Shown in pieces: positions 1-64,000 of a stretch of 64,000 nucleotides of DNA. Source of the DNA: Escherichia coli (GTDB lineage: Bacteria > Pseudomonadota > Gammaproteobacteria > Enterobacterales > Enterobacteriaceae). The notes under the pieces are model-generated. The model had not been told where the DNA came from. It did not search any database and worked only from the letters and a program-made list of their open reading frames with translations. Within the stretch, counting starts at the first letter, position 1. Every line of letters begins with the position of its first letter. The position numbers were made by a program, and so were the translations under genes. The stretch lies in the NCBI RefSeq assembly GCF_003334815.1, contig NZ_QOWO01000021.1; one strand, 5' to 3'.

Positions 1-8177: not shown

Positions 8178-11100
8178 ATGGACTTATTTGACCTGTTAAC
8201 AATTAAATTTACCTTGCCCGCGAAAGCTGCCCCTGTAAGAAAAGTGGGTGGGAATTATGTTCATAAATTACTTTGCCGATCAACAACAGTATTGGCTCAA
8301 GTCAGAAATGCACGTTTCCAAGGATATTTTGAACTTGTTACGGGTCTAAAGCCCCCTCTGGACTATGTCTATCTGAAAGATCCAAATTCCAGGGGTAAAT
8401 GCGCAGATGGTGTAGCTTCCCTTAAAGCTAAGGAACCATTTACATTCGAAAAATGGCGAGAAGATACTGAGTTAAGCTGGGAGCAATTTCCAGAGCAGGT
8501 AATTAGCACTTCACCTAATGAAATTAATGAACAATGGCATCATCAATTTCAGTTTAGAGAGGACGATCCAGAGCGCAATTCTCCCGGTCTCAGAAAACCC
8601 CAACTGGGTGCACTTCATGCAATTGCAGGCTATTTCGCCACTGATTTGCAGGTAGAACCTGCTACCGTCGTACTGCCCACTGGAACGGGAAAAACGGAAA
8701 CAATGCTGGCTACCATGATATACCAGCGATGCGAGCGAATTTTGCTCATAGTCCCATCTGACTCTCTCCGAACACAGATATCCAAAAAGTTCATCGATTT
8801 AGGATATTTGCCAGAGCTAACAGTCGTTCCACCCAACATTGCACTTCCTAATGTCGCCATTATTAAGAAAGGAATTCAGGTAGCGGAAGAAGCTAAGCAA
8901 TTAGCTTGTGAATCAAACGTCTTGGTTGCTACGACCAGCGTTTTGTCTGCCTGCTCCGAAACAGCATTAAATGCACTTTGCGAGTTGTGTAGCCATCTTT
9001 TTGTTGATGAGGCTCATCATATCTCAGCCTCATCATGGCAGACAATTCGCAAACGATTTAAAAACAAACGTGTAGTGCAGTTTACAGCTACCCCTTTTAG
9101 GAATGATAAAAAGTCCCTTGGTGGGAAAATTATCTATAACTACACGATGGGGGAAGCCCAACGAGCAGGCTATTTTACAAATGTAAATTTGCTGCCTGTA
9201 GAAGAGTATTACTCTGACCTTATGGATCACGCAATCGCAGATAAAGCTGTTGGCCAACTGCGTATAGACTTAAATAATGGCCTTGATCATTTGCTTATGG
9301 CCCGTACTAGCAATAAGCAGCGAGCAGAAGAAATACTGACTATTTATCAGAATATTGTACCGAACTTTAATCCAATCGTTATTCATTCTGATTATCCTAA
9401 AACGGAAATAAAAAAACGTCTTAATAAATTATTATCAAGACAATCAAGAATCGTTATTTGCGTAGACATGTTGGGAGAAGGCTATGACCTACCCAACCTG
9501 AAAATTGCCGCTTTGCATGATCACCATAAGTCTCTTGCAGTAACTTTGCAGTTTATTGGCCGTTTTACTCGTGTCAATAAAGCACAGAAAATTGGTCAAG
9601 CTAGTGTAGTCATGAATGTTGCAGACCCTAATGTTGAAGGTGAATTACAGCATCTATATTCAACAGATGCCGATTGGGATAACGTATTAAGGCGACTCTC
9701 TGAAGGACGAATTGCTAGAGAGATTAGGTTGCAAGAGGTCGTGGATGCCTTAAAAAGGAAAGGTGATTTACACGATCAGATCTCTCTCTGGAACCTTGAG
9801 CCAAGTTGTTCTGTCATGTTATTTAAAACATACTGTGACAATTGGGAGCCTGAAAGATACAAGGAAAAACTGCCTAGATTCGATGAATCATGGCATGCAA
9901 TAGCAGAAGATGAGAATTTGCTTGTTGTGCTAGCTGTCCAGACAACTTCAGTCCGGTGGGGAAACTACAAAGATCTTAAAGATACCAATTATAAAATTCT
10001 AATTGCTCATTGGGATCAAAGCAGATCCGCCTTGTTTGTATTCTCAAATGACTATAAAGCATTCCGGGTTGAGAATCTGGTTAGTACTATTTGTGATGAT
10101 AAATTTGAAATTGTCAGTGGTGAAAAAGTTTTTAATGTATTTAATGGTATTGAATATCCTTTAGCAAGAAATTTAGGCGCATCCCAAATTGGAGCAATAA
10201 GCTTTACTCAATATTTTGGCCCAAATGTCACTGAGGGGCTATCACTAATTGAAGCGTCTCAATCAAGCTTAAGCAATATTGCTGCATTAGGTTATGAATC
10301 CGGAAACCGTGTAATCTGGGGATGCTCGCAACGCAGAGGTAAGGTCTGGTCACCACAAAAAGGGGGTAGCATTGCTGATTGGTGCAACTGGGTTAAGAAA
10401 ACTTGGGACAAAATCTTTAGTTCTGAACCAGATCCAAACAACCTTACGCGTAACTTTTTGCGTCCTGTCCCATTACTCGAACCCTATAATGAATATCCAA
10501 TATCAGCTCAATGGGGTGAGTATTTGCTTACTACGTTCGAAGATAAAGTTATTTTTCATTTTGATGCTATATCAGCTCACTTATATTTAGTAGATGTGAA
10601 GACTGCTGGAAAGTTTGACGATGGCAATGTGCGGCTCATTTTTTCTACAGATGAAACTTCATCTGAATATAAATTATGTCTTACAGGTAGTACTACAGCA
10701 AAAGGTTATGCCTATCAGTTGATTTCTGGCCCTGAAGTCTTTGTACAGCGAGGTGAATCTGAACCTGTATCACTATCAGAATATATGGAAATTGATCCAG
10801 TAATGATTCATTACTCCGATGGCTCATTTTCTTACAACGCTCATATAGTTCATGTAAGCCCAAATATTGGCCTTTATGACAAAGACGAAATTGTAGCTTT
10901 TGATTGGAATGGAACTGATGTTCGACTGGAATCAATGGGCTATACTCGTGATCCATCATCCATCCAGTGGCGTTGGTACAGTGAAATTAAAGATAATTAC
11001 GATGTTATTATTAATGACGACGGTAAAGGTGAGTCAGCTGATTTAGTTGGGTTAAGAATAGTTGATGACTGTATTGTTCTCTCTTTAATTCATTGCAAGT

Positions 11101-11459
11101 ATTCAGGCTCAGAAGAAGCTGGAGCAAGACTTAAAGATCTTTACGAAGTATGTGGGCAGGCACAGAGATGCATTCGTTGGAAGCACCTGAATCTTTCCTA
11201 TTTATACCACCACATTAAGCGGCGCGAGGAACAGTGGCGATCGCTTGGTCATTCTCGCTTTCTAAAAGGCACTATAAAAGACCTTGCAGCTATGAAAGAG
11301 CGCTCCAGAATCACACCTCTTAAATTCCAAGTTGTTATTGTTCAACCAGGACTTAGAGTAAACAAAATTAATGAAGAAGGCCTTAAGTTACTTGGCAGTA
11401 CGGCCTTATTTATCAAGAAAACAACGATGGCAGACTTAGTTGTTATTGGTTCTAAATAG
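8178..11459 (+). CDS. SF2 helicase, DEAH/ResIII-type, with ~600-aa C-terminal region of unknown function (1093 aa)
   Basis: Motif I LPTGTGKT, motif II FVDEAHH, motif III FTATP, motif VI QFIGRFTR; RBS agagg 8 bp upstream of ATG; visibly AT-rich; possible nuclease-like signature ...DDGKGESADLVGLRIVDD...LIHCKYSG near the C-terminus. Confidence 0.8.
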   Translation: MDLFDLLTIKFTLPAKAAPVRKVGGNYVHKLLCRSTTVLAQVRNARFQGYFELVTGLKPPLDYVYLKDPNSRGKCADGVASLKAKEPFTFEKWREDTELSWEQFPEQVISTSPNEINEQWHHQFQFREDDPERNSPGLRKPQLGALHAIAGYFATDLQVEPATVVLPTGTGKTETMLATMIYQRCERILLIVPSDSLRTQISKKFIDLGYLPELTVVPPNIALPNVAIIKKGIQVAEEAKQLACESNVLVATTSVLSACSETALNALCELCSHLFVDEAHHISASSWQTIRKRFKNKRVVQFTATPFRNDKKSLGGKIIYNYTMGEAQRAGYFTNVNLLPVEEYYSDLMDHAIADKAVGQLRIDLNNGLDHLLMARTSNKQRAEEILTIYQNIVPNFNPIVIHSDYPKTEIKKRLNKLLSRQSRIVICVDMLGEGYDLPNLKIAALHDHHKSLAVTLQFIGRFTRVNKAQKIGQASVVMNVADPNVEGELQHLYSTDADWDNVLRRLSEGRIAREIRLQEVVDALKRKGDLHDQISLWNLEPSCSVMLFKTYCDNWEPERYKEKLPRFDESWHAIAEDENLLVVLAVQTTSVRWGNYKDLKDTNYKILIAHWDQSRSALFVFSNDYKAFRVENLVSTICDDKFEIVSGEKVFNVFNGIEYPLARNLGASQIGAISFTQYFGPNVTEGLSLIEASQSSLSNIAALGYESGNRVIWGCSQRRGKVWSPQKGGSIADWCNWVKKTWDKIFSSEPDPNNLTRNFLRPVPLLEPYNEYPISAQWGEYLLTTFEDKVIFHFDAISAHLYLVDVKTAGKFDDGNVRLIFSTDETSSEYKLCLTGSTTAKGYAYQLISGPEVFVQRGESEPVSLSEYMEIDPVMIHYSDGSFSYNAHIVHVSPNIGLYDKDEIVAFDWNGTDVRLESMGYTRDPSSIQWRWYSEIKDNYDVIINDDGKGESADLVGLRIVDDCIVLSLIHCKYSGSEEAGARLKDLYEVCGQAQRCIRWKHLNLSYLYHHIKRREEQWRSLGHSRFLKGTIKDLAAMKERSRITPLKFQVVIVQPGLRVNKINEEGLKLLGSTALFIKKTTMADLVVIGSK

Positions 11460-11554
11460 GACGAAAAATTGATAATATTCGATTTTAGTAATATTAAATA
11501 ACGAATTGAATATGCTATAAAAATGATGGAAAAAGCAAGAAAAGAGAGTAAATT

Positions 11555-12877
11555 ATGATCCTATTCTTTTATCCCTACATAATGCTTTGCTATAGCGCTG
11601 GATACGCTTTATTGCAAACACTGGATGGGATGGGTGTGATTAGTACCAACTTTGTAGAAATGAACGCACAGGGTGCTCTTTTGAGCAGTTACTGGTCTCC
11701 CAATAAAGTTGCTGTAGTCTTAGGAGGATGTTTTCTTGAGCTCTTTATTTTATTATTACCTTTTGTTTTCTTGAGCTCATGGATACTTGCCAGAAAAAAG
11801 GGACTCATCATTTGTTTTGTTCTTCTTATAACCCCTGGCCTATTATCGCTCTGTCACCTTCTTCCTGCTATCCAGTGGTTGCCATTGACCTATGAAATAG
11901 GAGGTACAGGTGCAACAGGTAACGCAGCTGGACTCGGAAGTCTTAGCTTCATAGGGCTATTGAGTGGTTGGATTTTGGCAGTAATCATTAGTGATATTTT
12001 TGCTACAGGAGAGAAATTCAGACAGTGGACAGATATTTTCCTAATACTGACAGCAGTTGGAAACGGTCTTTTCTGGGTATCAGACAGAGAGGTGGCTGTC
12101 GGTAAAACCGCATATGAGAAAACAATTACGGATATTAATGATGCAGCCAAATACCTTCTTTTTCAGGTGAAAGACTACAGCCGCATGTGTGACAATAACG
12201 GGCTTACCGAAATGTCATCTTGTCAGTGGGCATCGTACATTCAAGAAACGCTAGAAAATATTGCCAGTACAAAATCATCTGTTATTGAATATGTAATACC
12301 TGAAAATCTTGACACCTTCTACCGAATTCCTGAGTACTATAGCAATCAAGTATCTCCAGATAAAATCAGACAGGAATTTCAAGACTTCAATAAAAAACTA
12401 TGCCCAAATAAATCTCTTTCCAAAACAATAACACAATTGCCATCACCTTCTCGATGGTGCCAGACCCCACCCCCAGCTTACTGCAATGCCATTCAAGAGG
12501 GAAAATATAAAACAGGCATGTCAGACCGTTTCGCTGTCGCCAATGAGTGTGTAACTACATCATTATTAAGGTACCGCCAAGTTTTATTAAAAGAACAAGC
12601 TCGTTTATCCTTAAGTAAAAATGCCCCTCATTATAGATGGATGTGGTTTATTGCTATGTCTTTTTTTATTGGAGGGAAAATTGCCAATGTAATGACAAAA
12701 ATAGGTAATGTAGAGAATCGTCTCATAACTGAGAAACATAGAGTTAAATTCATCCTTCTAAAAACATGTGGTTTTATTGTGCGTACATTAATAAGATGTG
12801 CCATCTTATTTCGGAAAGTGTTTTTTTCAACGATCAATTATATCAAAAGATTGAAGAAAATAAAGCATGATACTTAA
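11555..12877 (+). CDS. Polytopic membrane protein of unknown function (440 aa), co-oriented with the helicase
   Basis: Starts 95 bp after the helicase stop with its own RBS; N-terminal ~180 aa form about five hydrophobic helices, then a Cys-containing soluble region, one more helix and a basic tail; AT-rich like the helicase. Confidence 0.6.
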   Translation: MILFFYPYIMLCYSAGYALLQTLDGMGVISTNFVEMNAQGALLSSYWSPNKVAVVLGGCFLELFILLLPFVFLSSWILARKKGLIICFVLLITPGLLSLCHLLPAIQWLPLTYEIGGTGATGNAAGLGSLSFIGLLSGWILAVIISDIFATGEKFRQWTDIFLILTAVGNGLFWVSDREVAVGKTAYEKTITDINDAAKYLLFQVKDYSRMCDNNGLTEMSSCQWASYIQETLENIASTKSSVIEYVIPENLDTFYRIPEYYSNQVSPDKIRQEFQDFNKKLCPNKSLSKTITQLPSPSRWCQTPPPAYCNAIQEGKYKTGMSDRFAVANECVTTSLLRYRQVLLKEQARLSLSKNAPHYRWMWFIAMSFFIGGKIANVMTKIGNVENRLITEKHRVKFILLKTCGFIVRTLIRCAILFRKVFFSTINYIKRLKKIKHDT

Positions 12878-12936
12878 ATAGAATAGTGACAAACACTCAA
12901 TTGCAAGGTCATTCTTTGTGTTGAATGAATAAAGAA

Positions 12937-12970
12937 CAAGGGGTACTTTCTCCTGTACCCTTGGAGTTTA
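12937..12970 (+). terminator. Candidate intrinsic terminator after the helicase/membrane cassette
   Basis: Inverted repeat caaggggtac...gtacccttgg followed by a T-rich stretch. Confidence 0.35.
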
Positions 12971-13395
12971 TATTAGATAATACATCTGAATCTACTCTGG
13001 TGATTCACACTAGCGGCAATAGTGTTTTGTACTCAACCGTTTATACAATAGCATCCATGACTAATTGAGCGTAGAGTTCAGTAAGCTTATTAATTATCCA
13101 CTTATTGAAAGAATTCGTGGAACGCTCTTACCGATAAAATCAGTGAATGTATTGCTCTTGGTGATAATGCCATTGGGAAAAATTACCAACCAGCCATCCC
13201 ATTAAGGCTAGCCGATTAACTTTAATTGAATCGCCACGGATTTGGCAAACAATTCACATGTCTCTACTACGCTTGATTTTTTCGTAGTATAACAGCGTAA
13301 CCCTTTTTCTCCCGGTTTACATACAAGAAACCTGTTCATCATTGCTGATGAAGATATATGCTGCCCTTACACGATAATTGTTTAGGATAGTAACA

Positions 13396-14361
13396 ATGCC
13401 TTTAGATTTAAGTAACACTTTAGTGATTGGCATCAGCGCGACTGCGCTTTTTGATATGAGTGAATCCGATCGCATGTTTTGCGAAACCTATGCGACCGAT
13501 CCTGATAGCGCCATTGAAAAATACCGCGCCTATATGCTGGAGCACGAAAACCAACCTTTACAGCCCGGAACAGGCTACCCTTTAGTCAAAGCGTTGCTGG
13601 GTCTGAACCAGTACCGTCAACCGGATGATAAATCACCGTTGGTTGAAGTCGTTGTGATGTCACGTAACAGCCCTGATACAGGTATCCGCGTTCTGAATAC
13701 TATTCGCCATGACAGGCTCGATATCACGCGCTCTGCCTTTACAGCAGGCGAAACTGTTGCTGATTACCTTGATGCCTTTGATGTGGATCTGTTTTTAACA
13801 ACTAACGTTGAAGATGCGCAAAAGGTGATTGATTCCCGATTCTGCGCCGCTGCAATCCTGAAAGATCCGCCTTCTGACGCATCTGATATCCCGGAAGGGC
13901 AAGTGCGCATTGCTTTTGACGGCGACGCGGTACTTTTTTCCGATCAAAGCGAACTGGTTTATAAGACCCAAGGAATGGTTGCCTTTCATGCTCAGGAAGA
14001 CGCGCAGCAGGATATCCCTATGGAAGAGGGGCCTTATGCCACTTTGCTAAAAAAAATAGCCAAGCTTCAGGAACGATTGCCGACCCGCGTTGAGTATTCT
14101 CCTGTTCGTATTGCATTGGTGACAGCCCGAAATAGCCCTTCGGAAATGCGCGTTATTAAAACGCTAAGAAGCTGGGGGGTATATGTCGATGAAGCTTTTT
14201 TTCTTGGCGGCGTAGAGAAAACAAAAGTTCTGAAGGCATTTAAACCACACATTTTCTTCGACGATCAGGATGTGCATTTAAATACAGCTGCAAAGGTTGT
14301 ACCTTCCGGGAAAGTACCTTATGCCAGTAACTCCGAACTGGCAGAGCGTGAAGCATCGTAA
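13396..14361 (+). CDS. HAD-superfamily phosphatase, 5-prime-nucleotidase-like (~321 aa)
   Basis: HAD motif I FDGDAVLF, motif II LVTARNSP, motif III/IV K...FFDDQD; ATG at 13396 with agga upstream (listed ORF starts at TTG 13378). Confidence 0.5.
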   Translation: MPLDLSNTLVIGISATALFDMSESDRMFCETYATDPDSAIEKYRAYMLEHENQPLQPGTGYPLVKALLGLNQYRQPDDKSPLVEVVVMSRNSPDTGIRVLNTIRHDRLDITRSAFTAGETVADYLDAFDVDLFLTTNVEDAQKVIDSRFCAAAILKDPPSDASDIPEGQVRIAFDGDAVLFSDQSELVYKTQGMVAFHAQEDAQQDIPMEEGPYATLLKKIAKLQERLPTRVEYSPVRIALVTARNSPSEMRVIKTLRSWGVYVDEAFFLGGVEKTKVLKAFKPHIFFDDQDVHLNTAAKVVPSGKVPYASNSELAEREAS

Positions 14362-14552
14362 TTATCGCTGATAAACCATTTAGTCATTAAGGCTGGATGG
14401 TTTGTATACCACACGCAAAATAACGGCCCTACCCCAGATCAATGCTCGCCTCTGAACACCTCTTTCCTGTGCCATTCCACAAACTGTTCGCCCGGATAAT
14501 TTTCTTTAACCGGTGGCAACGCAATCGCTTTTCCCGCAAAATCCCAGAACAG

Positions 14553-15359
14553 TCACTGTACCACTCCACCATCATTTACCGCACCGGAAACTACCACACG
14601 CATATTTTCATCCAGGTCAATCGAACCGCGATCAAACGCTTTATGATGGATTGCGCACAATGCCAGGCCATTAGGTACTTCACAAGGGCCATGGTGCTGT
14701 TTCCATCTGATATGAGCAGCTTCCAGAGCAATCGGCGCATTGTCGTGGCGCATGTTAAAGCCGCAGATAGCGCACTGATAATTGTAAGCATGTAGCACCA
14801 TCTGGCGAAACTTCGGATCGCGTTGACGAAGAGAGGTGCGAATATCAAAACTCCTCTCGTCAGCTATCTCTTCCTGAATACTGGCCGGGAAATGCGCCTC
14901 CAGGAGCTGCTGCGCCAGCGTATCAATTAACCTGTAATTTTTTTCCACCAACGCAAAATTATCGGCATCAAATCCACCAGCGACATTATATTCAATGAGT
15001 TCACGTCGGGGCGGCTGGCGGCTACCACTGGTTGAGCACAGTTCCGCGTTATGTAGTTCCCAGAAGCCATCGCCCTTCAGACGCCAGAACGGCATGTCCG
15101 GGCGCTGGTCACGGCGCTGCGGTCCATAACGTTCCAGGAGATCCAACAGGGGCTCGTAGATTTCAGAAGCATAGTTAAACAGGCGACCATGACTCTGCCG
15201 ATAGTGTGAGAGAACGTACAGCAGCAATAATGGCTTATGTGGCGCACGTTGTTCACCTTTGCGCCAGATGGTGATATTTGATATCGCTTGCTTTAGGGTT
15301 TTGTCAGAGGTCATTGCGTTGAAGAATCCATGAGCATATGTTTGCGATGATGCTCGCAA
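14553..15359 (-). CDS. HNH-motif endonuclease with N-terminal domain of unknown specificity
   Basis: C-terminal HNH signature CAICGF...EAAHIRWKQHHGP...NGLALCAIHHKAFDRG; start uncertain (M1 or the internal MTSDK...). Confidence 0.7.
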   Translation of the reverse strand: MRASSQTYAHGFFNAMTSDKTLKQAISNITIWRKGEQRAPHKPLLLLYVLSHYRQSHGRLFNYASEIYEPLLDLLERYGPQRRDQRPDMPFWRLKGDGFWELHNAELCSTSGSRQPPRRELIEYNVAGGFDADNFALVEKNYRLIDTLAQQLLEAHFPASIQEEIADERSFDIRTSLRQRDPKFRQMVLHAYNYQCAICGFNMRHDNAPIALEAAHIRWKQHHGPCEVPNGLALCAIHHKAFDRGSIDLDENMRVVVSGAVNDGGVVQ

Positions 15360-15519
15360 CTATATGTATATTCAAGGCATTATTGCAGACATCCTTTTTG
15401 CCTGACGGCTCTGTACCTGGCAGATGGAATTCTGAAAAAAATACAGCGACCAACCAGTCCTAAGCGGTCTGGTTGGTCTTTTAAATTTAAACATCAGCCA
15501 AGGAGTAACGGCATTCAAC

Positions 15520-15750
15520 TCACTCGCCATTACCCCGATTGATCTTCGCATAGTCAAACGGCGTAATCGCTCTTTCCCGATTGGCATCCAGAAAATCGAC
15601 CCACCACTGCAACATCAGCTTACGCTCATCCAGATATTCCGCTTTATGGATTATACGCGGCCTGCACTGAGTTACGTCCATGTGGCTCATCTGACGTTCA
15701 GCCGCTTTATCTCGTGCTGTTTTGGTCTCAATACTTCCATGCCGTTGCAA
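15520..15750 (-). pseudogene. 3-prime remnant of a second P4-type integrase gene
   Basis: C-terminus ...ERQMSHMDV...IHKAEYLDERKLMLQWWVDFLDANRERAITPFDYAKIN aligns with the C-terminus of the intact integrase at 18638-19903; no upstream catalytic region. Confidence 0.6.
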
Positions 15751-15918
15751 TTACCTCTTAAACCATTCCTTACCATTTTCATGTCTTCGATAAGAAATCT
15801 TCATCATGCATGATCGATTTTGTCTATCTATTCGATCGAATTTTTTCTTTTTACCCTGTCTTTTGCATGGTTTTAAAATAAGCAACCTTCTTTATCGGGT
15901 GGGTAAGAACCAACGGAG

Positions 15919-16668
15919 ATGATTGAAATGAAAAAGATTATTGCTGTTTCAGCGCTTGCTATGGTGGGCGTATTTTCAGCCCAGGCTCTGGCTGATGAGA
16001 ACAAAACTGGCTTTTATGTGACCGGTAAAGCAGGTGCTTCTGTTATGTCACTTGCAGACCAGCGTTTCCTGTCGGGTGATGGAGAGGAAACATCAAAATA
16101 TAAAGGCGGTGATGGCCATGATACGGTATTCAGTGGCGGTATCGCGGCCGGTTATGATTTTTACCCGCAGTTCAGTATTCCGGTTCGTACGGAACTGGAG
16201 TTTTACGCTCGTGGAAAAGCTGATTCGAAGTATAACGTAGATAAAGACAGCTGGTTAGGCGGTTACTGGTGTGATGACCTGAAGAATGAGGTGTCAGTCA
16301 ACACACTGATGCTGAATGCGTACTATGACTTCCGGAATGACAGTGCATTCACACCATGGGTATCTGCAGGGATTGGCTACGCCAGAATTCACCAGAAAAC
16401 AACCGGTATCAGTACCTGGGATTATGGGTACGGAAGCAGTGGTCGCGAATCGTTATCACGTTCAGGCTCTGCTGACAACTTCGCATGGAGCCTTGGCGCG
16501 GGTGTCCGCTATGACGTAACCCCGGATATCGCTCTGGACCTCAGCTATCGCTATCTTGATGCAGGTGACAGCAGTGTGAGTTACAAGGATGAGTGGGGCG
16601 ATAAATATAAATCAGAAGTTGATGTTAAAAGTCATGACATCATGCTTGGTGTGACTTATAACTTCTGA
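15919..16668 (+). CDS. Outer-membrane beta-barrel protein (porin-like small OMP)
   Basis: Signal peptide MKKIIAVSALAMVGVFSAQALA, alternating aromatic/hydrophobic pattern, C-terminal ...GVTYNF with terminal Phe. Confidence 0.65.
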   Translation: MIEMKKIIAVSALAMVGVFSAQALADENKTGFYVTGKAGASVMSLADQRFLSGDGEETSKYKGGDGHDTVFSGGIAAGYDFYPQFSIPVRTELEFYARGKADSKYNVDKDSWLGGYWCDDLKNEVSVNTLMLNAYYDFRNDSAFTPWVSAGIGYARIHQKTTGISTWDYGYGSSGRESLSRSGSADNFAWSLGAGVRYDVTPDIALDLSYRYLDAGDSSVSYKDEWGDKYKSEVDVKSHDIMLGVTYNF

Positions 16669-16819
16669 CAAAACTGCTCCTGAAAGATAATAATTACCCA
16701 TCTTCTGTAATTAAACGAAGACTCCCTGCAGTAATTGTACTGCAGGGTTGTTTGTTATCTGTTTCACAGGAGACTTCTGATTTTTATTCTCTTCACAATA
16801 ATGTTGTCGATATACTCCG

Positions 16820-18319
16820 ATGAATATCAGAAAGCTGTTTTATACGGACAATATATCCCGGATTTTATTGTTTTTATTCTTCCCGGGCATGTGTGTAATA
16901 ACCACTGCTGCATGCGGATACACTGAGAAGAATTCCACCGGGAATGTGTTGCTGCTGTTTCTCCTTCTGATTCTTGCACACAGAAATACCCTTACATCCA
17001 TTACAGCTCTGTTATTTCTGTTCTGTTGTGCACTGTATGCACCTGTCGGTATGACGTACGGAAAAATCAACAACAGTTTTATTGTCGCGTTGTTGCAGAC
17101 CACGGCGGATGAGGCTGCGGAGTTTACCGGGATGATTCCTGTTTATCATTTTCTGGTCAGTGCCGCGATTCTGGTGTTCATGGTTATTTTCTGGCGGACA
17201 CACCACCGTGGTCAACGTAACGCGATGGCTCTGTTGTTATTCGTATTATGCTCTGTAAACAGCTGGCCGTTACGGATGGTTAAAGGAACAGTTGTGGGGA
17301 CAACTGACACATTGCGTGAAATGCAGCGTTATGAACAACTGAGTCGGCACGGTGCTGACAGCTGGAAAATCCTGCCGGGAGCACCATTATATGACACGAT
17401 TGTTATTGTTACTGGTGAGAGTGTCCGCAGGGATTATATGTCGGTATATGGTTATCCCGAGCCAACCACACCATGGCTGAATACTGCTCCCGGTTTATTT
17501 ATTGACGGTTATACATCGGCAGCAGCCAGCACCGTGCCTTCCCTGAGCCGGACACTGATTTATGACTATGAGCAGAACCCTGATTCAGGCAACAACGTGG
17601 TGGCGCTGGCAGCAAAAGCAGGATACAGCACATGGTGGATATCCAATCAGGGAAAACTGGGAGAGCATGACACACGCATCTCTGTTATTGCTTCTGATGC
17701 GGACCATACTGTTTTCCTCAAGAAAGGCAGCTTTGCTTCCCGTAAAACGGATGACATGTTGTTGTTACAGGAAACAGAACGTGCGCTGACAGATACATCC
17801 ACTCCGAAGGTGATTTTCCTGCACATGATGGGGTCTCATCCGAACCCGTGTGATCGGCTTCACTCCTGGCAGAATAATTACCTGGAGCAGTATTCCCGAA
17901 AAATTGCCTGTTATCTTGCCAGCATCAGTAAACTGGATAACTTTCTTGGTCAGCTTGATGGTATCCTTCGCCGACACTCACGTCATTTCGCCATGCTTTA
18001 CTTTTCTGACCATGGGCTGTCGGTCAGCGACAGTGCTAATCCTGTTCATCATGATGGTCATGTGCAGGGAGGCTACAGCGTGCCCCTGATTATTACCGCC
18101 AGTGATATAACCTCTCATCAGTCCCTCAGCAGAAAAATCAGTGCCCGTCATTTCACAGGTATTTTTCAGTGGCTGACCGGTATTCGTACCGAAAATATAC
18201 CGCCATTCAATCCACTGACAGACGAAGATAATGAACGCATTATGGTTTTTAACGGAGAGAGGTATGTACAGGAAGACAGTCTGAAACCGCAGCCGCTTAT
18301 TCTTCCGGACCACAAGTAA
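16820..18319 (+). CDS. Phosphoethanolamine transferase-like enzyme (sulfatase superfamily; EptA/OpgE/YhbX-like architecture)
   Basis: N-terminal ~150 aa multi-helix membrane domain followed by a soluble domain with VTGESVRRDY and HMMGSHPNPCDRL motifs. Confidence 0.6.
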   Translation: MNIRKLFYTDNISRILLFLFFPGMCVITTAACGYTEKNSTGNVLLLFLLLILAHRNTLTSITALLFLFCCALYAPVGMTYGKINNSFIVALLQTTADEAAEFTGMIPVYHFLVSAAILVFMVIFWRTHHRGQRNAMALLLFVLCSVNSWPLRMVKGTVVGTTDTLREMQRYEQLSRHGADSWKILPGAPLYDTIVIVTGESVRRDYMSVYGYPEPTTPWLNTAPGLFIDGYTSAAASTVPSLSRTLIYDYEQNPDSGNNVVALAAKAGYSTWWISNQGKLGEHDTRISVIASDADHTVFLKKGSFASRKTDDMLLLQETERALTDTSTPKVIFLHMMGSHPNPCDRLHSWQNNYLEQYSRKIACYLASISKLDNFLGQLDGILRRHSRHFAMLYFSDHGLSVSDSANPVHHDGHVQGGYSVPLIITASDITSHQSLSRKISARHFTGIFQWLTGIRTENIPPFNPLTDEDNERIMVFNGERYVQEDSLKPQPLILPDHK

Positions 18320-18637
18320 TCATATATGGCAAACTGTAATACAGTTGCTTGTACTGAAAAGTATTCTGTATAAAACAGAATCCATATTCATATCAGCACA
18401 AGGGACCACCAAATCCCGGCAGTATTCATTACGTCAGTTATCCCGCATCACTCTGTGAGTGAGTTTTTTTATGAGGTTACTTTTTCATTGAATATAAATA
18501 ATGAATAACCGCAGATTCTGATAATCCTCCTCCAGGGAACAATCAGGTAAACAGTAAATACATCAGTTAATACCATTTTGTCTTTTTAACAAAGAAAATA
18601 TTCATGGAGTAAGTTCCCGGGCATTTGCCCGGGATGA

Positions 18638-19903
18638 TTACTGTTTTAATGGATTATTAATCTTTGCATATTCAAATGGACTGATAAATCTTTCTCTGTT
18701 TGCATCCAGAAAATCGGCCCACCATTGTAGCATCAAGCGGCGTTCTTCCAGATGTTCTGCTTTATGAATGTAAGCAGCACGTACACCGTTACGTTCCTGA
18801 TGGCTCATCTGACGTTCAACAGCATCGCGGGACCACAAACCTGATTCTATTAACGCACTACATGCCATCGCCCGGAACCCATGACCACAGACATCCCGGG
18901 TTGTGTCATACCCCATAACCCTCAGGGCTTTATTTACGGTGTTTTCACTGATTGGTTTACGTGGGTCATGTGCTCCCGTAAAGATCAGACCATTTTCACC
19001 AGCCCATGTCTGAAGTTCTGCCAGTATGGCTACAGCCTGTTTGCTGAGTGGCACAAGATGTGGTGTTCGCATCTTGGATCCCCGGTGTGAGAATTTTACG
19101 CCTGGCAGAGGTTCGCGCTCAGCTGGAATAGTCCACATGGCATTGTCAATATCAATTTCCGACCAGCGGGCGTATCTGAGTTCACTGGAACGAATAAAAA
19201 CCAGTAAATTCAGCATAACTGCCAGTTGGGTGACAGGCTGGCCTTTATAACCGTCAATACGCGACAGAAGTTCAGGCAGGCGTGAAAGATCCAGAGCAGG
19301 GCGGTGCTGGCGTTTTACCGTGGTCAATGCACCAGCCATATCCAGAGCCGGGTTATATCTGATGATGCCAGACTGTACGGCATAACGCATTACAGCAGAT
19401 ATTCTTTGCTGCAGACGACTGGCGATTTCATAAATTTGTTTAGCTTCTGCAGCACGAACAGGGATAAGCAGGTCCGGGGTACTGAGTGTTGTGATATCCC
19501 GGTTGCCGATAAAGGGGAAAACGTGTGTCTCGAGGCTTTTGAGTACTTTATCGCTGTGTGATTGTGCCCATTGTTTATTACTGACATGCCAGCGTCGTGC
19601 AATATGTTCAAAAGAGAGTTGTAAATCAGGGACTACTTTTTTAGCTCTTTTCTGTTCGCAAGGGTCAATCCCCTCCGAAATCAGTTTTCGGGCTTCATCC
19701 CGTTTTGTACGAGCTTCGGAGAGAGATACTTCCGGATACACACCAAGTGCCAGAGTCTTCTCCTTACCCAGAATACGATAACGGAGACGCCAGTAACGGG
19801 AACCATTGGGATGTACCAGCAGGAACATGCCAGCCCCGTCAGTGAGTTTATAAGCCTTGTCAGTGGGCTTTGCAGCCCGGATTTTTGCGTCAGTCAGTGC
19901 CAT
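18638..19903 (-). CDS. int: P4-type tyrosine integrase (421 aa)
   Basis: MALTDAKIRAAKPTDKAYKLTDGAGMFLLVHPNGSRYWRLRYR... is a classic P4-like integrase N-terminus; lies next to the tRNA 3-prime end in the same orientation. Confidence 0.9.
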   Translation of the reverse strand: MALTDAKIRAAKPTDKAYKLTDGAGMFLLVHPNGSRYWRLRYRILGKEKTLALGVYPEVSLSEARTKRDEARKLISEGIDPCEQKRAKKVVPDLQLSFEHIARRWHVSNKQWAQSHSDKVLKSLETHVFPFIGNRDITTLSTPDLLIPVRAAEAKQIYEIASRLQQRISAVMRYAVQSGIIRYNPALDMAGALTTVKRQHRPALDLSRLPELLSRIDGYKGQPVTQLAVMLNLLVFIRSSELRYARWSEIDIDNAMWTIPAEREPLPGVKFSHRGSKMRTPHLVPLSKQAVAILAELQTWAGENGLIFTGAHDPRKPISENTVNKALRVMGYDTTRDVCGHGFRAMACSALIESGLWSRDAVERQMSHQERNGVRAAYIHKAEHLEERRLMLQWWADFLDANRERFISPFEYAKINNPLKQ

Positions 19904-20100
19904 AGTTCAGCCTTCTGAATGAGTTAAAGAGGGTACAAATTCTGTCGAACTGGGGTATACCCGCAATTATACCCACACAATGGGGTTGATGTGGGGGGAA
20001 TCTGGTTGAGTTCGGTAGAATTGATTTGGAGGAAGAACACTTAAATCATGGTGTTCTGAAACGAAAAACGGACCTCCGTGGAGGTCCGTTGATATGAATT

Positions 20101-20176
20101 TGGTGCCCGGACTCGGAATCGAACCAAGGACACGGGGATTTTCAATCCCCTGCTCTACCGACTGAGCTATCCGGGC
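20101..20176 (-). tRNA. pheV: tRNA-Phe (GAA)
   Basis: Reverse complement reads GCCCGGATAGCTCAGTCGGTAGAGCAGGGGATTGAAAATCCCCGTGTCCTTGGTTCGATTCCGAGTCCGGGCACCA. Confidence 0.95.
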
Positions 20177-20281
20177 AACGGGGCGCATTAAACCTGATTC
20201 GCCTCGTCTCGTCAATCAAATTTCTTCAATTTACTGCAGACTGCACAATCTATCATCACTTTGCCGATATTGCACGCATTG

Positions 20282-20989
20282 TCAGGCAAACCAGGCGGTC
20301 CAGGCGGCGGAAAGCGGCATTGCCAGAAGGAGTGCTGGAAGCATGTTGACCACCGGGAACATTTTAATGCCACAGATGCGTAATCCGGTTGCCAGCAGCA
20401 ATAAACCGCCTACGGCGCTGAAGTCTGCCATCATCGACGGTGTGGTCAGCGGTAAAATCAGCGCGGCAGCCCACGCCAGCGTTAACTGGATGATCAGTAA
20501 TGGGATACTAATCACCGATACCGCAATACCCAGCGAGCAGGCGAAGATCATCGCCGTAAAGAAATCAAGAAATGACTTGGCGATTAAAATACTCGGATCG
20601 CCGGTCATCCCTTCGTTCATCGCCCCGAAGATCCCGGTGCCGCTGGCGCAAAACAGGACAATAATCGCGACATAATTCTGAATAAAAGATTCATGCGCTG
20701 GCTTCTTACGTGAGTGACGAAACAGATTTTGTGCTTTGGCGACTGCTGTATTGACACCTTTCTCCAGCAAACAAATTTCGCCAATTAGAGCGCCAAGTAG
20801 CGTAGCTAAAACCATCGCTGGAAGGTTGGCACATTTCACCACCAGTAAAATACCAATCCCCAGCGATGCCAGACCAAAAATTGATGTCATGGAGACGCGG
20901 ATACGTTCCGGTAAGCGTTGGCTGAGCAGTGCGCCGAGAACGCCACCCAGTAAGACTGCACTAGCGTTGATAAAAGGGCCGATGACCAC
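20282..20989 (-). CDS. yqgA: Inner-membrane protein YqgA (DUF554)
   Basis: 235-aa hydrophobic ORF; sequence and length match K-12 YqgA from memory; adjacent to pheV. Confidence 0.85.
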
Positions 20990-21386
20990 AAGAGTTCCTG
21001 TTAGCTGTATTGTTTGATTTTCTTATTATGACCGTTTGGTGCCGTCGATGGCTTGTTTGTTCGCAAAGTCCTGGCTTGCACGCTTTAGCGAAAGGTGCCA
21101 TGATTGCGCGAATTTTCTCCTCTCTGTACGGAGTTTGCCCGATGCACGCCATCTCCTTACATTCTCTCGCTTATCGCCGTTTCGCGCGAAACGTTTCCCT
21201 TTCTATGTTACTGCTCATGCGGTGAAGTTAACGCACGCTCACTGCAGGACAACAGTAAAATCAGAGCGTTTCTGCTTTTACTGATGTCTGGCGGTCGGAG
21301 CTGGTGACCAGTTTGACCCATATCTCATGGGGCAGGGTTTTCCACCTTGTCCGGTATTCTTACTTCCCCGAAACGGGTTTGCGCTT

Positions 21387-23522
21387 ATGAAATCAATGAA
21401 TATTGCCGCCAGTAGTGAACTGGTATCCCGACTTTCTTCTCATCGTCGCGTGGTGGCGTTGGGAGATACTGATTTTACGGACGTCGCGGCAGTCGTCATT
21501 ACCGCTGCGGATAGTCGCAGTGGCATTCTTGCGTTGCTTAAGCGCACCGGTTTTCATCTACCGGTGTTTTTGTATTCCGAACATGCTGTTGAATTACCTG
21601 CGGGCGTTACGGCGGTAATCAACGGCAACGAGCAGCAGTGGCTGGAGCTGGAATCCGCAGCCTGTCAGTATGAAGAGAATTTGCTGCCACCGTTTTATGA
21701 CACGCTGACGCAGTACGTTGAGATGGGCAACAGCACCTTTGCTTGCCCTGGACATCAACATGGTGCGTTTTTTAAAAAGCATCCTGCCGGACGCCATTTT
21801 TACGATTTCTTTGGTGAGAACGTCTTTCGCGCCGATATGTGTAACGCTGACGTAAAATTGGGCGATCTGCTTATTCATGAAGGATCGGCGAAAGATGCGC
21901 AGAAATTCGCAGCCAAAGTCTTTCATGCCGATAAAACCTATTTTGTGCTGAACGGCACATCGGCAGCGAATAAAGTGGTGACGAATGCGCTGTTAACGCG
22001 TGGCGATCTGGTGCTCTTCGACCGTAACAACCATAAGTCGAATCATCACGGCGCGCTGATTCAGGCGGGGGCGACGCCGGTCTATCTGGAAGCTTCACGC
22101 AACCCGTTTGGTTTCATTGGCGGTATTGATGCGCACTGTTTTAATGAAGAGTATCTGCGCCAGCAAATTCGCGACGTTGCGCCAGAAAAAGCCGACCTGC
22201 CGCGCCCGTATCGCCTGGCGATTATTCAGCTGGGAACCTATGACGGCACTGTCTATAACGCCCGTCAGGTGATCGATACCGTTGGGCATCTGTGTGATTA
22301 CATTCTGTTTGATTCCGCGTGGGTCGGTTATGAACAATTTATCCCGATGATGGCGGATAGCTCGCCGCTGCTGTTAGAACTTAACGAAAACGATCCGGGG
22401 ATCTTTGTGACTCAGTCGGTGCACAAACAGCAGGCGGGATTCTCACAGACGTCGCAGATCCATAAAAAAGATAACCATATCCGCGGACAGGCGCGTTTTT
22501 GCCCGCATAAGCGGTTGAATAACGCCTTTATGCTCCATGCTTCTACCAGCCCTTTCTATCCGCTGTTTGCTGCACTGGATGTTAACGCCAAAATTCATGA
22601 AGGGGAGAGTGGGCGTCGGCTGTGGGCTGAGTGTGTTGAGATAGGGATTGAAGCGCGCAAGGCTATTCTTGCGCGCTGTAAGCTGTTCCGCCCGTTTATC
22701 CCGCCCGTTGTTGATGGCAAATTGTGGCAGGATTATCCGACATCAGTGTTAGCCAGCGACCGCCGTTTTTTCAGTTTTGAGCCGGGGGCGAAGTGGCACG
22801 GCTTTGAAGGATATGCCGCGGATCAGTATTTTGTTGATCCGTGCAAGCTGTTACTCACTACACCAGGTATCGATGCCGAAACCGGCGAATATAGCGACTT
22901 TGGCGTTCCGGCGACGATTCTGGCGCACTATCTGCGTGAGAACGGCATTGTGCCGGAGAAGTGCGATCTCAACTCCATTCTGTTTTTATTAACTCCGGCG
23001 GAAAGCCACGAGAAGCTGGCACAACTGGTGGCGATGCTGGCGCAATTTGAACAGCATATTGAGGATGACTCGCCGCTGGTTGAGGTGTTGCCGAGCGTTT
23101 ATAACAAGTATCCGGTGCGCTATCGCGACTACACCCTGCGCCAGTTGTGTCAGGAGATGCACGATCTGTATGTCAGTTTCGACGTCAAAGACCTACAAAA
23201 AGCGATGTTCCGCCAGCAGAGTTTCCCGTCAGTGGTGATGAACCCCCAGGATGCGCATAGCGCTTATATTCGCGGTGACGTGGAGTTGGTGCGGATTCGT
23301 GATGCCGAAGGGCGAATTGCGGCAGAAGGGGCGTTGCCTTATCCACCTGGCGTGCTTTGCGTGGTACCCGGGGAAGTCTGGGGTGGGGCGGTTCAACGTT
23401 ATTTCCTTGCACTGGAAGAAGGGGTGAATTTGTTGCCGGGATTTTCGCCGGAGCTGCAAGGTGTTTATAGCGAAACCGATGCGGATGGCGTGAAACGGTT
23501 GTACGGTTATGTGTTGAAGTAA
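21387..23522 (+). CDS. speC: Ornithine decarboxylase, constitutive (711 aa)
   Basis: Starts MKSMNIAASSELVSRL...; listed ORF has a 20-codon upstream extension. Confidence 0.93.
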   Translation: MKSMNIAASSELVSRLSSHRRVVALGDTDFTDVAAVVITAADSRSGILALLKRTGFHLPVFLYSEHAVELPAGVTAVINGNEQQWLELESAACQYEENLLPPFYDTLTQYVEMGNSTFACPGHQHGAFFKKHPAGRHFYDFFGENVFRADMCNADVKLGDLLIHEGSAKDAQKFAAKVFHADKTYFVLNGTSAANKVVTNALLTRGDLVLFDRNNHKSNHHGALIQAGATPVYLEASRNPFGFIGGIDAHCFNEEYLRQQIRDVAPEKADLPRPYRLAIIQLGTYDGTVYNARQVIDTVGHLCDYILFDSAWVGYEQFIPMMADSSPLLLELNENDPGIFVTQSVHKQQAGFSQTSQIHKKDNHIRGQARFCPHKRLNNAFMLHASTSPFYPLFAALDVNAKIHEGESGRRLWAECVEIGIEARKAILARCKLFRPFIPPVVDGKLWQDYPTSVLASDRRFFSFEPGAKWHGFEGYAADQYFVDPCKLLLTTPGIDAETGEYSDFGVPATILAHYLRENGIVPEKCDLNSILFLLTPAESHEKLAQLVAMLAQFEQHIEDDSPLVEVLPSVYNKYPVRYRDYTLRQLCQEMHDLYVSFDVKDLQKAMFRQQSFPSVVMNPQDAHSAYIRGDVELVRIRDAEGRIAAEGALPYPPGVLCVVPGEVWGGAVQRYFLALEEGVNLLPGFSPELQGVYSETDADGVKRLYGYVLK

Positions 23523-23527
23523 GAATA

Positions 23528-23560
23528 AAAAAAACGGGTCACCTTCTGGCGACCCGTTTT
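23528..23560. terminator. Bidirectional intrinsic terminator between convergent speC and nupG
   Basis: aaaaaaacgggtcaccttctggcgacccgttttt: GC stem flanked by A-run and T-run. Confidence 0.6.
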
Positions 23561-23571
23561 TCTTTGCGTAA

Positions 23572-24828
23572 TTAGTGGCTAACCGTCTGTGTGCCTGTCG
23601 GGACACGAACGTGTTTATATTTGAACATCGCCATGAACGCGAAGGCCAGAACCACGGAGTAACCAGCGAAAATCAACCATACGGTCTGCCAGTCGGTAAT
23701 GCCGTTTTGGGTGTACATCTCAACAACTTTACCGCTCACGATGCCGCCGAGGATACAGCCGAAGCCGTTAGTCATCATCAGGAACATCCCTTGTGCACTG
23801 GCGCGAATTGCCGGGCTAACTTCTTTTTCGACAAACACCGAACCAGAGATGTTGAAGAAGTCGAATGCGCAACCGTAAACGATCATCGACAGTACCAGCA
23901 GTACAGTACCGAACGGAGTCGGGTCGCCGTAAGCAAACAGCGCAAAACGCAGGATCCACGCCACAATACTGATCATCATTACGTTCTTAATACCGTAGCG
24001 GCTTAAGAAGAACGGGATGGTCAGAATGAACAGGGTTTCAGAGATCTGCGAAATCGACATGATGATTGACGCATGCTGCACAATAAAGCTGCTGGCAAAC
24101 ATCGGATCTTTGTCGAAGCTGTGCAGGAAGGTATTACCGAACATGTTGGTAATCTGCAGTTCCGCGCCCAGCAGCATTGAGAAGATAAAGAAGATTGCCA
24201 TACGCTTGTTTTTAAACAGCGCGAATGCATCGAGGCCCAGCAGGGTTGTCCAGCTCTGATTCGCTTGCTGTTTAGCAACCGGAATATGCGGCAGAGTCAG
24301 GGTAAACAGAACCAGAATGGCGGAAAGTGCTGCGCCAATATACAGCTGCATGTGGCTTAATTCGAAGCCAGACAGGCTCACCACCCACATTGCCATGATA
24401 AAGCCGATGGTGCCCCAGATACGGATTGGCGGGAAGTCAGTAACGATATCCATCCCGGCATTTTGCAGGCGATAGTAAGAGATGGTGTTGATTAACCCAA
24501 GCGTTGGCATATAAGCAAACGAGTTAATCAATATCACAAGGAACATCGCTTCCGGTGTCGTGACCTGTGCCGCCATGAACAGCGTGATAGCGCCAATGGT
24601 GTGGCAAATGGCATATACCCATTTCGCACTTAACCATTTGTCGGCCACAATCCCCAGCAGCGCAGGCATAAAGACCGCTGCGATACCCAGTGAGCTATAA
24701 ACTGCGCCAATAGAAGCACCGTCAAACTTCAGGGTAACAAACATATAGGAGCCGAGGGTCGTCAGCCAACTTCCCCACAGACAGAACTGCAGAAAAGAGA
24801 GGATTTTCAGCTGCAGCTTAAGATTCAT
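23572..24828 (-). CDS. nupG: Nucleoside:H+ symporter NupG (418 aa)
   Basis: Starts MNLKLQLKILSFLQF...; listed ORF 23572-24876 has an upstream in-frame extension. Confidence 0.93.
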   Translation of the reverse strand: MNLKLQLKILSFLQFCLWGSWLTTLGSYMFVTLKFDGASIGAVYSSLGIAAVFMPALLGIVADKWLSAKWVYAICHTIGAITLFMAAQVTTPEAMFLVILINSFAYMPTLGLINTISYYRLQNAGMDIVTDFPPIRIWGTIGFIMAMWVVSLSGFELSHMQLYIGAALSAILVLFTLTLPHIPVAKQQANQSWTTLLGLDAFALFKNKRMAIFFIFSMLLGAELQITNMFGNTFLHSFDKDPMFASSFIVQHASIIMSISQISETLFILTIPFFLSRYGIKNVMMISIVAWILRFALFAYGDPTPFGTVLLVLSMIVYGCAFDFFNISGSVFVEKEVSPAIRASAQGMFLMMTNGFGCILGGIVSGKVVEMYTQNGITDWQTVWLIFAGYSVVLAFAFMAMFKYKHVRVPTGTQTVSH

Positions 24829-25029
24829 GTTAATTTCCTCACATCGTGATGCGGATGAGTGTTTGAAAAAGCACATTTGACCGTGCGAGATGATGGGATT
24901 CTATCAACTTCGCGGACTGGTTTTTTGTTACCTGTGGCAAATAATTGCAAACATTCCCAATTTGCAAAACGAAATTGTGATGTGGATAACATTTTTGCCC
25001 CTGAGCATCGTCAGGGGCGGTTAATGGAA

Positions 25030-26136
<1,107 letters not shown>

Positions 26137-26173
26137 TTATGCAAGTTGCCGGAGGCGTGCTCCGGCACTGTTT

Positions 26174-26452
<279 letters not shown>

Positions 26453-26476
26453 TCATCCTCTTTATCGACTCACGCG

Positions 26477-27529
26477 CTAAACCGGCGCGCCAGTGCGTAA
26501 CTGCTGTAACAAACGCTCCACGGGAGCCGCCAGGCCAACTGACGGCGGTTGCGCTAAGTTATACCAGAGCGCATTGCCTTCATCCATGCAGCCGGTGAAT
26601 GACGACACGGGAAGCCACATAGGCACAATATCTAAGTGGAAATGGCTGAAGGTATGCCGAAACGCGGTCAGTTGCGTCAGGTTATCGGCAGCAATCTGCC
26701 GTTGCGCCAGCCACTGCCGCAAACTTTCTTCGTCGGCAAACTGCGGGAAACAGTATAAACCGCCCCACAATCCGCTCGGCGGACGCTGCGCCAGCAATAC
26801 TTCATCTTCGTGCTGTAATAGCAAAAAGTAGCCGGTGCGCTCCGGCAGCGTCTGTTTCGGTTTTTTGCCCGGATAAAGCGCCCAGCTATTGTTGGCGGCG
26901 GCAATACATCCGTTTTGTAGCGGACAGAGCGAACATTTCGGTTTCGAGCGCGTACAAATCATCGCACCCAAATCCATCATCGCCTGATTAAACCGTTCCA
27001 CGCCAACCGCGGGCGTCACCTGCTCGCTCAAACTCCATAATTTATTCTCGACCTCTTTTTTCCCAGGCCAGCCGCTTACAGCATAGCAGCGCGCCAGCAC
27101 GCGTTTGACGTTACCGTCGAGAATCGGAAAGTGCTTACCCAGAGAAAGCGAGAGAATCGCGCCTGCGGTGGAACGCCCGACGCCCGGCAGTGCTGCAACT
27201 TCCTCAAAGGTTTCCGGGAATTTACCGCCGTGTAAGGTCGCCACTTGTTGTGCCGCTTTATGCAGATTGCGCGCGCGGGCGTAATAGCCAAGCCCGGTCC
27301 ACAAGTGGAGAACTTCGTCGAGCGGCGCATTGGCGAGATCGGTCACCGTCGGGAAGCGCGCCATAAAGCGTTCAAAATAGGGGATAACGGTCGCAACCTG
27401 AGTTTGTTGCAACATCACTTCTGAGAGCCATACTTTGTAGGGCGTCTTGTCAATTTGCCAGGGCAGAGTTTTTCGCCCGTATTTATCGTACCAGTCCAGA
27501 ACCTGGGCTGAAAATTGCGACGCTTGCAT
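26477..27529 (-). CDS. mutY: Adenine DNA glycosylase MutY (350 aa)
   Basis: Starts [25 protein letters not shown]...; listed ORF has a 10-codon extension. Confidence 0.93.
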
Positions 27530-27689
27530 GGTCACCGAATTCACTGTTGTTGGGGGCAAGATTGCAGCACAGCGACGGCAGGGTGTAAACCGGAACTTTC
27601 CGCAGCCACGGCCTTATCATGCTTGCATCCGGCAACTAACTTTGGATAATGCCCGTTTTCAGAACACTTTCACAAGCGACTAAACCTTT

Positions 27690-28409
27690 ATGAAAAACGA
27701 CGTCATTTCACCGGAATTTGATGAAAACGGCCGCCCACTGCGCCGTATCCGTAGTTTTGTGCGCCGCCAGGGGCGACTGACCAAAGGCCAGGAACATGCG
27801 CTGGAAAACTACTGGCCGGTGATGGGCGTTGAGTTCAGCGAAGATATGCTGGATTTCCCCGCGCTTTTTGGCCGTGAAGCGCCGGTGACGCTTGAGATTG
27901 GTTTTGGCATGGGGGCGTCGCTGGTGGCAATGGCTAAAGATCGCCCTGAGCAGGACTTCCTCGGCATTGAAGTGCATTCACCGGGCGTTGGTGCGTGCCT
28001 GGCTTCTGCGCATGAAGAAGGTTTAAGCAACCTGCGCGTGATGTGTCACGATGCGGTTGAAGTGCTGCATAAAATGATTCCTGACAATTCATTGCGCATG
28101 GTGCAGCTCTTTTTCCCTGACCCGTGGCACAAAGCGCGCCATAATAAACGCCGTATCGTTCAGGTGCCGTTTGCCGAACTGGTAAAAAGCAAACTGCAGC
28201 TGGGGGGCGTATTCCATATGGCGACCGACTGGGAACCTTATGCGGAACATATGCTTGAAGTGATGTCTTCTATTGACGGTTATAAAAACCTGTCAGAGAG
28301 CAATGATTACGTACCGCGTCCGGCATCACGTCCGGTGACGAAATTTGAACAACGTGGTCATCGTCTTGGTCACGGAGTATGGGACTTAATGTTCGAGAGG
28401 GTGAAATAA
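27690..28409 (+). CDS. trmB: tRNA (guanine46-N7)-methyltransferase
   Basis: 239 aa, [43 protein letters not shown]... Confidence 0.93.
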
Positions 28410-28735
28410 TGGCAAAGAACCGTAGCCGTCGTCTGCGTAAAAAAATGCACATCGACGAATTCCAGGAATTAGGATTTTCGGTGGCATGGCGATTCCCGGA
28501 AGGTACATCGGAAGAACAGATTGATAAAACCGTTGATGATTTTATTAACGAGGTTATCGAACCGAACAAACTGGCCTTTGACGGCAGCGGTTATCTGGCC
28601 TGGGAAGGTCTGATCTGCATGCAGGAAATCGGCAAATGCACCGAAGAACATCAGGCGATTGTGCGTAAGTGGCTGGAAGAGCGCAAACTGGATGAGGTAC
28701 GCACCAGCGAACTTTTCGACGTTTGGTGGGACTAA
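28409..28735 (+). CDS. yggL: DUF469 protein YggL (108 aa)
   Basis: [23 protein letters not shown]...; ATG overlaps the trmB stop by one nucleotide. Confidence 0.9.
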   Translation: MAKNRSRRLRKKMHIDEFQELGFSVAWRFPEGTSEEQIDKTVDDFINEVIEPNKLAFDGSGYLAWEGLICMQEIGKCTEEHQAIVRKWLEERKLDEVRTSELFDVWWD

Positions 28736-28766
28736 GAAAGCATACGGGCGATGACAAATGCAAAAC

Positions 28767-28860
28767 TGCCTGATGCGCTACGCTTATCAGGCCTGGAAAG
28801 ATGCACGATCGAGTAGGCGGGATAAGGTGTTTACGCCGCATCCGGCATGGAAAACGCGTA
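28767..28860. repeat. REP/BIME element between yggL and yggN
   Basis: gcctgatgcgctacgcttatcaggcc and ggataaggtgtttacgccgcatccggca REP-type palindromes. Confidence 0.7.
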
Positions 28861-28918
28861 CTTTGTTATCAATCTGGGGCCAGCAAATGCTGGCCTGATT
28901 TTTTCTTGAGGGAAGACT

Positions 28919-40863: not shown

Positions 40864-42258
40864 TTAATTGTGAGCGCCTATTTCGCGCAGTTTACGACCT
40901 TTCATCAGATTACGTTCAATATGTTCCAGCGAAACGTGTTTGGTTTCCGGTACCAGCCACAATGTCAGCAGGATAAACAGTACGTTCAGAGCCGCATACA
41001 CCCAGAAGGTGTTGGCGTTACCCAGCGTGTTGAGCATGGTCAGGAACGTTGCGCCAACGATCATGTTGGCAATCCAGTTGGTGGCAGTGGAGCAGGTGAT
41101 GCCAAAATCGCGGCCTTTCAGCGGCTGAATTTCGGAGCACAGTACCCAAATCAGCGGACCGGCACTCATGGCAAAACCGACAATAAACATCAGCAGCATG
41201 GCGATGGCGAAATACTGCGCCGACGGAGAGTGAATACCGATATGCATCATTGTACCGAGTACGCCCATGCCAGCAGCCATCACCAGGAAGCCCAGCGTTA
41301 GCGTTGGTTTACGTCCCCAGCGGTCAACAAGGCCGATTGCGATAAAGGTGGCAAGTACGTTGGTCAGGCCGACAATCACGGTCCCCCACATTTGCTCGGT
41401 AGTGTTGGTATAACCCGCCAGTTCGAAGATTTTCGGCGCGTAATACATGATGACGTTCATCCCGGTGAATTGCTGCATTACCTGCAACAGTACGCCAAGG
41501 AACACCGCGCGGCGGAAGTTGCTGTTCTCTTTAAACAGCGCCCAGCCACTCTGTTTAACCTGCAAACTTTCACGGATTTCATCCAGTTCGCGTTTCGCTT
41601 CCGCGCTGGTGTCACGCAGGCGTAGCAGCACGCGTTCGGCATCAACAAAACGGCGTTTGGCGGCAAACCAACGTGGGCTGTCTGGCAGGAAGAAGACACC
41701 AATCAGCAGCAAAATTGCCGGGATGATAATCACACCCAGCATCCAGCGCCATGCACCGGTGTAGCTGAAGGCGGTATCAGAAAGATAAGCACCGAGGATC
41801 CCGATAGTGATCATCAACTGATACATCGAGATCATACTGCCACGAATTTTTTCCGGCGCAATTTCAGAGAGGTACAGCGGTGCGGTATAAGAGGCCACAC
41901 CCACCGCCAGCCCCAGTAGAACGCGGGAAAGAATCAGTACTTCAACGTTTGGCGCAGCCGCAGAGAACAGCGAACCGGCAACAAACAAAATTGCGCCGAT
42001 CATCAGGCTCTTTTTGCGCCCGAGTTTAAAGGAGAGCCAGCCGCTGCCCACCGCACCGACTGCCGCACCGAACATCATGGAGCTTACGACCCATTCTTGC
42101 GTGTGCGAAGTAATCTGGAATTCATCTGCAATAAACGGCAGTGCGCCAGCAATTACACCGATATCCAGGCCAAAGAGTAATCCCGCCAGAGCGGCAAGGA
42201 AGCAGACGAAAAACGTCATTGCCTTGTTTGACCGCCCCTGTTTTTTAGCGTCAGGCAT
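40864..42258 (-). CDS. galP: Galactose:H+ symporter GalP (464 aa)
   Basis: Starts [30 protein letters not shown]; MFS sugar-porter motifs. Confidence 0.95.
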
Positions 42259-42640
42259 GATGCCCTCCAATATGGTTATTTTTTATTGTGAATTAAGATA
42301 GGTGAGTACGACGTAAAAAGATGTGAAGCAAATCACATCAGTGTAATCGCTTACACTAACATTTATCTTAGTTATGATTTAAGTGCATGAAAATAATTGA
42401 GTTATATCATCATAGATTAAACGCTGTTATCTGCAATTAAGACTTTACTGAAAAGAAATGTAACAACTGTGAAAACCGAATAATAATATGAAAATATTAC
42501 AAATCTTTGTCTGTTGTGGTTGGTGTAATCGGTTTCAGTTGTGATGATAATCTGCGGTGAAACGTGATCAGGAAGAATGATGTTATTGTGCGGGCGGTTT
42601 TTTTGCCGGATGCGGCGTGAACGCCTATCCAAAAGAAAAA

Positions 42641-42670
42641 GGCCAGCGCGAGGCTGGCCTTTGAACGCAG
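42641..42670 (-). terminator. Intrinsic terminator downstream of metK
   Basis: Hairpin ggccagcgcgaggctggcc followed by a T-run on the minus strand. Confidence 0.6.
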
Positions 42671-42681
42671 GTGAAGAAAGA

Positions 42682-43836
42682 TTACTTCAGACCGGCAGCA
42701 TCGCGCAGCAGCTGCGCTTTGTCGGTTTTTTCCCACGGGAAATGTTCACGACCAAAGTGACCGTATGCTGCGGTTTCTTTGTAGATCGGGTGCAGCAGAT
42801 CCAGCATCTGAATCAGACCGTATGGGCGCAGGTCGAAGAACTCACGTACCAGCAGGGTCAGTTGTTCAGAAGGCACTTTCTCAGTACCGAAAGTTTCTAC
42901 CATGATGGAGGTCGGTTCAGCCACGCCGATTGCGTAGGAAACCTGAATTTCACAACGATCGGCCAGGCCAGCAGCAACGATGTTTTTCGCGACATAACGT
43001 GCTGCGTAGGCTGCGGAACGGTCCACTTTTGATGGATCTTTACCAGAGAATGCACCGCCACCGTGACGCGCCATGCCGCCGTAGGTATCAACGATAATTT
43101 TACGACCAGTCAGACCGCAGTCACCCATTGGGCCACCGATAACGAAACGACCGGTCGGGTTGATGAAGAATTTGGTGGCAGAAGTCAGCCATTCAGCGGG
43201 CAGAATTGGCTTGATGATCTCTTCCATTACCGCTTCTTGCAGCGATTTCTGGTCGATCTCTTCAGAGTGCTGAGTGGAAAGCACGACAGCATCGATACCA
43301 ACGATTTTGCCGTCGTCATACTGAAAAGTCACCTGGCTTTTCGCGTCCGGGCGCAGCCACGGCAGAGTGCCGTTTTTACGCACTTCAGCCTGACGCTGTA
43401 CCAGACGGTGTGCATAGGTGATAGGTGCTGGCATCAGCACGTCGGTTTCATTAGTTGCGTAGCCAAACATCAGACCCTGGTCACCCGCGCCCTGTTCCAG
43501 CGGATCGGCACGGTCAACGCCCTGGTTGATGTCAGGAGACTGTTTGCCGATAGCGCTCAGAACCGCACAGGAGTTAGCGTCAAAGCCCATGTCGGAATGC
43601 ACATAGCCAATTTCGCGAACGGTGTTACGGGTGATCTCTTCGATGTCTACCCAGGCGCTGGTGGTGATTTCGCCGCCAACTAAAACCATGCCGGTTTTTA
43701 CGTAGGTTTCGCAAGCAACGCGTGCTTTCGGATCCTGTTCGAGGATCGCGTCTAAAACGGCATCAGAAATTTGGTCAGCAATTTTGTCAGGATGCCCTTC
43801 AGAGACGGACTCGGACGTAAAAAGGTGTTTTGCCAT
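42682..43836 (-). CDS. metK: S-adenosylmethionine synthetase (384 aa)
   Basis: Starts [32 protein letters not shown]. Confidence 0.96.
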
Positions 43837-44140
43837 ATTTAATATCACCTAAAGAGAATTTGGTTAGCTCAAACTGTTGTGTGGATTTTCTGTGGTAGCG
43901 GATCCTACCACGACTCTGCAGGTTAAAAACACTGGCAGTCTGAGTGTTAATCGGTATGGATGGATTAACATCTGGATGGCTATTTTAGGTCAATTCTTCA
44001 CCCTATTTCCACTTTTTTTTTGAATCGTGTCTCATTCTGTTAAAAACGTGGCTGGAAATTTTTCCTGACAATGCCGGCATTCTGCGTATTTATCTTTTGC
44101 AATTTTCTGCCATTGTGGGGTATAAAACGCGGCGCGCGGC

Positions 44141-44356
44141 TTAAATAAAAAGCACACGACGTTTCTTTCGTGTTGCCACTTCCAGCCGGGTTGAAATCAG
44201 AGTTTTGGCTTGTGGGTTCGTCTTAACAGGCGGCCGTGGAGGTGATACGAAATAATGAACCGTTGTCTGCTGCTTAACCTGTCTCACCGTTCTGGTGAAG
44301 ATTCGTTCCCCGCACTCTGCATCTCTGCTTTGCATACCTGCCGATGTTATACCCAT
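44141..44356 (-). CDS. Small ORF in the metK-speA intergenic region (71 aa; possibly yqgC)
   Basis: 71-aa ORF in the position and orientation expected for K-12 yqgC; sequence identity not verified from memory. Confidence 0.3.
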
Positions 44357-44491
44357 CTCGGCGCTTCTCAGGATTCAAGAGCTGGTTACAGTTACTGAGG
44401 ACTGAACAAGGGCGCTCTTGTAAAAACAAGAGTTTTCTCGTGGTTTCGCCGAACTTTCACACTTACGTTCGGTTATGTGCTTAATAATGTT

Positions 44492-44623
44492 ATGAAAAAG
44501 AAACCGGTTGCGCAGTTGGAGCGTCAGCATTCACTGCTGGAAAATCCATGTGCTTATGGGTTGTTATCGCAGTTCCAGGCTGCGATAGTCGTTAACTGTT
44601 TTACACTTAATAAAATAATTTGA
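44492..44623 (+). CDS. yqgB: Small protein YqgB (43 aa)
   Basis: Translates [43 protein letters not shown] immediately upstream of speA. Confidence 0.8.
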
Positions 44624-44631
44624 GGTTCGCT

Positions 44632-46608
44632 ATGTCTGACGACATGTCTATGGGTTTGCCTTCGTCAGCGGGCGAACACGGTGTACTACGCTCCATGCAG
44701 GAGGTTGCAATGAGCTCCCAGGAAGCCAGCAAGATGCTGCGTACTTACAATATTGCCTGGTGGGGCAATAACTACTATGACGTTAACGAGCTGGGCCACA
44801 TTAGCGTGTGCCCGGACCCGGACGTCCCGGAAGCTCGCGTCGATCTCGCGCAGTTAGTGAAAACTCGTGAAGCAGAGGGCCAGCGTCTGCCTGCACTGTT
44901 CTGTTTCCCACAGATCCTGCAGCACCGTTTGCGTTCCATTAACGCCGCGTTCAAACGTGCGAGGGAATCCTACGGCTATAACGGCGATTACTTCCTTGTT
45001 TATCCGATCAAAGTTAACCAGCACCGCCGCGTGATTGAGTCCCTGATTCATTCGGGCGAACCGCTGGGTCTGGAAGCCGGTTCCAAAGCCGAGTTGATGG
45101 CAGTACTGGCACATGCTGGCATGACCCGTAGCGTCATCGTCTGCAACGGTTATAAAGACCGCGAATATATCCGCCTGGCATTAATTGGCGAGAAGATGGG
45201 GCACAAGGTCTATCTGGTCATTGAGAAGATGTCAGAAATCGCCATTGTGCTGGATGAAGCAGAACGTCTGAATGTCGTTCCTCGTCTGGGCGTGCGTGCA
45301 CGTCTGGCTTCGCAGGGTTCGGGTAAATGGCAGTCCTCCGGCGGGGAAAAATCGAAGTTCGGCCTGGCTGCGACTCAGGTACTGCAACTGGTTGAAACCC
45401 TGCGTGAAGCCGGGCGTCTCGACAGCCTGCAACTACTGCACTTCCACCTCGGTTCGCAGATGGCGAATATTCGCGATATCGCGACAGGCGTTCGTGAATC
45501 CGCGCGTTTCTATGTGGAACTGCACAAGCTGGGCGTCAATATTCAGTGCTTCGACGTCGGCGGCGGTCTGGGCGTGGATTATGAAGGTACTCGTTCGCAG
45601 TCCGACTGTTCGGTGAACTACGGCCTCAATGAATACGCCAACAACATTATCTGGGCGATTGGCGATGCGTGTGAAGAAAACGGTCTGCCGCATCCGACGG
45701 TAATCACCGAATCGGGTCGTGCGGTGACTGCGCATCACACCGTGCTGGTGTCTAATATCATCGGCGTGGAACGTAACGAATACACGGTGCCGACCGCGCC
45801 TGCAGAAGATGCGCCGCGCGCGCTGCAAAGCATGTGGGAAACCTGGCAGGAGATGCACGAACCGGGAACTCGCCGTTCTCTGCGTGAATGGTTACACGAC
45901 AGTCAGATGGATCTGCACGACATTCATATCGGCTACTCTTCCGGCATCTTTAGCCTGCAAGAACGTGCATGGGCTGAGCAGCTTTATTTGAGCATGTGCC
46001 ATGAAGTGCAAAAGCAGCTGGATCCGCAAAACCGTGCTCATCGTCCGATTATCGACGAGCTGCAGGAACGTATGGCGGACAAAATGTACGTCAACTTCTC
46101 GCTGTTCCAGTCGATGCCGGACGCATGGGGGATCGACCAGTTGTTCCCGGTTCTGCCGCTGGAAGGGCTGGATCAAGTGCCGGAACGTCGCGCTGTGCTG
46201 CTGGATATTACCTGTGACTCTGACGGTGCTATCGACCACTATATTGATGGTGACGGTATTGCCACGACAATGCCAATGCCGGAGTACGATCCAGAGAATC
46301 CGCCGATGCTCGGTTTCTTTATGGTCGGCGCATATCAGGAGATCCTCGGCAACATGCACAACCTGTTCGGTGATACCGAAGCGGTTGACGTGTTCGTCTT
46401 CCCTGACGGTAGCGTAGAAGTAGAACTGTCTGACGAAGGCGATACCGTGGCGGACATGCTGCAATATGTACAGCTCGATCCGAAAACGCTGTTAACCCAG
46501 TTCCGCGATCAAGTGAAGAAAACCGATCTTGATGCTGAACTGCAACAACAGTTCCTTGAAGAGTTCGAGGCAGGTTTGTACGGTTATACTTATCTTGAAG
46601 ATGAGTAA
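44632..46608 (+). CDS. speA: Biosynthetic arginine decarboxylase (658 aa)
   Basis: Starts [45 protein letters not shown]. Confidence 0.95.
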
Positions 46609-46745
46609 GTCCTGTGTTACTTGAATCCGCTTAATTTAGCGGTGATAATCCGCCACAATTTATTGTGACAAATCCAACCCTTCCTCGTCGGGCCTAACGA
46701 CGCGGAAGGGTTTTTTTATATCGACTTTGTAATAGGAGTCCATCC

Positions 46746-47666
46746 ATGAGCACCTTAGGTCATCAATACGATAACTCACTGGTTTCCAATGCCTTTGGTT
46801 TTTTACGCCTGCCGATGAACTTCCAGCCGTATGACAGCGATGCAGACTGGGTGATTACTGGCGTGCCGTTCGATATGGCCACTTCTGGTCGTGCGGGTGG
46901 TCGCCACGGTCCGGCAGCGATCCGTCAGGTTTCGACGAATCTGGCCTGGGAACACAACCGCTTCCCGTGGAATTTCGACATGCGTGAGCGTCTGAACGTC
47001 GTGGACTGCGGCGATCTGGTATATGCCTTTGGCGATGCCCGTGAGATGAGCGAAAAGCTGCAGGCGCACGCCGAGAAGCTGCTGGCTGCCGGTAAGCGTA
47101 TGCTCTCTTTCGGTGGTGACCACTTTGTTACGCTGCCGCTGCTGCGTGCTCATGCGAAGCATTTCGGCAAAATGGCGCTGGTACACTTTGACGCCCACAC
47201 CGATACCTATGCGAACGGTTGTGAATTTGACCACGGCACTATGTTCTATACCGCGCCGAAAGAAGGTCTGATCGACCCGAATCATTCCGTGCAGATTGGT
47301 ATTCGTACCGAGTTTGATAAAGACAACGGCTTTACCGTGCTGGACGCCTGCCAGGTGAACGATCGCAGCGTGGATGACGTTATCGCCCAAGTGAAACAGA
47401 TTGTGGGTGATATGCCGGTTTACCTGACTTTTGATATCGACTGCCTGGATCCTGCTTTTGCACCAGGCACCGGTACGCCAGTGATTGGCGGCCTGACCTC
47501 CGATCGCGCTATTAAACTGGTACGCGGCCTGAAAGATCTCAACATTGTTGGGATGGACGTAGTGGAAGTGGCTCCGGCATACGATCAGTCGGAAATCACT
47601 GCTCTGGCAGCGGCAACGCTGGCGCTGGAAATGCTGTATATTCAGGCGGCGAAAAAGGGCGAGTAA
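46746..47666 (+). CDS. speB: Agmatinase
   Basis: 306 aa, [45 protein letters not shown]... Confidence 0.95.
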
Positions 47667-47705
47667 GCACCAGATGCGATGCGCACGGGTAAAACGTGCC
47701 ATTAA

Positions 47706-47870
<165 letters not shown>

Positions 47871-47871
47871 T

Positions 47872-48630
47872 TTACTTAATCCCATCCGCGCTCATGCGAT
47901 CGCGAATATGCTGGGCGCGTTCGGCGGATGCAGGATGGTCGTCAAACATTGAGCTTTGGCGACCTTCTTCCAGTTTTGCCAGTTTTTCAAAGCTGGTGGC
48001 AAGACCTGCCGGGCTGATGCCGCGTTGGCGCAGAAGATCGTAAGAATAATCATCGGCTTCTGCTTCCTGGCGCTGGGAGAATTGCGAATTGACTAATTTC
48101 TCGCCCAGATTACCAAGTTGTGATTGAGATAAACTTCCGACAATCCCGCCCGCAGAGGCCGCAGCTACTCGCACGGCATTTGTACCAAGTGCCACCTGCA
48201 TTCCTTTTTTCACATGGCCTAACGCCACGTGCCCCATTTCGTGACCGATCACCGCTTCGACTTCGTTATCCGTCATCATATCCATCAGCCCGCTATAGAC
48301 GCGGATACAGCCGTTAGCCATTGCAAAGGCGTTCACATCCTTCGCCATATACACTTTGTAATTTACCGGCTGACCGTTGATATTGTTGCCTAGCGCATTG
48401 GCAATAGTTGTCAGACGTTTAGCGTATTCGCTATTGGCTGGCGCAATCGTCGCCTTGCTGTCCATCTCCTGACATGCCTGATCGCTCAGGGTTTTCACCT
48501 GCGCATCACTCAAACTGTAAGCCTGAAAAGCTTCCGCTCCTGATGAGAGCAGTCCGTTGGAGTCCATATTCTGGCAACCAGTCAGTACCGTTGCCACGCT
48601 CATTGCTACCAATAAGGCGCGAATTTTCAT
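47872..48630 (-). CDS. loiP: Outer-membrane metalloprotease LoiP (YggG), 252 aa
   Basis: Starts MKIRALLVAMSVATVLTGCQ (lipoprotein signal); HEMGH zinc motif; listed ORF has a long upstream extension. Confidence 0.92.
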   Translation of the reverse strand: MKIRALLVAMSVATVLTGCQNMDSNGLLSSGAEAFQAYSLSDAQVKTLSDQACQEMDSKATIAPANSEYAKRLTTIANALGNNINGQPVNYKVYMAKDVNAFAMANGCIRVYSGLMDMMTDNEVEAVIGHEMGHVALGHVKKGMQVALGTNAVRVAAASAGGIVGSLSQSQLGNLGEKLVNSQFSQRQEAEADDYSYDLLRQRGISPAGLATSFEKLAKLEEGRQSSMFDDHPASAERAQHIRDRMSADGIK

Positions 48631-48907
48631 GTTTTCTCTTCCGCACAAGGTCAGGATTATTCTAAAAATGCGCCGTTTGCAGGTGAATCGACGCTCAGTC
48701 TCAGTATAAGGAAAAGCGCAGCGGACGGGCGAGTAGATTGCGCAACATGCGAGCATGATCCAGAGATTTCTGAAGCGGCAAAAGGATGTTCCATGTACAT
48801 GACGCGCGGCTTGCGGTAAATTGTTGGCAAATTTTCCGGCGTAGCCCAAAACGCGCTGTCGTCAAGTCGTTAAGGGCGTGCCCTTCATCATCCGATCTGG
48901 AGTCAAA

Positions 48908-50899
48908 ATGTCCTCACGTAAAGAGCTTGCCAATGCTATTCGTGCGCTGAGCATGGACGCAGTACAGAAAGCCAAATCCGGTCACCCGGGTGCCCCTATG
49001 GGTATGGCTGACATTGCCGAAGTCCTGTGGCGTGATTTCCTGAAACACAACCCGCAGAATCCGTCCTGGGCTGACCGTGACCGCTTCGTGCTGTCCAACG
49101 GCCACGGCTCCATGCTGATCTACAGCCTGCTGCACCTCACCGGTTACGATCTGCCGATGGAAGAACTGAAAAACTTCCGTCAGCTGCACTCTAAAACTCC
49201 GGGTCACCCGGAAGTGGGTTACACCGCTGGTGTGGAAACCACCACCGGTCCGCTGGGTCAGGGTATTGCCAACGCAGTCGGTATGGCGATTGCAGAAAAA
49301 ACGCTGGCGGCGCAGTTTAACCGTCCGGGCCACGACATTGTCGACCACTACACCTACGCCTTCATGGGCGACGGCTGCATGATGGAAGGCATCTCCCACG
49401 AAGTTTGCTCTCTGGCGGGTACGCTGAAGCTGGGTAAACTGATTGCATTCTACGATGACAACGGTATTTCTATCGATGGTCACGTTGAAGGCTGGTTCAC
49501 CGACGACACCGCAATGCGTTTCGAAGCTTACGGCTGGCACGTTATTCGCGACATCGACGGTCATGACGCGGCATCTATCAAACGCGCAGTAGAAGAAGCG
49601 CGCGCAGTGACTGACAAACCTTCCCTGCTGATGTGCAAAACCATCATCGGTTTCGGTTCCCCGAACAAAGCCGGTACCCACGACTCCCACGGTGCGCCGC
49701 TGGGCGACGCTGAAATTGCCCTGACCCGCGAACAACTGGGCTGGAAATATGCGCCGTTCGAAATCCCGTCTGAAATCTATGCTCAGTGGGATGCGAAAGA
49801 AGCAGGCCAGGCGAAAGAATCCGCATGGAACGAGAAATTCGCTGCTTACGCGAAAGCTTATCCGCAGGAAGCCGCTGAATTTACCCGCCGTATGAAAGGC
49901 GAAATGCCGTCTGACTTCGACGCTAAAGCGAAAGAGTTCATCGCTAAACTGCAGGCTAATCCGGCGAAAATCGCCAGCCGTAAAGCGTCTCAGAATGCTA
50001 TCGAAGCGTTCGGTCCGCTGTTGCCGGAATTCCTCGGCGGTTCTGCTGACCTGGCGCCGTCTAACCTGACCCTGTGGTCTGGTTCTAAAGCAATCAACGA
50101 AGATGCTGCGGGTAACTACATCCACTACGGTGTTCGCGAGTTCGGTATGACCGCGATTGCTAACGGTATCTCCCTGCACGGTGGCTTCCTGCCGTACACC
50201 TCCACCTTCCTGATGTTCGTGGAATACGCACGTAACGCCGTACGTATGGCTGCGCTGATGAAACAGCGTCAGGTGATGGTTTACACCCACGACTCCATCG
50301 GTCTGGGCGAAGACGGCCCGACTCACCAGCCGGTTGAGCAGGTCGCTTCTCTGCGCGTAACCCCGAACATGTCTACATGGCGTCCGTGTGACCAGGTTGA
50401 ATCCGCGGTCGCGTGGAAATACGGTGTTGAGCGTCAGGACGGCCCGACCGCACTGATCCTCTCCCGTCAGAACCTGGCGCAGCAGGAACGAACTGAAGAG
50501 CAACTGGCAAACATCGCGCGCGGTGGTTATGTGCTGAAAGACTGCGCCGGTCAGCCGGAACTGATTTTCATCGCTACCGGTTCAGAAGTTGAACTGGCTG
50601 TTGCTGCCTACGAAAAACTGACTGCCGAAGGCGTGAAAGCGCGCGTGGTGTCCATGCCGTCTACCGACGCATTTGACAAGCAGGATGCTGCTTACCGTGA
50701 ATCCGTACTGCCGAAAGCGGTTACTGCACGCGTTGCTGTAGAAGCGGGTATTGCTGACTACTGGTACAAGTATGTTGGCCTGAACGGTGCTATCGTCGGT
50801 ATGACCACCTTCGGTGAATCTGCTCCGGCAGAGCTGCTGTTTGAAGAGTTCGGCTTCACTGTTGATAACGTTGTTGCGAAAGCAAAAGAACTGCTGTAA
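48908..50899 (+). CDS. tktA: Transketolase 1 (663 aa)
   Basis: Starts [41 protein letters not shown]. Confidence 0.96.
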
Positions 50900-50908
50900 T
50901 TAGCATTT

Positions 50909-50940
50909 CGGGTAAAAAGGTCGCTTCGGCGACCTTTTTT
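50909..50940 (+). terminator. Intrinsic terminator after tktA
   Basis: aaaaaggtcgcttcggcgaccttttttatt: GC stem plus T-run. Confidence 0.7.
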
Positions 50941-51212
50941 ATTACCTTGATATGTCCGTTTGCGGACAAGCAATAGATAAGGCGTGTTGTAGATCACAAA
51001 TATTTATATGCAATAAATATCAATTATGTAACATGCATCACGATATGCGTATTGACATTTGTTGTTATATCTATAACTCAATGTTATATAAGAAATTAAT
51101 AATTCACTGTTTTCAAAACACCGGTTTCCCTGCTCAATTGCTTTCATTAAACCGCACGAGTATTTTATTTTTACCGCCGGACGGTACCCTAAAAATAAAA
51201 TAAGGATAATTT

Positions 51213-51656
51213 ATGCGGCTTAGTGATTATTTTCCAGAATCATCAATCTCAGTTATACATTCAGCAAAAGATTGGCAGGAAGCTATCGATTTCTCGATGG
51301 TATCATTGCTGGATAAAAACTATATCAGCGAGAATTACATTCAGGCAATTAAAGATTCCACCATTAACAATGGCCCTTATTATATTCTCGCACCAGGCGT
51401 GGCAATGCCTCATGCGCGACCGGAATGTGGGGCGCTTAAAACCGGGATGTCTTTGACATTACTTGAACAAGGTGTTTATTTTCCGGGGAATGACGAACCA
51501 ATTAAATTACTCATCGGACTCTCTGCTGCCGATGCCGATTCGCACATTGGCGCTATTCAGGCGTTAAGTGAATTACTGTGCGAAGAAGAAATACTCGAAC
51601 AACTCTTAACAGCATCATCAGAAAAACAATTAGCGGACATTATCAGCCGCGGATAA
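51213..51656 (+). CDS. cmtB: Cryptic mannitol-type PTS enzyme IIA component
   Basis: 147 aa, MRLSDYFPESSISVIHSAKDWQEAIDF... Confidence 0.9.
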   Translation: MRLSDYFPESSISVIHSAKDWQEAIDFSMVSLLDKNYISENYIQAIKDSTINNGPYYILAPGVAMPHARPECGALKTGMSLTLLEQGVYFPGNDEPIKLLIGLSAADADSHIGAIQALSELLCEEEILEQLLTASSEKQLADIISRG

Positions 51657-51683
51657 TTACTCTCTCCTCTACAGGATAATATT

Positions 51684-53072
51684 ATGGAAAACAAGTCTGC
51701 TCGTGCAAAGGTCCAGGCTTTTGGGGGCTTTTTGACTGCAATGGTCATCCCCAATATTGGTGCTTTTATTGCCTGGGGTTTTATTACTGCGTTATTTATT
51801 CCCACCGGTTGGCTGCCTAACGAACATTTCGCCAAAATTGTCGGCCCGATGATTACCTATTTATTGCCCGTGATGATTGGTTCTACAGGTGGTCATCTGG
51901 TCGGCGGTAAACGCGGGGCGGTCATGGGCGGAATAGGTACTATTGGTGTGATCGTTGGCGCAGAGATCCCGATGTTCCTTGGCTCAATGATCATGGGGCC
52001 GCTCGGTGGGTTGGTCATAAAATATGTCGATAAGGCACTGGAAAAACGCATACCTGCCGGTTTTGAGATGGTTATCAATAACTTCTCATTAGGTATCGCG
52101 GGGATGCTCCTTTGTCTGCTGGGTTTTGAAGTTATCGGCCCGGCGGTGTTAATTGCCAATACTTTCGTCAAAGAGTGTATTGAGGCGCTGGTACATGCGG
52201 GTTATCTGCCATTGTTGTCAGTCATCAATGAACCGGCGAAAGTGCTTTTCCTCAATAATGCGATCGATCAGGGCGTCTATTATCCGCTGGGAATGCAACA
52301 GGCTTCGGTTAACGGTAAATCCATCTTCTTTATGGTGGCCTCTAACCCAGGTCCGGGCCTGGGGCTGCTGCTGGCGTTTACCTTGTTTGGTAAAGGGATG
52401 AGTAAACGTTCTGCGCCCGGGGCGATGATTATTCACTTCCTCGGTGGGATCCACGAACTGTATTTCCCGTATGTGCTGATGAAGCCGCTGACCATTATTG
52501 CCATGATTGCGGGCGGTATGTCTGGCACCTGGATGTTTAACTTACTGGACGGTGGTCTGGTGGCTGGCCCAAGTCCGGGGTCTATCTTTGCTTACCTGGC
52601 ACTGACGCCGAAAGGCTCGTTCCTGGCGACAATTGCCGGTGTTACGGTAGGTACCCTGGTGTCCTTTGCTATTACTTCGCTGATACTGAAGATGGAAAAA
52701 ACGGTGGAAACGGAGAGCGAAGATGAGTTTGCTCAGTCAGCCAATGCGGTTAAGGCGATGAAACAAGAGGGTGCATTCTCGTTAAGCAGGGTTAAGCGTA
52801 TCGCCTTTGTTTGCGATGCGGGGATGGGCTCCAGTGCGATGGGCGCGACCACCTTCCGTAAACGCCTGGAAAAAGCGGGGCTGGCAATTGAAGTAAAACA
52901 TTACGCCATAGAAAACGTGCCTGCGGATGCGGATATCGTCGTTACTCATGCCAGTCTGGAAGGGCGCGTGAAACGTGTGACGGATAAACCACTGATATTG
53001 ATTAATAACTATATTGGCGATCCAAAACTCGACACTTTATTTAATCAATTAACCGCCGAACATAAACACTGA
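51684..53072 (+). CDS. cmtA: Cryptic mannitol-type PTS enzyme IICB component
   Basis: 462-aa membrane protein in the K-12 position. Confidence 0.9.
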   Translation: MENKSARAKVQAFGGFLTAMVIPNIGAFIAWGFITALFIPTGWLPNEHFAKIVGPMITYLLPVMIGSTGGHLVGGKRGAVMGGIGTIGVIVGAEIPMFLGSMIMGPLGGLVIKYVDKALEKRIPAGFEMVINNFSLGIAGMLLCLLGFEVIGPAVLIANTFVKECIEALVHAGYLPLLSVINEPAKVLFLNNAIDQGVYYPLGMQQASVNGKSIFFMVASNPGPGLGLLLAFTLFGKGMSKRSAPGAMIIHFLGGIHELYFPYVLMKPLTIIAMIAGGMSGTWMFNLLDGGLVAGPSPGSIFAYLALTPKGSFLATIAGVTVGTLVSFAITSLILKMEKTVETESEDEFAQSANAVKAMKQEGAFSLSRVKRIAFVCDAGMGSSAMGATTFRKRLEKAGLAIEVKHYAIENVPADADIVVTHASLEGRVKRVTDKPLILINNYIGDPKLDTLFNQLTAEHKH

Positions 53073-53086
53073 TTACAGAGGTAAAA

Positions 53087-64000: not shown

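Follow-up and report, generated by a model that had tools for sequence, protein, structure and literature searches.

A Probable Pseudogene of an EcoWI-type Phosphorothioate-dependent Restriction Gene in an Escherichia coli Island at tRNA-Phe

RESULTS

A Nonsense Mutation Closes the Open Reading Frame

The window, by which we mean the whole stretch of 64,000 nucleotides of Escherichia coli DNA that was analyzed (GCF_003334815.1, NZ_QOWO01000021.1), carries on its minus strand an ORF of 268 codons at 14553–15359, with a TTG start at 15359. The first-pass annotation had read this ORF as the gene. It exists on that strand, but its start was placed 15 codons too early and its end is a mutation. The TTG is merely the longest possible start, and the first 15 codons lie outside the gene in every orthologue. 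The likeliest start codon is the ATG at 15312–15314 (Met1 of MTSDKTLKQ...), which opens the gene in all 291-residue orthologues and in the NCBI annotation; the match to the NCBIfam profile NF045808 begins at profile position 2, five residues past this ATG. Residues of the restriction protein are numbered from it throughout.

Alignment with the orthologues revealed a premature stop at 14553–14555, where codon 254, CGA (Arg), has become TGA, with C as the next base. This codon is CGA in the intact E. coli alleles and CGG in Citrobacter and Salmonella; Arg stands here in every intact orthologue, and the TGA of the window is a single C-to-T change (R254*). The ancestral frame runs on for 37 codons beyond the TGA, to 14442, and the true stop lies at 14439–14441. 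The entire ancestral gene, of the EcoWI type in which a sulfur-binding domain (SBD) is joined to an HNH nuclease, occupies 14439–15314 on the minus strand (876 nt, 291 codons and a stop), and the window holds a nonsense allele of it. Codons 255–291 (LFWDFAGKAIALPPVKENYPGEQFVEWHRKEVFRGEH; 14442–14552, minus strand), the conserved C-terminal tail of the nuclease, are orphaned and untranslated, with their frame still open. The gene of EC556, which is 100% identical, is labeled by NCBI as a pseudogene of a “phosphorothioated DNA-binding restriction endonuclease” with an “internal stop.” The probable pseudogene state was missed at first because the ORF simply appears to end at the TGA.

Genomic Surroundings of the Gene

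The island that carries the gene sits at tRNA-Phe (20101–20176), beside which lie a full integrase (18638–19903), a phosphoethanolamine transferase and a Tia-like outer-membrane protein. The placement of the gene next to an integrase remnant and convergent with a nucleotidase gene, both proposed in the first-pass annotation, was confirmed. The remnant (15520–15705, minus strand, 186 nt) retains only the C-terminal 61 codons according to the NCBI annotation of the identical EC556 sequence, and these are similar to the C-terminal end of the full integrase. In intact loci a full integrase occupies its place, and the remnant once headed the island of the restriction gene. Only the tRNA itself was matched in a search for another att copy of the tRNA-Phe 3′ end, which might delimit this inner island.

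The convergent “5′-nucleotidase” gene (PF06189; 13396–14361, plus strand) is intact and matches the PADLOC candidate PDC-S08 (E = 1.7e-134). In E. coli W and Citrobacter, but not in Salmonella, it lies beside the SBD-HNH gene, and it may be an independent single-gene defence candidate. Past the nucleotidase gene the window encodes a 440-aa protein, a 1093-aa helicase, Type I restriction-modification (R-M) fragments, symE, IS200 and orphan CdiA-CT/CdiI modules. The same module, consisting of integrase, intact SBD-HNH gene, 5′-nucleotidase, 440-aa protein and 1093-aa protein, is found in Citrobacter amalonaticus; only its integrase, SBD-HNH gene and 5′-nucleotidase are present at tRNA-Leu of E. 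coli W, and the Salmonella SBD-HNH gene stands among other defence genes without the nucleotidase. Since its surroundings vary across E. coli W, Citrobacter and Salmonella, the gene behaves like a single-gene module complete in itself. The near-identical or collinear EC556 regions, which correspond to window positions 78 to ∼59,700, have no annotated dnd or ssp genes, and across this span the gene is not coupled to a dnd modification cluster. The earlier statement that no methyltransferase lies nearby holds loosely, but for hsdR/hsdM Type I fragments at ∼6543–8099; these are irrelevant to a modification-dependent enzyme.

Several other features of the region were recorded. Of the Type I system, the window retains the C-terminal part of hsdR and an incomplete hsdM (∼6543–8099). 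Both hsdM and hsdS are intact in the related islands of W, ZYB39 and 200177, and those of ZYB39 and 200177 also have next to them an intact helicase-family gene, probably hsdR. The 1093-aa protein (8178–11459, plus strand) is a DEAD/DEAH helicase with a large C-terminal half that has no family assignment, and the 440-aa protein (11555–12877, plus strand) has no family match in PADLOC or NCBIfam. The pair recurs with the same spacing in C. amalonaticus and in two metagenome contigs and could be an uncharacterised two-gene defence system. A link of the helicase to phosphorothioate (PT) modification was rejected, its PADLOC match to PbeA being weak (E = 8.6e-09) and confined to the helicase core. 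The tracts at ∼1–5320, 5361–5953 and 6075–6314 hold orphan polymorphic-toxin/CdiA-CT pseudogene fragments with an intact cdiI immunity gene, an IS200/IS605 transposase, preceded by an STnc490 RNA (Rfam, 140.6 bits), and the toxin gene symE.

Between the full integrase and the integrase remnant lie a Tia-like invasion outer-membrane protein (15919–16668, plus strand) and a CptA/EptA-like phosphoethanolamine transferase (16820–18319, plus strand; below the NCBIfam cut-offs). E. coli IAI39 has the same tract of transferase, tia, integrase remnant and a stub of the restriction gene, which represents a further deletion of the structure seen in the window. The island (78–16778) is 99.95% identical to EC556, and the core chromosome flank (16773–59681) is ∼96–98.6% identical; the island therefore seems to have been moved between lineages by recombination. 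In EC556 an IS3 separates tia from the phosphoethanolamine transferase gene and a TRAP transporter insert is also present; the window lacks both.

The N-terminal Domain Is a Sulfur-binding Domain

The encoded protein matched NF045808 (“phosphorothioated DNA-binding restriction endonuclease”) with 381.6 bits against a cut-off of 180 (E = 1.9e-114), with the profile covered only at positions 2–248 of 284. An HNH signature had been noted in the C-terminal part, and it is there: the ORF matched Pfam HNH_2 (E = 6.8e-09), and the HNH (beta-beta-alpha-Me) nuclease core was delimited to residues 165–232 (14619–14822, minus strand) by this match together with alignments to TagI and VcaM4I. The N-terminal domain, which had been left unassigned with a sulfur-binding domain among the folds proposed for it, is a ScoMcrA-type SBD by sequence, by profile and by fold. 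It spans residues 1 to ∼155 (14850–15314, minus strand), as judged from sequence and profile matches in the PDB and from an AF2 model.

A search with the single sequence matched the ScoMcrA SBD (5zmo) to the N-terminal half (E = 1.3e-06). With a profile of 138 sequences, the PDB matches were full-length ScoMcrA (5zmm, E = 6e-25), 5zmo (E = 1e-20), SprMcrA (2e-16) and the Hga SBD (2.5e-9), and the orthologues carry the precomputed Pfam pair PF26340 (DNA-SBD_ScoMcrA) and PF13391 (HNH_2). For the AF2 prediction the protein was conceptually repaired by restoring codon 254 to Arg, and the resulting model had a pLDDT of 94.7 and a pTM of 0.90. Its N-terminal half superposed on 5zmo, the ScoMcrA SBD with PT-DNA bound, over all 158 target residues (TM 0.82, target-normalised; rmsd 2.7 Å), in agreement with the profiles. 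Its C-terminal half matched the structures of TagI and VcaM4I, with the Foldseek match to TagI extending over 125 columns, approximately the length of residues 165–291. No match to SRA, EVE or PUA was found for the protein, and the Pfam and PDB searches gave no SRA match. The ancestral layout is an SBD (1 to ∼155) fused directly to the HNH domain (165–291), without head or SRA domain.

The residues known to be important in these domains are retained. The sulfur cavity of ScoMcrA is formed by H116, R117 (Lys in most homologues), Y164, P165 and A168 (PMC6224610), and alignment to ScoMcrA gave H26, K27, M74, P75 and R78 as their equivalents, all intact in the window allele. The zinc ligands C181, C184, C220 and H223 and the catalytic or metal residues H201, N215, H224 and D228 are likewise all present; among the 138 family members these zinc and catalytic HNH columns are invariant or at least 90% conserved. 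Thus the N-terminal domain was not found to have a non-DNA-binding fold, nor is the catalytic His missing. The family assignment is secure, and the family is already known, named, structurally understood and experimentally characterised. The copy in the window is a member of it by descent and is incomplete as an encoded protein.

The Lost C-terminal Tail Is Conserved and Ordered

We examined the conservation of the 37 residues that follow the stop. Among the 138 family members, whose identity falls as low as 33%, invariance was confined to five columns (C181, G209, N215, G230 and W281), and one of these, W281, sits in the lost tail. Four further tail residues (P267, H282, V286 and F287) reach at least 90% conservation in the same sequences, and nearly all of the best 150 distant representatives align through residue 288–290. 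In the model the tail is ordered (pLDDT 94–98) and includes a helix, 276–285, that bears W281 and H282.

A profile of the HNH domain with its tail aligned to the extreme end of VcaM4I (...YMCYHRENVFKK; E = 1.4e-06). The HNH domain of VcaM4I comprises residues 179–309, up to the last residue of the protein, and forms a dimer interface of roughly 2000 Å2 (PMC7897488). The tail sequence alone gave no match in the PDB, and the link to VcaM4I was obtained only with the trimmed family profile. An equivalence of TagI H288 with W281-H282 of the tail was considered and set aside, the TagI sequence alignment ending before the tail. We infer that R254* would remove an integral part of the nuclease/dimerisation domain, because the tail is conserved, ordered in the model and aligned to the end of VcaM4I.

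Constraint Is Relaxed in the Clade of the Window Allele

Compared with the inferred ancestral allele, the window allele has nine missense changes (G41S, G49A, A124E, H127Y, M154R, G155S, R175H, G233D and G248D). Three of these, M154R, G233D and H127Y, occur in none of 137 relatives; G248D occurs in one and G155S in four. With five other sampled alleles it forms a clade characterised by A49, E124, Y127 and S155, and all six are broken, either by R254* or by a 1-bp deletion at codon 124. The identical TGA is present in ZYB39, 200177, N10 and Z1323MEC0001. Exact 57-mers around the TGA were found in 5 + 9 records, out of ∼187 complete E. coli genomes in which most of the gene is present; allele counts were taken from full-length exact rows only, the 57-mer identity bands being confounded by partial matches. 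The R254* allele is represented by ∼14 records that differ by up to 2.2%. Further damage has accumulated in members of the clade: ZYB39 and N10 carry the sulfur-cavity changes K27N and P75L, and Z1323MEC0001 has an extra frameshift as a second lesion.

Unique derived changes showed a nonsynonymous-to-synonymous ratio of 30:20 in the window clade against 4:13 in the intact alleles (Fisher p = 0.012, on small counts), and pairwise dN/dS was 0.07–0.09 among intact genes and 0.15–0.25 for pairs with TGA alleles. These data indicate that constraint is relaxed in the window clade. The values for TGA alleles are well below 1, which may reflect either some constraint or a short time since inactivation.

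The intergenic region upstream of the gene (15315–15519, minus strand) was compared by aligning E. coli W, AR_0089, CP026085 and Citrobacter with alleles of the broken clade. It contains a hairpin with a T-run (∼15435–15480) and the junction of a 10-bp deletion (∼15435). The deleted sequence (ACCGTTGTTA) lay ∼120 nt upstream of the ATG, just past the terminator-like hairpin of the integrase. The deletion is common to the window, ZYB39 and PapRG-04-4, all three broken-clade alleles examined, and the intact alleles are without it. It is a candidate for the first hit on expression, which would have preceded the lesions in the ORF. A scan of 14300–15950 for promoter and terminator consensus sequences found nothing upstream of the gene, with sites no more frequent than in shuffles.

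The Gene Has Been Broken Repeatedly in E. coli

A relative of the family was found in 3115 of 5426 complete E. coli genomes at blastn sensitivity. Among complete E. coli genomes the gene has suffered at least seven independent ORF-breaking lesions, namely three nonsense changes (W17*, E54* and R254*), 1-bp deletions at codons 124 and 214, a 14-bp deletion at codon 27 and a 3-bp deletion that creates TAG at codon 204, and also two truncations by rearrangement. In strain SY3626 an IS1 truncates the gene at codon 255, and ∼55 genomes keep only a stub of 292 nt. The position of the IS1 truncation was considered as a sign of selection for tail-less forms, and this was rejected in favor of a coincidental IS-mediated deletion. 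Intact alleles are found in W, AR_0089, SA186, AH65, GF43, E6 and CP026085, and the Salmonella and Citrobacter orthologues sampled are intact.

The E. coli W Allele and EcoWI

The intact gene of E. coli W, which encodes WP_000199891.1 (291 aa), is 96.7% identical to that of the window at the nucleotide level over 876 nt. This accession is the protein that Liu et al. 2018 called the “E. coli ScoMcrA homolog” (PMC6224610); its SBD (residues 1–170) alone binds Rp PT-DNA, and its gene, accompanied by the native 504 bp upstream, restricted the transfer of a Salmonella dnd cluster (PMC6224610). EcoWI was described by Lutz et al. 2020 as a Mg2+-dependent dimer that recognises GpsAAC/GpsTTC and cuts at N7/N6 (PMC7461809); it blocks dnd+ plasmids in vivo and has a predicted mass of 33.4 kDa (PMC7461809). 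No accession for EcoWI is given in the main text or supplement of PMC7461809 or in PMC9521924. The computed mass of the strain W protein is 33,409.7 Da, and that of the other E. coli lineage, which is 74% identical, is 33,135 Da. Because the former fits 33.4 kDa and the latter does not, and in view of the strain name, EcoWI is very probably the strain W protein WP_000199891.1.

DISCUSSION

Taken together, these data argue that the window copy is, in all likelihood, a pseudogene of an EcoWI-type SBD-HNH restriction gene for PT-dependent cleavage. As an intact protein of 291 residues acting as a dimer, the enzyme would dock with its SBD on foreign DNA at the Rp phosphorothioate sulfur introduced by Dnd systems into GpsAAC/GpsTTC sites. 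Its HNH domain, at the C-terminus, would then cleave the two strands a few bases from the sulfur, at N7/N6 in the case of EcoWI, and this cleavage would block the entry of PT-modified plasmids or phages. With the C-to-T change at Arg254 (CGA to TGA), translation would end after the beta-beta-alpha-Me core, leaving out the last 37 residues. The TGA, combined with radical substitutions (M154R, G233D, G248D and others), the 10-bp upstream deletion and the place of the gene in an immobilised, eroding island, would most likely result in loss of restriction activity. The first-pass annotation had proposed a solitary, modification-dependent, Type IV-like enzyme, which describes the gene family correctly but not this interrupted copy; a restriction phenotype for the window allele is unlikely, as judged from its sequence, and the strain probably does not restrict PT-modified DNA through this gene. 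The corrective value of the present analysis is that what appeared to be an unassigned domain is an SBD and that the end of the ORF is a nonsense mutation, not the end of the gene.

Against complete inactivation it can be argued that all of the catalytic, zinc-binding and sulfur-cavity residues precede the stop and are intact, that the 253-codon ORF is open, and that the exact 253-aa product has been called as a protein in public data. A truncated protein of 29.1 kDa might be made and retain partial function in PT-DNA binding, perhaps with weak nicking, and serve as a binder of PT-DNA or as an attenuated restriction factor. That H26, K27, M74, P75, R78 and every HNH and zinc residue are present favors such a product, as do the binding of PT-DNA by the isolated SBD (1–170) of the W allele (PMC6224610), a dN/dS of TGA alleles that is still below 1, and the persistence of R254* in divergent records. 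However, the lost tail is ordered, is conserved as much as the catalytic core and belongs by homology to a dimerising nuclease domain; sister alleles have been hit in the cavity itself (K27N, P75L) and by second lesions, as if nothing were being preserved, and the window allele bears M154R, G233D and G248D. We therefore regard a partially functional product as unlikely, and a pseudogene as the better reading of the same residues.

The repeated, independent destruction of the gene in E. coli may exceed what drift would produce and could reflect selection against carrying a PT-dependent nuclease, an idea to which we attach little probability. Under adaptive loss, self-toxicity or conflict with the acquisition of dnd-bearing elements would drive the loss, and the R254* product, lacking its tail, might survive as a harmless binder of PT-DNA. 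The catalogue of inactivating lesions assembled here could feed a population-level study of the loss of Type IV-like defence.

Readthrough of the TGA by a near-cognate tRNA in its UGA-C context could in principle yield some full-length enzyme, making the locus a live gene that has been tuned down. Downstream of the TGA, the 37 codons have kept their frame and hardly changed, and the base after the UGA is C; UGA followed by C is a weak termination context in E. coli. [quoted passage not shown] Rfam detected no recoding element, whether for selenocysteine or for programmed readthrough, in the window, and the 76 nt from the TGA onward fold no better than shuffles (z = -0.06) and form no unusual hairpin. 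On this absence of an Rfam element and of downstream RNA structure beyond that of shuffles, the TGA was rejected as a recoding site. Moreover, the ancestral codon is an ordinary Arg codon with no sign of a recoding site in intact relatives, relaxed constraint and the extra lesions of the clade speak against maintenance, and any full-length product would also bear the radical substitutions. Readthrough is thus highly improbable. Finally, an intact solitary Type IV-like enzyme with a new N-terminal reader of glucosyl-hmC or methylation, to which the HNH motif and the solitary position of the gene had pointed, can be dismissed, as it is refuted by the SBD assignment from sequence, profile and fold and by the interruption of the gene, and as no SRA, EVE or PUA match was obtained.

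Comparison with Known Systems

The closest characterised relative of the window gene is that of E. coli W (WP_000199891.1), with which it shares length, frame, domain order, the integrase/restriction gene/5′-nucleotidase module and identical sulfur-cavity and catalytic residues. The window allele differs in having R254*, the nine missense changes and the 10-bp upstream deletion, and it lies at tRNA-Phe behind an integrase remnant, whereas the W gene lies at tRNA-Leu behind a full integrase.

ScoMcrA of Streptomyces coelicolor (5ZMM, 5ZMO), a Type IV PT- and 5mC-dependent endonuclease of 561 aa, has a homologous SBD with an equivalent H-[R/K]...[Y/M]-P cavity and resembles the window family in its C-terminal HNH nuclease and its dimeric state. 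Unlike that family, it possesses a head domain and, placed between SBD and HNH, an SRA domain, and it prefers GpsGCC and cuts at a variable distance. SprMcrA, Ksp11411I and Bsp305I have the same two-domain SBD-HNH layout and the same PT dependence (PMC7461809), but their identity to EcoWI is only ∼28–31%, and their metal preferences and cut distances are different (PMC7461809).

VcaM4I (EVE-HNH, 6YEX) and TagI (SRA-HNH, 6GHS) share a homologous HNH nuclease/dimerisation domain with the window family, and VcaM4I also shares its C-terminal [W/Y]-H-R-x-x-V-F ending. Their sensors, EVE in VcaM4I and SRA in TagI, read modified cytosine and not phosphorothioate. It is only the HNH half of the window protein that matches these two enzymes, whereas its N-terminal half matches the sulfur-binding domains.

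Follow-up and report, generated by a model that had tools for sequence, protein, structure and literature searches.

How two integrase sequences, one intact and one broken, came to lie in a single pheV island of Escherichia coli is the question raised by this locus, which is part of a 64,000-nt stretch of DNA (hereafter, the window). The original prediction took a short minus-strand open reading frame (ORF) for the C-terminal remnant of a second P4-type integrase, called the island composite, and offered two origins for it: either two islands had accreted in tandem at pheV, or the genes for an outer membrane protein (OMP) and a phosphoethanolamine (PEtN) transferase had replaced most of an older integrase. 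We found that the remnant, here called the stub, is an ordinary pseudogene that is already annotated in RefSeq, and that its seam with the OMP gene is an old inherited junction, not an event local to this genome. The island is indeed composite, with a stub and cargo of leuX type behind a pheV head, and it did not become so by recent tandem accretion at pheV.

The features of the locus are collected in Table 1. To the right of the tRNA-Phe gene are the core genes yqgA and speC, as is also the case in EC556, and they identify this tRNA as pheV. The intact integrase carries the Pfam domains Arm-DNA-bind_3 (residues 3-88), Phage_int_M (98-192) and Phage_integrase (210-383), and is separated from the PEtN-transferase gene by 320 nt that contain no ORF of 40 aa or more. 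In other strains, too, this PEtN-transferase gene is flanked by the integrase gene and the OMP gene, in islands at selC, leuX and pheV. Homologues of the OMP in other genomes are annotated as either 'invasion outer membrane protein Tia' or 'outer membrane protein', and the sole sigma-70-like match in a consensus scan (15850-15879) lies near this gene. On the OMP side, alignment showed that homology with the subAB island (SMBL) and with strain 103 stops near 15771. In EC556, an IS3-family element separates the OMP gene from the PEtN-transferase gene (L001 17791-19019; window 16668-16820); apart from this insertion, EC556 is 100% identical to window 11000-20200.

Table 1. Features of the pheV island head, the seam and the first cargo genes (window coordinates).
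Feature	Position	Strand	Basis or remark
5'-nucleotidase-like gene, second cargo gene	13378..14361	+	PADLOC candidate defense family PDC-S08, E 1.7e-134
Phosphorothioated-DNA-binding HNH restriction endonuclease (PT-REase), first cargo gene	14439..15314	-	NCBIfam PT-DNA_restrict, E 1.9e-114
Native hairpin + T-run	15436..15478	-	40-80 nt past integrase stop codon; kept with stub
Integrase remnant proper	15520..15732	-	Last 70 codons + stop; pseudogene; BLASTP, tblastn, PGAP
Junction-proximal block of stub (…IETKTARDKAAERQMSH)	15682..15749	-	Signature of original truncation
Junction DNA between OMP upstream region and integrase-derived sequence	15733..15771	.	About 35 nt, past OMP-side and protein-level integrase homology
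OMP gene's own upstream region	15772..15918	+	Also present without stub attached
Outer membrane protein, heat-resistant-agglutinin family (Tia/Hek/Hra1/Hes-like)	15919..16668	+	PGAP start 15928
Phosphoethanolamine transferase (YjgX/CptA-like), conserved head module	16820..18319	+	NCBIfam CptA/EptA-family matches; PGAP name
Intact P4-type tyrosine integrase, 421 aa, island head	18638..19903	-	Pfam; NCBIfam PRK09692
tRNA-Phe (pheV)	20101..20176	-	ARAGORN; island attachment site; sole tRNA gene in window

The ORF listing of the window contains a 76-codon minus-strand ORF at 15520-15750. In a pairwise BLASTP comparison, its residues 7-71 gave a gap-free alignment with residues 352-416 of the intact integrase, in which 41 of 65 positions are identical (63%, E 2e-26), and nucleotide alignment revealed clear similarity between the stub and the intact pheV integrase gene over their common 3' end. 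A tblastn search of window 15400-16000 with five intact integrases placed the homology at 15523-15732, up to the stop codon; against the 421-aa leuX-type integrase of KTa005, the stub corresponds to residues 352-421 (74% identity, E 9e-34). Significant homology is confined to this C-terminal stretch, the pattern of an integrase pseudogene. The catalytic region upstream is absent, as had been proposed: the same five integrases gave nothing beyond noise in 15750-16000 at E up to 10, and no Pfam domain was found in the stub, all three being present in the intact gene. Faint nucleotide resemblance upstream of 15750 in the stub alignment was considered as decayed integrase and discounted, as tblastn returned only noise there.

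Tyrosine recombinases rely on the catalytic residues R-K-H-R-H-Y, of which the Tyr is the nucleophile. The stub begins after the HGFR box and therefore lacks a complete catalytic domain, and the arm-type DNA-binding and central domains of a functional P4-type integrase are missing as well. Alignment and tblastn further revealed a +1/-1 indel pair, 26 nt apart, which changes RAAYIHKAE to RPRIIHKAE and removes the catalytic Tyr. Other database copies of the stub (P0002 and P0004) retain this Tyr, indicating that its loss in the window copy is lineage-specific. Judged from its sequence, the stub cannot act as a recombinase, with most of the catalytic domain absent and the Tyr replaced, and the island as a whole, if mobile at all, must rely on the intact integrase for its movement. 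The same sequence occupies the same position in EC556 (QUE77_RS21360), where PGAP describes it as 'integrase; incomplete; partial in the middle of a contig; missing N-terminus', and a protein search found a 76-aa 'integrase [Escherichia coli]' cluster, 96% identical to the stub ORF, on at least 1000 contigs. The PGAP entry is silent on the lineage of the integrase, on the seam across three tRNA loci and on the mosaic 3' half of the stub.

The lineage of the stub was traced by a sensitive BLAST search against 5426 complete E. coli genomes. The best intact matches shared 88-90% nucleotide identity with the stub, over window 15515-15705 only. The three best that were inspected all adjoin tRNA-Leu (leuX), between yjgR/ahr and the island cargo, and each is directly followed by a gene for a PT-REase. 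In pMTY18781-2 the order is leuX integrase, PT-REase and then a 5'-nucleotidase gene, as to the left of the stub in the window. When the stub was aligned with the leuX islands, the similarity was unbroken, beginning in the PT-REase gene, crossing the spacer and the hairpin and extending to the integrase 3' end, and the DNA past the stub's stop codon (hairpin, spacer and PT-REase gene) is collinear with the leuX islands of KTa005 and pMTY18781-2 at 94-96% identity. This collinear flank indicates that the stub is a remnant left in place beside its original downstream neighbors. The unit formed by the PT-REase 5' end, the spacer and the integrase 3' end was seen both behind stubs and behind intact integrases.

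The hairpin past the stop codon is strongly folded (-24.5 kcal/mol, z -4.85, 0 of 200 shuffles as stable), and its sequence is conserved 3' of intact leuX integrases. A simple terminator scan flagged no terminator, this hairpin included, so that the hairpin is confirmed by folding only; no Rfam family matched 15200-16100 at E up to 1. In the PT-REase gene, codon 254 of the 291 is a stop, which PGAP also notes ('internal stop') in EC556, and the gene product is probably inactive as a result. The stub shows, moreover, that the cargo in the window is related to leuX-hotspot islands and not to pheV islands. On pMTY18781-2, the PDC-S08 5'-nucleotidase gene at leuX adjoins Dsr1.

We searched the window for copies of tRNA 3' ends that would mark a second attachment site. 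The 23-mer and 17-mer from the pheV 3' end, with up to three mismatches and no indels, matched nothing in the whole window except the tRNA itself (20101-20123). This agrees with the earlier failure to find a tRNA 3'-end copy by eye in 15750-15920, and the partial pheV repeats that a wider search had been expected to look for did not appear. Since the stub is of leuX type, the 25-mer and 18-mer from the leuX 3' end were searched under the same settings, and neither matched anywhere in the window, beyond which the far end of the island lies. The stub is thus not accompanied by a tRNA att site or repeat of its own, no internal tRNA 3'-end direct repeat separates it from the head, and with no att repeat beyond the tRNA there is no sign of a tandem array. 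Nor are the two integrases both of the lineage that targets this tRNA, the kin of the stub being at leuX and the head integrase at pheV; the 3' half of the stub itself appears to be exchangeable, and the location of its nearest kin need not give the lineage of the original integrase.

Next, we examined how widely the seam is distributed, using a 341-nt query (15620-15960) that joins the 5' part of the stub to the start of the OMP gene, at a coverage of at least 80%. The OMP-stub junction was present in 989 of the 5426 complete E. coli genomes (about 18%), and it was found behind different integrases at three tRNA loci: at tRNA-Phe (pheV) in the window, EC556 and FDA1281, at tRNA-Sec (selC) in strain 219, and at tRNA-Leu (leuX) in BP0078. 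The arrangement in all of these is integrase, (variable genes), PEtN transferase, OMP gene, stub. Behind the stub, strain 219 and BP0078 carry IS1 followed by an antitoxin gene and a type I restriction-modification (RM) system, FDA1281 carries dptFGH-dnd, and Santai carries a type I RM cluster. The head also occurs without a stub, beside subAB in SMBL and beside an H-NS-like gene in strain 103. Because the same seam stands at other tRNA loci and in 18% of complete genomes, it is older than this genome. The proposal that the OMP and PEtN-transferase genes replaced most of an older integrase therefore describes the junction correctly, but fails as a local event, the junction being old and inherited.

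To resolve the structure of the seam, we aligned five stubs with three intact genes and calculated identity per segment. The OMP upstream region fell into two clades, 80% apart, and the junction DNA at 15733-15771 was nearly identical in all five stubs. From the junction block to the ERQMSH codons (73 columns), the stubs were 94-100% identical to one another and 51-58% identical to intact integrases, from which they also differ by a common 5-nt deletion; in BLAST searches, matches of intact E. coli integrases to the stub stop before this block. The integrase 3' end after the block (146 columns) formed three classes that share 63-76% identity. The window and Santai make up the first (94% to each other, 88-91% to the KTa005 leuX type), strain 219 and BP0078 the second (identical to each other, 87% to the window's intact pheV-type integrase), and FDA1281 alone, with an 11-nt deletion in its stub, the third. 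The DNA past the stop codon differs by class. The database stub proteins are likewise mosaic, with a leuX-type tail in P0002, a pheV-type tail in P0004 and a common N-terminal 'QRHGSIETRTARDKAAERQMS'.

Across islands at three tRNA loci, identity is thus markedly higher in the block at 15682-15771 (94-100%) than in its flanks (63-80%). This uniformity probably arises from the lack of an alternative allele available for recombination; selection on the block could be another cause of uniformity beside divergent flanks. A progenitor, that is, an intact integrase with the junction-block sequence, was not found among E. coli genomes, where BLAST matches to intact genes end before the block, and a protein search returned short fragments only. 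A 20-mer from the block had no exact match in GTDB species-representative genomes, a weak negative given exact matching and one genome per species. Nor did these searches turn up a tandem arrangement with an internal att as progenitor. In E03, an IS3-family element (end TGAACCGCCCCGGG…) cuts the stub at window 15709 in a papGII-carrying pheV island (L006 ~7946-8001), and in many ExPEC genomes, CFT073 and APEC O1 among them, what is left of the block amounts to just 58-70 nt or about 270 nt.

From these comparisons, we consider it probable that the stub is a non-functional relic, produced by a single truncation long ago and later reshaped by homologous exchange within the part of the integrase 3' end that had survived. 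The starting point would have been an integrase-led island of the leuX-hotspot kind, from which the att site and roughly the first 351 integrase codons were lost, and the break would have been joined to the upstream region of a Tia/Hek/Hra-family OMP gene in a head module of the form tRNA, integrase, PEtN transferase, OMP. This fusion appears to have been single and ancient, with the seam then inherited and spread among pheV, selC and leuX islands. The stub retains ~190 bp of the integrase 3' end, which would still be similar enough to intact integrase genes to recombine with them, and the mosaic pattern suggests that such exchange repeatedly swapped the 3' half of the stub together with the downstream cargo. 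The role of the stub would be passive, that of a homology patch and not of an enzyme. In the window, the exchanged part may have come from a leuX-type island carrying genes for PT-dependent restriction and the PDC-S08 5'-nucleotidase. The single origin and the exchange steps rest on the five aligned stubs and the database fragments, in which the sharing of the junction can be seen directly and the exchange is read from the mosaic pattern. The dptFGH genes, the cargo of the FDA1281 class, also lie at leuX in SE11. There, the integrase is cut to an N-terminal 36-codon fragment beside dptFGH (L012 3982-4089), the opposite type of remnant, which shows that integrase decay at such hotspots is common.

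Other histories would lead to a similar arrangement. A second island could have integrated recently into the resident att at pheV, and a local deletion could later have eliminated the att between the islands along with the bulk of the first integrase. Composite islands are known to arise through tandem arrays at tRNA sites, and such an event would explain two integrase sequences of the same orientation 3 kb apart downstream of pheV. It would leave unexplained, however, why no internal pheV repeat exists even at three mismatches, why the stub, its collinear flank and its cargo are of leuX type, and why an identical seam that predates this genome follows the integrases at selC and leuX and recurs in 18% of the complete genomes. 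Tandem accretion, one of the two origins first put forward, is largely refuted for this genome, and we regard it as very improbable. Hardly more probable is that a site-specific or hotspot-driven process truncated integrases recurrently and independently at a preferred site near the ERQMSH codons, each being fused to the OMP gene, so that the 3' classes would represent separate events. The 3' halves of the stubs do come from at least three integrase lineages, and SE11 demonstrates that internal deletions of leuX integrases occur. Yet all five stubs share the same ~70-nt block (94-100%) with its 5-nt deletion, at 51-58% identity to every intact integrase compared, and independent events would not reproduce one block that is unlike the intact integrases.

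The uniformity of the block, against 80% between clades in the OMP upstream region and 63-76% between classes in the integrase 3' half, would also fit a function kept by selection, either as a distal regulatory region of the divergent OMP gene or as a small protein encoded by the 76-aa ORF. All 76 codons are open in the window, and the nearly identical 76-aa protein is widespread. Stubs of several lineages nevertheless carry frameshifts or deletions (PGAP notes; the 11-nt deletion in FDA1281), IS elements sever the stub while the OMP gene is kept (E03 and the shorter seam matches), and OMP genes without any stub exist (SMBL and strain 103). The block, moreover, contains no Rfam match and no promoter-like site, and we judge a selected function to be very improbable. 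That the similarity arose by chance, or that the fragment is the C-terminus of a different intact gene, can be practically dismissed. Only the short length of the match speaks for chance, against pairwise E values of 2e-26 and 9e-34 and an alignment that reaches the stop codon and carries on into the DNA that lies 3' of intact integrase genes; upstream of codon 352, there is no in-frame similarity to integrases or to any other family. A single old truncation followed by exchange remains the reading that we prefer.

We then compared the island with known ones. The LAA island at pheV has been described as a mosaic of four modules (PMC5539235, 2017). Relative to its Supplementary Table 3, the window contains the head of LAA module I, with pheV, a P4-type integrase (421 aa), a 'sulfatase' that is a homologue of the PEtN transferase, and an Hra-family OMP gene (hes in LAA). 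LAA has sisA between the integrase and transferase genes, whereas the window has only the 320-nt spacer there and no sisA. After hes, LAA has atoS; a stub could fit into a gap of 379 nt, for which the published table gives no ORF. The cargo likewise differs, consisting of defense genes in the window and of modules II-IV (iha, lesP, pagC-like, ag43) in LAA. In the window, which ends before the far end of the island, sisA, atoS and modules II-IV are all lacking, and we rejected an assignment to LAA on the absence of sisA and atoS.

The subtilase-encoding island (subAB-tia) and pap pheV islands share a head of the form pheV, int, (variable), PEtN transferase, Tia-like OMP. In these examples the stub is gone, its place being taken by subAB-side DNA, or it is cut by an IS3-family element at window 15709. 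E. coli K-12 has an adjoining integrase and PEtN-transferase homologue, about 89% identical to window 17133-18958, with no OMP gene or stub among the matches and with the region interrupted by IS2; we take this pair to be the KpLE2 element at leuX (intB - IS2 - yjgX …). Both the closest intact kin of the stub and the cargo downstream of stubs (PT-dependent restriction in the window, dptFGH/dnd and type I RM behind others) are typical of E. coli defense hotspot #37, at leuX, where they adjoin the 3' end of a tRNA-site integrase, and the cargo side of the window corresponds to 'integrase-only' defense islands (Hochhauser, Millman & Sorek 2023, PMC10121019; reviewed in PMC12707154). At leuX an intact integrase directly precedes the cargo, whereas the cargo in the window is located at pheV and is preceded by a truncated integrase and by a head of the virulence type. 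A literature search on truncated integrases in pheV pathogenicity islands found nothing.

Since the integrases of tRNA islands keep a conserved last ~190 bp, the integrase 3' end, in a stub or in an intact gene, might serve as a portable homology 'dock', which recombines with an incoming integrase gene from another locus and takes up its defense cargo without site-specific integration. We put this forward tentatively, leaning slightly against it. The way in which 'integrase-only' defense islands are mobilized has been reported as unclear (PMC10121019). If the 'dock' were real, it would provide a concrete route for the turnover of such islands and would explain why leuX-hotspot cargo stands behind virulence-type heads at pheV and selC. 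More generally, if exchange through the stub holds, simple homologous recombination would be a route for the fast turnover of E. coli defense islands. That tRNA-site islands are mosaic is itself textbook material, and for this window the stub is of little importance, a dead gene flagged by annotation pipelines. As a landmark, it marks the exact boundary between a conserved virulence-type head (integrase, PEtN transferase, Tia/Hek-like adhesin) and variable defense cargo.

Further from the seam, the plus strand encodes a 1093-aa DEAD/DEAH helicase (8178-11459), with weak PbeA and type I/IV REase-like matches only, and beside it a 440-aa protein (11555-12877), probably membrane-bound, with no NCBIfam or PADLOC match. 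Both genes have a low GC content (35-41%), and together they may form an uncharacterized defense pair. Set against the EC556 annotation, the region from ~1 to 8110 contains orphan fragments of CdiA-CT toxins, accompanied by the immunity gene cdiI (4950-5315), as well as an IS200/IS605 tnpA (5494-5952), symE at about 6074-6313 on the minus strand, and two type I RM fragments, an HsdR C-terminus (6563-7303) and an HsdM N-terminus (7367-8110). This region looks like a graveyard of defense and competition modules.

Follow-up and report, generated by a model that had tools for sequence, protein, structure and literature searches.

Organisation of the pheV locus

The window, a 64,000-nucleotide stretch of Escherichia coli DNA (contig NZ_QOWO01000021.1), contains the pheV (tRNA-Phe) region. 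The tRNA gene, at which the island is integrated, lies at positions 20101 to 20176 on the minus strand, as found by ARAGORN and by synteny with annotated genomes, which also places the core genes yqgA, speC and nupG beyond it. On the other side, an intact P4-type tyrosine integrase of 421 aa is encoded on the minus strand at 18638 to 19903 in the open reading frame listing (NCBIfam PRK09692, 1.1e-73; RefSeq WP_001218789.1, 'tyrosine-type recombinase/integrase'). A further minus-strand open reading frame of 76 aa, at 15520 to 15750, is the C-terminal remnant of another P4-family integrase, distinct from the intact one. It is 63% identical to residues 352–416 of the intact enzyme, matches PRK09692 at model positions 355–400, and carries the RefSeq label 'integrase, incomplete', with the N-terminus missing, in a 99.9%-identical genome.

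Two genes on the plus strand are flanked by the intact integrase and the remnant, at 15928 to 16668 (outer-membrane protein, 246 aa) and 16820 to 18319 (transferase, 499 aa). The open reading frames thus agree with the original prediction, made from the sequence alone, of co-oriented island cargo next to the integrase. Both genes are considered real because their protein products exactly match NCBI entries. Neither was matched by any defence-system model in PADLOC. An in-frame ATG at 15919 would give an outer-membrane protein of 249 aa, as against the 246 aa from the RefSeq ATG at 15928.

The G+C content is 0.439 at positions 1–20100 and 0.512 on the core side. An integrase at the 3' end of a tRNA gene and a G+C content below that of the core are both characteristic of tRNA-associated P4-integrase islands. 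The integrase remnant is the inner edge of a conserved head module of the island. The 23-bp 3' end of pheV, searched for as a distal direct repeat with up to 3 mismatches, occurs in a single copy in the window, and the distal end of the island may lie beyond the window or be degraded.

The two plus-strand genes are separated by 151 bp. A consensus scan of this gap identified a plus-strand hairpin at 16724 to 16747, with a 10-bp stem including 6 G-C pairs followed by TTGTTTGTTA, which is terminator-like in sequence. Among alleles of the module, the hairpin is kept in E. coli, imperfect in the tia allele and absent in Salmonella.

The outer-membrane protein

The product of the first gene begins with a typical signal peptide (MKKIIAVSALAMVGVFSAQALA|DE), and its C-terminus reads ...TYNF, with a terminal Phe. 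It matches the Pfam families OMP_b-brl (2.3e-24) and Opacity (2.4e-5). An AlphaFold2 model (pLDDT 88.8) includes 8 long strands, and Foldseek matched it to NspA, OmpA, Ail and OmpX. Hence, the signal peptide, terminal Phe and β-barrel in the original prediction were all borne out; what had not been recognised was the family, that of the Hra/Tia/Hek/Hes adhesins. Membership was judged against two references, the protein named 'invasion outer membrane protein Tia' in RefSeq (67% identity, full length) and Tia cluster P0177 (68% identity). A size of ~25 kDa, a signal peptide, a predicted 8-stranded barrel, variable loops and a C-terminal aromatic residue, as in this family, are all present. The variability is centred on the surface loops, the majority-residue fraction being 0.58–0.61 in loops L1–L3 and 0.82–0.93 in the membrane-proximal strands.

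Judged by sequence, the protein belongs to the Hra/Tia/Hek/Hes family as an allele that has no name of its own. It is not Hes, as the hes-specific primer hes_det1 had no match in the window within 3 mismatches and hes_det2 matched with 1 mismatch, which indicates a different allele. Haemagglutination, autoaggregation, adhesion or invasion have been demonstrated in the literature for Hes, Hra1, Tia and Hek. By analogy with these members, the protein would be an outer-membrane adhesin with long variable surface loops that mediates one or more of the same activities.

The transferase: fold and catalytic residues

The second gene encodes a sulfatase-superfamily membrane enzyme, as predicted. Pfam Sulfatase (PF00884) covers residues 193–445 (4e-36), and there is a weak match to EptA_B_N (6.5e-4). 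Five hydrophobic segments fall within residues 11–154, and the AlphaFold2 model (pLDDT 89.5) is helical at residues 11–177. Top Foldseek matches of this model were EcEptC (6a82; E=3e-18, TM 0.75), MCR-1 (9nww) and NmEptA (5fgn). Alignments of the model with full-length MCR-1 (9nww) and NmEptA (5fgn) span ~540 columns, with a TMq of 0.64 for the former.

The catalytic Thr and zinc ligands, which were to be checked, are all in place: the set E200, T238, H335, H340, D397, H398 and H411 is complete and aligns with the equivalents in EptA, EptB, EptC, OpgE and YhbX. In an alignment of 64 sequences, E200, H335 and H340 are invariant, T238 is Thr in 62 sequences and Ser in 2, and D397 and H398 are each conserved in 63. 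H411 is found in 54 of the 64, and is replaced by Arg in EptC. We take the corresponding residues of MCR-1 to be E246, T285, H390, H395, D465, H466 and H478; the assignment of T285 is a residue count on the pairwise alignment of the transferase with MCR-1. The sulfatase/alkaline-phosphatase-fold domain, the catalytic and zinc residues and the five N-terminal membrane helices are those of the phosphoethanolamine (PEtN) transferase superfamily, and on the basis of sequence and predicted structure the enzyme is a PEtN transferase. The protein exactly matches an NCBI entry in a cluster of 8941 members with a modal length of 499 aa, and the gene is apparently intact.

Placement of the transferase among characterised enzymes

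In blastp comparisons, the transferase scored 235 bits with OpgE, 107 with YhbX, 94 with EptC (25% identity), 55 with EptB and 47 with EptA. The identity to OpgE is 32% over 456 aa, membrane domain included, whereas that to EptA is 21% and restricted to the catalytic domain. An approximate neighbour-joining tree, which carries no support values, placed the transferase in a clade beside OpgE but not within it. Thus, by sequence comparison the nearest characterised relative is OpgE, and not EptA, MCR, EptB or EptC. Orthology with OpgE was not sustained, given the neighbouring rather than shared clade and a gene that lies on a tRNA island and not beside ompX. Nor is there support for the island pair having arisen by duplication of the core ompX-opgE neighbourhood, since similarity between the outer-membrane protein and OmpX is marginal and local.

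The original prediction was of an enzyme with the EptA/MCR-like domain layout, of a horizontally acquired kind that can change polymyxin susceptibility. On this reading, the transferase would modify lipid A or the LPS core and lower susceptibility to polymyxins or cationic peptides. Superfamily, architecture and the full catalytic set are indeed held in common with such enzymes, the best NCBIfam match is to CptA, the heptose-I PEtN transferase (PRK10649, 109.9 bits), and some databases label 52–57%-identical homologues 'lipid A phosphoethanolamine transferase'. The curated cut-offs were missed in every case, being 404 bits for CptA, 660 for EptA (PRK11598, 41.6 bits), 500 for the lipid A transferase domain model (71.7 bits), 900 for NF012179 (87.8 bits) and 1075–1250 for the MCR families (21–31 bits). 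Moreover, the CptA/EptC models match only residues 192–483. On these cut-offs and the low pairwise scores, membership of the EptA/MCR group and membership of the CptA/EptC heptose-I transferases were both rejected. The architecture put forward originally therefore holds and the EptA/MCR clade does not. Several homologues bear the JGI name 'glucan phosphoethanolaminetransferase'.

Published susceptibility data point the same way. A homologue of the at least 99%-identical class, peaX, is carried by an O157 strain that was sensitive to colistin, with an MIC not significantly different from those of strains lacking peaX (PMC6408774). A K-12 mutant in the pseudogene yjgX was a false positive in a screen for susceptibility to the defensin HNP-1. 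The strains compared for colistin were non-isogenic, and a small effect on lipid A or the core may therefore exist. An enzyme with OpgE as its nearest characterised relative would not be expected to affect polymyxin resistance strongly, and the MICs leave the proposed change in polymyxin susceptibility weak. Overall, a lipid A or LPS-core transferase of this kind is unlikely.

Distribution and linkage of the two genes

In 1337 of 5426 complete E. coli genomes, the genes for the outer-membrane protein and the transferase lie side by side. The pair was found at pheV, at another tRNA-Phe gene beside papGII and, in UTI89, on the leuX island, and it is retained in islands whose remaining cargo differs greatly. 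In Salmonella, the two genes are again adjacent and co-oriented, with protein identities of 53% for the outer-membrane protein and 57% for the transferase. Distant homologues of either partner stand alone, so that obligatory pairing was rejected. Transferases lacking an adhesin neighbour include plasmid paralogues (52% and 51% identity) and homologues in Erwinia and Enterobacter lignolyticus, and a Providencia homologue of the outer-membrane protein has no transferase neighbour.

In K-12, only the 3' half of the transferase gene is present, and its 'phosphoethanolamine transferase' annotation records a frameshift, an internal stop and a missing N-terminus. This copy is presumably the yjgX pseudogene, the name used in papers.

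The pair is already known and is well documented beside an integrase in many E. coli pathogenicity islands. Under the published names yjgX, peaX, 'putative opgE' and 'sulfatase', the transferase gene adjoins hes, hek or tia, and islands with a described pair include LAA, SE-PAI, PAI II536 and the papGII islands. In the LAA island, hes adjoins a 'sulfatase' with its function listed as 'Unknown'; SE-PAI includes an integrase, a sulfatase and Tia; and a genome-wide association study of bloodstream infection reported 'putative opgE' near integrases and papGII.

Proposed function of the module

We propose that the locus is a conserved head module of tRNA-associated islands in which an OpgE-like transferase with a glycan acceptor and an adhesin act independently (probability roughly 0.75). 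The P4-type integrase is adjoined by two cell-envelope genes that are inherited together but probably function separately. According to the model, the transferase would reside in the inner membrane, with five N-terminal helices and, in the periplasm, a sulfatase-fold domain. The zinc ligands, going by the solved relatives, would be E200, T238, D397 and H398, and Thr238 would accept phosphoethanolamine from phosphatidylethanolamine before transferring it to an acceptor at the periplasmic face. The acceptor is most likely a glycan rather than lipid A because the nearest characterised relative is OpgE, a paralogue of 32% identity on which this assignment is based; candidates would be osmoregulated periplasmic glucans or some other sugar of the envelope. 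To our knowledge, sequence does not reliably predict acceptor specificity in the PEtN transferase superfamily.

Adjacency kept down to 53% and 57% identity in Salmonella may reflect a functional link, as opposed to mere co-inheritance. In such a couple, the transferase would add PEtN either to the adjacent adhesin or to a glycan close by, at the surface or in the periplasm, and so tune adhesion, aggregation, antigenicity or phage-receptor use. Co-orientation is maintained over the same range, the pair stays together across islands of very different cargo, and PEtN transferases that modify proteins are already well established (reviewed in PMC10525099), Neisseria PptA acting on pilin and Campylobacter EptC on FlgG. 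A couple of this kind would represent a new acceptor class for the island-borne PEtN transferase clade. However, hes cloned alone in HB101 confers haemagglutination and autoaggregation, the more remote homologues of both partners are found singly, the terminator-like hairpin lies between the two genes, and a protein acceptor is without sequence evidence. Functional coupling is thus quite improbable.

The transferase could also be a passenger in decay that no longer has a function and persists through its place between the integrase and a selected adhesin, as truncated or frameshifted copies in many genomes (K-12 included), the many partial cluster members and IS3 insertions in the matched module region of four records (EC556, EC571 and EC581 among them) might suggest, but this is very doubtful given an open reading frame in the window that is full length and keeps every catalytic residue, and an identity between alleles of 91% for the transferase versus 67% for the adhesin, a difference that suggests purifying selection.

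For the independently acting pair with an OpgE-like transferase, the practical value lies in the corrected annotation of a gene carried by roughly one in four complete E. coli genomes. The usual label is 'phosphoethanolamine transferase', at times with 'lipid A' in front, and the colistin-resistance reading that it invites is unsupported, because the gene groups with OpgE-like enzymes. At the head of pheV, pheU, leuX and selC islands, the neighbours of the transferase gene are Hra-family adhesins, and the adhesin gene is accordingly a virulence-associated marker.

Comparison with known systems

The genes described as yjgX, peaX (in O157:H7 NADC 6564), 'putative opgE' and the LAA 'sulfatase' (ORF4) form one family, with ~90–100% nucleotide or protein identity, and occupy the same position at a tRNA locus beside a P4-type integrase and an Hra-family gene. 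There is no substantive difference between them and the transferase gene of the window, except that the K-12 copy lacks the 5' half and the allele studied here is intact.

The adhesin resembles Hra1, Hra2, Tia, Hek and Hes in size, signal peptide, C-terminal Phe and an 8-stranded barrel (predicted for the protein in the window), as well as in variation centred on the loops and placement at the head of pathogenicity islands. It differs in being an unnamed allele, ~67–68% identical to Tia.

With OpgE (YbiP), the periplasmic-glucan PEtN transferase of K-12, the transferase shares a GSHPxxCD motif and the full catalytic set. OpgE is encoded at the core ompX-opgE locus, whereas the transferase is encoded on a mobile island and belongs to a separate neighbour-joining clade. 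EptA/MCR-1, EptB and EptC (CptA) have the superfamily, architecture, predicted fold and catalytic residues in common with it, but are 21–25% identical over the catalytic domain only.

Lpt-O of Shigella flexneri, which transfers PEtN to O antigen, is likewise horizontally acquired and directed at a glycan. The paper on Lpt-O reports 31–38% identity to 'sulfatases' of E. coli, Erwinia and Pantoea, and a small E. coli plasmid, considered alongside, encodes a 30%-identical enzyme. A blastp comparison of the transferase with Lpt-O from the S. flexneri plasmid pSFxv_2 (NC_017320) gave no match, and kinship between the two was rejected. By annotation, Lpt-O belongs to the LTA-synthase family, and its likeness to the transferase is one of horizontal acquisition and probable glycan acceptor, with no similarity detectable by blastp.

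Gene organisation at pheV

The window is a segment of the E. coli chromosome surrounding the tRNA-Phe gene pheV, placed by ARAGORN at 20101–20176 on the minus strand. The core side carries yqgA, speC, nupG and mltC, as read from a RefSeq genome 99.9% identical to the window. The ORF list gives an intact integrase of 421 aa (18638–19903, minus strand), a transferase of 499 aa (16820–18319, plus strand), an outer-membrane protein (OMP) of 249 or 246 aa (15919 or 15928 to 16668, plus strand) and a 76-aa ORF (15520–15750, minus strand), which is 63% identical to residues 352–416 of the intact integrase and is annotated in RefSeq as an incomplete integrase. The original prediction of two co-oriented genes between an intact integrase and an integrase remnant was confirmed in every detail by the ORF list and the remnant alignment, as were the signal peptide of the smaller protein and its C-terminal Phe. 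The integrase, transferase, OMP and remnant genes form the head module together with the tRNA gene. G+C content is 0.47–0.48 in these genes, 0.44 on the island side and 0.51 in the core. The search for a further copy of the 23-bp 3' end of pheV, which commonly serves as the direct repeat of such islands, found none in the window with up to 3 mismatches allowed; the distal island boundary either lies beyond the window or has been eroded.

Behind the remnant lies defence-type cargo (8178–15359). It encodes a 1093-aa DEAD/DEAH helicase (8178–11459) with weak PbeA and restriction-enzyme matches, a 440-aa membrane protein without a family match (11555–12877), a 5'-nucleotidase-like protein (13378–14361) matching PADLOC candidate PDC-S08 at 1.7e-134, and, by family annotation, a phosphorothioate-DNA-binding HNH restriction endonuclease (14553–15359); in a near-identical genome, this last gene has an internal stop and is annotated as a pseudogene. 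At pheV of strain 06-00048 (L011 1–9006, compared with window 1–15750), the head module is the same, including the remnant, and 97.8% identical, whereas the distal cargo is wholly unlike that of the window and comprises genes for a TerB-N-domain protein, an ATPase and a DEAD/DEAH helicase together with IbrB/PAPS-reductase-like genes. The remnant may mark a junction at which recombination exchanges the defence cargo lying behind it.

Assignment of the transferase

The enzyme is predicted to be a phosphoethanolamine (PEtN) transferase from its sequence, its active site and the modelled fold. It has a Pfam Sulfatase match (4e-36) over residues 193–445 and a weak EptA_B_N match over residues 44–143, and residues 11–154 contain five hydrophobic segments. 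A Foldseek search with the AlphaFold2 model (pLDDT 89.5) had as its top matches EptC from E. coli (catalytic domain, TM 0.75), MCR-1 over its full length (TMq 0.64) and EptA from N. meningitidis. In an alignment of 64 sequences, including K-12 EptA, EptB, EptC, OpgE and YhbX, E200, H335 and H340 are invariant (64/64), 62 sequences have T and two have S at T238, D397 and H398 are kept in 63, and H411 in 54. We take E200, T238, H335, H340, D397, H398 and H411 to correspond to MCR-1 E246, T285, H390, H395, D465, H466 and H478, the T285 equivalence being obtained by residue count on a pairwise alignment. Hence, the catalytic residues, whose absence had been named as grounds for rejecting the assignment, are present.

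The original prediction further placed the enzyme in an EptA/MCR-like family. Its NCBIfam scores lie far below the curated cut-offs for CptA (110 vs 404), lipid A transferase (72 vs 500), EptA (42 vs 660) and the MCR families (21–31 vs 1075–1250). The blastp match to K-12 OpgE reached 235 bits (32% identity over 456 aa, membrane domain included), as compared with 107 for YhbX, 94 for EptC, 55 for EptB and 47 for EptA. In an approximate neighbour-joining tree, the enzyme falls in a large enterobacterial clade beside the OpgE clade and well apart from EptA, EptB and EptC, and it shares a GSHPxxCD motif with OpgE. These data favour an OpgE-like over an EptA/MCR-like enzyme; the PEtN-transferase part of the prediction stands and the EptA/MCR affiliation does not. 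Given an OpgE-like enzyme, the suggested relevance to polymyxin is unlikely. Osmoregulated periplasmic glucans are the substrates to which OpgE adds PEtN (PMC3818809; reviewed in PMC10525099); no report of the acceptor was found in the literature on the window gene. Kinship to the Shigella O-antigen enzyme Lpt-O was rejected because blastp similarity to Lpt-O from pSFxv_2 was absent.

A 5.1-kb ColE1-like E. coli plasmid of Rop type, p3-S1-CAM-01-C, carries little beyond IS1 and a 508-aa PEtN transferase (L003 2785–4311). The latter belongs to a third OpgE-like clade; its sequence identity is 30% with the window enzyme and 31% with OpgE, and it has a 45%-identical relative on another 4-kb plasmid. 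It is a mobile putative PEtN transferase distinct from Lpt-O.

Distribution and linkage of the two genes

Both proteins have exact matches at NCBI, in clusters of 1218 (OMP) and 8941 (transferase) members. Megablast with the two-gene segment found the pair adjacent, with both genes at one place and coverage of at least 80%, in 1337 of the 5426 complete E. coli genomes, where RefSeq labels them 'outer membrane protein' and 'phosphoethanolamine transferase', some OMP alleles being labelled 'tia: invasion outer membrane protein Tia'. The integrase-adjoining pair also occurs at a tRNA-Phe beside papGII and in a UTI89 island, which the literature locates at leuX. In K-12 strains, the transferase gene is reduced to its 3' 49%, adjoins the leuX integrase and is flagged by RefSeq as a defective 'phosphoethanolamine transferase'; this remnant is presumably the yjgX pseudogene, in keeping with how the published studies apply that name. 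In the closest relatives of the window (99.9%; EC556, EC571, EC581 and C5), an IS3-family transposase inside the module-query region cuts the match in two, and one of the IS3-interrupted records, NZ_CP010123.1, is entered as a 214-kb plasmid despite its chromosomal-type tRNA-island module.

Functional coupling of enzyme and adhesin is improbable. A co-oriented pair is kept in a Salmonella island (OMP 53%, transferase 57% identity), which speaks for a link. However, an obligatory link is opposed by plasmid transferase paralogues (52% and 51% identity) without an OMP neighbour, by solitary transferase homologues in Erwinia and Enterobacter lignolyticus and solitary Hra-like OMPs in Providencia and Proteus, by a terminator-like hairpin between the genes (16724–16747), and by the published sufficiency of Hes alone in HB101 for its phenotypes. 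Allele-to-allele identity is 91% for the transferase vs 67% for the adhesin, a contrast consistent with purifying selection acting on the transferase and diversifying pressure acting on the adhesin.

The Salmonella enterica pair has a 10-C run (4959–4968) and a 9-A run (4935–4943) 32–66 bp before the start codon of the transferase gene (L006 4935–4968). By analogy with some Neisseria and Pasteurella PEtN transferases, these tracts could make transferase expression phase-variable; the E. coli window has no tract of this kind.

The outer-membrane protein

The OMP has a Pfam OMP_b-brl match (2.3e-24) as well as OmpA-like and Opacity matches, and shares 67% full-length identity with a protein named Tia in RefSeq and 68% identity with the Tia cluster. 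Its AlphaFold2 model (46-sequence alignment, pLDDT 88.8) has eight long strands and matched the small 8-stranded barrels NspA, OmpA, Ail, OmpX and OmpW in Foldseek. E. coli alleles form a dense series of 55%–98% identity, with variability in the distal parts of hairpins 1–3 (majority-residue fraction 0.58–0.61) and conservation in the membrane-proximal strands and periplasmic turns (0.82–0.93). These features are those published for the Hra family (Hra1, Hra2, Tia, Hek and Hes), island-encoded adhesins/invasins differing in exposed loops (PMC5539235), and the OMP is an allele of an Hra/Tia/Hek-family adhesin. Its identification as hes was rejected, the hes-specific primer hes_det1 having no match and hes_det2 matching with one mismatch.

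In the K-12 core, opgE directly adjoins ompX, which encodes a small 8-stranded OMP, in convergent orientation with a 48-bp gap (L014 3451–5598). This resemblance to the island pair looks coincidental because the island OMP has only marginal local similarity to OmpX (E=3e-4 over 25 aa).

Comparison with published islands

The table published for the LAA island contains pheV, int, sisA, a yhbX fragment, a 'sulfatase' (ORF4, function 'Unknown') and hes (ORF5), and SE-PAI includes an integrase, a sulfatase, Tia and ShiA. A bloodstream-infection GWAS reported 'putative opgE' genes adjoining integrases and the papGII operon. In O157:H7 NADC 6564, the transferase gene is peaX, and the colistin MIC of the peaX strain (0.66 vs 0.41 ug/mL) did not differ significantly, the strain still being sensitive (PMC6408774). 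The head module of integrase, putative OpgE-like PEtN transferase and Hra-family adhesin is real, ordinary and widespread, and has already been annotated and repeatedly published; the refinements made here are the placement of the enzyme as probably OpgE-like and of the OMP as a Hra/Tia/Hek-family adhesin allele.
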